Shown here in pieces: positions 1 through 64,000 of a stretch of DNA of 64,000 bases (position 1 is the first letter of the stretch; each line of letters begins with the position of its first letter). The translations under genes were made by a program, and so were the position numbers. The stretch spans positions 864,001 to 928,000 of the forward strand of contig CBDDEL010000016.1 of the NCBI GenBank assembly GCA_965226885.1, in the 5' to 3' direction. The notes beneath the pieces were generated by a model. The model did no database searches. It worked only from the letters and a program-made list of their open reading frames with translations, and was not told the DNA's origin. This DNA comes from Opitutales bacterium. Its GTDB lineage: Bacteria; Verrucomicrobiota; Verrucomicrobiia; Opitutales; UBA2987.

Positions 1-271
1 TTGCTGAGAGTCTGCCGCTGGCGCGAAAACAGCTCCGTTGCTCCCTGCAAAAGCTGCTTCTTCCATTGGGTCACCTGGTTGGGATGCACCTCAAAACGAC
101 CGGCGATCTCGTTGATGGTATGAGCGCCCCTGATGGCTTCCAGGGCCACTCGGGCTTTAAACTCAGCACTGTATTGTCTTCTCTTTCGTGATTTAATAAC
201 ATTCATAGGTTAGCGGATTTAGTGGTTCAAGACCACCTTATTCCACTGTCCAGTTTTCCCCGTCCATTTCA
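1..271 (-). mobile_element. IS3-family element, left end (runs off the window start)
   Basis: The minus strand begins TGAAATGGACGGGGAAAACTGGACA at 271 (TG-start IRL). OrfA starts at 206 and reads MNVIKSRKRRQYSAEFKARVALEAIRGAHTINEIAGRFEVHPNQVTQWKKQ, an HTH typical of IS3 OrfA. Confidence 0.85.
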
Positions 272-450
272 TAGTTCGGTTCAGCAAACCGAACGTAGTC
301 TTCCCTAACTACCTGCTTTATAACCTCCTCTACGGTTTTTTCCGACTTGATACGGTATAGGATAACATTGAGGTGCTTAAATTCTTTAACCCGTTCGAGT
401 TCATTATCTTTCTCGAAATTCTTTTTGGAATCCTCTGGCGTCCCTTTTTA

Positions 451-1246
451 GGTAGTGTTAACATGACGAATGTTTGATATTGCTGTTGTATTCCCAGATG
501 AACAAGCACAGGACGCGAAAATGCATGACCAAAGACTTCGAGAATGACAGCGTTTTACGCACATAGCGTGACAGGGACTGTCGCAAGGTATTGTTCCAGC
601 GTTCGATATGGGCGGTTTGGCTGGATTGTTTCCCGCTGGCGCTGTTGTGAGGGAAAACCTTGTCGTAGCTTTCCCAGTAATCGCTTACGGTGGCACAGTC
701 GCGATAGGGCTGGGCGATGTTGTGATACAACTGCCAGCACGTTTGATCGCTACGATCACCCAGAGAAAACCCGACGACCTGTCGGGTACGTCGACACAAG
801 GCTACCCATAGCCATACCTGCCCCGAACGCTTATCGCCCCAGAATGACCACACCTCGTCCAGTTCCAGCACATCACTACACTGGCGGGCAAGCAGAGTGG
901 ACTCCAGCTTCGGCAAACTCAGGACTTTTTTTTAATCCATTCGATGACCGTCTTTGGGGCTACCCCGAAGGTACGGTAAATGGCACGCAGGCTCATCCGG
1001 TTTTGGTGCGCACGGAGCACCTGCTTGACCAGCGCCGGAGGATGCTCACGACTTTTGGGGTGAAGCCGAAACTGATAACCACACCCCTTGCATCGATACT
1101 TCTGAACCCCTTTCGGATCCTTGCCGTGCTTGATGATGTGATCGCTTCCGCATTGAGGACATTTTACTGTGATATGGACCATTCCCAGTTCACAACATAA
1201 TCACGCTAAAAAGTACAGCTTAAACATTCAAAATGTTAACACTACC
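451..1246 (-). mobile_element. IS1-family insertion sequence (InsA 919-1182, InsB 458-916)
   Basis: Perfect 14-bp terminal IR GGTAGTGTTAACAT / ATGTTAACACTACC. InsA has a zinc ribbon (CPQCGS..CKGC) and HTH. InsB has a DDE core (LELDEVWSF, SDYWESY, HIERWNNTLR). An A8 slippery run lies at the InsA/InsB junction. Confidence 0.93.
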
Positions 1247-1455
1247 CATTTTTCAAATCCAACCAGGATTTGTCCTTGAACATAATTCGATTCTTCCAAA
1301 GACGATCCACCACACACTAAACCAAAGAAGCAAAGGTGCAAAAAAAGAATTGGAAGGCGGAAAATAAACGTGTGGTGTTTCAAAATATCCGATTACAAAT
1401 AACCAGATACAGAGTACCACTTCCACTGTCAAGAATGTAAAAAGATCATTTACGA

Positions 1456-1862
1456 TTAGTTTTTTCCGGTCTTATGCAGCGTAAAAGTCATCTCTTTCCA
1501 GCTTTGGGAAACGGTGCCGAATAGATCTTGGCCGTCGTAACTGCCGTCAAACGACAACGTTCCATTGCGGGCCGGCAGTTCAAACTTGAGGCGGTTTTCC
1601 TCCACCCTGACTTTTGACAGCGTAACGCCCGCGGCCACGATTTTTCCCGCTTAATCTCAGGAAACTTTTGTCAGATAAGGAGAAGCGTAAGTCCATTGTT
1701 TATTGAGCATACCCTCTCCAGTCCACAGGAGACCAGTCCACAGGAGAGTAGCCGTGGCAAAAAACCGCAGACAACTTCGGAAGCCTGGCCGAATTGTGAA
1801 ATTACGACCGGAACAGCGATTAAGAGAAAAAGAGTGAGAAGAGTTTTTAGAGAATTGTTCAT
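1456..1862 (-). pseudogene. Probably degraded exported-protein gene
   Basis: A signal-peptide-like N-terminus (1671-1862) and a separate protein-like C-terminal ORF (1456-1638) are separated by stops and a frame change. A 15-bp tandem duplication lies at 1718-1747. Confidence 0.35.
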
Positions 1863-2053
1863 TTTAAATATATTTTTTCAGATTTTTTATTGATTTATAT
1901 GATAGGATGATAGGATACGGCTGAGACCCGTTTTGGTTTCAAAAAAATAAAAATTTTTTTCCGCTTCCTCTTGAACATGCATCCAGTTTCAACCACGCTG
2001 GACATAGTTCCCCCAAAAAGGCATCTTTAAATAAATCTTGGATTGAGGCAAAA

Positions 2054-4406
2054 ATGACTCCTCTTTATATATTTCTGCGAGCGGAAGGCTCAGGTCGACG
2101 GGAAGTCCTCCTGGACCTGATTGAAATGGGCCTCCCGGAGCATTTCGGAACGGTAACCCTTTACCTCTCCGAGGACGAACGCCCTTCCCCCCTGGATGAG
2201 GAACTTTATGCCATCCCCCACTCCGCCATTCTCAACTATCGCCTGGAAGACGTCTTCGAAATCAATGCCGAAAATAGGCCTCCGGACACTTCCGCGGTTT
2301 TTTTCATGACCGACGGCCGGACCAATCCGGTGGACCAGATCGAGGCGTAGAAACACTGGATGCGTTCGCGCGATATGGCCCTGGTCCGCATAATCACCAT
2401 CGTTAACTGCCACCTAGCCCGGATATTTCATGAAGGGTAAAGTTTGGCTCGTTATTGCTATTGGAGATGGAGATGGATTTCTTTGTATTTTGGGCGGATC
2501 GTCTTGATTTTGAGGTGTTTTTCAGGGTGTAGAGACACTTCCCCCTTTCCCCCATTGGTTCGGTAGCGCCGGGGGCAGCGCCAATGCGCCCTTTAGGTTG
2601 GCACCAACCGGCGGGCCGCATGGTTGAAAAGACTGGCGCCCATGGATAACTTTCACTTAGATGAAAGTGAATCGTTCGGGTGTTGCGCACGATGACCGCT
2701 CCGATCTTGATTAATTTTAGCCGTAGACTGTGGCATTGGAGCCGCGCCCACTTCGTCCCTTTTAATGCGAACCGGCGCAAGGCTTCCATCAAGGTGTAGG
2801 CCAGCCCCGACAAGAGCAATCGCCACTGGTTGGCCCACCATTTATGCGCGCTGGTGCGTTCGCTGAACAATTGCATCTGTTCCTTGATCCGGTTCTCCAT
2901 CTCACCGCGGCCACAGTATACTTTGTCGTAAAGCTCTTGGGGATCGCCCTGCAGGTTCGTCACCACGAAGCGCGGGTTGGACCCCTGTGCGGTGTGTTCG
3001 GCTTTGTGGATGATAAGGCGTTGGCGCCGCCACGATTTTGCCCCATACTCGAAGTGCTGAAACAGCCGTTGCTTTTTGCCGCTACCCTCGAACCATTGTT
3101 TGGCTTGCTCCTGCAACTGCCGGGCCGCTTGCTGCAAGCGTGCATGGCGGGCCGTTCCCACTATAAAATAAACCTCGTTGCGCTCGCACCACGAGAGAAT
3201 CCGATCCCGGCAGAATCCGCTGTCGGCACGCCAAATAATCCGCGTATGGGGCCAGCTTTGGCGAATCCGTTTAACCAGCAATTTGAGGATGGCCCCGGCA
3301 TGCTTGCTCGCATCGATCTTGCTGGGCCGCAGGTAGGCCACCAGAAGCTGATCGCCGCAAAAAACATACAGCGGCAAAAAACAGTAATGATCATAATAAC
3401 CGTGGAAAAAACGTCCCTCCTGGAGCCCGTGCACCGGATTGTCGGTGGCGTCAAAGTCCAGGATGATCTCTTCGGGTTCCTCGGCAAAGGATCCGATGAA
3501 CTGTTCGACCAGCAACTCGTTCAGGGCAAAGGCTGCCCGCCGATCCTGCCCGTTTTCAAAACGACACAAAGTCGGCGCGCTGGCCAACGCTTCAGTGCGC
3601 CCCGTTACCGTTTGCAACAAAGGATCGCGGCGCAGGGTGTCAAAGTCGTTCAAATCCTCATAGCCCGCCACCAGCCCGTAAACGCGCTGCCGGATCATGG
3701 CCAGCATCTCATGGCGCACTTTGCCCTTCTGCCGTTTGTCTACTAATTGCCGGGCCGCTTGCTCGGTCAAGCCCAACCGCCGATCCACTTCCCGGATCAA
3801 AAGCAGCCCGGCATCCGAAGTAACCTCACCGCCCTTAAAATCAACCCGCACACGGCGGCCTTTTACCCTTGTCAACTGTAGTTCTAATTGTTTACTTTTT
3901 GTCATCGCTGATATTGCTTTAATGTTTAATCTATCCTGCTGTATATCAGCAGATAAGCATATCAGCGATACTTTTTTTATGAAATTTCCGGGCTAGGGCA
4001 AGCCCACAAAGCACTCTTTGCCTGGTTCCAGGCCTGCATCCATTTTTCCGACGTGGTCCTGCTCAATAAAAGAACGGATAACACGGATAAATGGATCAAA
4101 ACATTTCGCGACCACTTCCATAAACACTGCTATCCCTGCGAATTCCAACTCGTCAAAAAAGGCAAAGTGGAAAACCCCGCCAAAGCTCTCGATGACCGAA
4201 CCAGAAGGCTCACCCTCATTTTCGACGACATCGAAGACACCGCTGCCACCCCCAAAATCTTCGAAGATTCAGCCGGAAACTGGGAATTGGAAGACGAAGA
4301 AAACGAGGAGGAATTCGACCATGAAATTCGACCCGATCCCTACTTTAAAAGGCTCCCCAGTGGTCTCCGGGCCAAACCCATCCCCGATATCGCCCAATAC
4401 CTGTAA
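2054..4406 (+). pseudogene. Conserved hypothetical protein gene interrupted by IS1380 and a nonsense codon
   Basis: Removing IS 2418-3992 and one CTAG copy joins ...IITIVNCHL to GQAHKALFAWFQACIHFSDVVLLNK... in frame. An in-frame TAG lies at 2348-2350. Confidence 0.8.
2418..3992 (-). mobile_element. IS1380-family insertion sequence, copy 1 (transposase starts at 3905)
   Basis: Ends CCCGGATATTTCAT / ATGAAATTTCCGGG, flanked by a CTAG direct repeat. DDE transposase motifs TSDAGLLL, ILDFDATD, RADSGF, RGEMENRIKE. A 2-bp insertion near the 3' end extends the ORF past the IS end. Confidence 0.93.
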
Positions 4407-4537
4407 AGGTAAAAGTAAAACAAACGGCACAGGCAGCATTGACGGTAATGAACAATGACGCTTGACTCCCCAAAGCAAAATCCTAATTAGCAAATAGAAC
4501 TGGCCGCCATACCAGCAAAAAGAACAGCCGGAACTAC

Positions 4538-4622
4538 GCCCAGGTGGTGGAATTGGTAGACACGCATGATTCAGGTTCATGTGCCGCGAGGTGTGGGGGT
4601 TCGAGTCCCCCCCTGGGCACCA
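4538..4622 (+). tRNA. tRNA-Leu (anticodon CAG)
   Basis: Acceptor stem GCCCAGG/CCTGGGC, anticodon arm CATGA-TTCAGGT-TCATG, long variable arm, GGTTCGAGTCC T-loop and encoded CCA. Confidence 0.96.
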
Positions 4623-4827
4623 TATTGATTATCAATAACTTGTGTAATTTTTAAGATAACGGTAGAAGGTAAAAATTCATACCTTTACCCATTTCATATA
4701 CTAAACTTGCACCTGATTCTTGCCAAAATTGTGTGCAGAAAACCCTTGGCTGTAGTTTTTTTCTTAATCTCAAGCCCGACCAGGGGAGGGGGTCCGCCTG
4801 ATTTCCCATGTGGCGATATACGTATTA

Positions 4828-5958
4828 TACCAAATCGCAAAAGGATTGATAAAGATTAAAAAACAGCTATAAAGGCGGAATGAGAAGATATATGGGAACC
4901 GATGAAGACCGTGAACGTATCAAGAAATTGCTCAACAAAGAGGCTATCGGCTGGCGTAAAGAGCGTTTGGTGGCATTAAAAATGGGCTTCCAGCCGCACC
5001 ACAGCATTGATGAAATTGGAGCCATCGTGGGCCGAGGCAAAGCGACGATCCAGCGTTGGTTTGACAAATATCGTGCTGCAGGGCTCGGGGCGGTGCTTAC
5101 ACGCGCCTACAAAGGCGGGATCAAAAGCCGTTGCGACAAAGAGGTGGAGGCCTTCTTGCTCAATGGTTTGAAGGTCGCGCGCTGGAACACAGCCGTTCAG
5201 GCGGGGCAAGAGCTGGAGCGACATTTCGGGCGCTCCTTCGCCTACAAGACGGTGTGGCGATGGCTAAAAAAATGCGCCGGGGTGCTTCGAGTCCCTCGCC
5301 CCGTGCATGAGAAACGGGACTCGGCAAAAGCGGAAGCGTTCAAGCGAGACTTTTTTAAGATCCTCCAGGAGCTTTCCCTCACCCGAGGCAATCGGGTTCG
5401 GGTGTGGTTTGCCGATGAAAGCCGTTTTGGTTTGCTTCCGGTGTACCGCCGGTGCTGGACGCAAAGAGGGCTTCGGCCGCACAAAAAATATCAGACAAGA
5501 TACCAGTGGAGCTACTGTTACGGAGCCCTCGACGTGGTCAACGGCGAGATGGTATGCATCCAAACCCCTAGCACGAATCTACAGTGGACGGAGGCTTTCC
5601 TCCAACAGATCAAAAAGCAATATCCTGAGGAGGAACATGTGGTTGTATGGGACGGGGCAGGCTTCCATCCGCACGACTCGGAGCACCCCAACGTCCCCCC
5701 GGGCATACATATCGTGAATTTGCCGCCGTATAGTCCTGAACTCAACCCGATTGAAAGACTTTGGGATATGATACAGGATCAAACGGCCAACAAACTGTGG
5801 CCGAGCATTGAGCGACTCGAAGAAGTCGTCGCAACCCATCTCAAAGACTGGTGGGAGGACACTGAAAAAGTCCTCTCTTTAGTTGGCGGAGGCTGGCAGC
5901 ACATTCAAGCAAACGCTTCTGCCAAATAACTTATTATCATACCTAATGAGATTTGGTA
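4828..5958 (+). mobile_element. IS630-family insertion sequence (transposase 4880-5929)
   Basis: HTH plus DDE motifs (WFADESRFG, VVWDGAGFH, LPPYSPELNPIE). Imperfect ~25-bp IRs TACCAAATC...GATTTGGTA with TTA on both flanks. Confidence 0.92.
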
Positions 5959-6094
5959 TTAGTTAATTGCCGATCAAAATATTTTCTGTAAAAGGGGAAA
6001 TAAACCCCTGAATTGGCACCCTTATTTCCCTCTCAATTCTCATTTTGATATGATTTCCTTTATTTGTTCTGCCGTCATTTGTTCTGCCGTCTTG

Positions 6095-6240
6095 AAAGTA
6101 TGCTCGCTTCATCGGTGCTCTGCCAATAGGCCAGCACTTCCTTCTTGAACGAAACAGTATATCTTTGCTTTTAACGAGTCATAGGATCTTCCTTTTTTAA
6201 CCCGTCTTACAGCCTACTGTCTACACTTCATGGGTAACCT
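6095..6240 (-). pseudogene. Decayed IS3-family left end and OrfA remnant
   Basis: The minus strand from 6182 reads MTR*KQRYTVSFKKEVLAYWQSTDE, preceded by an IRL-like GGTTACCCATGAAGTGTAGACA. Confidence 0.5.
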
Positions 6241-6272
6241 TAGCATCCATTTTTTAATGATGCGTGGAGGCT

Positions 6273-7600
6273 TGATGTGCACTGGAAAAAGTGGACACGA
6301 GATTCTCCTAAATGGAGAATCGAAGCATGGGAAGAAGACGCTTTAGTATAGAGTTCAAAAATGAGGCAGTTCAACTGATGATACTCGATGGTCTGAGCGC
6401 CACCGAGGTATCGACCAAACTTGGGGTCAACACCAACCAATTGTATAGGTGGAAGAGGCTCTATCTGGACGATCAGCAGGGCGAAGCCACCTCAAAGCGA
6501 CAGAGCAGTCCGAAGGAGATGGCGGCCGAGATAGATCGTCTTCGCAAAGAGCTGCGCCGCTCGGAGCGGATCAACCAGATACTAAAAAAAACGGTGGGCT
6601 ACTTTGCCAAGGACGAACAATGAAGTACCAGTTTGTCAAAGACAACGAGGGGCGCTTCAAGATCGAGGAAATATGCTCGGCGATGGGGATTTGTTGCAGT
6701 GGCTATTACTGCTGGAGGCACCGAGCGCCCTCGGCCCGGCGGATCGAGGACGAGGGAATCAAGGGGGCGATCCTGAAGGTACACAAAGAGGCCAAGGGCC
6801 GCTATGGGCATCGGCCAATGCACCGCCATCTGAAGGATGATGAGGGCATCGATTGCGGCCGTGACCGGGCTCTGCGTCTGATGCGTGAAATGGGAATCAA
6901 AAGCACCCAGAGTAAACGCTTTAAGCCATTAAAAACCAACAGTAACCATCCCTATGGTTACAGCCCCAATGTGCTTAAAAAGCATGGCCAGCCGACCCAT
7001 ATCGACGAGGTCTGGGTGGCGGACACGACCTACCTACGGACCCTGGCCGGTTGGATGTACTTGGCCACGGTGATGGACCTGTTCAGCCGACGCCTGCTGG
7101 GCTGGAGCGTTTCCAACCACAACGACGCGAAGCTGGTTGGCAAGGCCCTCAAAGCCGCGGCCATGACCCGCGGCACACTGCGCACCGGGATTATTCATCA
7201 CAGCGATCGGGGCAGCCCCTACGCCAGCGACGACTATCAGAGGCTGGTCTCTGAACTAGGCATGAAGCCGAGCATGAGCGCCCAAGGCAACTGCTACGAC
7301 AACGCGGCCATGGAATCGTTCTACGGCCGCTTCAAGACCAGCACGATTCGAGGCCGCCACTTTGCCGACGAGCGCGAACTGCGATCAACTGTCTTCGAAT
7401 ACGTGGAAATCTTCTACAACCGATATCGCAAACATTCCTCTCTGAGTTACCAAAGCCCAGTCCAATTCGAGGAAAATATTTGCCCCCCATGGGGGGCAAC
7501 GAGAAAACAAAACCCTTTACCAAAACAAGCCGCCTGACACACTAATCAATAAACAATGAATATAAGAGAATCCCGTGTCCAACAAATCCAGTACACGTCA
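6273..7600 (+). mobile_element. IS3-family insertion sequence, copy A (OrfA 6312-6623, OrfB 6620-7537)
   Basis: TG...CA ends (TGATGTGCACTGGA / TCCAGTACACGTCA) and a 3-bp TSD GCT. A8C frameshift motif. Integrase-core motifs WVADTTY, HHSDRGSPY, GNCYDNAAMESF. Confidence 0.96.
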
Positions 7601-7636
7601 GCTGCCTAAAACAGTCATTAAGAACGTTTTAGCGAA

Positions 7637-8569
7637 TCACTTTTTTTTCAACGATAATTTGCCCCAATGGTAGGTGAATTGGGTCCGAACGTTGAAGAGG
7701 CTGTCGTTTTCGCTGATGGTGTCCGGGAAGCGGATGATATCGAGCGGGGTGTAAAAAAGCTGGAACCCGAAACTGAGTTTTCCGGACAGGGGATAAACGA
7801 AGCCTCCGCTGTAAGAAACGGTGTTTTCTTCACTTTTTTGCAGACGTTTGTCCGGTTCGCCGAAGAGGGAGGTATCGAGTTTGAACTTGTTCCGCATACG
7901 GTTCCAGCCGACAGAGAAATAGGGAGTGAGCCCATTCAGTTTTTCCAACCGGTAGGAGATGCTACCCTCCGCCCCGTAATAGTCCATATGCACCCGGTCT
8001 CGTGATACCTCGGCACAGCCCCAGGGGTTGCCCTCGAAATCGTTTCCGGCCCGCACATTATCCTCGGTGCAGGTGAAGGCGCCGGTGGCCGCGCCCATTT
8101 GTCCATAAAATCGCAATCCCGCAGCCAGGGGACCCTTTTCAAAAGCTCTCCAATTGAGGGAAAAGGAAAAAATATTCGCCCTCACATCCCAAAGCTCGAT
8201 GGGCGGAATATAGCTGGCGCTGAGGGAAATCTTTTCACTCAGGTAATAACTGATAATGGGCCGTAGGCTGAGGGGCGCATTGTTCAGGTTTTCCACTTTG
8301 GCTCCGTCGAATCCTACCCGGCGCTCCTCTTCGCTCAAAAACGGAAATTCCACGATCTCTAGACCGAAGTCGATCCAGCCCTTTTCCCGCTGGGCGATGG
8401 GGCCGTAGCCGGTGAGCAAAGTGAGCGATGTAAAATACTTCATGGCCCAGGCCTCGGGCCGGGTCGGGGCCAGAAATTCGGGATCGTCGAATTGGGGTTG
8501 GGCCATCAGTCCCACGACAGAAGCGACTAGAACGAGAAGGGCCGCAGATAAAACGCGGGCATTTTTCAT
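7637..8569 (-). CDS. Exported hypothetical protein, probable outer-membrane beta-barrel
   Basis: 310-aa ORF with a signal peptide, amphipathic beta-strand pattern and a C-terminal aromatic strand (FNVRTQFTYHW). Confidence 0.6.
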   Translation of the reverse strand: MKNARVLSAALLVLVASVVGLMAQPQFDDPEFLAPTRPEAWAMKYFTSLTLLTGYGPIAQREKGWIDFGLEIVEFPFLSEEERRVGFDGAKVENLNNAPLSLRPIISYYLSEKISLSASYIPPIELWDVRANIFSFSLNWRAFEKGPLAAGLRFYGQMGAATGAFTCTEDNVRAGNDFEGNPWGCAEVSRDRVHMDYYGAEGSISYRLEKLNGLTPYFSVGWNRMRNKFKLDTSLFGEPDKRLQKSEENTVSYSGGFVYPLSGKLSFGFQLFYTPLDIIRFPDTISENDSLFNVRTQFTYHWGKLSLKKK

Positions 8570-8679
8570 ATTGCAGTAGCAGGTTAAAGAAAGTCAGGAA
8601 GCGGGGTAGATAGAGAGAAGTATATTCAATAAATTATTCCCGGCAATCAGAAAAATTCCTCTGCTCGCGTTCCTTCATA

Positions 8680-10212
8680 TCAACTCTCCGCATGAACTGA
8701 GAATAGGTTTTGTAAATCGGTCTTGAGAACTTTTCCCATGGAATTGCGGGGAAAGGATTGAACCATCCTAACCCGCGCCGGCGCCTTGTATCGCGCCAGC
8801 CGGGTTTTCGCCCAGTGCCGTAAATCATCACCCGACAAGCGGGCGTCCCGATGAAGCACAATGGCCGCACAAACCTGTTCACCCCACCGGTTATCCTCCA
8901 CCCCGACAACAGCCGCTTCCCGGATGGCCGGATGCTCCAGCAGGATGTTCTCGATCTCCAGAGCGGAAACTTTGTAGCCGCCCGTTTTTATGATATCGAT
9001 ACTGGATCTCCCCAATATCCTGAATGCGCCGCCGCCGTCTTCCCGCTGTGCAATGTCGCCGGTTAAAAACCACCCTTTGCGAAACGCTTTTTCAGTGGCC
9101 TCGGGAAGATTCCAATATTCCAGAAAAACGGAAGCTCCCCGGACCTCGATTTGCCCGGGCTGCCCCTCAGCGACTTCCTCACCATTTTCATCGGTTAACC
9201 GAACTTGCACACCGGGCAAGGGATGGCCCACGAATCCCGGACGTCGCTCCCCCTCCAAAGGATTGGACAATGCCATGCCGATCTCCGTCATTCCATAACG
9301 CTCCAGCAAAGTCTGCCCGCTTATCCGCCGCCATTTTTCAAAAACCGGCACGGGCAGGGCGGCCGAACCGGAAACCATCAGCCGGAAATCGCGACATGCA
9401 GCGCTCATCAATTTCTGGTCGTCTATTGAAGCATCGTCATCTTCCCCATATTCAATCAACCGGTGGTAAATGGTCGGCACCGCCATAAAGAGTGTCAGCC
9501 CGCCTTTTTTAAACCGTTTCCAGACTGTCCCGGCATCGAATTTTGGTTGAAATTCGCAGGTGGCTCCCGACCACAGGGCGCAGCAGAGCACATTGATGAT
9601 TCCGTGAACATGATGGAGCGGGAGCACATTGAGAATGCGGTCGTTTTGCCGCCACTGCCAGGCTTCCGCCAGACACTCGACCTGCGCCTCGATATTGGCA
9701 TGAGTGGTGACAACGCCCCTCGGTTTCCCTGTCGATCCGCTGGTGTAGAGGATCATGGCACTGCCATCCCTGGAAATTTCCGGCAATACAGGAGTGGGAC
9801 CGCTCCCGGTTTTCAACAAATCGGTGGTGAGTAGAATTTCGAGATCGAACTTGCGGCAAAGCGGCAGCAACCGATCGGCTAATGAAGGATGGACCACCAT
9901 CCTTTGCGCCCCACAATCGGCAATCACATGCTCAAGCTCCGGCAGGGGATGCCTGTCGCATAGAGGAACGGCCATTCCGCCGGCGCGCCAAATCGCCCAT
10001 TGCGTCCAGACATAATCAAACCCCGCCGGAGTGAGAAAACAAACGGGAGCTTCCTCCAGGTCCTTACGCCCCCGCAGAAGCGCTACGGCCGCCCGTTCCG
10101 TATTTTCCAAAAGCTGACCGTAAGTATATTCTCCGGTTGGATCGACAACTGCGATTCGACCTGAAAATCTTTCAGCCCGCTCGATTATGGCAACTCCACT
10201 CGTTGACTTCAT
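8680..10212 (-). CDS. Acyl-CoA synthetase (malonyl-CoA synthetase MatB/ACSF3-like)
   Basis: AMP-binding motif YTSGSTGKPRG plus ERYGMTE, FLTGD and IKTGGYKVSALEIE. Start placed at MKSTS, directly after the upstream stop. Confidence 0.88.
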   Translation of the reverse strand: MKSTSGVAIIERAERFSGRIAVVDPTGEYTYGQLLENTERAAVALLRGRKDLEEAPVCFLTPAGFDYVWTQWAIWRAGGMAVPLCDRHPLPELEHVIADCGAQRMVVHPSLADRLLPLCRKFDLEILLTTDLLKTGSGPTPVLPEISRDGSAMILYTSGSTGKPRGVVTTHANIEAQVECLAEAWQWRQNDRILNVLPLHHVHGIINVLCCALWSGATCEFQPKFDAGTVWKRFKKGGLTLFMAVPTIYHRLIEYGEDDDASIDDQKLMSAACRDFRLMVSGSAALPVPVFEKWRRISGQTLLERYGMTEIGMALSNPLEGERRPGFVGHPLPGVQVRLTDENGEEVAEGQPGQIEVRGASVFLEYWNLPEATEKAFRKGWFLTGDIAQREDGGGAFRILGRSSIDIIKTGGYKVSALEIENILLEHPAIREAAVVGVEDNRWGEQVCAAIVLHRDARLSGDDLRHWAKTRLARYKAPARVRMVQSFPRNSMGKVLKTDLQNLFSVHAES

Positions 10213-10213
10213 C

Positions 10214-13200
10214 TCAGCGCGAAACCCGCAAACGTGCCATAAGGTTGGTGTTCGTCCCGATCGGTATCCTGGCCTCGACGATCTCCATCGCCGGAAGGTC
10301 TTGCAGGATTTCTTCAATCACGCCTGTTTCCGACCAGTTGACGCCATCCACGGACCATTCGACCACTCCAGTTATTCCGGGGGCTGTTTTCATTCTTTGG
10401 TACACAAAACGCAAAAATTCGGTATCTGCGGATAAATTAAAGGTGTTTTCGCCTACCAGATCCCTCACATTCGGGTCCAGCCCCATGAAGGCTTCCACCA
10501 GGTTGGGCAGAAAATCATGGTCTGGATCGGCCCGGTCACCCCAAAGGGTGGCTTCCTTTCCACCATCGGCCAGATCCGTCGAACTAAAAACAAGGGCGCG
10601 CCAATCCTCAATTGTTGTCGGATAAACGATCACCAACTGGTCTAGCCAACCCGCATCCTCGCCGATGTTGTATAAAAAGTCCTTTTCATAAGACCATTTC
10701 AAAGTATGTGTTCCCGCGTCCAGATTAATGATCCGCTGGCTCCAATCCTGCTCCCCGTTTATGGTTAAGAGAAGCGCTCTTTCAAGCTCTCCTTCATTGA
10801 GGTAAAACTTGAGTAAGTCGAAAAAGGCTTCGGAAGACACCTTCCACCAGAATGAGACCGTTGCCGGGCCGGAAACCGTTGTTTGGATGGCGGAGTGGCT
10901 ACTCCGCGTAGTCGGGCCCGATTGCAGGGCGTCCTGCCCGTCATTAGTGAAAGTGGACTGCACAAACCAGGAGGTTTCCTCAAGGCTCCACACGAGATTA
11001 ATACTTCCATTTTCCAAAGCGCCATTGTAAATGGCATCCACATCGACGATTTGCAGTTCGTCCACCCAAACAGCGTCTTCATGTCCGAAAACAGAAAAGT
11101 CTTTCTCATAAATCCAGCGGACATTGTGGGAACCCCCCGGAACCCGCAGCAATTGCCGATGCCAGTCCCTATTTCCGGCGATGGCCGCCTGGGGATCATT
11201 GTCGATCGCAATTGTCAGAAAATCGTAATAAGTTTCCGTGGACGATTTCCACCAAAAAGCCAGGTCCACCGGACCGGTGACCGAAAAGGAAAACTCGGAC
11301 AATTCCAAGTCATCAAGATGCCCGCTTTGCAGGGCGTCCACACCATCATGCTGCACAATGGACTGGGGAAACCAGAAGGCGCTTCCCGCTTCATTCCAGT
11401 TTTGTTCGGAATAATCGAGGGCTTCGCCGATGGGGTCGTCGCCGAATACATCGACAACCGCCTCAAGGCTTGTGTCCATTCCAAAATCATTGGACACGAC
11501 CACGCGGTAGCGGCCCGCATTGCTTTTGGTCACCGATGCGATAAATAAGGTTGCCCCGGTCTCTCCGTCAATTGGCGTCTGGTCCTTCTCCCATTGAAAC
11601 TGCAAGGTGGCATTCCCAAATGATTCCACAAGAAGGTTGAGCGCATCTCCCTCCAGCAAGCTGACCGATACCGGGTGATTAAAAATAAAAGGCTCCTCAA
11701 TATTGGCCGAAACATATTGCACATCGTCCACCCAACCCCGGTCTTCCTCATCGAATAACAAAAAGTCTTTGCTATAATTCCATTCCAGGGTCTGTGTACC
11801 GGCGGGAATTTCTACCATAACCTCCTTCCAGTCCTCCTCGCCTGATATGAAGTCGATGAGCTGCCCGCCGATAAAAAAGAGGAGGAAATCGAAATTGGCC
11901 TCCGAGGAAATCTTCCACCAAAAATTAATGATTCCGGGACCCTTGACGGTAGATTGCAAGCGGCTCTGTTCTTCGTCACCGATAGTGCCGCTCGCCAGTG
12001 AATCGTCATCCAAATGGCCGCGCCCGGTGCCGCTGTCCACAAACCAATTGGCATCGCCGGAAGTGATAAAAGATAGCCCCCCGCCATCCACAGCAGCGCT
12101 ATAAGCGGGATTGGTAATGCCAATTTCCAAATCCCCGGTGTTGGTCGTCTCACCGGCGGCGTTACCCACAATTACCTGGTACTGGCCAGCGTCCGATGGC
12201 CCAACATTGCTCAAAACCAGGGAACTGCCAGTCTGTCCGGAGATTGTAACTCCATCCTTTAACCATCGATAGGTGAGGACTCCCCCACCCTCCGCCTGCA
12301 CCGACAGGGTAACCGGCGAACCCTCGCCCACAATGGGGTTCCCAATCCCCCGGGTAATTTCAGGATACCGCAATACGGTTCCCAGCGACAGCGAACCGGC
12401 CAGGTTGGCCCGGCGGCCGGTGCGAGTTTTTCCTTGATAAACGCTCACCGCCTCCGCCCCTCCGTAAAGCCTGTCGATAAGCGTGATATAGTCTTCCCCC
12501 TGAAACTGAGCCATTAGAACCGCCAGCAATCCACTGACATGGGGGCAAGCCATGGAGGTGCCGCTGAGCGTGGCATAGGCGCTGTCGCTACCGTTCCCCA
12601 GGGAGAGGATGGAAGAACCGGGAGCGGCAATATCTACGCTGCTTTCGCCAAAATTTGAAAAAGTAGAGAGGCCGTCATTGCGTGTCATGCTGGTTACGGA
12701 AACAATATTATCACGGGTGTAGCTAGTGGGGTAGGATGGGATATTGTCATTGTCGGCGCCATCGGTTCCAGGGACGGCATCGTTTCCGGCCGCCGCAACG
12801 AAGATGATACCTTCCGCCTGGGCCCGGCCTATGGCGTCGTCCAAGGATTGGGAAAAACCGCTCCCGCCCCAACTGTTGCTTAGAATGTCCGCCTCCATTG
12901 CAATGGCATAATTGATGCATTCAATGGCACCGGAAACAAATCCACTGCCCTCAGAGTCGAGAAATTTTAGAGCCATGATCTGCACATCCCAAGCCACACC
13001 TGTCACCCCCACGCCATTGTTTCCCACCGCCCCGATGGTGCCCGAAACATGGGTGCCGTGCCCAACGACATCGTCGTCTAAAGGATCCCCCGAACCGGTG
13101 ATGGCATTGATCCCGAAAATGTCGTCAATGTAGTCGTTGCCGTCGTCGTCGACCCCCTGCAATCCATCCCGTTCAACAGTATTTTCCCACATATTGGCCT

Positions 13201-14032
13201 GCAAATCCTGGTGGGTGTAGCGAGCGCCCGTGTCGATCACTGCGACAATCACATTGGAAGCATCGTGGCGAATATCCCAGCCTTCCGGGGCATCCATATC
13301 GGCATCGGGCTTGCCGCCGCTTTGGCCGATGTTGTGCAGGCCCCATTGTTCGTCAAAACGAGGATCATCGTCGGGAAAGGTGGTGTAGGCGTGAACAACG
13401 TAATCGGGCTCCGCATAAGCCACTGCCTCGGGCATTTTCTTCAACTTATCCAGAGCCAGATGCAATTTCTCGGGATCGATGTCGGGCAGTTCCATAAAAA
13501 ACAGGTTTTGACCGCTTGGGTGAGGTCTCAGGGAAGCGCCCAGGTTGCCGGTCAGGCGGGAAAGATTGCCTCCATCGAAGTCGGGATTCATTTTAATAAG
13601 CAAGTGATTGGCCGCCATCTCCCTGCGGGCAACGGTTTTTTCGGCTACAGGGCCGGCATCCCGCAAGACCTTTTCCTCAATCAGGACGGGATACGGAAGA
13701 TCGACGGGCTGCACCACAAACTGCCGCCACAAATACTTTTTCCCGTTCCCCGGCATCTCCTTTTCATTGGCCAGCAGAAGCTTCGCCCTGGGCCATCCAG
13801 TGGGCAGCAACAGCGGTTCAGGTTCAGTCTGCTTCGTAAGCCCAGAAACGGATGACGATTTTACGGCCGGAAATGGATTGCCCGGCTGGACATTCCGGAT
13901 CGACGGAGAAACCATGGGGGGAGGCTTTCCCTCCTTCCCGGAAAAAAAAGAATGCAGCCCCAGGCCCACCCCCAATATCGCAAGAGCGAAAAAGGCCGTT
14001 AACAAGGCCACTTGCCTCTTTTGAACTCTCAT
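10214..14032 (-). CDS. S8 subtilisin-like serine peptidase with Ig-like and repeated beta-sandwich domains
   Basis: Catalytic motifs VAVIDTG, GHGTHVSG and GTSMACPHV. Two Ig-like domains (YRWLKDG, FQWEKD) and three FWWKxSSE repeats. Confidence 0.92.
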   Translation of the reverse strand: MRVQKRQVALLTAFFALAILGVGLGLHSFFSGKEGKPPPMVSPSIRNVQPGNPFPAVKSSSVSGLTKQTEPEPLLLPTGWPRAKLLLANEKEMPGNGKKYLWRQFVVQPVDLPYPVLIEEKVLRDAGPVAEKTVARREMAANHLLIKMNPDFDGGNLSRLTGNLGASLRPHPSGQNLFFMELPDIDPEKLHLALDKLKKMPEAVAYAEPDYVVHAYTTFPDDDPRFDEQWGLHNIGQSGGKPDADMDAPEGWDIRHDASNVIVAVIDTGARYTHQDLQANMWENTVERDGLQGVDDDGNDYIDDIFGINAITGSGDPLDDDVVGHGTHVSGTIGAVGNNGVGVTGVAWDVQIMALKFLDSEGSGFVSGAIECINYAIAMEADILSNSWGGSGFSQSLDDAIGRAQAEGIIFVAAAGNDAVPGTDGADNDNIPSYPTSYTRDNIVSVTSMTRNDGLSTFSNFGESSVDIAAPGSSILSLGNGSDSAYATLSGTSMACPHVSGLLAVLMAQFQGEDYITLIDRLYGGAEAVSVYQGKTRTGRRANLAGSLSLGTVLRYPEITRGIGNPIVGEGSPVTLSVQAEGGGVLTYRWLKDGVTISGQTGSSLVLSNVGPSDAGQYQVIVGNAAGETTNTGDLEIGITNPAYSAAVDGGGLSFITSGDANWFVDSGTGRGHLDDDSLASGTIGDEEQSRLQSTVKGPGIINFWWKISSEANFDFLLFFIGGQLIDFISGEEDWKEVMVEIPAGTQTLEWNYSKDFLLFDEEDRGWVDDVQYVSANIEEPFIFNHPVSVSLLEGDALNLLVESFGNATLQFQWEKDQTPIDGETGATLFIASVTKSNAGRYRVVVSNDFGMDTSLEAVVDVFGDDPIGEALDYSEQNWNEAGSAFWFPQSIVQHDGVDALQSGHLDDLELSEFSFSVTGPVDLAFWWKSSTETYYDFLTIAIDNDPQAAIAGNRDWHRQLLRVPGGSHNVRWIYEKDFSVFGHEDAVWVDELQIVDVDAIYNGALENGSINLVWSLEETSWFVQSTFTNDGQDALQSGPTTRSSHSAIQTTVSGPATVSFWWKVSSEAFFDLLKFYLNEGELERALLLTINGEQDWSQRIINLDAGTHTLKWSYEKDFLYNIGEDAGWLDQLVIVYPTTIEDWRALVFSSTDLADGGKEATLWGDRADPDHDFLPNLVEAFMGLDPNVRDLVGENTFNLSADTEFLRFVYQRMKTAPGITGVVEWSVDGVNWSETGVIEEILQDLPAMEIVEARIPIGTNTNLMARLRVSR

Positions 14033-14287
14033 TTGTTAAGCGCTGGAAAATAGGATGGGGATTGTAAATTTATCGGACTGGAAGCATTTTAGCGATTCGC
14101 TTCACGGCCGGGCGAAACGGGTGTGTTGCAAATTTTTAATGGTACCACCAATGGCCTTCGGAGCCAAGCATATAATCTATGGAACGCTTTCATGGGCAAA
14201 CTCTTCGAGAGTAAAATTCACTCGACAAAAGGGGGGTTGGGAAAGTTTATCTTTCAACCTGCGGCGGTCGGAACTAATTAGAACCTA

Positions 14288-15374
14288 ATGCAAATGGTTG
14301 TTCATCACGAATTATTGAAAGAATTCATCTCTCGCGCATTAACCGCCTGCGGAGTGCCCGAAGCCGATGCCAAAACAGCCTCCGGGGTCCTCATAGCGAG
14401 CGATCTGCGGGGCATTGATTCCCATGGAGTTGCCCGCCTTCATTTTTATTTGGATAATATTCGCAACGGCCGAATCAATCCTAAACCAGAGATTCGGGTT
14501 ATCCGGGAAACAGCATCAACCGCCCTGGTAGATGGCGACGAAGGCCTCGGGTTGGTGGTCGGGCCGCATACCAATCGTATGGCCATGGAAAAGGCCGAAG
14601 CCTGCGGTTCGGGTTGGGTATCGGTGCGCAATTCCAATCATTACGGGATCGCCGGCTACTATCCCATGCAAGCCTTGGAGCGGGATATCATCGGGCTGGT
14701 CCATGACCAACGCCTCCGCCCTCGTAACGCCCATTGGAGGGGCCGAGAGGATGATCGGCACCAATCCCATCGCTATCGCTTTTCCAGGCAAAGAGGAACC
14801 ACCCATCGTCATAGACATGGCAACCTCCTCGGTAGCCTTTGGAAAAATTGAGATCGCCATACGAGAGGGAAAATCTATCAGCAGTGGCTGGGGTACCGAT
14901 AAAAATGGCCGGCCTACCCAAAACCCACAGGAAGTGGCGGATGGCGGCACCCTCCTCCCTCTGGGTTCGACTCCCGAACAAAGCGGCCACAAAGGCACCT
15001 GCCTGGCAGTTATGGTGGATATGCTGACCTCCGTCCTCTCGGGCGCAAACTGGGGCCCTTATGTGCGGCCCTTCGTATCTAAAAACCCGCCCCCCGAAAA
15101 ACAGGTGGGCAAGGGAACCGGCCACTTTTTCGGAGCCCTCCAGATCGAGGGTTTTATGGATGCGGAGCAATTTAAGAGAGAGGTCGATCAATGGATCCGG
15201 ACCATGCGCAAAACAAGAGCTTCGGAAGGCTCGGATGGAGTCCTTATTCCCGGCGATCCCGAACGCCGGGCGGAGGAGCAAAGAACCGCCGAGGGCATTC
15301 CCCTGCTGCCGCAAGTGATCGCCAACCTGAAAAAGGTAGCCGAGCAAACCGGAGTCCCCTTTCCTTGTCCGTAA
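14288..15374 (+). pseudogene. Ldh_2-family (malate/L-lactate/ureidoglycolate-type) dehydrogenase, frameshifted
   Basis: N-half (DLRGIDSHGV, NSNHYG) and C-half (GTNPIA, DMATS, GHKG, IPGDPE) are in different frames. One extra G in GGG at 14693-14695 explains the shift. This could be a real lesion or a sequencing error. Confidence 0.85.
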
Positions 15375-15392
15375 GCATCGGATGTCAAGTAT

Positions 15393-16421
15393 ATGAAACT
15401 AATGCTGAAACTTTTAAATCGCTCATTTCGTTTGCCTCTGATCACGCTTATCTGCCTTTCATTCGGCAGCCCGGAAACGATGCGGGGAGAAGAAAATTTT
15501 GGGCTCATCCTGCATGGCGGAGCGGGGACCATTACCAAGGCCACCATGACCCCGGAGTTGGATGCGAAATACCGGGGAAAATTGACCGAGGCTCTCAAAA
15601 AGGGCTACCGCATACTTAAAAAAGGCGGCACCAGCATCGACGCGGTGACGGCAGCTCTGGTTATTCTGGAAGATTCTCCCCTCTTCAACGCTGGCAAGGG
15701 TTCCGTCTTTACAAACTCCGGAATTAATGAGCTGGACGCCTCCATCATGGACGGGCAAACCTTGCAGGCAGGGGCAGTCTCGGGTGTCAAAACCGTCAAA
15801 AATCCGATTCTTCTGGCCAGGAAAGTGATGGAAAAATCCCCCCACGTACTTCTTTCGGGAGAAGGCGCCGCTTCCTTTGCCGAGGCCCAAGGTCTGCAAT
15901 TAGTGGATCCGGATTATTTTTTCACGGAAAAACGGTGGCAGTCCCTGCTAAAAATCAAGGCCAGGGAAGCGGATCGTAAACCTGCCCTCAAAAAAGCCAA
16001 AGAACACGGCACGGTTGGAGCGGCCGCTCTCGATAAAAATGGCCACCTGGCGGCTGGCACCTCAACCGGCGGAATGACCAACAAACGTTTCGGGCGGATT
16101 GGCGATTCACCACTCATCGGGGCCGGCTCCTATGCCGACAATAAAACCTGCGCCGTTTCCTCCACCGGGCATGGCGAATATTTTATACGCCTGGTGGCGG
16201 CCCACGACATCTCCGCCTTGATGGAATATAAGGGCCTCTCCTTGCAGGAAGCCGCCCAACAAGTGATTATGGAAAAGCTGACCGCCCTGGGCGGAACCGG
16301 CGGGGTAGTGGCCATCGATAAAGACGGCAACATGGCAATGCCCTTCAATACCGAGGGCATGTACCGGGGATGGGTCGAGCGGGATGGGAAAATAACGGTT
16401 AAAATTTACAGGGATGAATGA
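15393..16421 (+). CDS. iaaA: Isoaspartyl peptidase / plant-type L-asparaginase (Ntn hydrolase) with signal peptide
   Basis: Motifs LHGGAG, FNAGKGS, GTVGA autoproteolysis site, TSTGG, RIGDSP and TGHGE. Confidence 0.9.
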   Translation: MKLMLKLLNRSFRLPLITLICLSFGSPETMRGEENFGLILHGGAGTITKATMTPELDAKYRGKLTEALKKGYRILKKGGTSIDAVTAALVILEDSPLFNAGKGSVFTNSGINELDASIMDGQTLQAGAVSGVKTVKNPILLARKVMEKSPHVLLSGEGAASFAEAQGLQLVDPDYFFTEKRWQSLLKIKAREADRKPALKKAKEHGTVGAAALDKNGHLAAGTSTGGMTNKRFGRIGDSPLIGAGSYADNKTCAVSSTGHGEYFIRLVAAHDISALMEYKGLSLQEAAQQVIMEKLTALGGTGGVVAIDKDGNMAMPFNTEGMYRGWVERDGKITVKIYRDE

Positions 16422-16465
16422 CAACATGCGGCTAAACCCACATAATTCAGCAAAAAAAAATCGTT

Positions 16466-17065
16466 ATGACATGGATTAAGACAATCGAAAGCGATGAGGC
16501 CACAGGCCAGCTCAAATCGCTCTATGACCAGGTAAAAACTGCGGACGGCCAGATCGACAATATCCTGAAATCGCACAGCCTGCGGCCACGCACCCTGCAA
16601 GCCCATCTCACCCTTTACAAAGCGGCCATGCACAGCCGGCCCAATTCGCTTTCTCCGCGGGAGAGGGAACTGGTGGGCGTTTGCGTGTCCCAGTTAAACG
16701 GATGCGAGTATTGCGTAGAACATCATCGGACCGGCCTGGCTCGTCACGTGGGAAGCGAATCACTGGCCCTGGCCCTGGCTGAGGCAGTCATCGGAAATCC
16801 TTCCCAAGTTCAATTAACGGAACGGGAAACGGCCCTAACCTCTTATGCCGCCAAACTGACCCGCACTCCCGCCCAAATGACGGAGAAGGATATTGAGCAA
16901 CTGCGCAAGACCGGCCTAGACGATGCGGGCATTCTCGACCTCAATCAGATTGTCGCCTATTTTTCCTATGCCAACCGCACCGTGCTCGGTTTGGGGGTAT
17001 CCCTGCAGGACGAACCCTTGGGATTGCATCCGGACGAAAGGGAGGAAGGCTTCCAACACTCATAA
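16466..17065 (+). CDS. AhpD/CMD-family peroxidase-related protein
   Basis: Motif VSQLNGCEYCVEHH. Confidence 0.85.
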   Translation: MTWIKTIESDEATGQLKSLYDQVKTADGQIDNILKSHSLRPRTLQAHLTLYKAAMHSRPNSLSPRERELVGVCVSQLNGCEYCVEHHRTGLARHVGSESLALALAEAVIGNPSQVQLTERETALTSYAAKLTRTPAQMTEKDIEQLRKTGLDDAGILDLNQIVAYFSYANRTVLGLGVSLQDEPLGLHPDEREEGFQHS

Positions 17066-17108
17066 AGCAACCAATCCGCCGGAAATAGAAAAGTGCAGTC
17101 TGAAACTA

Positions 17109-17492
17109 TTATGAACCAACCAATTCCTTGGCCGTTGCGATGAGTTCAGCGACCTCGAAAGGTTTGAAAAAAGTATGCTTCACCCCGAGAAGACGAGCTG
17201 TATCAAGGTATGCTTTGGGGCCATGGCTGCCGCCCCCGGAGATGGCAATTATTTTTACACCGGGGTAATCTCTTTTTAATTCTATGATTGTTTCGATGCC
17301 TTCTTTTTCAGGCATAATGATGTCTGCAATAACCAAATCGGCCGGATTTTCCCGGTACATGCTGAGGGCTTCCAGACCGTTGATGGCCGTTTCAACCTCG
17401 AATCCATCGTCGCTGAGCATGCATTGCAGCATCTCCCGAAAGACAGGATCGTCATCAACAACTAAAATGCGCCCCTTAGTCGGATTTGTCAT
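17109..17492 (-). CDS. Single-domain response regulator (receiver)
   Basis: Motifs ILVVDDD, DIIMPEKEG, ISGG and KPF. Confidence 0.9.
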   Translation of the reverse strand: MTNPTKGRILVVDDDPVFREMLQCMLSDDGFEVETAINGLEALSMYRENPADLVIADIIMPEKEGIETIIELKRDYPGVKIIAISGGGSHGPKAYLDTARLLGVKHTFFKPFEVAELIATAKELVGS

Positions 17493-17544
17493 AATTCTTA
17501 TACATTCGTTCTAATCATCCTTTTCTTAATTCTTAAATTAATCC

Positions 17545-18456
17545 ATGCCTCCGGAAATTTCAAACAAATACTTGCCAAATATCGAATTCGCCATCTTCGA
17601 TGTGGATAATGTTATCATCGATACCATCGATGCGGCGGAAAAGGCCCAGTGGGCTCTGGGGGAAGCCTTGACCCATTTCTTGGACGCGGATTCGGCCAAA
17701 CGAGTGGAGAATCGCTTCGTTTTCCACTACAACACCCTGGCCGAGCAGGCCAAAGCAGGTGCGGGAGTCATCGAAAAAAATTTTACAACCCTCCTGGGCC
17801 GCATCAAAGCCTGGCAACAAGGCGTATTGGGGGATGGCTGGGAATTAAAATTGTGGTCCCGCGAAGTCCTCCTGGCCATCGCTCTGGAGCAATCAGACAT
17901 CCCTGTCGGAAAAGCATTGATCGAAGACTGCCTGCAACCCTACTGGACCGCCCTGACCAAGGAATCCAAGATAAGACCGGACGCCGTGGAAACCATCGAG
18001 CGCTGTCGCCAATCGGGCATCGCCATACATCTGGCCACCGCCAGCGATGGTTTTCTCGATTTCAACGACAAGGAAAAGACCTTTTTCTATCATCCGCCGA
18101 CGGCCGTCAGGCGCAAACTGGATCGTATGAAAATTCTCCAAAAACTCGGCCTGAGAGACTCGGACGTGAGCGTCGGCGATCCCATCGGGAAACCGGATGA
18201 GCGATTTTTCAGCCAGGTCTTGCTAGATTTTGAAATAAAACTGGGCCGTAAAATCGATTTGGGGCGAACCCTGGCGATTGGAGATAATGTCAGCGATGAC
18301 GTCCTGCCGCTTCTAAAACTAGGCGTGGCCCGAGGCGCTTGGCTGGCGGTCCATGCCAACATCAAGGGTAAACCGATACTTTTAGACAATAACCGACGCG
18401 TCGACGTGGTCAACTCATTGACGAAACTGGAAAATATCCCCTGGACAACGCAATAG
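17545..18456 (+). CDS. HAD-superfamily hydrolase
   Basis: Motifs FDVDNVIIDT, LATA, GKP and IGDNVSDD. Confidence 0.8.
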   Translation: MPPEISNKYLPNIEFAIFDVDNVIIDTIDAAEKAQWALGEALTHFLDADSAKRVENRFVFHYNTLAEQAKAGAGVIEKNFTTLLGRIKAWQQGVLGDGWELKLWSREVLLAIALEQSDIPVGKALIEDCLQPYWTALTKESKIRPDAVETIERCRQSGIAIHLATASDGFLDFNDKEKTFFYHPPTAVRRKLDRMKILQKLGLRDSDVSVGDPIGKPDERFFSQVLLDFEIKLGRKIDLGRTLAIGDNVSDDVLPLLKLGVARGAWLAVHANIKGKPILLDNNRRVDVVNSLTKLENIPWTTQ

Positions 18457-18573
18457 CCCGAAATCTGCTTTTACCATTGCAAAAAAAATTTAGGCGCACA
18501 TTTTCACTTCGCTTTTGAGAAAAAAATTTCTTTGATTTTCACATCGAATGTTAACCGGAAGCAGTAAGTTTAT

Positions 18574-19539
18574 ATGAAGCGCAAATTATTGATTGATACG
18601 GATACGGCTTCGGACGACGCAGTAGCTCTGTTGCTGGCCTTGCGCCATCCCGAGGTGGAGGTGGTCGCCATTACGGTTGTGAGCGGCAACGTCACGCTGG
18701 CCCAGGGCGTGGCAAACGCCCTCGTAACGGCAGAATTATGCGGTTCCGATGTTCCCGTTTATGCGGGCGCGGACAAACCTCTGTTGCGTGAAGCCGAATA
18801 TGCCGAATGGTTCCACGGCCAGGACGGCATGGGCGATCAATTTTATCCTCCCCCAAAACGGCAGCCGGAATCAAAACACGCCGTCGATGCCATAATCGAT
18901 ATCCTGGCCCAAGAATCGGATGTCGAAGTGGTCACTCTGGGCCCGTTGACTAACCTGGCCCTCGCCCTGCAAAAGAGGCCGTCGCTCGCCGAGAGGGTTA
19001 AAAAATGCTGCATCATGGGTGGCGCGCCCTGCACGGTGGGAAACGTCACCCCGGCGGCGGAGTTCAATATCTGGGTAGATCCAGAGGCGGCCCAGATTGT
19101 TTTCCGATCCGGAATGCCCATTGAGATGGTCGGCTGGCAACTCTGCCGCGGAGAGGCCAATCTAGGAACGGACGACATAGATCTGGTGAGAAGTTTCAAC
19201 ACCCCCTACGGCCATTTTGCAATCGACTGCAATCGCACCGCCATGGAAGCCAACCGCACTCAGTCGGGAGAAATCGGCATTCCCCTGCCCGATCCCACAA
19301 CCATGGGCATCGCGCTCGATCCCACACTCTGCACTGAACGCAGCCAACATCGGGTGGAAATAGAAACCGAAGGCAAATTCACACGCGGCATGACCGTGGT
19401 GGACCAGCTCAACGTCGCCCACGACGAGCGCAACCAAGACCTCTGGCAGCCAAATGGATCAGGCAACCCCAACGTCACCATCTGCTGGAGCCTGGACATT
19501 CCGCGTTGGAAGGCCCTGCTCTTCCGCCTGCTCCGATAA
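18574..19539 (+). CDS. Inosine/uridine-preferring nucleoside hydrolase
   Basis: Motifs DTDTASDD, HGQDGMG, LGPLTNLA and AEFNIWVDPEAA. Confidence 0.92.
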   Translation: MKRKLLIDTDTASDDAVALLLALRHPEVEVVAITVVSGNVTLAQGVANALVTAELCGSDVPVYAGADKPLLREAEYAEWFHGQDGMGDQFYPPPKRQPESKHAVDAIIDILAQESDVEVVTLGPLTNLALALQKRPSLAERVKKCCIMGGAPCTVGNVTPAAEFNIWVDPEAAQIVFRSGMPIEMVGWQLCRGEANLGTDDIDLVRSFNTPYGHFAIDCNRTAMEANRTQSGEIGIPLPDPTTMGIALDPTLCTERSQHRVEIETEGKFTRGMTVVDQLNVAHDERNQDLWQPNGSGNPNVTICWSLDIPRWKALLFRLLR

Positions 19540-19620
19540 GCAAAGTAGTTAATGTTCATAATTCATATTCGGCCTTTGGAGATAAGCATGGGGTTCCCAT
19601 GTTGCCGTAAATACTCGGAG

Positions 19621-19645
19621 ATGTCTACTTATCCAGTACACATCA
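19621..19645 (+). mobile_element. Solitary IS3-like right inverted repeat remnant
   Basis: ATGTCTACTTATCCAGTACACATCA resembles the IRR of IS3 copies A/B (GTGTCCAACAAATCCAGTACACGTCA). Confidence 0.5.
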
Positions 19646-19693
19646 ACTTTTTTATCAGAAAATTAAATCCACTGATAATCAAGTGGTTAAAAG

Positions 19694-19770
19694 TGGTCGG
19701 GACGACTGGATTCGAACCAGCGGCATCTTGCTCCCAAAGCAAGCACTCTACCAGGCTGAGCTACGTCCCG
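19694..19770 (-). tRNA. tRNA-Pro (anticodon TGG)
   Basis: The minus strand reads CGGGACGTAGCTCAGCCTGGTAGAGTG-CTTGC-TTTGGGA-GCAAG-...GGTTCGAATCC...GTCCCGACCA. Confidence 0.96.
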
Positions 19771-19939
19771 CCATCTTGAAGACCAAACCCGGGTTTCCCC
19801 AGGTCCGGCTCAAATGAAGGCGATCTTTCTTTCCTAATTTTGCAGTCGGGTCAAGTTCTCTATTTCTTTCTTTATCTAAAACATATCTCTAATTAATGCG
19901 GCTTGCCCAAAACGAATATGGGCTTATTCTGTCTGTCTC

Positions 19940-20593
19940 ATGGTTGAGGAAGATTTAGATTTTGAAGTAGAATCCGACCCCGGCACCGACCCGCAGGAAA
20001 ACAATCCAAGGGAGTTGCAAAAATCCAAAATACCCGCCTGGCTGGGGTTTTTAGGTCTTATCCTCGGCGCCACCGGAATAATTCTGGCCTTGATGGCAAG
20101 GGGTGATTTGAGCGAATTTCGGGACGAGTTAGATTCCGGGCCAGATCCTTTGCCGGGATTGCAGGTCGAGTTGGACGCCCTCAAGGATAACCTCGCCGCC
20201 TTGGACCGGGATCTGGCAATAAGCAATTCCCGCCTCGAAACGATTGTAAATCAAACCCAGAGAGCTTTCGAAGATGTCATGCGGGAGGTAAAAGCGAACC
20301 GCGTAGAAATTAATAAAAATGGCAAATTGCTGGGAGAAATGGGTCAGCGAATCTTTTCTCTGGAAAATGAAAAAAGCGGTCCCGGCCCAATTAGGACTCA
20401 AAGCGCGGCTCCATCTGCGCCCTCGACCCCGGCCGAAAAACCCGCGGATGGCTACCACATCATTGAATCGGGGGATAGTTTTGACAAATTGGCCAAACAA
20501 TACGGCACCACCATCGAAGCGTTCATGAACAGCAATCCAGGGTTGGATCCCCGGCGGCTGCAAATCGGCCAGCAAGTTAAAATACCGGAATAA
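19940..20593 (+). CDS. Membrane-anchored coiled-coil LysM-domain protein
   Basis: N-terminal TM helix, coiled coil and C-terminal LysM (YHIIESGDSFDKLAKQYG...LQIGQQVKIP). Confidence 0.88.
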   Translation: MVEEDLDFEVESDPGTDPQENNPRELQKSKIPAWLGFLGLILGATGIILALMARGDLSEFRDELDSGPDPLPGLQVELDALKDNLAALDRDLAISNSRLETIVNQTQRAFEDVMREVKANRVEINKNGKLLGEMGQRIFSLENEKSGPGPIRTQSAAPSAPSTPAEKPADGYHIIESGDSFDKLAKQYGTTIEAFMNSNPGLDPRRLQIGQQVKIPE

Positions 20594-20797
20594 ATGTACT
20601 TTCCCGAAACTCAACTTTTTGGAAAAATGCCAGGTTTGAAAGGCAATGGGCCGGAAAAGCCGCCTGATCAAGCAGGGTATTTCAAGGGCTGATGTTCCCT
20701 TGACATTGGACCGGCCTTACCCTAGCTATTCATTCAGTCGCATACCTGCCGTTCTAATGACATAATTCGTTCTATAACAACATAACCGCTGTTTTTT

Positions 20798-21646
20798 ATG
20801 AATATCGATAAGGATATGCTTCTTACCGGGGAAGTGGAGTCTCAGTTGCGAGAATCGCTTAAGAGATGTTCCCCCGAGACCATTAAAGCCGCTCTGGCTT
20901 ACCGCCAGACCAAGGACACCGAGCTTGTCCCAATCATCGTAATAGGGATCATTGAGCGGTTCCTGGAAATCGAATACAGGGAAAAAATCCGCGAAGGGCG
21001 TGACAATTCCCTCCTGGTGGAAGAACTGGGGGTGGATTCTCTCATGATGGTCGAAATCGTGATCCTCATTGAAGAGGTTCTTGTCATGTCGATAGAAAAT
21101 GAGGAGCTGCTCGAATTGAGGACTCTCGGTGATGTCAATTTATTGATACACAGGAAGATACAGAAGATACATGGGTTGCCCACCCCCCACAAGCCGCAGC
21201 CGATATCCCTCCAGGAAATCGAATCCATCGTTCCTGTGCGGCGCCCCTTCCTTTTTATGGAGGAAGCAACCGTCCATGAGGAACAGGCGACGGGCTGGTA
21301 TCGAATCCGGGGCGACGAATTTTTCTTCGAGGGCCACTTCAAAGAAGAGCCGGTTTTTCCCGCTTCCATTATGCTGGAAGCATTGGGCCAATTGGCTATG
21401 CTGCACCTGTTGAAAACCGACAACGGTTTTCTGGATGGTAAAGTTGATCCCCGAAAGATATTATTTGCTTCCTGCGACGGAGTTCGCTGCCGCCGGGTTT
21501 GTAAGCCCGGCGATGTGCTGGACCTCGACGTGCGTTTGAAACAATTACGCTATCCCCTGGCAACTTTTGAAGGCAGGATAACCACGGTTGGTGAAAAAGT
21601 CGCCTATGTCCAATCTCTCTCCCTCACATTCGATTATGAGGAATAA
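20798..21646 (+). CDS. Acyl carrier protein - FabZ-like dehydratase fusion
   Basis: ACP motif ELGVDSL followed by a hotdog domain with FFEGHF..PVFPASIMLEALGQ. Confidence 0.85.
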   Translation: MNIDKDMLLTGEVESQLRESLKRCSPETIKAALAYRQTKDTELVPIIVIGIIERFLEIEYREKIREGRDNSLLVEELGVDSLMMVEIVILIEEVLVMSIENEELLELRTLGDVNLLIHRKIQKIHGLPTPHKPQPISLQEIESIVPVRRPFLFMEEATVHEEQATGWYRIRGDEFFFEGHFKEEPVFPASIMLEALGQLAMLHLLKTDNGFLDGKVDPRKILFASCDGVRCRRVCKPGDVLDLDVRLKQLRYPLATFEGRITTVGEKVAYVQSLSLTFDYEE

Positions 21647-21720
21647 TTTTTCGCTTTCGCCATTGAGAACGAAAGGAACCGCAGGCTGGTCCTGAATTAC
21701 CAACCTGGAAATTAGCCGGT

Positions 21721-22980
21721 ATGCCGGAAGTGGTCGTTACTGGGCTGGGTTTTATCACCAGCATCGGGAATAACAAAGGCGTTGTAGCCAAAAATTTGCG
21801 CGAACTCAACCACGGGTTCGAGCGGTACGAGCCTTTTCAGAAGGAGAATATACCCGTCAAGGTAGTCGGCGCCATCAAAGAATTCGACACCAATTCTTAC
21901 GAGGGTGAAGACTGGATATACCCCTCCCAATATAAGCTGAAAAGAGAACATTTGAGGTCGCTTTCACCTCATGGACTCTATGCAAATTGTGCCGTGGCGC
22001 AGGCTGTTGAAGATGCCGGACTGGACGAAGAAGCCTTATCCAATCCCCGATTGGGGCTTTACGCCGCCTCTTCCGGATCGGCCAGTAACCTGCATTACCA
22101 CCTTGGCAAAATGGAAACGAAAGGGGTCATGCGCAGCTCCCCCATGGGCATCATTTCCTCCATCGCGGGAACATTGAACTTCAATCTGGCCTCTCGTTTT
22201 CGCATTCAGGGCGCATCCTGCGGATTCGTATCGGCCTGCGCTTCATCCGGCCACGCCCTCGGTTTCGCCTTTGAAGAAATTCAGCGGGGCAGGCAGGACG
22301 GTATGATTGTGGTGGGGGCCGAGGACGGCAACCTCGAGAGCATCCTGCCTTTTGCCGGGATGCGCGCGTTGAGTCTTTCGGACGATCCCGACACCGCCTC
22401 AAAGCCCTTCGATGTCAATCGCAATGGTTTTGTGGGAACCGGGGGGGCGGTCGCCATGCTGCTGGAAAATGCATCCGCGGCCAAAAAGAGAGGCGCCCGA
22501 ATTTATGCGGAATTTTTAGGATGGGGACAGGGCTCGGACGGACACCACACGGCTCAATCCCACCCCGAAGGCAAAGGTATGATTCTGGCCATTGAAAATG
22601 CTCTTAAAGTAACCGGCCTGGCTCCGGCCCGGATTGATTATATCAATGCCCACGCCCCCTCAACCATTACGGGAGACTTTTCTGAAATCAGAGCCATGAA
22701 AAAAGTATTCGGAAACAATTCCAACGGACCCGCCATAAGCAGCACCAAGGCGCTCACCGGCCACGGAATGTCCCTCTCCAGTATTATGGAAGCGGCCTTC
22801 TGCATGCTCTCATTCGAAGAAAGGTTCATTCCAGGCTCGGCCCATATAGAAAATCTGGATCCTGAGGCCGAAGGACTAAACATCATCCGCCAAAGCAGGG
22901 AAACTTCCCCCCAAGTAATTCTCTCCAACAGCAGCGGTTTCGGAGGCGCCAACGTCGCTTTGTTGTTCGGCGCCCTCTAG
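21721..22980 (+). CDS. Beta-ketoacyl-ACP synthase (FabB/FabF family)
   Basis: Cys-His-His triad motifs SACASS, YINAHAPST and KALTGH, plus C-terminal SGFGGAN. Confidence 0.9.
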   Translation: MPEVVVTGLGFITSIGNNKGVVAKNLRELNHGFERYEPFQKENIPVKVVGAIKEFDTNSYEGEDWIYPSQYKLKREHLRSLSPHGLYANCAVAQAVEDAGLDEEALSNPRLGLYAASSGSASNLHYHLGKMETKGVMRSSPMGIISSIAGTLNFNLASRFRIQGASCGFVSACASSGHALGFAFEEIQRGRQDGMIVVGAEDGNLESILPFAGMRALSLSDDPDTASKPFDVNRNGFVGTGGAVAMLLENASAAKKRGARIYAEFLGWGQGSDGHHTAQSHPEGKGMILAIENALKVTGLAPARIDYINAHAPSTITGDFSEIRAMKKVFGNNSNGPAISSTKALTGHGMSLSSIMEAAFCMLSFEERFIPGSAHIENLDPEAEGLNIIRQSRETSPQVILSNSSGFGGANVALLFGAL

Positions 22981-22991
22981 TTGACGGTATT

Positions 22992-24173
22992 ATGACGGTT
23001 ACGGAAAAACCGAGAATACTCGTTCTCACTTCGAGTACGGGAGGCGGGCACGATGCCAGGGCATCCGCTTTTCTCTCCTGGGTGGAAAAATTGCATGACG
23101 GCAGGGTCGAAGTAAAAATCGAACAATTGCTGGAGAATGCCTCCGTCATTACACTTCTGGGAGTGCATATCTATAACTGGATACAGAAAAATGTCCCCGC
23201 GCTTCACCACCTTTATTGGTGGGTCGTCGAGTTTTTCGGGTTTGTGAGCGAACATCTGTTTCTCTTGGGCGCTTCTTATTACAAGAGAAAACTGCAGCAA
23301 TTTCGGCCTCACCTCATTCTCAGCCTGCACGATTCGACCAACCGGGGATACTTCCGGGTGGCCAAGCGGGTCCCCGCCATCAAAGGCGTCTTCTGCGTTA
23401 CCTATTGCGGAGAGTATTCCGGCGGCTATGGGTTCAGCCGCAATTGGGTGACTCCACAGGCGGACCTTTTTATCGCCCGCACCAAGGAGACTCTTGAATA
23501 TGCGGAAAAATTTGGCATCAACGATGGCATTTCCAAAATATTCACTAATTTCCTAAGTCCGGACACCATTGCAGCGACAATGTCTCCCGAGGAACGCCAC
23601 AACTACAGGGAGAACCAATTGGGGCTCTCCGCGGAAAAATTTACACTCCTTTTGGGCACCGGCAAGGCAGGGTTCAACCACCACCTTCGGTTTTTAAATA
23701 TTTTGGCAAAATACCCGCAAAAATCTCAGGCTATCGCGGTTTGCGGCAGCAACCGATCCGCCCATCAAGAACTGATTTCCTGGCAAAAAGAACATCCCGG
23801 TTATGCCCTTCATCTGGAGGGTTATAGTGGAAATTTCCCTCAATTAATTCAATCTTGCGACGCCATGATTACACGCGGCGGCGCAAATACCGCCACCGAG
23901 GCTCTATTTTTCGGTTGTCCATTGATATTCGATACGATGAGAGTTTTAATGCCCCAAGAACGTTTAACCTTGAACTATTTTTCCACCCATGGCGCCGCTG
24001 CCGTCGTGCGATCGACAGAAGATTTTCATAACCTTCTCAAAAACTGGATGGAATTTTCAGATGATTACCAAACCGTAAAAAATCGGATGGCCGGCCTGCG
24101 GTCATCGGACAATCCAGCAGCCTTCGTCCAGGAAATCGTCGATATGGCCATACAAAGAGCCTCAACCCCTTGA
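22992..24173 (+). CDS. Glycosyltransferase, MGDG-synthase/UgtP-like (GT28)
   Basis: N-terminal STGGGH motif and C-terminal DAMITRGGANTATEAL. Confidence 0.8.
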   Translation: MTVTEKPRILVLTSSTGGGHDARASAFLSWVEKLHDGRVEVKIEQLLENASVITLLGVHIYNWIQKNVPALHHLYWWVVEFFGFVSEHLFLLGASYYKRKLQQFRPHLILSLHDSTNRGYFRVAKRVPAIKGVFCVTYCGEYSGGYGFSRNWVTPQADLFIARTKETLEYAEKFGINDGISKIFTNFLSPDTIAATMSPEERHNYRENQLGLSAEKFTLLLGTGKAGFNHHLRFLNILAKYPQKSQAIAVCGSNRSAHQELISWQKEHPGYALHLEGYSGNFPQLIQSCDAMITRGGANTATEALFFGCPLIFDTMRVLMPQERLTLNYFSTHGAAAVVRSTEDFHNLLKNWMEFSDDYQTVKNRMAGLRSSDNPAAFVQEIVDMAIQRASTP

Positions 24174-25384
24174 ATCCGATGGCTTCAACCGGAAAAATTG
24201 CCTGGCTTTTTACAACTTTTCCCACGGCCACCGAAACATTTTTGCAAAGAGAGGTCCGCGCCTGCAAGAAACTGGGACTGCCCATGGAACTGTATTCCCT
24301 GTGGGGAGGGGGTGAAAACTTTGAGGGACTGCCCATCCGCAAATTCCCCAAATGGCGACTTTTGGCCCTCCTCTGGCGCCTGCCGTTTTTATTGTTAACC
24401 CGCCCCAAGGCATTGGCCAAATCTTTGGGCCCCTATCTGCAACGACCGCCGCCTTCCATTATAAACTTTTGTGAAAACCTGATCGGCCTCTCCTTCGCAA
24501 TCCTCTACGCGGAACATTTCAAAGTCAGCCGCCCGCTGCTGTTCCATGCCGTTTGGGCCACCATGCCGACAACCGCGGCCAGGCTTTTGCAGGCCCTAAC
24601 GGGTATCCCCTACTCCATGGGCGCCCACGCCTACGATGTGTTTGAAAATGGCGGCGACTGGATCCTGAAGGAAAAACTCCGGGAGGCTCAATTCATCCAC
24701 ACCACTACCGAAGCGACCAGGAAAACCTTGCTCTCGTATGGGGCGGAACCCGCCAAAATTCACCTTATCCGCAGGGGTCTGCTACCCCTGCCCTCTTTGC
24801 AGCCATTGCGCAAATCTAGAACAAAAGTGCGATTGGTCAGCATTGGCCGTCTCATCGAAAAAAAGGGCTGGGCCGGCCAGTTGGATATTTACGCCGCATT
24901 GGCTGCCAGCGGAGTTGACTTCGAAGCCTGCCTGATAGGAAAAGGCCCGCTCCGCAGCCAGCTAATGCGCAAGCGGAATCGGCTCAAGCTATCCCACCGG
25001 GTGCGTTTCCTGGGAGGTTTAAGCGAAAAACAAACCATGCATGAGCTATCTCGTGCCGACATTTTTCTCTTCACCGGAATTGTTGCGCCAAACGGAGACA
25101 GAGATGGTTTACCCAACGTAATTCCCGAAGCCATGGCGACCGGTCTTTGCGTCCTGACAACATCCGTGGGCGGCACTTTGGAAGCTATTGAAAATGGCAA
25201 AACCGGCCTCGTCCTACCGCCGGATTCACCCGAAAAATGGGTGGCCGCCATTCAAAAAATCCAGCGCAACGACGATTTCAGTGAAAACCTCAGAAAAGAG
25301 GCCAGGGAATGGGTCGAAGAAAATTTCGATGCCTTTCTGAACAGTCAAAAACTAATACAAGCATTTGCCTCCGTGAAATCCTGA
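24170..25384 (+). CDS. Glycosyltransferase family 4 (WcaL-like)
   Basis: Motifs AHAYD, GRLIEKKG and DRDGLPNVIPEAMA. Confidence 0.88.
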   Translation: MNPMASTGKIAWLFTTFPTATETFLQREVRACKKLGLPMELYSLWGGGENFEGLPIRKFPKWRLLALLWRLPFLLLTRPKALAKSLGPYLQRPPPSIINFCENLIGLSFAILYAEHFKVSRPLLFHAVWATMPTTAARLLQALTGIPYSMGAHAYDVFENGGDWILKEKLREAQFIHTTTEATRKTLLSYGAEPAKIHLIRRGLLPLPSLQPLRKSRTKVRLVSIGRLIEKKGWAGQLDIYAALAASGVDFEACLIGKGPLRSQLMRKRNRLKLSHRVRFLGGLSEKQTMHELSRADIFLFTGIVAPNGDRDGLPNVIPEAMATGLCVLTTSVGGTLEAIENGKTGLVLPPDSPEKWVAAIQKIQRNDDFSENLRKEAREWVEENFDAFLNSQKLIQAFASVKS

Positions 25385-25402
25385 AAATCTTTACTGCCTA
25401 AG

Positions 25403-25666
25403 TTAGAACAAATCGCTATGGCTACCGGTTCGTTCTAGAAGAAGCTGCTCATTCGATATTCTATATATCAGAATCCAATCCGGTTCGATATGGCAATCCC
25501 TTCGTCCCTTCCAATTTCCTCTCAGTGGATGATCTTTGTAGCGAGCTGGCAAATGGTTTCTCGACAACAAAATTTTAACTACTTTTATAATCTTGGAATA
25601 ATCTTTTCCTTTTCTAATTTGCGTTCTGATATCTTTTCTAAATTGAGAAGTTTGTGAAAGCTTCAT
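25403..25666 (-). CDS. yafQ: YafQ-family type II toxin (mRNA interferase)
   Basis: Motif KDHPLRGNWKGRRDCHIEPDWILIY...RTGSHSDLF. Confidence 0.93.
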   Translation of the reverse strand: MKLSQTSQFRKDIRTQIRKGKDYSKIIKVVKILLSRNHLPARYKDHPLRGNWKGRRDCHIEPDWILIYRISNEQLLLERTGSHSDLF

Positions 25667-25926
25667 TCTTTATTCCAGCTTGCCGCCATTTCATCAATTG
25701 AATCGAAAGTTTCAATTTCTTCACCCCGGTCACTCTTTTCCAACGTTTCTATTGTGAGTTGATTAGGAATTCTCAGCTCAACCGGAAATTCTTTTCTTAA
25801 AGCAATTTGTCTGTATAACAGGCGGACCGCTTCAGTGGGAGTCATCCCGATTTGTTGCAGGACCTTTTCAGAAGCTTCTTTGGTTTTTTTATCAATTCTG
25901 GCGTGGACTGTGGCAGTTTGTTTCAT
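25663..25926 (-). CDS. dinJ: RelB/DinJ-family antitoxin
   Basis: RHH-like VHARID...IGMTPTEAVRL and PNQLTIETL. Overlaps the toxin start. Confidence 0.9.
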   Translation of the reverse strand: MKQTATVHARIDKKTKEASEKVLQQIGMTPTEAVRLLYRQIALRKEFPVELRIPNQLTIETLEKSDRGEEIETFDSIDEMAASWNKE

Positions 25927-25933
25927 GACTATT

Positions 25934-25961
25934 AATGTAGCACGTTTGCAACATTCGTCAA
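25934..25961 (-). promoter_or_regulatory. TA operon promoter with palindromic operator
   Basis: Minus strand TTGACG-16 nt-TACATT, overlapped by the palindrome AATGTAGCA-CGTT-TGCAACATT. Confidence 0.65.
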
Positions 25962-26105
25962 TTTTATTTTTTTAGGCGCTATTCGTTTTTTGCGCGCTTT
26001 TCTACCTGATTTTTCCTTGTGCCTGATTGGGGACGAGCATTACAGTTTCCAGACCATGGCTTATCTTCTGCCCGATCTGTGATATTGACCCGCCTAAACT
26101 CATTG

Positions 26106-27518
26106 ATGCGTTTAAAACTGCAACCACACCGGGTAATTTGGAGCCTCTTTTTGGGCATAACGCCGGTTGCGGCGGAAAAACCTGAAAAACCAAACATCGT
26201 CTTTATCATGGCGGACGACCTTGGTTACGGGCATCTCGGGTGTTATGGGCAAACAAAGATTCGTACTCCCCATATTGACCGTTTGGCGGCGCAGGGAGTT
26301 CGCTTTACCGATGTCTATGCCGGAGCTCCCGTTTGTGCGCCTTCACGGAGCGTATTGATGACGGGTCTGCATGGCGGGCACACCCCGGTGCGCGGAAACA
26401 GCGGCGGGATTCCTCTGCATCCGGGAGATATCACGATTGCTGAACTATTGAAGGAGGCCGGCTACTCCACCGGGTTGTTTGGTAAGTGGGGGCTGGGGGA
26501 ATTCGGAACCGATGGAGTTCCCTGGAAGCAGGGATTCGATGAGTTTTTCGGATACCTCCACCAGTATCATGCGCACTTCTACTATCCAGAATACCTTTGG
26601 CACAATGATCGCCGTTACCCTTTGCCGGGTAATTTGGACGGCCAGAGAGGGCAATATACCCACGATGAAATTGTTGCCAAGGCGATGGGCTTTATTCGAG
26701 ACCATCAGGAGGAACCATTCTTCCTCTATCTGCCTTTTGCCGTGCCTCACTATGAATTGTTGGTTCCGGAGGGTTCCCTCAAGGAATATGCCGGCAAATT
26801 CCCGGAAACGCCTTACGAAGGCCGGGGCAGGCCGACGGGTTATCCGAGCGATTATGCCAAACAACCTATGCCTAAAGCGGCCACGGCGGCCATCATCTCT
26901 CACATGGACAGAAGTGTTGGTAAAATCATGGATCTGTTGGGCGAATTGAATCTCGATGAAGAGACAATCGTAATCTTCACAAGTGACAACGGCCCCGTGG
27001 AAGGAGCCGCCGATCCTGATTTTTTTGAAGCCAGCGGTCCGCTTCGGGGTTATAAACGCACTCTCTACGAAGGAGGCCTGAGAGTTCCCGCGATCATTCG
27101 TTGGACGGGCAAAATCCAGGCTGGAACAGTCAACCGCACTCCCTGGCATTTTGCCGATGTTTTGCCGACTTTAACCGAAATAGCCGGTAGAACCACTCCT
27201 GAAAACATCGATGGCAAATCTATGTTACCGCTCTTGCTCGGATCGGAAAATCCGGTTCAAGTGGAGGATCGAGTTTTCTATTGGGAATTTAGAGGCGCCG
27301 CTGCCATCCGATATGGAAAGTGGAAGGCGATTCGTCCCATACAACCCGATGCCCCGGTCGAATTATATGACCTTTCTACCGATATCTCTGAAAACAATAA
27401 TGTGGCGGATGATTATCCTGATATTATTGCAAAGCTTATCCCGATTCTGGAATCGGCCCACCTCGACCCGCGTCCCCAAATCGAGCCGGAACCGCCAGCC
27501 GATAAACGCTTCAGGTGA
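26106..27518 (+). CDS. Arylsulfatase (formylglycine-dependent S1 sulfatase)
   Basis: Motifs PNIVFIMADDLG, CAPSR, GKWGLG and TSDNG, plus a signal peptide. Confidence 0.93.
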   Translation: MRLKLQPHRVIWSLFLGITPVAAEKPEKPNIVFIMADDLGYGHLGCYGQTKIRTPHIDRLAAQGVRFTDVYAGAPVCAPSRSVLMTGLHGGHTPVRGNSGGIPLHPGDITIAELLKEAGYSTGLFGKWGLGEFGTDGVPWKQGFDEFFGYLHQYHAHFYYPEYLWHNDRRYPLPGNLDGQRGQYTHDEIVAKAMGFIRDHQEEPFFLYLPFAVPHYELLVPEGSLKEYAGKFPETPYEGRGRPTGYPSDYAKQPMPKAATAAIISHMDRSVGKIMDLLGELNLDEETIVIFTSDNGPVEGAADPDFFEASGPLRGYKRTLYEGGLRVPAIIRWTGKIQAGTVNRTPWHFADVLPTLTEIAGRTTPENIDGKSMLPLLLGSENPVQVEDRVFYWEFRGAAAIRYGKWKAIRPIQPDAPVELYDLSTDISENNNVADDYPDIIAKLIPILESAHLDPRPQIEPEPPADKRFR

Positions 27519-27540
27519 TAAGATGTGCCTGCCTTTTTGA

Positions 27541-29163
27541 TCACTCTACTATTTCCAGACTGATGTATTTATAGGGATGCCAGTCGAGGAGGTTGGGATG
27601 CCAGTTTTTTACTTCGGGGCGGATGAGGTAGGCGTTGACGTAGAAGTAGAGGGGGATGATGGGGGATTCCTGGAGGAGGAGCGCTTCGGCACCGGCAAAT
27701 AATTGCAGGCGTTCGGATGGGTGGCCGTGGCCGGTTTGGGCTGCCTGTTTAATTAAATTGTCGTAAAGGGAGTTTTTCCAGCGGCTGTGGTTATTGCCGG
27801 AACCGCTGGTCCAGATTTCGAGAAAGGTATTGGGATCGTTGTAGTCGCCCACCCAACTGGAGCGGGCGATGTGAAAATCCCCGTTGTTGCGCGAGTCGAG
27901 GTAAACCTTGTATTCCTGGTTGCGCAATTCGACCCGGATGCCGAGGGCGGTCTTCCACATTTGCTGGATCGCTTCGGCCATGGCTTTGTTGTTTTCCGAA
28001 GAGTTGAATAATAGCTCTAAATGGGGAAATCCTTTTCCCTGCAGAAAACCGGCTTCGGCCAGTAAACGACGAGCCTCTACGGCATTTTCCACAATCCGGT
28101 CTGCAGGGGCCGGGGCGTATCCGCCCGTTCCGGCGGGAGTAAAATGATACGCCGCCAATTGCCCTCCGGCCTTGACATGTTCAACCAGGCTGCGGCGATC
28201 GAGGGCCAGGCTGAGCGCCCGCCGCACCCGGACATCGTCCAGCGGCGCGATTTCCGTATTGAGCAGGTAATATTCCGTGCCCAGATACGGATCGAGACGA
28301 AGGAAGGGAGAATTCTCCCGCCTATAATGGCCCAGTTTGGTCGATGGCACGGTCTCGGTGACATGCAATTGACCCACCTTGAAAGCCAATTCCTCGGTAT
28401 TGAGGTTCTCGATGGGGTAAAACCGGATTTCCTCCAATCGAACCGTGGCCGCGTCCCAATAAAAAGGATTCCTTTCCACCCCGACCACTTCATTAACCCT
28501 CCATTCCTTGAGACGAAAGGGCCCGTTTCCCACATGGGATCTAGCCTGCGTCCAGCCTGTGGCGCGTTCATCGGCGGCGCCGTGGCTGAGCAATGTTTTT
28601 TTGTGCACTGGATACCAGGCCGGATGCATGAGCAGGGAAAGGAAGTAGGGCGTCGGTTCCACCAATGTAAGCTCAAGGATAGCGTCGCTAACGGCAACCG
28701 CGCCCACCTGCGAAAAATCTTCGATTGCGTCGGCATGAAACGCTTCGGCATTTTCCAGGACAAAAAGCAACCCGGCGTTGGCCGCGCCCAGTGCCGGGCT
28801 GAGCATCCTTTTAAAAGAAAAAATAAAGTCACGGGCCGTGAGAGAGTCGCCGTTGGACCACCGCGCTTCTTTTCGCAGGTAAAAGGTGTAAATCCGTCCA
28901 TTGTCCGAAATTTCCCACTTTTCGGCCACACCGGGAACCGGGCTGAGATCCTCGGGATGCGGGCTGACCAAACCCTCGAACAAGGCCATGTGGATATTGA
29001 TTTCGGAAACGCCGGTGGTCGTTTGAGGGTCGAGATCGGCCGGTTCGACCTGATTGCCCAGGTGCAGGATTTGATGGCTATTGCCGTGCTCGACCGGTGT
29101 TTCCCTTTTGGCGCAACCTGCCAACAGAACTGCCAGCAAGACTGCCCTCAGCGCAATTTTCAT
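27541..29163 (-). CDS. Oligopeptide ABC transporter substrate-binding lipoprotein (OppA-like)
   Basis: Lipobox LAGC plus LFEGLV, ARWSNGD, GNGPFRL and WVGDYNDP. Confidence 0.9.
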   Translation of the reverse strand: MKIALRAVLLAVLLAGCAKRETPVEHGNSHQILHLGNQVEPADLDPQTTTGVSEINIHMALFEGLVSPHPEDLSPVPGVAEKWEISDNGRIYTFYLRKEARWSNGDSLTARDFIFSFKRMLSPALGAANAGLLFVLENAEAFHADAIEDFSQVGAVAVSDAILELTLVEPTPYFLSLLMHPAWYPVHKKTLLSHGAADERATGWTQARSHVGNGPFRLKEWRVNEVVGVERNPFYWDAATVRLEEIRFYPIENLNTEELAFKVGQLHVTETVPSTKLGHYRRENSPFLRLDPYLGTEYYLLNTEIAPLDDVRVRRALSLALDRRSLVEHVKAGGQLAAYHFTPAGTGGYAPAPADRIVENAVEARRLLAEAGFLQGKGFPHLELLFNSSENNKAMAEAIQQMWKTALGIRVELRNQEYKVYLDSRNNGDFHIARSSWVGDYNDPNTFLEIWTSGSGNNHSRWKNSLYDNLIKQAAQTGHGHPSERLQLFAGAEALLLQESPIIPLYFYVNAYLIRPEVKNWHPNLLDWHPYKYISLEIVE

Positions 29164-31031
29164 TTCTTACCTGCGACCCATTCGCGGATTATCTCATTGA
29201 GCACGTCGAGGGGCATCAGGCCATGCCCCAACACCTGGTCGTGAAACTCCCGCACGTCAAATCCGCTGCCCAGCTCAACGGTGGCGTAACGGCGCAGTTC
29301 CTTGATCTTGAGTTCGCCCGTTTTGTAGGCCAATGCCTGCCCGGGCCAGGAAATGTAGCGGTCCACCTCGACCGTAATATTCTTTTCCGTCAGGCCGGAG
29401 TTTTCCTTGAAAAAATCAATGGCGGCCTGCCGGCTCCAGCCGAGGGCATGCATACCGGTATCGACCACCAGCCGGATGGCCCGCCACATTTCGTAGGAGA
29501 GCTGCCCGAACTTGGAATAGGGGTCCTGGTAAAATCCCATTTCCTCCCCCAGAGATTCCGAATACAGGCCCCAACCCTCTCCGTAAGCGGTGATCCAGAG
29601 GTTTTTGCGAAATTCGGGCAAACCTTCCAGTTCCTGCGCAATTGCGATTTGCAGGTGGTGGCCGGGCACCGCTTCATGCAGGGAGAGCGATTCCATCTCG
29701 AATTTCGGTCGCGATTTCAAATCGTAGGTATTGGCGAAAAAATTACCGGGACGCCCCGCCAGTAGCGAACCGGGGCGATAATAGGCTGTGGTCTGCGATT
29801 TCGCCATATATTCGGGCACTTCCACCACCCCGTAGGGCAGGCGCGGAAGGGCCCCGAAGATTTTGATTAATTCGGGATCGGCCCTCTTGCAAATGGCCCT
29901 ATAAGCCGTCATAAGGTCCTCGGCCTCATCAAAGTAAAACTGCGGATCAGTGCGCAGAAAGGCCAGAAATTCTTCGCGCGTGCCCTCGAAGCCGGTCTTT
30001 TCGATGACTTTCTCCATTTTCCCCCGGATGCGTTTAACTTCGCTCAATCCAATCCGGTGAACCTCCTCCGGCGAGCGATTGCTGGTGGTGTGTTTTTTAA
30101 CCGCAAAGGCGTACCATTCCCGTCCGTTGGGCAGGGCACTCCAGCCGATCGCTTCCCGGCACAGAGGCATATAAGTGTTTTCCAAATAATCGCCGAAAGC
30201 CAGAAAGGCTGGATTGACGGTTTCGAGAATAACCGTTCGGGCCTCTAGCAGGAGCTTTTCGCGAATTTGCGGATCGATGGATTCGGGCAAGTCCTTAAAC
30301 GGCAGCCAAAGCGGATTTTTTTCCAGGTCGAAGGCCGCGGTAGCCCGGATTTCTTCCGGAAAATTAACCAAAGTGATTCTGGCCGGGGTAACTCCCAGGG
30401 CCGAATAATGCTCCATCACCGATTGCGCTTCACCGAGCAATTGCGGGACTCCTTTGAGGCGGGCTATGATGTTGGCAAAATCCTCCTCCTGGCGCGCCGG
30501 CATTATGGCGAAGGTGTTGGGAATAGTCTGGGTAACGCTCTGCATGTAATTGACCGGCATGGAAGCGAATTCGGGCGGAAAGCGATAGCCTTCAATCGAT
30601 TGCTGCAGGAGGTAGGCAAAAAGTTTGTAGTTCAGCCGGTCGGCCGTGGGCAGAGAGCCGGGCTCGATGGCATCGAGTATCTCCTTTTGCCGATAGGTGG
30701 CGTCACGTTGACGTTCCTCCGCCTCCAGGCTCAATTCGTGCCAGCGGTCGTTGTAGCCGGAGCGCCCCAGTTGGGTCGCGAAGACCGGGCTTTCAAACAA
30801 ACCATGTTCCCAGGAAACCTCGAAAAGACGGTGCAGCCGTTCCGAGGGGGAGAGTTCGTCCCGATTTTTCAGGAGTCGCTCGTAATCACGGGCAAACGTT
30901 TGGGAACTGGTTTCCGCAAAAAGCGGAATTGAAAAAAACAATATAAGAGCGGAGATACAAAAAAGAGGATATTTCACGAAAAAGAGGAATTGAGATTTTT
31001 CGTCCGCAAGTTGAGGAAAACCGCCAGGCAT
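29160..31031 (-). CDS. DUF885-family protein (putative metallopeptidase)
   Basis: Motifs HEAVPGHHLQ, EGWGLYSE, RLVVDTGMH and PGQALAYK. Confidence 0.9.
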   Translation of the reverse strand: MPGGFPQLADEKSQFLFFVKYPLFCISALILFFSIPLFAETSSQTFARDYERLLKNRDELSPSERLHRLFEVSWEHGLFESPVFATQLGRSGYNDRWHELSLEAEERQRDATYRQKEILDAIEPGSLPTADRLNYKLFAYLLQQSIEGYRFPPEFASMPVNYMQSVTQTIPNTFAIMPARQEEDFANIIARLKGVPQLLGEAQSVMEHYSALGVTPARITLVNFPEEIRATAAFDLEKNPLWLPFKDLPESIDPQIREKLLLEARTVILETVNPAFLAFGDYLENTYMPLCREAIGWSALPNGREWYAFAVKKHTTSNRSPEEVHRIGLSEVKRIRGKMEKVIEKTGFEGTREEFLAFLRTDPQFYFDEAEDLMTAYRAICKRADPELIKIFGALPRLPYGVVEVPEYMAKSQTTAYYRPGSLLAGRPGNFFANTYDLKSRPKFEMESLSLHEAVPGHHLQIAIAQELEGLPEFRKNLWITAYGEGWGLYSESLGEEMGFYQDPYSKFGQLSYEMWRAIRLVVDTGMHALGWSRQAAIDFFKENSGLTEKNITVEVDRYISWPGQALAYKTGELKIKELRRYATVELGSGFDVREFHDQVLGHGLMPLDVLNEIIREWVAGKK

Positions 31032-31098
31032 GGCAAGGATTTCCCAGAATTGAGCGACCTGCGCGGAGGGATTCTCCAGCCTTCTGTTGACCGATTAT

Positions 31099-33552
31099 TT
31101 ACTGGTAGCGCAATGCATCCATGGGCTGCACTTTGGTAGCGCGCCAAGCGGGCAGATAACAGGCCAGCAAAGCTACAATGGCCAGACAAACAATCACCGC
31201 AACGAAGGTCGGCAGGTCGTTGGGTTTTACCCCGTAGAGCAGGTATTTCAGCATGTTGGCCAACGCGAAAGCCATCGGTATGCCAATCGCCAACCCGGTA
31301 AAAACTTGTATCGCCCCCTGTTTCAGGATCAGGTTGAGTATGCTCTTGTTCTTTGCTCCCAATGCCATGCGGATACCGATTTCCCTCGTCCTCTGAGTGA
31401 CGGAGAAGGACATGACTCCGTAAATGCCGACCGAGGCCAGGAAAAGGGCCATGATCCCAAAGATGCTGAATAACCCGGCAATGAGGCGGTAGAAATAGCT
31501 CGAATCGTAAAAATACTCATTCATCGATTTGGCGAAATAGATCGGCAGGTGAGGGTCTATGGCCTGCACTTGCTGGCGCACTTTGGAAATGGCCGCCTTG
31601 GGGTCGCCGTAGGTGCGCACGATCAAGGTTGCAAAGCCCAGTTCCTCCTCCTGCCAGAAGGGCTCCAGGAGAATGTCATCGACACCCGACCGCAGATGGC
31701 TGTCGTGCCCGGTGATTTTGAAATCTTTGACCACCCCGACAATCTTGAGCCATTGGTCATTCATGTCATGCTCAATGCCATGTAGCTTCTCGCCATATTT
31801 TAAGCGCTTTCCGATGGCGCTTTGTCCGGGCCACATTTTTTTGGCAAAGCTCTCGTTGACAATGGCCACCTTCTCCTTTTCATCCAGAAGGCAGAAAAAT
31901 TTTCCTTCCACCAATGGAATATTCAGTGCTGTCAGGAAACTGGCGGAAACCGAAGTTTGCACCACTGTATCCAAATCCTCATCCGGGGCGTATTCTTTTC
32001 CTTCAATTCGGCAATTGGATTTCCAGCCTCCAGATTCCCTTCCTGATAAGAAGATAAACCTGGTCATGGCCGCGGCCTCGACTCCGGTCTGGTAACTCAG
32101 ATTTCTCACCAGTTTATTGTAAAAAGCCAATCTGCTTTCATTATCCGGGTAGTCGGCCGGGAATAGCCCCATGCGCACAGTCAGAAGTTTTTCAGGGTTG
32201 AAACCAATTTCAGTATAATGAAGGTTGACTAAGGTTTTAATAGTCAGGCCGGCTCCGATCAGGAGGGCGGTGGAAATGGCAATCTGCACCACCGCCAGAA
32301 ATTTGCTGAAGCGCCGAATGCTGAACCCGGAGGATGTGGCTGAAGCGTCTTTGAGCATATTCATCACATTGGTGCGGGAAGCTTCCCAAGCCGGCACGAT
32401 CCCCGATATGATTCCCGCAAACAGGGTAATGAAAACGACAAATAAAAGCACATTGCCGTCGATACTGAAGTTCATCCAGTAAGGCGGATCCATCCGTTGA
32501 GCACTGGACCATAGAAAATCCACTCCCCAACTGGTCAGGATGAGACCCCCGATGGCTCCGAAACCAGCCAGGATGAGACTTTCCACCAGCAATTGGCGGA
32601 TGATATTGAAACGGGTTGCCCCCAAGGCCGAGCGAACGGCCATTTCCTTTGCCCTGAGGGTCGAGCGGGCCAGCAGCAGGTTGGCTACATTGGCACAGGC
32701 GATGAGCAGAACAAAAATGCCGGTACTCATGCATAGCAAAATTTCTTTGGTCAGTTTTTTGCTCACAAAAAGCCTGGTGAAGGGTTTGATGCCCAAGGTA
32801 TAACCGGCTGCCATCTCCTGCTCCCCTTCCGACCACGATATTTTCTTGCTTAAATTAACCAGTTCCGCCTCCGCTTCTTCATGCCTGACGCCTTTTTTAA
32901 TGCGGCCAAATGCCATGCCTCTCTTCTCTTTATAATTGGTCGGCGCCTGCTCCAGAGGAAGCCAAATCTCCTGATTGATAGGAAATTTGAAATCGCGCGG
33001 CATGACCCCTACAATACTGGACTCGACGCCATTGACGCGCACCGATTTGCCGATTATTTTGGGATCTCCATAATAGCGGTGTTTCCAGACATTGTAACCG
33101 ATAAGGATCACTCGCCCGGAGTCGGAGTGGCAGTCAGCTTCGTTGAAGCAACGCCCATGAAGTGGCTTGACTCCAAGCAAATCCAGAAAATTTCCAGAGA
33201 TAAAAGCCCCGTCGTATCGTTGGGGCAATCCATTGCCGCTTAGGTTTACGGTGCCGCTGTACCATGCGCTGAATCCTTCGAAAGTTTTCGATTCTTCGTT
33301 CAAACGCTTCAGATCGGTAAAGGGTATCCCATATTTCCCCTCCTCCATAACCTCGAAATCCTGGGTCAAGTGCATCAGGCGATCAAAATACTCGTAGCTC
33401 TCACCCTTGAACAAAATGCCGTTGGCAACGCTGAACATACTCGTGGTTAGCCCAATTCCGATAGCCAAGGCCAAGACTGCCAGGGCGCTCAGGGCAGGCT
33501 TGGTTTGTAATGCGCGAAAGCCGAATCGAATCTCTCTCAAGAACTGGTCCAT
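31099..33552 (-). CDS. ABC transporter permease, duplicated MacB/FtsX (ADOP-type)
   Basis: Motifs LLIACANVANLLLAR, EMAVRSALGA, REIGIRMALGA and C-terminal PMDALRYQ. Confidence 0.92.
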   Translation of the reverse strand: MDQFLREIRFGFRALQTKPALSALAVLALAIGIGLTTSMFSVANGILFKGESYEYFDRLMHLTQDFEVMEEGKYGIPFTDLKRLNEESKTFEGFSAWYSGTVNLSGNGLPQRYDGAFISGNFLDLLGVKPLHGRCFNEADCHSDSGRVILIGYNVWKHRYYGDPKIIGKSVRVNGVESSIVGVMPRDFKFPINQEIWLPLEQAPTNYKEKRGMAFGRIKKGVRHEEAEAELVNLSKKISWSEGEQEMAAGYTLGIKPFTRLFVSKKLTKEILLCMSTGIFVLLIACANVANLLLARSTLRAKEMAVRSALGATRFNIIRQLLVESLILAGFGAIGGLILTSWGVDFLWSSAQRMDPPYWMNFSIDGNVLLFVVFITLFAGIISGIVPAWEASRTNVMNMLKDASATSSGFSIRRFSKFLAVVQIAISTALLIGAGLTIKTLVNLHYTEIGFNPEKLLTVRMGLFPADYPDNESRLAFYNKLVRNLSYQTGVEAAAMTRFIFLSGRESGGWKSNCRIEGKEYAPDEDLDTVVQTSVSASFLTALNIPLVEGKFFCLLDEKEKVAIVNESFAKKMWPGQSAIGKRLKYGEKLHGIEHDMNDQWLKIVGVVKDFKITGHDSHLRSGVDDILLEPFWQEEELGFATLIVRTYGDPKAAISKVRQQVQAIDPHLPIYFAKSMNEYFYDSSYFYRLIAGLFSIFGIMALFLASVGIYGVMSFSVTQRTREIGIRMALGAKNKSILNLILKQGAIQVFTGLAIGIPMAFALANMLKYLLYGVKPNDLPTFVAVIVCLAIVALLACYLPAWRATKVQPMDALRYQ

Positions 33553-33567
33553 AATTATTCGGGCTAG

Positions 33568-35135
33568 CCCGGATATTTCGTAAAAAAAGTATCGTTGATA
33601 TGCTTAACTGCTGATATACAGCAGGATAGATCAATAATTAAAGCAATATCAGCGATGACAAAAGGTAAACAATTAAAGCTACAGTTGACAAGGGTAAAAG
33701 GCCGCCGTGTGCGGGTTGATTTCAAGGGCGGAGAGGTTACTTCGGATGCCGGACTGCTTTTGATCCGGGAAGTGGATCGGCAGTTGGGCTTGACCGAACG
33801 AGCGGCCCGACAGTTAGTGGACAAACGGCAGAAGGGCAAAGTACGCCATGAGGTATTGGGGATGCTGCGGCAGCGCGTTTACGGGCTGGTGGCGGGCTAT
33901 GAGGATTTGAACGACTTTGATACCCTGCGCCACGATCCATTGTTAGCAAACGGTAACGGAGCGCATTGAAACGTTGGCCAGCGCGCCGACTTTGTGTCGT
34001 TTTGAAAACGGGCAGGATCGGCGGGCGGCCTTTGCGGTAAACGAGCTGTTGGTCGAACAGTTCATGGGCTCCTTTGCCGAGGAACCCGAAGAGATCATCC
34101 TGGACTTTGACGCCACCGACAATCCGGTGCACGGGCTCCAGGAGGGACGTTTTTTCCACGGTTATTATGATCATTACTGTTTTCTGCCGCTATATGTTTT
34201 TTGCGGTGATCAGCTGCTGGTGGCCTACCTGCGGCCGAGCAAGATCGATGCCAGCAAGCATGCCGGGGCCATCCTCAAATTGCTGGTTAAACGGATTCGC
34301 CAAAGCTGGCCCCGTACGCGGATTATTTGGCGCGCCGACAGTGGATTTTGTCGAGACCGGATACTCTCTTGGTGCGACCGCAACGAAGTTAGTTACATCG
34401 TGGGGATGGCTCGCAATGCACGCTTGCAGCAAGACGCCCAGCAGTTGCAAAAGCAGGCCAAAGAATGGTTCGAACTAAGGGGTAAAAAACAACGGTTATT
34501 CCAGGACTTCGTCTATGCTGCCGATTCGTGGCGATGGCTGCGGTTGGTCATCCATAAAGCCGAACACACCGCACAGGGGTCCAACCCGCGCTTCGTGGTG
34601 ACGAACCTGCCGGGCGATCCCCAGGAGCTTTACGACAAGGTATACTGTGGCCGCGGTGAAATGGAGAACCGAATCAAGGAACAGATGCAATTGTTCAGCG
34701 AGCGCACCAGCGCCCATCAATGGTGGGCCAATCAGTGGCGATTGCTCTTGTCGGCGCTGGCCTACACCTTGATGGAAGCCATGCGCCGGTTAGCCTTAAA
34801 AGGGACGAAGTGGGCGCGGGCCCAATGCCACACCCTGCGGCTCAAATTAATCAAGATCGGAGCGGTCATCGTGCGCAACACCCGAACGATTCACTTTCAC
34901 CTAAGTGAGAGTTATCCTTGGGCCAGTCTTTTCAACCATGCGGCCCGCCGATTGGTGCCAACCTAAAGGGTGCATTGGTGCTGCCCCCGGCACTACCGAA
35001 CCAATGGGGGAAAGGGGGCAGTGTCTCTACACCCTGAAAAACACCTAAAAATCAAGACGATCTGCTCAAAATACAAAGAAATCCATCTCCAATAGCAATA
35101 ACGAGCCAAACTTTACCCTTCATGAAATATCCGGG
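33568..35135 (+). mobile_element. IS1380-family insertion sequence, copy 2 (transposase frameshifted near 33945)
   Basis: Ends CCCGGATATTTC / GAAATATCCGGG with a CTAG TSD. Close paralog of copy 1. One extra base (ttgttAgcaaac vs ttgttgcaaac) splits the ORF. Confidence 0.93.
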
Positions 35136-35142
35136 CTAGGTT

Positions 35143-35976
35143 TTAATTGCGGGAATGGGTATTGGTGGTTTCGTCCACGATTTTGCCGTCGAATAAATGA
35201 AAGACACGGCGGGCATACCTGGCGTAGCCTTCATCGTGGGTGACCATGCATATGGTGGCTCCGGCTTCGTTTAGACTCTTCAGCATTTCCATGACCATTT
35301 TACCGTTTTTGGAATCGAGGTTTCCGGTCGGTTCGTCGGCCAGGAGTATTTGTGGGCTGCCGGCCAGGGCGCGGGCTACCGCCACGCGTTGCTGCTGACC
35401 GCCGGAAAGCTGGTTGGGCAGGTGGTTTTTACGGTGGATCATGTCCACTTTTTCCAGGGCCTTGAAAACCTTGGTTCTGCGCTCGGAAGGTTTCAGGCCG
35501 CGGTAGGCCAGGGGCAGCTCCACATTCTCGTAAACCGACAAATCGCCGATGAGATTGAAACTTTGAAAAATGAAGCCGATTTCCTGGTTGCGAATATGGG
35601 CTCGCTGATCAAGGGACAGTCCCGAGACTTCCTCGCCCCCCAGCCGGTAGCTGCCATCGCTCGGGCTGTCGAGCAGGCCGATAATGGAGAGCAAGGTCGA
35701 TTTGCCGCACCCCGAAGGCCCCGATATGAGGACGAACTCACCCGGTTGGATTTTCAGGTGAATGCCGCTGAGGGCATGGGTTTCGATTTCCTCCGTCAGG
35801 TAAATTTTGGTGATGCCGTCGAGGGCGATCAGCTTATGGTTTCCAATGCTCACTGTTGGCGCCAGGGGTTTGGAGGTTAGACGATCTATGGCGAGGGTTT
35901 TCAATGCAAATAGACCCTCCTTTTTGACAATTGGTACATTAATCTTCTCCTCCCGTGGAAAAAAATCAAAGCCCAA
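35143..35976 (-). CDS. ABC transporter ATP-binding protein (LolD/MacB-like); true start may be downstream
   Basis: Walker A GPSGCGKS, signature [10 protein letters not shown] and [10 protein letters not shown]. Confidence 0.92.
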
Positions 35977-36072
35977 TAACGGGCTCCGACTATTTCCTCC
36001 TTTGCCTGGATTGGCAAGAAATTCATTTAAAAAAATTCGATATCATTTGTTGAAAATTATCATATTAATAAA

Positions 36073-36168
36073 ATGGTTCAGGCCCCGGATCTGAAATCTA
36101 ACCTTGGAGAGAAATCCAACCGTTAATCCTGTTTATAGGAGCGAGAAATTCTCCGGGACCTGAACCAT
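36073..36168. repeat. 96-bp element with 17-bp terminal inverted repeats (possible MITE)
   Basis: ATGGTTCAGGCCCCGGA ... TCCGGGACCTGAACCAT, 16/17 complementary. Confidence 0.45.
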
Positions 36169-36240
36169 CTATATCCATAGCGCCTACTAAGAAATTCTAA
36201 TTTTTTACTCGTTCAGATTAAGCCCCTTCTACCTCAGATT

Positions 36241-37042
36241 GGTAGTGTATTAAGTAGGAATGGTGGCTAATTCTTGATTATATTGATGAATGAAAAGTCT
36301 CAGACAGGTTTCATGCATACTCTTAAGCTTGGAAAAGGAGAGGGTTTTGCGTGTGAAACGACCCAGTCGTTGGCGCAGGGTATTGTTCCATCGTTCCACA
36401 TGGGCCGTTTCACCGGTTTCTTTTCCCACGGATCGGTTATGAGGAAAGACTTCATCATAAGTGCTCCAAAAGTCGCTGTAGGTGGCACATCTTTTGTAGG
36501 CCCGTGGCAGACGCTCGTAAAGTTCCCGGCAACGATACCAATCCCGAGGCCCAATGGCATAGGAGAGGATTTGACGGGTGCGTCGGCAAAGAGCGATCCA
36601 AACCCATTGGGCATCGCTCTTGCGCCCCACAAAAGACCACAGTTCGTCCAGTTCAATGACATCATGGCGGCGGGCCGCAAGAATCGTGCTTTTGAGCGGT
36701 CGCAGCGATTGTCGTTTTTTTTAACCAACTCAAAACGGTGTTGGGACTCACCCCGAAGGCGCGCTGTAAACCGCGTAGACTGCTGCGTTCCTGATAGACT
36801 CGAAGGATCATTTCTTTTTGCTCTTCGGTGTATTTCACTGTGGGGTTTTCGCGGCTTTGTTTACCACAATCATGGCAGCGGTAGCGCTGTTTATGGTTGG
36901 GCGTCTTGCCAAATTTAATGATATTTTCACTTCCACAGTGCCGACAATTAATAATTTTAGTAACCATGCACTAAGAATAAACTGCCTAACGCTATTTGTA
37001 CAGCTAAAAATACAAAATAACATTCTTTTTTTATACACTACC
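36241..37042 (-). mobile_element. IS1-family insertion sequence, second type (InsA 36662-36967, InsB ending at 36250)
   Basis: IR GGTAGTGTAT / ATACACTACC and 8-bp TSD CTCAGATT. Zinc ribbon CRHCGS..CHDC, A-run frameshift and HVERWNNTLRQRL. Confidence 0.93.
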
Positions 37043-37048
37043 CTCAGA

Positions 37049-37435
37049 TTAAGCCCCTTCTACCATCTGCGGTTTGCAAATTTGCCGGTAAGGTAAATTG
37101 ACTCTGACAGAATCAAAGCCAGGTTTCGGCATGCCCGGCGCAAAAAGCTGGGACGTCGCTAGGCAATCATTATCCGTAATAGTTTCGGCCTCGTGGTAAA
37201 ATTTGCGGGTCGACGGCACATTTATTGCCGGGCTGACGGGAAAAAGCCGGTAATCCTGAAGTATTACTTCCAGAACGCCCAAAGCTGCAAAGGCATAAAA
37301 TATACCCATTAGATTTCCGTCGAGTGGACCTTGTCCTACAATACCCATAAGGGTCCCGGCCACAGCTATGACCGTTAAGGCCGACGAGATGATTTGACTG
37401 ATTTTTTTATTCATTCCTGTGACTCCTGTTTTCAT
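37049..37435 (-). CDS. Small hypothetical membrane protein divergent from the MocR regulator
   Basis: 128-aa ORF with two hydrophobic segments and an AGGA-type RBS before the second ATG. Confidence 0.5.
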   Translation of the reverse strand: MKTGVTGMNKKISQIISSALTVIAVAGTLMGIVGQGPLDGNLMGIFYAFAALGVLEVILQDYRLFPVSPAINVPSTRKFYHEAETITDNDCLATSQLFAPGMPKPGFDSVRVNLPYRQICKPQMVEGA

Positions 37436-37677
37436 GTTTATTAATAGACGCTATCTTTGTGCCAATCGGATTCAGAATTTTTAACTTATTTATTATCAAT
37501 GAGATAAAAATAGAATTTAACTTTCTGTTCCTTCCCGTTGGTTGCGATGTGCCACTAGCGGGACATCGCCAATCCCAAAATTGGGACGATCTGGGCGGGT
37601 TCCTTTCGGCAACGCTGGAGTGCGTCTTTTCCTACTATTTTTCATTGCAGCAATAGTATATAGACTTTTTACAAAGC

Positions 37678-37765
37678 AAAACAGATACAAATAAATGAAA
37701 TTGTAACCAGCACAGTATTTTTTTATTAAACTGTATTGCTTAAAATACCCGGCTTCTGTACCTAT
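37678..37765. promoter_or_regulatory. Probable MocR/GntR operator region
   Basis: Repeated ACAG(A)TA / CTGTA half-sites in the divergent intergenic region. Confidence 0.45.
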
Positions 37766-37806
37766 GGCTGCAAAACTTAATCCATTATTATAATAAAAAA
37801 ACAGTC

Positions 37807-39318
37807 ATGAACCAACATAGCTCCAGCACCAGCGATTTTTTATACGATAAAATTGCTGGGGAAATCAGATCCCTTATTGAAAACGGAACCCTCTCGCCGG
37901 GGGACAAGCTGCCCTCCGTGCGCAAGCTATCCGGTCAAAAAAAAGTCAGCATTTCAACCATCTTGCAGGCTTATATTGCCCTTGAGAGTGAAAAACTGAT
38001 AGAGGCCCGCCCCCAGAGCGGCTACTATGTTTCCACCGGGTCCCTGCTTCGTTTTCCCGAGCCTTTGGAGCTTTTCCCTTCGGACCCGCCGAGAACGGTC
38101 GAGGTCGCCGATAACGTGATGGAACTTTTCAAGGCAAGCGGTAAGCCCGATATAATTCCTCTTGGAGTCAGCTACACCATGCCCGAATTGATTTCCAATC
38201 AGAAACTGGCTAAAATGGTGAGTAGGGTCAGCCGGGATCACAGCGAATTTTTCAGCCGTTACACGTTTCAGGCGGCGGACCCGGAATTCGCGCGCCAAAT
38301 CAGCATCCGCTCATACGATTATGGATGCAACCTGCACCCCGATGAAATTATCGCCACATTTGGCTGCACCGAGGCTTTTAACCTCTGTTTGCGGGCGGTG
38401 GCCAGCGCCGGAGACGTCATTGCGGTGGAATCGCCCACCTATTTTGGCATTCTGGAAATCATCGAGAGCCTCAATATGAAGACGGTCTCCATCTGCACCG
38501 ACCCGAAAAACGGCGTCTGCCTGCAATCCCTTTCCGATACCCTCGAAAACCACGATGTCAAAGCCTGCGTGCTCATGCCCAATTTTCAAAACCCGCTCGG
38601 ATTCCGCATGAGCGCCGAACGCAAAAGAAAAGTATTCGATATCCTGGATGACTACGGAGTTCCCCTCATCGAGGACGACATTTATGGCGATTTAAATTTT
38701 CGGGGAAACCGCCCTCAACCCTTTAAAGCTTATGATGAGAATGGATCGGTTATGCTCTGCAGCTCTTTTTCCAAAACCCTGGCTCCGGGCCTGAGGCTGG
38801 GGTGGGTTGCCGCCGGAAAGTATCGGGACCGCATCCTGCGCCTCAAATACCTCAACACCATGGGCACCCCCGAAGCGCCCCAAAGGGCGCTGGCCGAATA
38901 CCTCAAAAGCGGGGGATATGATCGGCATCTGAGAAACCTGCGGTCCAGTTTACAGCGTCAAATATGCCAGATGTCGCAAGCCGTTTACCGCTATTTTCCG
39001 GAAGGTTCACTCGTTACCAGGCCCGAAGGGGGAAACCTCTTATGGGTGCAGCTGCCTGAAACCATCGACACGCTCGAGCTTTACCGGCGCGCCTTGCGCC
39101 ACAATATCGTATTCGCCCCCGGCGCCCTCTTCGCCGCCTGCTGTCTAAACGCCTGCATCCCCCATGATGAACCCTGCATGTTTCGCAATTGCCTGCGTCT
39201 GACCTGCGGCGCCCCCTGCGATGAAAAAGTGGAAGCGGCCCTCAAAACCCTCGGCTCCCTCGCCGCAGACATAGCCGCAGGCCTGGATTCCAGCATCAAA
39301 CCCCAAAAAGCCGGTTAA
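37807..39318 (+). CDS. MocR/GntR-family PLP-dependent transcriptional regulator
   Basis: wHTH (KLPSVRKLS..ARPQSGYYV) plus aminotransferase domain (IEDDIYG, SFSKTLAPGLRLGW). Confidence 0.93.
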   Translation: MNQHSSSTSDFLYDKIAGEIRSLIENGTLSPGDKLPSVRKLSGQKKVSISTILQAYIALESEKLIEARPQSGYYVSTGSLLRFPEPLELFPSDPPRTVEVADNVMELFKASGKPDIIPLGVSYTMPELISNQKLAKMVSRVSRDHSEFFSRYTFQAADPEFARQISIRSYDYGCNLHPDEIIATFGCTEAFNLCLRAVASAGDVIAVESPTYFGILEIIESLNMKTVSICTDPKNGVCLQSLSDTLENHDVKACVLMPNFQNPLGFRMSAERKRKVFDILDDYGVPLIEDDIYGDLNFRGNRPQPFKAYDENGSVMLCSSFSKTLAPGLRLGWVAAGKYRDRILRLKYLNTMGTPEAPQRALAEYLKSGGYDRHLRNLRSSLQRQICQMSQAVYRYFPEGSLVTRPEGGNLLWVQLPETIDTLELYRRALRHNIVFAPGALFAACCLNACIPHDEPCMFRNCLRLTCGAPCDEKVEAALKTLGSLAADIAAGLDSSIKPQKAG

Positions 39319-39403
39319 CCTCTACACGATGTCAACGTGTAGCTGATCTTCGCAATGGGATTTGGGGACTTCTACAGTATCCATGCGTGAATTGGCCGAG
39401 GGG

Positions 39404-39487
39404 TGGTAACGCCGCCAACATGCGCAGCTTTGTAGTGGAGGCGAAGCCACAACGGAAAAGCTGTCTCCATGATTGGCCTTGTTAAAT
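39404..39487 (-). mobile_element. Integron attC recombination site
   Basis: Minus strand ATTTAAC-AAGGC-CAATCATG...hairpin...CATGTTG-GCGGC-GTT. R'' and R' boxes and an L''/L' pair with one extrahelical T, starting 2 nt after the tautomerase stop. Confidence 0.8.
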
Positions 39488-39489
39488 TT

Positions 39490-39879
39490 TTATACTTCAA
39501 CTTTATAACTCAATGTCAATTCGTCCCCAGGCATGCCACGAATACCCCAGTTTTCCTTTGGAGTTTCAAATATGGTTATCTCAATATCTTGAGATAAAAT
39601 ACCCGCATGAGCATAAATATTTGAATAAATTCCGCGTATGAGTGCCTTCTTTGCTTCGGTAGTCCGCCCTTCAAACATGGACACTTCAATTATGATGTAA
39701 TTCTCGGACCGATCACCTGGATAAACGAAATCATCCGGATTCAAAGAAATAGATCTATGAAACTTCCTCTCTGGCGGATACTCTAGAGCAGACATTACCG
39801 CTTCATGAATGGAAGTAGAGATAGCTACCTTATTCTCATCAAGGTTTGACTTTAATCCATATATCTTAATTTGTGCCAT
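39490..39879 (-). CDS. Tautomerase-family protein (gene cassette cargo)
   Basis: Motifs MAQIKIYG, IEVSMFEGRT.EAKKAL and ITIFETPKENWGIRG. AT-richer than its neighbours. Confidence 0.88.
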   Translation of the reverse strand: MAQIKIYGLKSNLDENKVAISTSIHEAVMSALEYPPERKFHRSISLNPDDFVYPGDRSENYIIIEVSMFEGRTTEAKKALIRGIYSNIYAHAGILSQDIEITIFETPKENWGIRGMPGDELTLSYKVEV

Positions 39880-40119
39880 GCCTGATCCTCGTGGAATTTA
39901 ACATATTGTAGGCAGCGTCTACGCAACCCGTGATTAGGTAAGATAATTTTTTAGCCGAAATTTGCAAGAGAATCTGTAATTCATTGGTGGAGAAATGGCT
40001 GAATCCGTTTCCCGTAATTAACAGCCAATTTTTAATGATGCGTGGACGCTGCAAAAATTGGTACATCCTTTCCGCCAACTCACACACGAAACGAAAGAAA
40101 AATATTTTCATTTGGGGGC

Positions 40120-40148
40120 TTGACACTGAACGGGTGTTTAACTATACA
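40120..40148 (+). promoter_or_regulatory. lexA promoter with putative LexA box
   Basis: TTGACA at 40120. TGTTT-AACT-ATACA (40135-40148) resembles the verrucomicrobial TGTTC-N4-GAACA motif and overlaps the -10 element. Confidence 0.6.
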
Positions 40149-40158
40149 TTTGTGCATT

Positions 40159-40794
40159 ATGGATGAATTGACATTGCGACAGCAGGAAATTTTGGGTTAT
40201 CTTCAATTGCATATGCGGGTGCACGGGACTTGGCCGAGCTTTCGGGAGATTCAGGCCCATTTCGGGTTTCGCAGCACCAACGCCGTCATGGGGCACCTCC
40301 GCGCGCTCGAGAAAAAGGGCCATATCAGCCGTGTGCCGGGGCAGGCCCGCACCTTCCGCATCACGATGGACTTTAATGAGGAAAACCAACCCGCCGAGGC
40401 CACCGATGTGGTCGATATCCCCATCTACGGTAGCATTGCGGCCGGTTATCCGGACGGGGTCGAGCCAGGCGGGGAAATCGGCCGCCTACAGATTGATGCG
40501 GAAACGGCCGGCATCCGCCGCTCGCGCCACGCCTTCGCCCTCAAAGTGCGGGGAGACAGTATGGTCGACGCCGGCATCTTCGATGGCGACATCGTTATCA
40601 TGGAAAGACGCCCGCCCTACAACGAAGATGTGGTGGCCGCCCTCATCGACGGGGAGACGACTCTCAAGCGTTTTATACGAAAACGCGGCAAAGCCCCCTA
40701 CCTCAAAGCGGAAAACAAAGACTACCCCAAACTCCACCCGGTGGCCGAACTGATCATTCAGGGCGTGGCCAAAGCCGTCGTCCGCAATTTGTAG
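40159..40794 (+). CDS. lexA: SOS repressor LexA
   Basis: LTLRQQEIL...PSFREI HTH, AAG cleavage site, VRGDSM serine and TLKRF lysine. Confidence 0.95.
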   Translation: MDELTLRQQEILGYLQLHMRVHGTWPSFREIQAHFGFRSTNAVMGHLRALEKKGHISRVPGQARTFRITMDFNEENQPAEATDVVDIPIYGSIAAGYPDGVEPGGEIGRLQIDAETAGIRRSRHAFALKVRGDSMVDAGIFDGDIVIMERRPPYNEDVVAALIDGETTLKRFIRKRGKAPYLKAENKDYPKLHPVAELIIQGVAKAVVRNL

Positions 40795-40834
40795 TGCTGG
40801 GCACGATGCGAGATAGTGGATACTTGATGCAAGC

Positions 40835-40923
40835 TTGTTGATTAGTTGGGTACAAGGTTTGTTGATTAGTTGGGTACAAGGAGGTGCAGTCAGGGAGGTG
40901 CAGTCAGGGAGGTGCAGTCAGGG
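40835..40923. repeat. Adjacent tandem repeats (24-bp period x2, 14-bp x3)
   Basis: TTGTTGATTAGTTGGGTACAAGG twice, then GGAGGTGCAGTCAG three times, with no spacers. Confidence 0.9.
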
Positions 40924-41022
40924 CATGGTTTTTCAGGGTCGATTCCTGAAACCCGACACCTGACACCCGAAACCTTTTTTTCCGCGTCCCCGATCCGGCC
41001 GATATATAAAAAGTGTACAGAC

Positions 41023-41054
41023 AAAAGGCCCGGTCTCCTTGCGGAGGCCGGGCC
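41023..41054 (-). terminator. Rho-independent terminator of the putative ncRNA (may also terminate lexA)
   Basis: Minus strand GGCCCGGCCTCC-GCAA-GGAGACCGGGCC-TTTTGT. Confidence 0.85.
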
Positions 41055-41059
41055 CCTTG

Positions 41060-41930
41060 AAAGTTTGGAATGTCGTTCGCCACACGCTCTTTCCAAGTGC
41101 TGGCATTGGGCGCTTTCGATTGCTCGGAAGCTGCCAGCTCCCCGACGCTATTCCACGCGGCAACACGCGATTGTCGGTCTCATAGCAGGACCGTCGCCCC
41201 AATTGCTCCGGACGATTCTCAAGTGAGGCCTCTCGGCAGGGTTCGACCCGTGTCTGCCGACACCGGTGCGCCCTACTTGGAGCAAAACGCCCTGCAATAG
41301 GCTTTCTGCTCCTTCTGCCCGAGGGTCGGCCCGCAGATGGCTCCGCGGCGTTGGCCCCCGGTTACGGGTCTGACCTCTTAGCTCTCAGGATACTTTTCGC
41401 ATTGCAGAGCGGTCGATGCGGTTTTTCACACCGCCCGCACTTTTTCGGAATTCACCAGGCTCAGCTTGCACTGATCCTCGTGCTCTCCCCGCCTCAAGGT
41501 GGCTTTTTCGTGCCTCCGGCGCTTGGCTTTCGGAGGCCTTGCGGCGAGTTTGCCCTCGCCAGTTCACCTTGATCGGACTGGTCTTCATGGTAGCATCCAC
41601 GGCCCGTTGCCCGGGTCACCTTGTCGTCCTTCCTGATGATGCAAGCATCCTCAAAACGAACTCACTCAGCTCGCCGCTGGAACCATTATTACAGCGGCTC
41701 ACTGCCGCGTTCCGCATTTCGTCAGGGCGCGAACCCCGGCGGCGGAACGGGTGGAATATGCCTCTTTCCCCATCGGCGAATCTCCCGAAAGAGTTCCTGT
41801 GATGGTTCCGAAGGAGTCAGGCCCACCAGTTCTGGCCCGACTTTTGCCCGGTTTCTCAACCGGGAGTATCTTGAGACTCTCCACCGCCTTGGTCCGAAAA
41901 CCCCGGCGGCGAATTGCCATATTTCTTCCA
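41060..41930 (-). ncRNA. Candidate large (~870 nt) highly structured non-coding RNA, class unassigned
   Basis: No credible CDS. Bounded by a promoter and a terminator. Dense local and nested helices with GNRA and UUCG loops on the minus strand. Confidence 0.7.
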
Positions 41931-41972
41931 AAGAACTGCCCATAAGATTGGACAGAAAAAAAGACTTGTCAA
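41926..41972 (-). promoter_or_regulatory. Sigma70-type promoter plus boxA-like element upstream of the putative ncRNA
   Basis: TTGACA (41972-41967), a 16-nt spacer, CAATCT, then GTTCTTTGGAA resembling rrn boxA. Confidence 0.55.
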
Positions 41973-42235
41973 ATAAAAAGTGTCCTAAAACACTGCAAAA
42001 GAACAAGTTGTGAATAAGTCGACTTTTCCATGTGAGCGTTTTGCGAACAACTGCGCATCCCTCCCAAACAGAGTCATTTAGAATTGAGGACAATCGCCCA
42101 CCCCCTATCGTGAATAACGCTTTAAACTTACCATCGCAAAAAAAAGTTTAAGTTTTTTTTATTTTTTTATTGTTTTTCCAAACAAGGATCACGTGCCATA
42201 ATCATGAGTTTCGGGATTTTAAAAATCTTAATCCA

Positions 42236-42472
42236 ATGACCCCTTTACGATTATTACTGGTTATTTGTTTTTTCCTCGTGGCATCCGTGCCCTGGTTTTA
42301 TGTCGGGGCTTCCAGTGTTTCCGATGAGGGATTGCCGAACTGGGCTTTGCATGGATTTGTAAGCATGTTTCTTTTCGCAATTTTCATCGCTTACGCATTG
42401 AAAAAATATTGGGCCTTAATGGCAGGAGATGAAGATAATCCGCAAATAGAGAAAGAAAATAATGACGGGTGA
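42236..42472 (+). CDS. Small two-TM membrane protein accompanying the sodium:solute symporter
   Basis: Hydrophobic SVPWFY...GLPNWA segments. Overlaps the symporter start. Confidence 0.7.
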   Translation: MTPLRLLLVICFFLVASVPWFYVGASSVSDEGLPNWALHGFVSMFLFAIFIAYALKKYWALMAGDEDNPQIEKENNDG

Positions 42473-43943
42473 TGCTGCCATACTGGACCGGGGCGGCATC
42501 CTGTTCGTGGGGAGTTACCTTTTCATCCTGATCGGTTTTGGCGTTTGGGGCCGATTTGCGCGTAAGGAGAAGAGCATGGATGATTTCTACCTGGGCGGTA
42601 GGAATTTCGGGCCTTTTGTCCTTTTGATGACACTTTTTGCGACTCAATACAGTGGAAATACGTTGATAGGCTATGCGGGACGGGCCTACCGGGATGGCTT
42701 TCAATTTATCATGGCCCCCATGTTTATGATGATGGTAATCGGTGGTTACCTCTTCTACGCCCCAAAGCTTTACCGGCTTTCGGCCAAAAAAAGGTATGTC
42801 ACCACATCCGATTTTCTACAGGATCGCTTTAATTACCGTCCGTTGTCTTTATGGGCCAGCGGATTGGGCATGGTTGCGTTATGCAACTACATTTTAACCA
42901 ACCTGCTGGCCATCGGGCTTTTGGTCGAGACCGCCTCAGGTGGGCGGTTTGTCATGTGGCAGGGCATTCTCGCCTTGTCCATTATCATGGTTTTATACGA
43001 AACACTGGGCGGCATGCGCAGCGTAGCCTGGACGGACGTGGTGCAAGGGATTCTTCTATTATCCGGCTGTGTGATTATATTTATATTCCTCAACCTCCAT
43101 TTCGACTCCTACAAAATTTTATCAGTCGATGTGAAAGCCAATTATCCAACCTTTTGGGATTCTCCCAACTGGAGGGAGAAGCTTGGTTGGTTGAGCACGC
43201 TTATTATGATCGGATTGGGGATATCGGTTTATCCCCATGCGGTGCAGAGGGTTTACGCCGCCCGCAGCGAAGCGACATTACGGAGTACGCTGCAGGTGAT
43301 GGCGTTCATGCCCATCGTGACCACTTTTTTCATTATTTATGTAGGTTGGATGGGTAGCGGCCTGCTGCCCGGACTGGAGAGCGACAGGGCTGCCACTGAT
43401 CGCATTTCTCTGCACATGATCCAATTGCTGGCGGTGGAAATTCCCCAGTTCAAGATTTTCATGGTGGTCTTCCTGGCGGCAATCATCGCCGCAATCATGT
43501 CCACAGTCGATTCCGCGCTTTTGAGTCTCTCCTCTTCGATGACCAAAGATTGGTATCAATTGATTAAACCAAAAACCTCCCAGGCCCAGCTGGCCATGGT
43601 GGGCAAAATCCTTTCCTGGATTCTAATGGGCGCCATGGCTTTGCTGGCAATACAGTCCGAAAGCACCATTTTTCGTTTGCTTGAGATCAAGCTGGAATTG
43701 CTACTGCAGGTGGTTCCGGCCATATATCTGGGAGTTCATACCAAAAAATTAAGCGGCCGGGCTGTATTTGCGGGTATGGTAGTCGGGACCGTCGTTACGG
43801 TTGTGTTTTTGGTGGCCCAAAAACTGGGCGCGCCGATTCCGGCCAAACCTTTGGGTATTTACGCAGGCGTCTGGGGATTTGGCCTGAACCTGACCGTGCT
43901 GGCGGCGGTGGCAAAATTTTCACCTGCGAAATTAACTCGATAA
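42462..43943 (+). CDS. Sodium:solute symporter (PanF/PutP-like)
   Basis: Motifs DDFYLGGR, ATQYSGNTLIG, GGMRSVAWTD and AAIMSTVDS. Confidence 0.92.
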   Translation: MTGDAAILDRGGILFVGSYLFILIGFGVWGRFARKEKSMDDFYLGGRNFGPFVLLMTLFATQYSGNTLIGYAGRAYRDGFQFIMAPMFMMMVIGGYLFYAPKLYRLSAKKRYVTTSDFLQDRFNYRPLSLWASGLGMVALCNYILTNLLAIGLLVETASGGRFVMWQGILALSIIMVLYETLGGMRSVAWTDVVQGILLLSGCVIIFIFLNLHFDSYKILSVDVKANYPTFWDSPNWREKLGWLSTLIMIGLGISVYPHAVQRVYAARSEATLRSTLQVMAFMPIVTTFFIIYVGWMGSGLLPGLESDRAATDRISLHMIQLLAVEIPQFKIFMVVFLAAIIAAIMSTVDSALLSLSSSMTKDWYQLIKPKTSQAQLAMVGKILSWILMGAMALLAIQSESTIFRLLEIKLELLLQVVPAIYLGVHTKKLSGRAVFAGMVVGTVVTVVFLVAQKLGAPIPAKPLGIYAGVWGFGLNLTVLAAVAKFSPAKLTR

Positions 43944-44068
43944 CTATAAAAATCCATTTTCAACATCGAGGGTCGAACCGCGGGCAGTCATCAATCCCGC
44001 GGAAATTATAATGATTTACACGAGAGGCTCATTGCCCAAAGTGAATTCCTGACAATTCTTGTTAAAGC

Positions 44069-44875
44069 ATGAGTTTTCTTAATCTGGAAAATAAAACATT
44101 CCTCGTATCCGGCGTCGCCAATCGCAAGAGCGTCGCCTACGCCATTGCCCGGATACTTGAGGAGGAAGGCGCCCGGGTTCTCTATTCCGTCCGCTCGGAA
44201 GAGCGGTTGCAGGCTCTGGAGCGTTTGCTGGAAGGGAAAACCGTATTCATTTGCGATGTGGAAGATCCCGGCCAGATCGACCGGCTGGCGAAACAAGTTG
44301 CCGAGCAATGCGATACAATTTCAGGCTTGGTCCATTCGATCGCTTTCGCCGATTTCAGTGAGGGCTTGAAGCCTTTTCACGAAACCAAAAGGGAAGCTTT
44401 TCTACAGTCCGTTTCCATCACCGCTTTCTCCCTGGTGGAGATGGCGAGGGCCTTCAAACCCTTGCTTGAGAAAAATGCTTCCGTTGTCACTATCGGCATT
44501 TCCTCGACACTGGTCACGGCGGAGAATTACGGCTACCTCTCCCCGGTGAAATCGGCCCTTGAAGGTTGTGTGCGAAATTTGGCGAAATCATTCAGCCAGG
44601 ATACCGAGGTGCGTTTTAACGCGGTGAACTCCGGACCGCTCAAAACCAGCGCATCGGCCGGAATTCCCGGTTACCTGGAAAATTATATCTTTGCCGAAAA
44701 GCTCACATTTCGCAAACGAGCCTTAACCACCCTCGAAGTTGCCAACACGGCGGTTTACCTGCTCAGTGAACGTTCCAGCGGAATCAATGGCCAGGGAATC
44801 ACGGTCAATGCAGGGATGGACCTCAATTACTTCGACAAGGAAGTCATTCGCCTGGCCATGCGGCCGGAAAAATAG
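44069..44875 (+). CDS. Enoyl-ACP reductase (FabI-like SDR)
   Basis: Motifs GVANRKSVAYAIA, VHSIAFA, YxxxxxxK and GPLKTSASAGI. Confidence 0.85.
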   Translation: MSFLNLENKTFLVSGVANRKSVAYAIARILEEEGARVLYSVRSEERLQALERLLEGKTVFICDVEDPGQIDRLAKQVAEQCDTISGLVHSIAFADFSEGLKPFHETKREAFLQSVSITAFSLVEMARAFKPLLEKNASVVTIGISSTLVTAENYGYLSPVKSALEGCVRNLAKSFSQDTEVRFNAVNSGPLKTSASAGIPGYLENYIFAEKLTFRKRALTTLEVANTAVYLLSERSSGINGQGITVNAGMDLNYFDKEVIRLAMRPEK

Positions 44876-44886
44876 GGTCTGCCGGG

Positions 44887-45921
44887 ATGCTTTTTGCGGA
44901 CGTTTGCATTGAATCCATAGCCTACTCGCTTCCTCCCGAGCGGTGGACTTCCGAGGATATTGAAAATAAACTGGCGCCTCTCTATGATCGTTTGAAATTG
45001 CCTTACGGGCGGTTGGAACTGATGACCGGCATTGTGGAGCGGCGATTTTGGGAGCGGCCCGTTTCGGCTTCCGAAGCAAGCGCGCTGGCTGCCGCCGAAG
45101 TTCTCAAAAAAACGAAACTGGAGAAGGGCGAGCTAGATTTGCTGGCCCATTCGGCGGTCTGCCGGGACCGTCTGGAACCGGCCACCGCAGCCTATGTTCA
45201 CCATCGTCTGGGACTGAGCGGAAGGACCCAGATTTTCGATATTTCCAACGCCTGCCTCGGTTTTCTCAATGCCCTGGTTCTGGCCGGGAGCATGATTGAT
45301 GGCGGACAAATCGACAGCGCCCTCATCGTGGCGGGCGAAAATGGCAAACCGCTGGTCGAAAACACCATTGAGCAGCTATTGAATCCGGCCCTGACCCGAA
45401 ATTCCACTAAACCCTTTTTCGCCAATTTGACCATCGGGGCAGGAGCTGTGGCGGCAGTGCTTTGCCGGGCTTCCAAGGTTGGCGGGGGCATTGGGCGTCT
45501 GACGGCGGGAGTCGTCGAGACCGACACGCGCCATAACGATCTTTGCGAGGGTGATTCCTCTGGAAACAACGCTCTGCAAATGCAAACCGATGCGGAAGAA
45601 CTGCTCAATGCGGGGATCGGCGTAGCCGAAAGGGCCTGGGAAAAATTCAAGGAAACCACAGGTTGGAATGAAGAAACTCCCGACCACGTCATTACTCACC
45701 AAGTGGGCCGGGCGCACCAGCGGCGTCTTTTCGAGGCTCTCAAATTGAATCCCGGAAAGGATTTTTCCACTTATGAGTTGCTGGGTAATATCGGTTCGGT
45801 CTCACTTCCCATCACCTTGGCTATGGCCCTGGATAAGGGGGTCGTGAAAGCCGATGACAAGGTGGCACTGCTCGGCATCGGCAGCGGTTTGAGCAGCATG
45901 ATGCTGGCCCTGCAAATATAG
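44887..45921 (+). CDS. oleA: OleA-type thiolase-fold condensing enzyme (olefin biosynthesis)
   Basis: Motifs RLELMTGIVERRFW, RDRLEPATA, DISNACLG, HQVG, GNIGSVSLP and LGIGSGL. Confidence 0.82.
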   Translation: MLFADVCIESIAYSLPPERWTSEDIENKLAPLYDRLKLPYGRLELMTGIVERRFWERPVSASEASALAAAEVLKKTKLEKGELDLLAHSAVCRDRLEPATAAYVHHRLGLSGRTQIFDISNACLGFLNALVLAGSMIDGGQIDSALIVAGENGKPLVENTIEQLLNPALTRNSTKPFFANLTIGAGAVAAVLCRASKVGGGIGRLTAGVVETDTRHNDLCEGDSSGNNALQMQTDAEELLNAGIGVAERAWEKFKETTGWNEETPDHVITHQVGRAHQRRLFEALKLNPGKDFSTYELLGNIGSVSLPITLAMALDKGVVKADDKVALLGIGSGLSSMMLALQI

Positions 45922-45934
45922 TTTTTCCGGTGAA

Positions 45935-46828
45935 ATGAAACCGCTCCCAAAATACCTCCGGGATATCTACCCGTTCGCAAGTCATTTTCTGGAGTTCGAT
46001 GGAACCCGCTTGCATTACCTGGATGAAGGCCAGGGGGAGGCGGTTTTGATGTTTCACGGCAATCCCACCTGGTCTTTTTATTATAGGAACCTGATCCTCG
46101 GCCTTAGGGACAGATTCCGCTGCATTGCGCCCGACCACATAGGGTGCGGCCTATCGGATAAGCCGCAGAGATATGCCTATCGTTTGAGCGATCACATTGA
46201 AAACTCCGTGCGTTTGGTCGAACACCTGAATCTGAGCCGTTTTCATATCATTGTTCACGATTGGGGTGGCCCCATCGGCTTAGGACTGGCCACAAGAATG
46301 CCGGAAAAAGTTGGATCGATAGTGGTCCTGAACACGGCCGCATTTTCTGCCACTGAGATGCCCCTGCCGCTAAAAATCTGTCGTTTGCCGCTACTTGGGT
46401 CGGTCCTTGTGCGCGGATGCAACCTATTCGCCCGCCCTGCCCTCAACATGGCCGTATGCAAGCCTATGAGTAAAGAGGTGAAGGCGGGTTATATTTTCCC
46501 TTACGATAGTTGGGAAAACCGCATTGCGACCTTGAGATTTGTGCAGGATATTCCCATCAATCCACAGCATCCCAGTTTTTCTGTGTTAAAGGAAATAGAG
46601 GGATCCCTGGAAAAACTGGCCGGCAAACCGATGCTTATTTGCTGGGGAATGAAGGACTTTGTCTTTACCGAAAAATTTCTCACAGAATGGATGCGCCATT
46701 TCCCCTCAGCCAAAGCACACCGGTTTGCCGAGGCCGGACACTACCTGCTCGAAGATGCGGGAGATGAGACGCTGGAGCTTGTCAAAGAGTTCTTGCCCGC
46801 CGGAATTAAAGACCGCGAGACCATTTGA
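45935..46828 (+). CDS. oleB: OleB-type alpha/beta hydrolase (haloalkane dehalogenase-like beta-lactone decarboxylase)
   Basis: Motifs HGNPTWSFYYR, DHIGCGLSDKP, VHDWGG, RFVQDIP and AGHYLLED. Directly follows oleA. Confidence 0.8.
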   Translation: MKPLPKYLRDIYPFASHFLEFDGTRLHYLDEGQGEAVLMFHGNPTWSFYYRNLILGLRDRFRCIAPDHIGCGLSDKPQRYAYRLSDHIENSVRLVEHLNLSRFHIIVHDWGGPIGLGLATRMPEKVGSIVVLNTAAFSATEMPLPLKICRLPLLGSVLVRGCNLFARPALNMAVCKPMSKEVKAGYIFPYDSWENRIATLRFVQDIPINPQHPSFSVLKEIEGSLEKLAGKPMLICWGMKDFVFTEKFLTEWMRHFPSAKAHRFAEAGHYLLEDAGDETLELVKEFLPAGIKDRETI

Positions 46829-46829
46829 T

Positions 46830-48365
46830 TCAATTTTCGGCCCGGCCATAAATTTCGGCATTTTCCTTGAGGTAGGTGGCGCTGTTCCGGCCCAGTCGGT
46901 CGAGTTGTTTGCGCGTAAACCGCCATTGCCAATTTCCCTGAGAAGTGCCGGGAGCATTCATGCGTGCCTCCGTGCTTAGGCTCAACAGGTCCTGCATCGG
47001 AATAATGGCCAGGCGACTGACCGAGCGGTAGGCCTCCCGGATCAAATCCCAGGAAATATCTTCCCCGTCGGCCCTCAGGTAAGTGCGCACCTGGTGCCTT
47101 GTTTCCTCAGAAGCCGCTTCGTACCAGCCGTGGGTCGTATCATTGTCGTGAGTCCCGGGATAGAGCACGCTGTTGGCTATAAGATTAAAGGGCAGGTAGG
47201 GATTCGATGCATTGCCGTCGAAGGCGAACTGCATCACGGCCATGCCGGGCAGCCCGGTTTGAGCCAGCAATTGGCGAACCTCTGGAGTAATTTCACCCAA
47301 ATCCTCTGCCATCAAACGGAAATCCGGAAATTGCTTTTTGATGGTCGAGAAAAAATCCAGGCCGGGCCCTTTCACCCACTTGCCGACCGTAGCGTCCTTC
47401 GCACCGGCGGGGATCGACCAGTAAGTCTCCAAACCCCGGAAGTGGTCGAAACGTACTATGTCGAACATTTCGAAGTTGCGGCCCAAACGGGCCATCCACC
47501 ATTTATAATCATTTTTTTTTAACATTTCCCAATCGTAAAGAGGATTGCCCCACAATTGGCCGGTGGCGGAAAAATAGTCGGGCGGCACTCCGGCCACAGC
47601 CTTGGGTTGGCCGCTTTTCTTGAGCTGAAAAATTTCCGGGTGGGACCACACGTCGGCGCTGTCGAGCGAGACGAACAGCGGTATGTCGCCGATGATCCCT
47701 ATGCCCCTCTCGTGGGCGTATTTCTTAACCAATTTCCATTGCCCGAAAAACAGGTATTGGGAAAACCGGCAAACTTCCATTGCCTCTCGCAGATTTTTCG
47801 TTTTGGCAGCCGATTGTGCTTTGGAATATGATCGCCACGGCGTCTCCCACTCGAACCAGGGCCGGCCGCCAAAATGTTCCTTCAAAGCCATAAAGAGGGC
47901 GTAGGTTTCCAGCCAGTCCGCATTGTCGGCCTTGAAATCTTCGTAAAGACCATAATTGGGCAAATAGGAAAGTTTTTTGCGGACAAAATTGCGTTGCACG
48001 AGGCGAAGGACCGGTCGGCTTTTTAGATACAATTCCCCGAAGTCAACCCTATCATCCGGCATGTCGAGCAAGGGCCGCAGGTGGTCCGGCTTTAACAAGT
48101 CAAAAGTCATCAACCCCTCGAGGTCGATCAGGTAGGGATTTCCGGCCAAGGCCGAAAAACACTGGTAAGGAGAATCGCCGAAACCGGTTGGCCCAAGCGG
48201 GCAAACCTGCCAGTATTTCATCCCAGCAGCAGCCAGAAAATCGACAAACCGGCAGGCCTCCAGCCCCAGCGTCCCTATGCCGTAATCGCCGGGCAAAGAT
48301 GTGGGATGCAGCAATACCCCCGCCCCCCGGGTATTAAGCCATGAAAATAAAGGCGCATTAAGCAT
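46830..48365 (-). CDS. malQ: 4-alpha-glucanotransferase (amylomaltase, GH77)
   Basis: Motifs GVLLHPTSLPG, GVPPDYFSATGQLWGNP, RFDHFRG, AEDLG and GTHDNDT. Confidence 0.95.
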   Translation of the reverse strand: MLNAPLFSWLNTRGAGVLLHPTSLPGDYGIGTLGLEACRFVDFLAAAGMKYWQVCPLGPTGFGDSPYQCFSALAGNPYLIDLEGLMTFDLLKPDHLRPLLDMPDDRVDFGELYLKSRPVLRLVQRNFVRKKLSYLPNYGLYEDFKADNADWLETYALFMALKEHFGGRPWFEWETPWRSYSKAQSAAKTKNLREAMEVCRFSQYLFFGQWKLVKKYAHERGIGIIGDIPLFVSLDSADVWSHPEIFQLKKSGQPKAVAGVPPDYFSATGQLWGNPLYDWEMLKKNDYKWWMARLGRNFEMFDIVRFDHFRGLETYWSIPAGAKDATVGKWVKGPGLDFFSTIKKQFPDFRLMAEDLGEITPEVRQLLAQTGLPGMAVMQFAFDGNASNPYLPFNLIANSVLYPGTHDNDTTHGWYEAASEETRHQVRTYLRADGEDISWDLIREAYRSVSRLAIIPMQDLLSLSTEARMNAPGTSQGNWQWRFTRKQLDRLGRNSATYLKENAEIYGRAEN

Positions 48366-48599
48366 CTCCCCTAGATAGGATTTTACGCATCCCCGGCAAG
48401 CGAAGAGAGTATTTAAATAAACCGGTACCCTTAAAAATGCTATTCCCGGCTCCAAGCGTCGAGGGAATGATCAAGTTCAAATTCCATTGACAGCCGGAAG
48501 TGGTTGACGGAAAATGACTCGTCACGACCCATTTGCGGGACAGTGGAAAATTTATTTGAACCGTTTAATAACACTCTAAAAAAACATATTCTTCTTTAT

Positions 48600-49928
48600 A
48601 TGAGTTCCCTTCTAATCGAAAACGCAACCCTGGCCACTTTGGGGGATAATAACCGGATCCTAACCGATCATTCCCTCTTGGTGGAAAATGACCTAATTGC
48701 CAGGATCGCTCCCTCGAATGAGATGCGGGGGCAAACCGCCGATACGGTTATCGATGCCAAGGGACAACTTGTTCTGCCGGGTTTCATCAATGCCCACACC
48801 CATTTTTACAGTGCTTTTGCCCGCGGCCTGGGCAAGGTTCCGCCTTCCAGGAATTTTGTGGAAGTGCTGGAAAACCTCTGGTGGCGGCTGGATCGATTAT
48901 TGACCCCGGAGGATTGCTACTACAGCGCCCTGGTCAGTTGCGTTGATGCCGTCAAGCACGGGACCACCACCTTGATCGACCACCACGCCAGCCAAGGCCA
49001 TGTGCGAGGCACCCTGCAATTAATTGAGAAGGCCGTAATGGAGACCGGTTTACGCGCATCCCTTTGCTTTGAGCTGACTGACCGGGACGGCCCCCAGGTG
49101 GCCCAGGACGGGATTGACGAGAATGTGGAATTCATCAAAGCCAACGGGAGCGGAAATTCCTCCCGTATCAAGGCCTTGTTCGGTCTTCATGCCGCATTCA
49201 CGATCAACGACCAGACAATGGAGAAAGCGGTTGCGGCGGCTCGCGAGCTTGGTGCCGGGTTTCACATTCACACCGCCGAGGATCAGGCGGATCAGGACCA
49301 CAGCCTGAAAAACCACAACATGCGGGTGGTCGAGAGACTGAACAAATTTGGCGTTCTGGGTCCGCAGACCATTTGCGCCCACTGCATCCATGTCGATGAA
49401 GCCGAAATGGACTTGCTGGCCGAAACGGATACCATCGGTATGCATTTGCCGCAGTCCAACCTCAATAACGCGGTGGGCGTGGCCGATGTCGTAAAACTTA
49501 TCGAAAAAGGAATTCTCTACGGCTTGGGGACGGATTCCATGACCAATAACATGCTGGAGGAAGCGCGTGTGGCTCTATGGGCTCAGCATATCAACAAATC
49601 CAATCCCAGCGTCGGGTTCATGGAGGTTTGGAACGCTCTTCTGGTCAACAATCGAAAAATCCTCAGTCGCTACTGGGATGAAAACATCGGCACGCTGGAA
49701 GTAGGCGCTTTGGCGGACATAGTACTCATGGATTACTATCCGCCGACTCCGTTAGATGAAAATTCCTTTGTCGGCCACATGTGTTTCGGGGTGGCCCATT
49801 CGTCGGTGCGCACCACCATTGCCGGAGGCCAGGTTCTCATGAAGGACCACCAACTTGTGGGCATCGACGAGGAACGCATAGCGGCCCGTGCACGGGAGCT
49901 TTCCGCGGCCCTCTGGGAACGCTTTTGA
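48600..49928 (+). CDS. ssnA: SsnA-like amidohydrolase
   Basis: Motifs PGFINAHTHFYSAFARG, LENLWWRLD, DHHAS, GLHAAFT and SNLNNAVG. Confidence 0.82.
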   Translation: MSSLLIENATLATLGDNNRILTDHSLLVENDLIARIAPSNEMRGQTADTVIDAKGQLVLPGFINAHTHFYSAFARGLGKVPPSRNFVEVLENLWWRLDRLLTPEDCYYSALVSCVDAVKHGTTTLIDHHASQGHVRGTLQLIEKAVMETGLRASLCFELTDRDGPQVAQDGIDENVEFIKANGSGNSSRIKALFGLHAAFTINDQTMEKAVAAARELGAGFHIHTAEDQADQDHSLKNHNMRVVERLNKFGVLGPQTICAHCIHVDEAEMDLLAETDTIGMHLPQSNLNNAVGVADVVKLIEKGILYGLGTDSMTNNMLEEARVALWAQHINKSNPSVGFMEVWNALLVNNRKILSRYWDENIGTLEVGALADIVLMDYYPPTPLDENSFVGHMCFGVAHSSVRTTIAGGQVLMKDHQLVGIDEERIAARARELSAALWERF

Positions 49929-49959
49929 AGACCCTTCTTTTTTTATTTATTTTATACGA

Positions 49960-50625
49960 ATGACCGAAATCCAATTCCCTCTCATCATGCTTGCGGCCGG
50001 TAAGTCGTCGCGCATGGGTGAGCCCAAGGGGTTGGTCAGCGTGGGGAAACGATCACGACCTTGGATCGAGATCCAGTTGCGGCGGTTTGCCCAGGCCGGG
50101 GGGAGTAGAGCGGTGGTTGTTCTTGGTTATAACCGGGAAAAATATGCCGAAAAACTACCCTGGTTGTGGGGAGACAGAATTCAGGCGGTGGAAACCGGCC
50201 TGCCTGGCATATATCCGGTTGTAAATCCAAAACCTGAGAGAGGTCCATTTTCATCCCTCATGGAGGGGTGGCATTTATTGCGAAAAAAGCGGCCTGGATC
50301 GCCAGCCTATATCTTGCCGGTGGATGTGCCTTGCCCGCTGGGAAACGTATTTCAGGCCTTAAGCAATGCCCTTGAACCGGGCATTGAAGTCTGCGTTCCG
50401 TTTTGCCAGAACCGCGGGGGCCATCCGGTTTTGGCGACCTCTTCCTTTATGGAAAAATTAGACTCATTACCCATCACGGACCCGAATTCCCGTTTGGATT
50501 GGCAAATAAAAACCCTGGCCCCTGAAAGCATATGCAATGTCCCGGTCGAGGAAAAACTTGTCCTCTTGAACATGAATCGAAAAGAAGATTTCCTGGCCGC
50601 AGGGTGCTGGATCGAAGAGCTTTAA
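49960..50625 (+). CDS. MocA/YgfJ-like NTP transferase (Mo-cofactor nucleotidyltransferase family)
   Basis: Motifs LAAGKSSRMGEPKGL, PVDVP and RGGHPVL. Confidence 0.8.
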   Translation: MTEIQFPLIMLAAGKSSRMGEPKGLVSVGKRSRPWIEIQLRRFAQAGGSRAVVVLGYNREKYAEKLPWLWGDRIQAVETGLPGIYPVVNPKPERGPFSSLMEGWHLLRKKRPGSPAYILPVDVPCPLGNVFQALSNALEPGIEVCVPFCQNRGGHPVLATSSFMEKLDSLPITDPNSRLDWQIKTLAPESICNVPVEEKLVLLNMNRKEDFLAAGCWIEEL

Positions 50626-50658
50626 AATAAAAATGAAAGTGAAAGGAAATACAATAAC

Positions 50659-51729
50659 ATGATTACGGAAGACATGATTCGCCGAGCTCCCAAAGTCCAA
50701 TTGCACGACCATCTGGACGGTGGTTTGAGGCCGCAAACGGTCATCGACCTGGCCAAAGATATCGACTACAAGGAACTGCCAACAACCGATCCCCAGGCTT
50801 TGGGGGACTGGTTTCATCAAGGGGCCAACAAGGGAAACCTGGTCGAATACCTGGAGGGCTTCGTCCATACCTGCGGGGTCATGCAGACCAAGGATGCCCT
50901 TGTGCGGGTGGCCTACGAAATGATGGAGGATATGCACCGGGACGGGGTCTGCTATATTGAGACTCGCTTCTGCCCGCACCTGCATACGGAACACGGCCTT
51001 TATTCGGAGAAAGTGGTCGGCTATGTTCTTGAAGGGCTGGAAAAGGGAAAAAGAGATTTCGGCGTCGAATACGGGTTGATTATTTGCGGTTTAAGAAACA
51101 TGAGGCGATCGCTCGAAATGGCCGAGTTGGCCGTCAATTTCCGCAAACAGGGGGTGGTCGGTTTCGATCTGGCGGGAGAGGAAGGCGGCTATCCACCCAA
51201 GGAACACCTGGATGCCTTTCAGTTTATCAAAAGGGAAAATTTCAGCATCACGATTCACGCCGGGGAAGCTTTTGGCAAGCAATCCATCTGGCAAGCTATC
51301 CAGTATTGCGGAGCGCACCGGATCGGCCACGCCACCCGCCTGGTGGAAGATTTCGGCTACGACAAGGAGGGCCGGGTCGTTTCCCTGGGACCATTGTCGC
51401 AATATATTCTGGACAAAAGGATTCCCCTTGAGATTTGCCTCCTAAGCAATATTCACACCGGCGCTGTGGATAAAATAGAGAACCATCCCTTCGGAGAGCT
51501 TTTTCGCATCGGATTCAGGGTTTTTCTTAATACGGACGACCGGCTGATGAGCGACACCACCTTGACCAACGAATACCTGATTGCCTCGAAGGTCTTCGGT
51601 CTGGACCTGGATAAAATCGAAAAGCTGACCATAGACGCCATGAAATCCGCCTTTTGCTTCCACAAGGATCGATTGAGAATTATTTATGACACTATCAAAC
51701 CGGGTTTTCAGCAGTTGCGTGAAAAATAA
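50659..51729 (+). CDS. add: Adenosine deaminase
   Basis: Motifs LHDHLDGG, FDLAGEE, TIHAGE, RIGHA and NTDD. Confidence 0.92.
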   Translation: MITEDMIRRAPKVQLHDHLDGGLRPQTVIDLAKDIDYKELPTTDPQALGDWFHQGANKGNLVEYLEGFVHTCGVMQTKDALVRVAYEMMEDMHRDGVCYIETRFCPHLHTEHGLYSEKVVGYVLEGLEKGKRDFGVEYGLIICGLRNMRRSLEMAELAVNFRKQGVVGFDLAGEEGGYPPKEHLDAFQFIKRENFSITIHAGEAFGKQSIWQAIQYCGAHRIGHATRLVEDFGYDKEGRVVSLGPLSQYILDKRIPLEICLLSNIHTGAVDKIENHPFGELFRIGFRVFLNTDDRLMSDTTLTNEYLIASKVFGLDLDKIEKLTIDAMKSAFCFHKDRLRIIYDTIKPGFQQLREK

Positions 51730-51762
51730 ACTGCCAAGCCATAATTTATTTCATACCAAATT

Positions 51763-54357
51763 ATGAGAAAAAAATATTTCCCGATCGTTTTCTTGACTTG
51801 TTTTTTTTCGTTAGCTTCGGCTGCCGTTCTTTTCTCTCAGCCGCAAACGGTTCTGAGCGATGTGCACACCCTACACGCGGTTGAGTCCGACAAATATGCG
51901 GACTTGGCCATGGATGGAAAAAACCGGCTCTGGCTGGCGGCAGTTTCCACGCTCCATAAAAAAGACCGCATAACCGTTCGCCGGTTCGATGGCAATGAGT
52001 GGTTGCCATCCGCCATTCTTTCCTCCGGTCAAGGCGTGGAATCTGCCCCGACGTTGATTGCCGATGCAAAAGGAGACCTCCTCCTTGTCTGGCATGCCCG
52101 GCGGGATGGCAAGTGGAGCCTCTACCAGCGCCGCCGTACCGGAAACGACAATGATTGGCAGGCGGAAAAACAGATCGGGCCAAGTCAGGGGAACGAATTG
52201 CACCCGCAACTGTGCCTTGATCGGAATGGTCGAGTATGGCTCGCTTCGGAAAACTTCGGCGGTTCGCAAATGTCCGTTTATTTGCGTTTCTTGATTGAGG
52301 AAAACGGAAAACGCTCCTGGAGCAGACCGATAGCGGTTTATCCCGACGGGCAGGACCGGCGGCCGGTTTTAGCCTCCAAATCCGGCGGAGGCGTCTGGAT
52401 CGCCTGGGACAGCACACGAACCGGCAACTACGATGTGTTTTTAAGTTCGGCCGATGTGGCCGGAGCCGGAATCGGCAGCAAAGAGGAAATCCATCTTGAA
52501 CCTTTGGTGCAGGTTACGGCCCATGCAACTTTTGACGACACCCCCTCGTTGGCAGCCGATGCGGATTCCGGCGATCTCTGGATAGCCTGGAACTCCATGC
52601 GCGCCCATACAGGCGATACCGTGCGCACGGATCGTCATTTAGGCGATGCTTTTGTCCGCCTTTACCGCAACGGGCAATGGCTGGCGCCTCCGGAAGTGGT
52701 TCCCGATGCCCTCCCCGGACAGGCGAGTTTTGGCGCCGTCAACAAATCGCCCCATGCCGCCGTGCCGCCCAAATGGCATTGGAAGCAAACTCAAAGCTAC
52801 CCGCGCGTTGTCTTGGATGAAGGGCGAAGGCTCTGGGTAATTTGGCGGACGGACGCTACGGGGGCTCACAACTTCGACCTTTTTGCCCGTGTCTATGACA
52901 ATTCATCCTGGTCGCAGGAACTTAATATAACCAGGCCGTATCTGGGAAAAGACCAGTGGCCGGCCTTTGTTCTGGACCGGAAAAAAACACTGTGGATGGC
53001 CTGGGAAGGCCAGGCCGAACCCCTCGACCCGAGTTCGCGCCCGAGCAAGGGCGATGTGGATATTTTCAACACAAAAGACCTCCCCAACAACCTGTTTGCG
53101 GGGAAATTAACCAGCCCTCCATCTGGCGTAGATTGGCTCTACGCGCCATTGAAGGCCGCTCCACCCGAAATAAATGATCCCTCCATGTCCCTGGAGCCTC
53201 CCATTCCCGGCCCGCCGCCCGGGGAGGTGAGAACTTCGGATGGTCAGTACGGCATTTATTTCGGCGATCCGCACAGCCATTCGGTTCTTTCCGATGCTAA
53301 AATCGGGTGGCCCGATCAGATCCTCACATTGGGCCGGGATAAATATGGCCTGGATTTCGCAGTGGTTACGGATCATTCTGAAATGGGCCGTTTGCAAACC
53401 GGCCAATATGGAGAATTGCAGCTTCTGGCCAAAGTATTTACGGATCCTGGAAAATTTATAAGTTTTACCGGTTTCGAATGGACCGACGGTACTCAGAAAT
53501 ACGGTCACCGGGTGATTTTGTATAAGCAGGATGTAGCCCCGCATTACGGAACCAACGAACCGGGCGCCGACACCATTGAAGAACTTTACGATCAAGCCCG
53601 CGAGCATGACGGCATTATGTCCACCCACCATCCCGGGCAAGCCCGCTGGGGACGCTGGAACCCCGACAATCACGATCCCGAGGTGGAGCCCAATTTCGAG
53701 ATCGCCTCCTGGCATGGCCGCTTCGAGTATTACAGCAACCCCTGGCAAGGACGCCGCCAGGTACCCGGACACCAGTATCAGGATGCCTTGCGAAGGGGTT
53801 ACAGGGTCGGCGTCATGGGCGCCAGCGACACCCACCATCTGATTCCCGGTCAGGGAGGCTTAACCGCAGTATTGGCCGAAAAGCTGGATCGGGAATCCAT
53901 TTTCGAGGCGGTGCGCAGCCGCCGCATCTATGCGACCAGCGGCGAGAAGATCGTCCTCGAGTTTTCCATCAACGGTCAGCCCATGGGTTCGGAATTGGCC
54001 GGGGTTAACCGTTTGCGCTTAAAAGTTACCGTAAAGGGGACCGATGCCATCGACCGGATTGAAATCGTAAAAGATTTGATCGATACCTTTGCCGCCGTTC
54101 GTGTGGAGCAGAATCCCGATAACGCGGAAGGAGCCTTTGTGCTTTACGATGCGGCCAAACCAGCGGGCGGGGAACTCCTGCCATTGGCGGATACCAGCCG
54201 TTTAAACTTTGCCATGCAGGACGAGATAACCGATTCCGAAATACACAGCTACTATTTGCGCGTGACCCAAGACAATGCGGAGCAAGCCTGGTCCAGCCCT
54301 ATCTGGGTGACGGCTCAGCCTGAGATGCCTCCGCAAGTCAGAAGATTGGGCAATTAA
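51763..54357 (+). CDS. Secreted beta-propeller plus PHP-like (CehA/McbA/DUF3604-type) metallohydrolase
   Basis: Signal peptide and repeated P.L..D..G.LW.AW blades, then GDPHSHS..SD, VTDH, GASDTH and C-terminal AWSSPIWV. Confidence 0.8.
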
Positions 54358-57300
54358 ACGGTGCTATCGGCCGTGATCATATCGGGCGGCACGGTGGAAA
54401 GGCCTTCCATTATGGTGGAAAGGCCTTCTTTCGCCTTCAGCAAAGTGTCCTGGTGGAGGGACTTCATGCCGGTCTGCATGGCAATGCGTTTCAACACGGC
54501 CGTTTCCACTTTCTGGTTGATACCCTTGGTTAATTCCTCGCTGTTGGTCATCAACTCATGAACGCCGACACGGCCTTTGTAGCCGATGCCTCCGCACATG
54601 GGGCAACCCCCTCCCTCTGGCACACGATATATTTCGCCGCACCAGCCCTCAAGGGCTTTTTCAATGATTTCTTTTTCACTGTCAACCGGGGTGTAAGCCT
54701 CTTTGCAGTTTTTACAGACCCGGCGCATGAGGCGCTGAGCGCAAACCACCAGCAGGGAAGCTGAGATCATAAACGGTTCGATGCCCATGTCATCGAATCG
54801 GGCGATGGTGCTGGGGGCATCATTGGTATGCAGGGTGCTCAGCATCAAGTGGCCCGTGAGGGCTGCCTCGATAGCGATTTCGGCCGTCTCCTGGTCACGA
54901 ATTTCCCCCACCAGAATAACGTCCGGGTCCATGCGGAGATAACAACGCAGGGCGGCCGCAAAGGTGAGGCCGATCTCTTTTTTCATTTGCATCTGGTTGA
55001 TGCCGGAAAGGGTGTACTCGATCGGGTCTTCGGCCGTTTGCACATTGATTCCCGGGTGAGCCACTTCGCCCAAGGCCGCGAACAAGGTCATCGATTTGCC
55101 CGAACCGGTCGGGCCACAGTGCAGCAGCATTCCGTAGGGCAAGGTTATTTGCTTGCGGTAGCGGGTCAGGTTTTCTTCGGAAAATCCCAGTGCCGTAATG
55201 GGCAGGGTCGATTTGCCTTTGTCAAGAATACGCATGACAACCTTTTCCCCGAAATTCATCGGGCCGGTGGCCACACGAAGGTCGATGTTCATATTCTTTT
55301 TGGTGAATTTCTTAAATACAATACGCCCATCCTGGGGCAGCCGTTTTTCCGCGATATCCAGATCGGCCATGATTTTGAGACGCGCCACCAAACCTCCGCC
55401 CACCTGTTTGGGCAATCTAAGCTTTTCCGCGCAAATGCCGTCCACGCGGTAGCGAATGAGCAAATCGTTTTCCTGCGGCTCAATGTGAATATCACTGGCG
55501 CCGCAGATATAGGCATCCTCGACAATCCGGTTGGCCATTTGAATGATAGGGGCCGACTCTTCGTCATCCGCATCTTCAGCGCTGATTCCCCCGACCTCAC
55601 CTCCGGTGTCGTATTCAGCGCCCAGCACATCGACCAGTTCCGACATATCCCCTTCTTCAACGACGGGGGCGGAGGTATCCTCCTTGAAATACTTTTTCAT
55701 CAGGGTTTCGACCAAAGAAGCGGGCGCCACTGCGATTTCATCGACCTGCAAATCGGTGGCGACGAAAAAGCTCTCCCGTCTCTGGTAATCAAGAGGGTTG
55801 GGCATGAGAACCGCCACACTGGTAGGTGTAATCCGCTTGTAGGGGAAAATGCCTTCGCGCCGGATAATGGCATCGCCCACCACTTTGATGTGCACTGGAA
55901 AAAGTGGACACGAGATTCTCCTAAATGGAGAATCGAAGCATGGGAAGAAGACGCTTTAGTATAGAGTTCAAAAATGAGGCAGTTCAACTGATGATACTCG
56001 ATGGTCTGAGCGCCACCGAGGTATCGACCAAACTTGGGGTCAACACCAACCAATTGTATAGGTGGAAGAGGCTCTATCTGGACGATCAGCAGGGCGAAGC
56101 CACCTCAAAGCGACAGAGCAGTCCGAAGGAGATGGCGGCCGAGATAGATCGTCTTCGCAAAGAGCTGCGCCGCTCGGAGCGGATCAACCAGATACTAAAA
56201 AAAACGGTGGGCTACTTTGCCAAGGACGAACAATGAAGTACCAGTTTGTCAAAGACAACGAGGGGCGCTTCAAGATCGAGGAAATATGCTCGGCGATGGG
56301 GATTTGTCGCAGTGGCTATTACTGCTGGAGGCACCGAGCGCCCTCGGCCCGGCGGATCGAGGACGAGGGAATCAAGGGGGCGATCCTGAAGGTACACAAA
56401 GAGGCCAAGGGCCGCTATGGGCATCGGCCAATGCACCGCCATCTGAAGGATGATGAGGGCATCGATTGCGGCCGTGACCGGGCTCTGCGTCTGATGCGTG
56501 AAATGGGAATCAAAAGCACCCAGAGTAAACGCTTTAAGCCATTAAAAACCAACAGTAACCATCCCTATGGTTACAGCCCCAATGTGCTTAAAAAGCATGG
56601 CCAGCCGACCCATATCGACGAGGTCTGGGTGGCGGACACGACCTACCTACGGACCCTGGCCGGTTGGATGTACTTGGCCACGGTGATGGACCTGTTCAGC
56701 CGACGCCTGCTGGGCTGGAGCGTTTCCAACCACAACGACGCGAAGCTGGTTGGCAAGGCCCTCAAAGCCGCGGCCATGACCCGCGGCACACTGCGCACCG
56801 GGATTATTCATCACAGCGATCGGGGCAGCCCCTACGCCAGCGACGACTATCAGAGGCTGGTCTCTGAACTAGGCATGAAGCCGAGCATGAGCGCCCAAGG
56901 CAACTGCTACGACAACGCGGCCATGGAATCGTTCTACGGCCGCTTCAAGACCAGCACGATTCGAGGCCGCCACTTTGCCGACGAGCGCGAACTGCGATCA
57001 ACTGTCTTCGAATACGTGGAAATCTTCTACAACCGATATCGCAAACATTCCTCTCTGAGTTACCAAAGCCCAGTCCAATTCGAGGAAAATATTTGCCCCC
57101 CATGGGGGGCAACGAGAAAACAAAACCCTTTACCAAAACAAGCCGCCTGACACACTAATCAATAAACAATGAATATAAGAGAATCCCGTGTCCAACAAAT
57201 CCAGTACACGTCATTCAAGGGAACCGTGAGCATGGATGAAACCTCAAAACCAGTGTCTTTGGCCATAGAGAACATAGCGTCGCCATCTTGCGAAAGGCTG

Positions 57301-57638
57301 AAAAATACTGCCTCCCCGTCCTCAATGACCTTACCCACAACCCCGGAGCCGAGCGGGATCTTCAACTCCAACAATACCTCCCTTTTGGTTTCAAATTCAT
57401 CCTCCCGTTCGGGGGCATCATCCCAGAGGGTCGGAGAATAGTAAACGTGTTTGAAAGCGATCTCTTTTCCCTCGATCAAATAAAGCGTCATGGATTGCGC
57501 ATGAAGCGTCTCTACCACCTTGCTGGAAGTCAGCTCAATGACCGAGCTTACGTCCTCCCTGCTGGGTTGAGGTTTTGATATAACTTTGAGTAGAAGGGTT
57601 CTACGAAGTGTTCCTGAAATGCCCTATGTTGCGATCAT
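54354..57638 (-). pseudogene. GAF-domain GspE/PilB-type ATPase disrupted by IS3 copy B and a nonsense codon
   Basis: The C-terminal part has [29 protein letters not shown] and AALTGHL. The N-terminal part (57214-57638) is GAF-like, with a GAGGA RBS, ATG at 57638 and TAG at codon 5. Confidence 0.85.
55886..57213 (+). mobile_element. IS3-family insertion sequence, copy B (OrfA 55925-56236, OrfB 56233-57150)
   Basis: Same 1328-bp length and ends as copy A. One substitution seen (56308 C vs 6695 T). No 3-bp TSD. Confidence 0.96.
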
Positions 57639-57865
57639 AGTTGAGTCCTCGAATTGCGGGTAAATTATGGTTACATCGCCTTCATCAGTCCGATCAAATT
57701 TGGCGGGGCTCTTCCTCCGAGAAGAGTTGCCAATTAGTTACTAAGTAAATCATTCTAATAAATCCACGCATATTTCAACCATAAAAACTGCGCCAGATTC
57801 CGCTTCTGGGTTTTTTACAATTTTGTAAATTGATAAATTTCAGCATCATTAATTTATTTGCGGGT

Positions 57866-58285
57866 ATGTTTAAGAAAAAAGACCTCTTTTTGAAATCCCG
57901 TCCCCAAATTGGAGCTTTTGGAGAGGAAAGGGTTGCCCGGCATATCAAGACCCAATTGAAGATGCGCATTGTTTGCCGCAATTGGAGGGGAAAAAAGGGG
58001 GAGATCGACATAATTGCATGGGACGGACCCGTAATGGTCTTCATCGAAGTGCGCACCCGCCATAAACGCGCGCTGGTTCCAGGCTATCAAAGCGTAAGAC
58101 GAAAAAAGAAACGAGCCCTGCATACGGTTTGCAAGGAGTACCTGGAGTCGTTAAGGACGCCACCGAAAGTTTTCCGTTTCGACATTGGCGAGGTTCGGTT
58201 TTGCCATAGCGAAGATTTTACTATCAACTATTATTCAAATATTCCCCTCTTTTCCCGCCATTATCGAGCCGGATTTAAAAACTGA
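57866..58285 (+). CDS. yraN: YraN-family (UPF0102) nuclease-like protein
   Basis: Motifs GAFGE, RNWRGKKGEIDIIA, FIEVRTR and RFD. Confidence 0.88.
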   Translation: MFKKKDLFLKSRPQIGAFGEERVARHIKTQLKMRIVCRNWRGKKGEIDIIAWDGPVMVFIEVRTRHKRALVPGYQSVRRKKKRALHTVCKEYLESLRTPPKVFRFDIGEVRFCHSEDFTINYYSNIPLFSRHYRAGFKN

Positions 58286-59835
58286 TGACTGAAGAAAAAG
58301 CGCGGCATCCATTTTTAGAGGGCCTCAGCCGGCATCGCGGCGCCCCACCCACAATTATTGTCATTTTTGGCGCTTCCGGCGACCTTATGCGGCGCAAACT
58401 GATGCCCAGCCTCTACAACCTTTGCGTCGATAATTTGCTCCCGGTGGATTTTCTCCTCATCGGCTGCGGGCGCAAGCCTTTGAGCGACGACCGGTTCCGG
58501 CAATTCGCCCGGGAGGCCGTGGCCGAACATGCCAGAAATCCTCTTATCGAGGATAGCTGGAATCCATTGGCCGAAAAAATATACTATCAGACCGGCAACT
58601 ACGACGACCCGGAAACCTACCAGGCCATTGCTCAAAAAATTGAAACCCTCGAACAAAAGACTTCCCGCCGATATCACTTGTTGTTTTACATTTCCACCCC
58701 GCCATCGGTTTTCAAACCGATCCTGGAAAATCTTGGCCGCAGCGGGCTCTCCCGCGAGTCCGGCCCCTATGGGCGCAGCGCCGCTGTAATCGTGGAAAAA
58801 CCCTTTGGTCGCGATTTGGCTTCCGCCCGGGAATTGAATAAAGTCATCACCAGAGAGTTTGCCGAAAAGCAGGTCTATCGCATCGATCACTATCTGGGCA
58901 AAGAAACCGTGCAGGATTTACTAGTACAGCGATTCGCCAACTCCATCTTCGAGCCCATCTGGAACCGACGCTACGTCGATTGTGTGCAAATAACGGTGGC
59001 CGAAGATATTGGCGTGGGGGAGCGGGCGGGATACTACGATCAAAGCGGGGCCCTCCGCGATATGATACAAAATCATACCATGCAACTGCTTGCTCTCACC
59101 GCCATGGAGCCGCCAGTTTCCCTCCAGGCCGAGGCCATCCGGGACGAAAAGGTAAAAGTGCTCCAGGCCATTCAACCCCTCAAATTAAGCGCCGATGGCG
59201 GCGAAGCGGTGCGGGCCCAATTTACCGAAGGGATTGTCGGCGGGCGCAAGGTGAACGCTTATAGGCAGGCCCCGGGTGTACCCCCCACCTCATTTACCGA
59301 GTCCTATGCCGCCCTCCGGCTATTTATCAACAACTGGCGCTGGCAGGGCGTCCCATTTTACCTTCGTTCGGGCAAGCGTATGGCTCGCAAAGTGAGCGAA
59401 ATAAGCGTCCACTTCAAACGACCTCCGGGCGTTCTGTTCACCGAGGAGGACAAGTTCGATGTGGCCGCCAACACCATGGTTATCCGCATTCAGCCCGATG
59501 AAGGGGTCATGCTCTTGCTCAACTCGAAAATACCCGGTCTGGAAACACGCACCCAGCCGGTGAAAATGCATTTTCGTTATGCCGCCACTTACGGCTCAAA
59601 TACGCCCGAGGCCTATGAACGGCTCCTCCTTGATGCCATCACAGGAGACGCCACCCTTTTTATTCGCGGCGATGAAACAGAAGCCTCCTGGAAGATCATG
59701 ACGCCCATTCTGGAATACTGGCAGGAATGCCGTAAAAGAGGACTGGAAACCTACGTGGCCGGCTCCTGGGGACCCCTTGCGGCGGAACGTCTTCTTTGGG
59801 ACTACGGGCACCAATGGCGGCGTTCGGGTTTCTGA
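58285..59835 (+). CDS. zwf: Glucose-6-phosphate 1-dehydrogenase
   Basis: Motifs FGASGDL, EKPFG, RIDHYLGKE and RDMIQNH. Confidence 0.97.
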   Translation: MTEEKARHPFLEGLSRHRGAPPTIIVIFGASGDLMRRKLMPSLYNLCVDNLLPVDFLLIGCGRKPLSDDRFRQFAREAVAEHARNPLIEDSWNPLAEKIYYQTGNYDDPETYQAIAQKIETLEQKTSRRYHLLFYISTPPSVFKPILENLGRSGLSRESGPYGRSAAVIVEKPFGRDLASARELNKVITREFAEKQVYRIDHYLGKETVQDLLVQRFANSIFEPIWNRRYVDCVQITVAEDIGVGERAGYYDQSGALRDMIQNHTMQLLALTAMEPPVSLQAEAIRDEKVKVLQAIQPLKLSADGGEAVRAQFTEGIVGGRKVNAYRQAPGVPPTSFTESYAALRLFINNWRWQGVPFYLRSGKRMARKVSEISVHFKRPPGVLFTEEDKFDVAANTMVIRIQPDEGVMLLLNSKIPGLETRTQPVKMHFRYAATYGSNTPEAYERLLLDAITGDATLFIRGDETEASWKIMTPILEYWQECRKRGLETYVAGSWGPLAAERLLWDYGHQWRRSGF

Positions 59836-59883
59836 TTTTTTGCTCACGCTGTTCAAATTTGATCGGAAAAATGGAAAACTAAC

Positions 59884-60888
59884 ATGGAAGCCTTAATCGA
59901 CATCATGCCGGGCATGAGAATGCCGGTGGCGGAAGTCATTCCGACTTTGGCTCAAATGTGGCGCTCGGATCAGCCCGCAGATATAGAAAATCCTGTCGCA
60001 TTCCATGCCTCCAAGGTAAATTTAATTCTGCACTTCGGGCTGGAAACCTCTGGTCAAGAAGCTTTGCGGATTTTCGACATAGCCTGTCGGTTTGCCATTA
60101 ATCACCCCTCCCGGATTATTGTCCTGTGCCCCGTTGAATCGTATCGCGGGGAAGAAATCCTCCAGGGGAAGCTCTTCAGTCAATGTTTCCTCGGCCCCGG
60201 AAAAGGAAATGTATCCTGCTGCGATGCGCTCATTCTCGGTTATCCTACCACCGAATCGGGCTTTCTGGAAGACCTGGTATCGATTTGGCTCGACAGCGAT
60301 CTGCCCACCTATCTGTGGTTTCACCGGGTTCCAGTGCGGGCCATCAATGAATATTACCTCTCCTTTGTCGAAGATTTCCGCCGTGTGGTTTTCGACACTT
60401 CCATCGAGCTTGACAGCTACGACCGTATTAACTGGCCCGCCCTGGTTTACCCCAAAGATCTGGCCTATGTGCGCACTCTGCCCTTCCGTCAATCCATGGG
60501 CCAGTTTTTGAGCCGGTTTGAACCGGCCACCCTTGTCGATGGGCTCCGTGCGGTAGTCATTCAGCACAAACCTGCCTTGGAGGGAGAGGCGGGGGGGGTT
60601 CTACGCTGGCAAAGTTCCTGCCTGGATGCCTGCGGTTTCCAATTGGCGGGGAAAAACTCCACCCATGAAAAATCCTTCGTCTGCGATCTTCTGGAGGAAG
60701 AAGACCCCAATCAGTTGCAAGTTAACTGGGTTTATCAGGATGAGAAGAAGTTTTTTTCCTGGCGTTATTCATCTCAGGACAATACGGCCCGCATTGAGGC
60801 CGAATTTGGGTCAGGCGGGCATGATCTGCACACACCCCTGAATCTCCTCAAACAGGAAGCAGTTCTTGCCGAGGCGCTCTTTTTTTAG
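59884..60888 (+). CDS. opcA: OpcA-like G6PD assembly/allosteric protein
   Basis: Directly follows zwf. Motifs HPSRIIVL, SDLPTYLW, VVFDT and DLAY.R..PFR. Confidence 0.8.
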   Translation: MEALIDIMPGMRMPVAEVIPTLAQMWRSDQPADIENPVAFHASKVNLILHFGLETSGQEALRIFDIACRFAINHPSRIIVLCPVESYRGEEILQGKLFSQCFLGPGKGNVSCCDALILGYPTTESGFLEDLVSIWLDSDLPTYLWFHRVPVRAINEYYLSFVEDFRRVVFDTSIELDSYDRINWPALVYPKDLAYVRTLPFRQSMGQFLSRFEPATLVDGLRAVVIQHKPALEGEAGGVLRWQSSCLDACGFQLAGKNSTHEKSFVCDLLEEEDPNQLQVNWVYQDEKKFFSWRYSSQDNTARIEAEFGSGGHDLHTPLNLLKQEAVLAEALFF

Positions 60889-61016
60889 TCGGGCAATGGG
60901 CCTGGAGCTTTCCTCCAACAGGTTTTCACAAAGTGAGCCTAAATTTCTATTTGGTTTGACCGACTTCTTTTTTAACTTCGAACAGGCGGAGTCATTCAAT
61001 TTTCAGGAATCGCACA

Positions 61017-61316
61017 ATGAACGAATCTTCTACCATTGCCCTAAATTTCAGCACCACCGAAGCCAAGGAATTGTTACCCTTGGTAGAGACTTTGCTTAAA
61101 AATAACACCAGCGGTGGTGAAGACTACCAGGATGAGGAATTGATTACCCGCTGCTTGTGGGAAAACGACCCTGAAACCTACCCCGAGCGCAAGCGGGAAT
61201 ACCACGCTTTATACGGCAGAGTCACTTTTGCCGAGGCCGAGAGGGAATACCGCTACCTTTCCTTTATGGCAAAGGTTTACTGGAAACTGCTCATCGCCTC
61301 CCGCTGCCAGGATTGA
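61017..61316 (+). CDS. Hypothetical protein
   Basis: 99-aa ORF with an AGGA RBS that fills the intergenic gap. No recognised motif. Confidence 0.45.
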   Translation: MNESSTIALNFSTTEAKELLPLVETLLKNNTSGGEDYQDEELITRCLWENDPETYPERKREYHALYGRVTFAEAEREYRYLSFMAKVYWKLLIASRCQD

Positions 61317-61378
61317 ATGCCGAAACAAGGGCCTAGGGCTCAAGAGCCAACTTCAGCGTTCTTATTAAAATATCAGGC

Positions 61379-61609
61379 CTAAGCCTTATTAATTTTGCCG
61401 GCCTTGATGGCCTTGGTGCAGACCCACAACCTCTTCACCTGCCCGCTGGCCAGGCGAACCCGCACACGCTGTAAATTGGGTCTGAAAGTCCGCTTAACCA
61501 CCTTGGTTACGTGCATGCCGATGCCGCCTCTCTTTTTAGCCTGCCCCTTGCGATGGATACGGCTGCCCCGATGGGGGCGTTTACCTGTTATTGCGCATAT
61601 TCTGGCCAT
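61379..61609 (-). CDS. rpmB: 50S ribosomal protein L28
   Basis: MARICAITGK...KRTFRPNLQ...KAGKI. Confidence 0.95.
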   Translation of the reverse strand: MARICAITGKRPHRGSRIHRKGQAKKRGGIGMHVTKVVKRTFRPNLQRVRVRLASGQVKRLWVCTKAIKAGKINKA

Positions 61610-61744
61610 TGACGTGTCCTTTATATAAGTGGAAAAGGGCTGGAATTTACGTTTTCCCCAAACCTTGGCAAGCTTTTTATATATGAGAGTTTTCAGGTGC
61701 CAGAGCCCGGCACATTTTGGCCTCTGTCTCCTGTCATCTGTCTT

Positions 61745-62743
61745 CTATTTCCGTTTCGTTCCAAACAAAACCTGAAAGACCCTTCCCATCTGATTGGGAT
61801 GGAGGATTTCCCTGAGGGCATTGCGGGAGGCATCGAATCGCCCGGGAGCATGGTAGATAATTTTACCCAGCTCCTCTTCAGCCCAGTGCATGAAAAAGGA
61901 TTCCTGGGATTCCAACCCGATCCGCGACAATCCGTTTTCCTTCATGACCGTATTGAGCCGGTCCCAGCAGAGATGGCAGGTCAGGTCCTGTTCTCCCGGA
62001 CGGTCCAACAAGTTGGCCTGCTGCTCATGATTACGATAAGCCCGGGCCGTTCCCTTGGGGTGCAAATTAAGGAGTTCCTCCCAGGATTTTCCGTAATCGA
62101 AAGTGAGAAAAAGCCCCTTCCAGCTACTTCTTAAAACGTCGCTCAGCAGACTTTCGGCTTCCAGGGACAAATCCATAGTGTAGCCTTCGGCGGTATTCAC
62201 AGGTAGTTCAGAAATAATCTTTTGTGATTCAGCCCCGGGTTCCCGCAAATAAGTTTCAGCCAAAACGTCACCTTCCACCAGCACTCCTATTTCCCTCCAC
62301 TCTCCACTGGTAAACCGCAACCGAATAAAAGGCTGGGCATCGAGCCACTCATTGGAAAAAACAACCGCTTTCTCCGGCAATTGTATTGCATCGCCCAGGC
62401 GGAAAACCTTCGTTTGCGCAAAAGGGTTATCGACGTTTTCCAAAATTGCTTTTCCCGGTTCCGCCCCGATCTCCACAAAAGCGTAGTCCCCCGGTGGCTT
62501 AGGGTGCAGCAGTTTTGTCGCCGCCGCCACCACCAGTCGTCCGAAAACAGGACCCTGTGTGGTGGAAGTGTAAAAATCGGTCTTCGGTCCACGCCCCACC
62601 CGCAAGGCTTCCTTCTGATAATAGCCGATCTCCGGGGCATAAAGAACGTGCCGAACGAAATTCGCGAATGATAGCACACTACTTTCCCCGGCCATATCCC
62701 GAAGATAGCCGAGCATGGCTGCTTTTTTCATGCGCGAAGTCAT
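61745..62743 (-). CDS. SAM-dependent methyltransferase, MidA/NDUFAF7 family
   Basis: Motifs LYAPEIGYY, DFYTS, SNEWLDA, FDYG and PGEQDLTCH. Confidence 0.88.
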   Translation of the reverse strand: MTSRMKKAAMLGYLRDMAGESSVLSFANFVRHVLYAPEIGYYQKEALRVGRGPKTDFYTSTTQGPVFGRLVVAAATKLLHPKPPGDYAFVEIGAEPGKAILENVDNPFAQTKVFRLGDAIQLPEKAVVFSNEWLDAQPFIRLRFTSGEWREIGVLVEGDVLAETYLREPGAESQKIISELPVNTAEGYTMDLSLEAESLLSDVLRSSWKGLFLTFDYGKSWEELLNLHPKGTARAYRNHEQQANLLDRPGEQDLTCHLCWDRLNTVMKENGLSRIGLESQESFFMHWAEEELGKIIYHAPGRFDASRNALREILHPNQMGRVFQVLFGTKRK

Positions 62744-62773
62744 CTCAATTGTTTTTCGATCTTTGCGATTTTC

Positions 62774-63628
62774 CTAACTGGATATATTTTCTATCCCGCT
62801 CACGATTCTCTTAACCCCGCTCACGATTCTCTTAACCGCTCCAACAACCGATTCGATCCATTCCGTCTGTTCGTAAATGGTTCCCGTATATAGACTTTTG
62901 ACTCCGGATAACCCGATGGCTCCGACCGGATAACCATCGGCATCGAGCAGAGGCGCCGCCACACAAGTGACCTGTTGGCTCCCCTCGCCATTGTCAAAGG
63001 CGATTTTCGAATCGCGGATATTTTCCAACTCCTTTTCGAGTTCCGGAATGCTTGTCAAAGTGGTGTTGGTAAAGCGTTCAAAGGTAAATTGGGCCATCAT
63101 GGCCTGGCGTTCCCGCTCAGGTAGAAAAGCCAGGATCGCTTTTCCAACGGCTGAACAATAAAGCGGCTCGCGGTTGCCAACAGACTGCTGAACGGCGATC
63201 GTCCTGCCCGACGGAACAACTTCTATCAACTCGATCTCCAGGCCGATCAATGCGGCAAAATGTGACGTTTGTCCAGTTTCCCGGGCCAGTCGCTCGATCT
63301 CCGGCTTGATAAATGAAAAAAAACGTCCGTGCTGAGGCAGGTTGCCCTGCCAAACGAAAAACCGCGGACCCACGCTGTATCTTTTCGTTTTTCTGTTTTT
63401 TCTTAAAAGACCGAGATTTTCCAGGGTCGTGAGGAAACGATAGGCGGTGCTGCGGTCCATTGAAAAATGCGCCGCCACATCCCGCAAGCGCATCTCTTTA
63501 CCGGTTGCAATTATATACTCCAGGATGGCGATGCCCTTGACCAGTGAGGCCACTCTGCCGGTGGAGGATTCAAGAGTAGTTTTCACCAATATGCGATCGA
63601 AGTTAAATAAACCGTAGGGTTTGATCAA
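62774..63628 (-). CDS. IclR-family transcriptional regulator
   Basis: HTH DRSTAYRFLTTL plus LYCSAVGKAILA and CVAAPL. Confidence 0.92.
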   Translation of the reverse strand: MIKPYGLFNFDRILVKTTLESSTGRVASLVKGIAILEYIIATGKEMRLRDVAAHFSMDRSTAYRFLTTLENLGLLRKNRKTKRYSVGPRFFVWQGNLPQHGRFFSFIKPEIERLARETGQTSHFAALIGLEIELIEVVPSGRTIAVQQSVGNREPLYCSAVGKAILAFLPERERQAMMAQFTFERFTNTTLTSIPELEKELENIRDSKIAFDNGEGSQQVTCVAAPLLDADGYPVGAIGLSGVKSLYTGTIYEQTEWIESVVGAVKRIVSGVKRIVSGIENISS

Positions 63629-63765
63629 TTTATACTACAATTTTTCTTGCAAATTGAATTTCATTATTTTGAATAATAAAATACTTATTTCAATATTTAA
63701 AACAATATATTTTTGACCGATGCAGCATAATCCTCAGTTTCACCATATTGACGACTGAAAGCATA

Positions 63766-64000
63766 GTGAAAATTGTTGTTACAGGTTCCAGCGGAAAAGC
63801 CGGATCTGTATTGATGTCGCATTTGGCCGAAGCCGGATATGAGGTTCTCGGAGTCGACGCCATGGCTCCTGCCAAATCCAGCGCTACGGGTAAGTCTCAG
63901 GTAATCAAGGCTGACCTGACAAATCTTGGAGAAACATTGGAAGTTTTGAATGGGACCGACGCGGTGGTGCATTTGGCCAATATGCCCATCCCCGGAATGT
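63766..64000 (+). CDS. NAD(P)-dependent epimerase/dehydratase (partial, runs off the window end)
   Basis: GTG start giving MKIVVTGSSGKAG...DAVVHLAN, a Rossmann fold. Confidence 0.8.
   Translation, partial: MKIVVTGSSGKAGSVLMSHLAEAGYEVLGVDAMAPAKSSATGKSQVIKADLTNLGETLEVLNGTDAVVHLANMPIPGM

Follow-up and report, generated by a model that had tools for sequence, protein, structure and literature searches.

Genomic setting of the locus

The window (the whole 64,000-nucleotide stretch of DNA analysed here) contains a gap of 1,375 bp with no credible protein gene, bordered on one side by lexA (40042-40794, plus strand) and on the other by a small open reading frame (ORF) starting at 42170 (plus strand), with an SSF symporter gene from 42462 (plus strand). 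An initial annotation had described about 1.4 kb without a protein-like ORF between lexA and the symporter, which is borne out, and had proposed that the minus strand carries a large, structured, stand-alone RNA with its own promoter, boxA-like element and terminator. The features of this unit, which is convergent with lexA and points away from the symporter operon, are as follows.

40995..42168, minus strand: block common to both MISL loci of this genome, 1,174 bp at 99.4% identity (blastn), running from just past the terminator through the RNA and its leader to about 200 bp upstream of the promoter
42109..42117, minus strand: second DnaA-box-like word, TTATTCACG, one mismatch to the textbook consensus; found at the same place in the other copy (contig C14)
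42009..42017, minus strand: DnaA-box-like word, TTATTCACA; the boxA-like word follows 81 nt downstream
41981..41994, minus strand: A/T-rich block, CAGTGTTTTAGGAC, placed where an UP element would lie
41967..41972, minus strand: -35 hexamer TTGACA, identified from sequence and conserved in homologues
41945..41950, minus strand: weak -10 hexamer CAATCT (GATATT, CATATT or GATACT in homologues), not called by a consensus scan
41922..41936, minus strand: boxA-like word, GTTCTTTGGAAGAAA, at or beside the predicted transcript start, in 22 of 23 MISL loci
41872..41921, minus strand: leader hairpin of variable sequence, separating the boxA-like word from the start of the Rfam model; its hairpin potential was judged by eye only
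41072..41871, minus strand: MISL RNA core, the match to RF03079 (model positions 1-751)
41494..41572, minus strand: three-way-junction module, an enclosing helix (41572-41565 with 41501-41494) around two Rfam hairpins
41020..41056, minus strand: intrinsic terminator, a GC-rich hairpin (41056-41027) followed by UUUU (41026-41023)

Comparisons across loci were made with 23 full-length MISL loci from 21 genomes, leaving out two half-length matches (L014 and L019). That the gap holds an unusual or decayed protein-coding gene has a negligible probability. ORFs of up to 130 amino acids do overlap the region, as is expected at 60% G+C, but none of the eight longest ORFs that overlap the gap matches a Pfam family, and all 23 homologues lack a reading frame that stays open through the RNA, their longest frames on the RNA strand encoding 71-196 amino acids. 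Coding homologues or a decayed gene, which the initial annotation had named as evidence against an RNA, did not appear on inspection: besides the missing Pfam matches, internal alignment gaps do not come in threes (106 of 614 are divisible by three) and the substitutions in helices are compensatory.

Identification as MISL RNA

An Rfam scan of the whole window gave one strong RNA match, plus two tRNAs. The strong match, to MISL RNA (RF03079), lies at 41072-41871 on the minus strand, scores 367.5 bits against a gathering cut-off of 274.6 (E 1.6e-109) and spans positions 1-751 of the 751-position model. A permissive rescan of 40800-42250 at E <= 1 again found MISL as its sole match, and because GOLLD, ROOL, OLE, HEARO, RNase P, tmRNA and group I and II introns gave no match at that threshold, these families are excluded. 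The flagged RNA is almost certainly MISL RNA; it shares the consensus helices and the invariant sequence blocks of the Rfam family, with no difference that affects membership. A covariance-model search had been proposed in the initial annotation, which foresaw that a strong hit would confirm an RNA and remove its novelty, and it has done both: the proposal of a new class falls away, since this is an ordinary full-length member of a family that was simply missing from the annotation's list of candidates. MISL is a known class, catalogued in Rfam without an assigned function, and its range is probably the Verrucomicrobiota, although proteins resembling the LexA of this locus came from a mixture of phyla. 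As a class it therefore adds nothing to what is already in Rfam and the value of the locus lies in the surrounding details.

Conservation of the fold

The fold was tested on a structure-blind MAFFT alignment of 18 homologues from 18 genomes. Mapping the Rfam consensus onto the RNA body (60% G+C) gave 175 pairs, 159 of them canonical in this copy. Across the 18 homologues 80.1% of cells were paired under the Rfam structure, compared with 64.7% in shuffles, double (compensatory) changes were found in 126 of the 175 pairs, and the covariation score was 0.445 against 0.186 in shuffles. None of 500 shuffles reached the observed value for any of five measures, and sliding the partners by 1-3 columns lowered the covariation score to 0.096-0.137. 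RNAalifold, given the same alignment, independently predicted 136 pairs, of which 94 show double changes. The consensus structure of MISL is therefore kept in this RNA and is backed by covariation.

Most of the helices that had been proposed by inspection of the sequence coincide with the mapped consensus, namely CCCGG/CCGGG, CGTTCCGC/GCGGAACG, GCCGCTG/CAGCGGC, GCGGT/ACCGC, GGAGCAGAA/TTTTGCTCC, GGCGAG/CTCGCC and GCCTCCG/CGGAGGC, while TCAGT-GCAA-GCTGA falls within the loop of an Rfam helix. The proposed helix TCAAGGTG/CACCTTGA (41572-41565 with 41501-41494), which encloses two of these hairpins, is absent from the Rfam consensus, where both segments are single-stranded, but was upheld by an alignment-free duplex test against shuffles (mean z -2.67, with 13 of 18 homologues below -1.64). 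On either side of the two enclosed hairpins the RNA pairs into a long duplex in every homologue, with quite different sequences, indicating that the three-way junction is real. Three other proposals fared less well. CAAGT/ACTTG (68% paired) and TCGGCAG/CTGCCGA (57% paired) have one double change each and both clash with well-covarying Rfam helices, and the 3' pairing TTGGAA/TTCCAA does form here but is a feature of this genus without wider conservation (mean z -0.33; 2 of 17 passed).

Promoter, leader word and terminator

All three transcription signals that had been claimed are present. TTGACA (41972-41967) and CAATCT (41950-41945) are separated by a spacer of 16 nt, and in 14 of 22 loci the boxA-like word is preceded at 36-37 nt by a TTGACA-like hexamer (at most one mismatch), the eight without one at that spacing being the six loci of family f22 together with L005 and L009. 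When the upstream regions were stacked, the -10 hexamers had the form xATAxT and a GTTTTATG-like A/T-rich block was conserved at about -55, where it may act as an UP element. The boxA-like element (41936-41922) is 15 nt long and recurs, as GTTCTTTGAAAGAAC or something close to it, in 22 of the 23 loci (all but L015), at a distance of 39-158 nt upstream of the model start, and by promoter geometry it begins at about +1 of the transcript. Downstream, the terminator hairpin has a folding energy of -31.1 kcal/mol, and equivalent hairpins with a T-run (-15.7 to -35.6 kcal/mol) are found about 16 nt past the model end in 17 of the 17 loci with downstream sequence. The Rfam model thus begins 65 nt downstream of the conserved boxA-like word and stops about 16 nt before the terminator, while the predicted transcript is about 915 nt long (about 41938 to about 41022). 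A simple consensus scan did not call this promoter, because its -10 hexamer is weak, and reported the terminator as a 5-bp sub-stem only; the case for both rests on their conservation across homologues.

Upstream of the promoter, a DnaA-box-like 9-mer (at most one mismatch to the textbook DnaA-box consensus, which served as reference) precedes the boxA-like word by 79-82 nt, in the same orientation, in 16 of 22 loci, 11 of which have an exact box, so that a match to the consensus is found at a conserved place. This arrangement resembles that of promoter-proximal DnaA boxes, through which DnaA acts as a transcription factor, in that a putative site precedes the promoter with constant spacing and orientation. 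It differs from such systems in having a single exact box per MISL copy in this genome, no genome-wide enrichment (82 exact boxes found against 139 expected) and no tight linkage to dnaA; only two pairs of exact boxes within 300 bp exist in this genome, neither of them at MISL. Tight linkage of MISL to dnaA was considered and rejected, as the two are 156, 281 and 563 kb apart in three genomes and on different contigs in three others, including this one.

RNA-library evidence

Ten runs recorded as RNA, from five studies, contained 51-80% of the sampled words of 41000-42000. Four of these runs, metatranscriptomes from four studies, were mapped onto 40400-42600 as assembled contigs, which convey neither strand, ends nor level, and their contigs cover 41032-41919 only. 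One contig of 823 nt is identical to the window and has a word depth of 2,499, another run gave contigs at word depths of 1,356-1,757, and two runs gave contigs from near relatives (865 nt over 41032-41887 and 822 nt over 41075-41875). None of the four runs gave contig cover in 41954-42600, nor in 40400-40991 save for one bin in one run, and these uncovered flanks give a weak hint that is consistent with a discrete, abundant transcript. We are fairly confident that MISL is here an independent and abundant transcript.

Distribution and neighbouring genes

MISL was found in 16 of 41 close relatives (above the cut-off in 11) and, in a phylum-wide sample of 151 genomes, in 9, almost all of them belonging to the window's own order; among the 41 close relatives, none of the genomes of 2.0 Mb or less had it. 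This restricted occurrence (16/41 and 9/151) means that MISL is dispensable rather than essential. Two genomes of the same genus (G001 and G003) gave no match and a third (G002) gave half-length matches at a contig end, but these misses in draft genomes may reflect a collapsed two-copy repeat and not absence.

No neighbouring gene is universal among 41 ORFs flanking MISL loci, and no association with prophages or tRNAs was seen at the MISL loci examined. Because the neighbours of the copies are unrelated and none is universal, MISL appears to be trans-acting rather than cis-acting. Its intergenic position is the one point that favours a role in cis, as the leader or riboswitch of an adjacent gene, or else a diverged housekeeping RNA (RNase P RNA, tmRNA, 6S RNA or SRP RNA). 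Against this, the unit has its own terminator, is oriented away from the symporter operon and convergently with lexA, and has neighbours that differ between copies and between genomes, while RNase P RNA, tmRNA, 6S RNA and SRP RNA are each located elsewhere in the genome with scores above their cut-offs; we regard either possibility as extremely improbable. MISL is accordingly a stand-alone gene, in keeping with its Rfam type ('Gene; sRNA'), and not the leader of a coding gene, because it has its own promoter geometry and terminator, lies among unrelated neighbours and is covered by RNA-library contigs confined to the unit. The stand-alone, large structured RNA of the initial annotation has thus held up, with the full-length RF03079 match, the covariation, the promoter, the boxA-like leader, the terminator and the RNA contigs all agreeing.

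Two copies evolving in concert

A second MISL locus of equal score lies on another contig of this genome (C14). The few differences between the copies are in the terminator loop, downstream of the terminator and in one indel in an A-run. The neighbours are unrelated, being LexA and the symporter here and adenylosuccinate synthetase and a Mur-ligase-like gene at the C14 locus. A sister species carries both loci in the same two contexts and its two copies are 98.1% identical, whereas between the species the syntenic MISL orthologues are 88-91% identical (84-91% for MISL with its flanks). Since paralogues within each of the two species (99.4% and 98.1%) are more alike than syntenic orthologues between them, the copies have evolved in concert, and since both loci are syntenic in the sister species, the duplication is older than the species split and the copies have been kept alike since. 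This indicates that the two MISL copies are homogenised by gene conversion, as in rrn operons. A Mur-ligase-like gene stands directly upstream on the same strand at four loci from three families, and this recurrence suggests that the C14 locus is the ancestral one.

Two copies at 99.4% identity in unrelated contexts, in a genome rich in insertion sequences, might also be expected if the 1.17-kb block were a mobile or selfish element whose RNA serves its spread. The block, though, contains no transposase, reverse transcriptase or Pfam-matching ORF, its ends show no terminal inverted or direct repeats beyond A/T-rich chance matches, and MISL is single-copy in most genomes; moreover the synteny of both loci in the sister species points to an old duplication whose identity stems from gene conversion. 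Mobility is for these reasons a highly improbable explanation, and conversion between two old loci is preferred.

The leader word as boxA or as a DNA operator

The 16S leader and the 16S-23S spacer are the two classical places of boxA. In this genome, which has a single 16S gene, the word GTTCTTTGAAA stands both 128 nt upstream of the 16S 5' end and, within the 16S-23S spacer, about 580 nt beyond the 3' end of the 16S gene, and the MISL leader word matches this rRNA word of the same organism at 10 of 11 positions. In this genome and five other MISL-bearing ones the same word (at most one mismatch) was found in the spacer in all six and in the 16S leader in four. The 11-mer GTTCTTTGRAA has five other matches in the genome, where about five are expected by chance by our arithmetic. 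The chance that the leader word acts as boxA is in our estimate about even.

The word would also fit a DNA operator, since in 14 of 22 loci it reads as a GTTC-N7-GAAC palindrome, perfect or nearly so, and a dimeric regulator bound to it over the start site might repress MISL. In favour of this, the palindrome is perfect (7-1-7) in four loci, its arms are kept in 14 of 22, the word lies at about +1 by promoter geometry, and the variant in family f22 differs from the rRNA word yet has both arms. Against boxA, a test of whether the MISL leader word and the rRNA boxA change in step from one lineage to another, as would be expected, was negative: the f22 MISL leaders have a 9-of-11 variant, GTTCCTTGATAGAAC, while the rRNA spacers of two f22 genomes keep the standard word. 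On the other side, the 5' half of the word (GTTCTTTG, common to the rRNA word) is nearly invariant, whereas the 3' half is variable, which breaks the palindrome in 8 of 22 loci, among them the one in this window, and in several families the match to the rRNA spacer word extends to 12 bases (GTTCTTTGAAAG). Because the near-invariant half is the rRNA-like one and it is the variation in the other half that breaks the palindrome, boxA is favoured, and we consider an operator somewhat unlikely. Against boxA, too, the RNA-library contigs of the four runs stop short of the word, the longest ending at 41919, 3 nt away.

Identity of the leader word with a LexA box was also considered and rejected. The LexA box of this phylum reportedly has a different spacing from the leader palindrome, and the one site that a scan for this box turned up is at chance level and distant from the locus, which also speaks against the operator reading.

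If the leader word is a boxA, the nearest parallel would be the rRNA operon, where boxA works with the Nus complex (NusB, NusE, NusA and NusG, plus SuhB). As in rRNA operons, the word, which MISL shares with this genome's rRNA leader and spacer, is followed by a long untranslated RNA with much structure, and the locus is multi-copy and evolves in concert. Unlike in rRNA operons, it stands at the very start of the transcript (in the rRNA leader of this genome the word is further from a promoter-like TTGACG than it is in MISL), and the f22 leader variant is not mirrored in f22 rRNA. In the accessible part of the survey of Baniulyte et al. (10.1101/091223) the Nus complex is reported to promote rRNA folding and to be able to prevent Rho termination, with targets beyond rRNA, and non-coding RNAs lie outside its scope. 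Pairing of MISL with the genome's own rRNA operon was considered as well and rejected, since the longest complementarity is 11 nt and 200 shuffles gave maxima of 10-14 nt, 135 of them reaching at least 11.

A model for the production of MISL RNA

Taken together, the locus is very probably one of two near-identical MISL genes, whose RNA has a core of about 800 nt that folds in a highly conserved way, with covariation. Transcription would start from a sigma-70-type promoter flanked by the A/T-rich block and the DnaA-box-like site, and the first 15 or so transcribed bases would form a boxA, the same word as in the organism's rRNA leader and spacer. This boxA may load NusB/NusE and other Nus factors onto RNA polymerase, so that the long untranslated RNA would be shielded from Rho and its folding aided during synthesis, as for rRNA, until the hairpin and U-run terminate the transcript. 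The RNA would then accumulate as an abundant, stable molecule acting in trans and not as a cis-regulator, and mature MISL might be a ribonucleoprotein scaffold, or a catalytic or self-assembling RNA.

MISL is among the largest bacterial RNAs without an assigned function, and three testable clues bear on how it is made: a leader word like the rRNA boxA (10/11), loci homogenised in the manner of rrn operons and a high word depth in small metatranscriptomes of several studies. Together these point to a highly expressed, stable RNA that may be handled by the rRNA transcription machinery. A bolder and distinctly speculative extension, which we think improbable, is that MISL is an unrecognised growth-coupled housekeeping RNA, made in the style of rRNA at very high levels from gene-converted copies, through a promoter with an A/T block and a DnaA-sensed site and a Nus-recruiting boxA, and with a catalytic or self-assembling role like that emerging for ROOL, GOLLD and OLE.

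With ROOL, GOLLD and OLE, MISL has in common its size class, many multistem junctions and the lack of an assigned function; it differs from them in having no sequence or structure match to them at E <= 1. The MISL family is said to come from the supplement of Weinberg et al. 2017. In the accessible portion of its main text (PMC5737381), ROOL and GOLLD are described as large RNAs with complex folds and MISL is not named. A cryo-EM study (10.1101/2024.12.08.627333) presents structures of three large RNAs, GOLLD and ROOL among them, as complexes made of RNA alone, MISL being unmentioned in the accessible part of that text, and in the corresponding part of the Ribonanza paper the sole use of MISL is the chemical mapping of an Rfam MISL sequence.

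Our literature search found no functional study of MISL and no link between MISL and boxA, nor any account of the match between leader word and rRNA boxA, the concerted evolution of the two copies, the helix absent from the Rfam consensus or RNA contigs covering only the unit; the supplement of Weinberg 2017 may nevertheless hold such a study or link and describe some of these features, including flanking ones. What is added here to the known family is this rRNA-style production signature (the boxA-like leader, the DnaA-box-like site and the concerted copies) and one helix, and inclusion of the extra junction helix together with the conserved leader and terminator could improve the Rfam model.

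Judged from their titles, publications retrieved for 'MISL' together with ncRNA concern the Salmonella gene misL.

DNA flanking the MISL gene and its neighbouring genes

Between the stop codon of lexA and the terminator of the MISL RNA gene lie three short tandem arrays, and an 11-mer was found twice around the MISL unit.

40835-40975: three short tandem arrays (units of 24 nt x 2.0 copies, 14 nt x 3.1 copies and 7 nt x 4.4 copies)
41006-41016 and 41973-41983: the same 11-mer, ATAAAAAGTGT (+ strand reading)

The arrays are not part of the block common to the two MISL copies of this genome. The 11-mers flank the unit, one directly past the terminator and the other directly upstream of the -35 hexamer, and this pairing may be a coincidence of A/T-rich DNA or a remnant of a former tandem arrangement.

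The LexA ORF as listed (40042-40794) encodes a DNA-binding domain which begins only at residue 40; translation of lexA probably initiates at a codon further downstream than the GTG at 40042. Other genes in the window were as follows.

37807-39879: GntR-aminotransferase fusion regulator and tautomerase-family gene, the latter upstream of lexA
4538-4619 (+): tRNA gene
19697-19770 (-): tRNA gene

Genomic context and aberrant copies of MISL

A same-strand Mur-ligase-like gene was found directly upstream of MISL at four loci from three families, namely L001 (the second MISL copy of the window's own genome, on contig C14), L005 (genome G006), L007 (G014) and L013 (G019), and adenylosuccinate synthetase was found downstream at three loci, all of one family. 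This Mur-ligase-like and adenylosuccinate synthetase context probably represents the ancestral position of MISL rather than a functional link.

Genome G008 (L015/L019) carries one full-length MISL copy, which is low-scoring, has a divergent 5' domain and is without the boxA-like leader word, and a second match which is confined to the 3' half (model positions 389-750); in G002 (L014) a 3'-half match is located at a contig end. These odd matches in G008 and G002 may reflect either decay of the copies or breaks in the assemblies.

BoxA-like words in rRNA spacers

The 16S-23S spacer of the window's genome (contig C16, ~258700) contains, in addition to its boxA, a third boxA-like word. This word, GTTCTTTGCA, is located 228 nt downstream of the 3' end of the 16S gene, and similar additional words occur in the rRNA spacers of G019 and G032.

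Repeats and insertion sequences

Insertion sequences are unusually abundant in the window's genome. Approximately 70 identical ORFs of 270 amino acids have weak matches to the Bac_DnaA domain and were interpreted as insertion-sequence helper ATPases of the IstB-like type. A motif scan also found more than 40 near-identical copies of one repeat across this genome, one of them near window position 2879.
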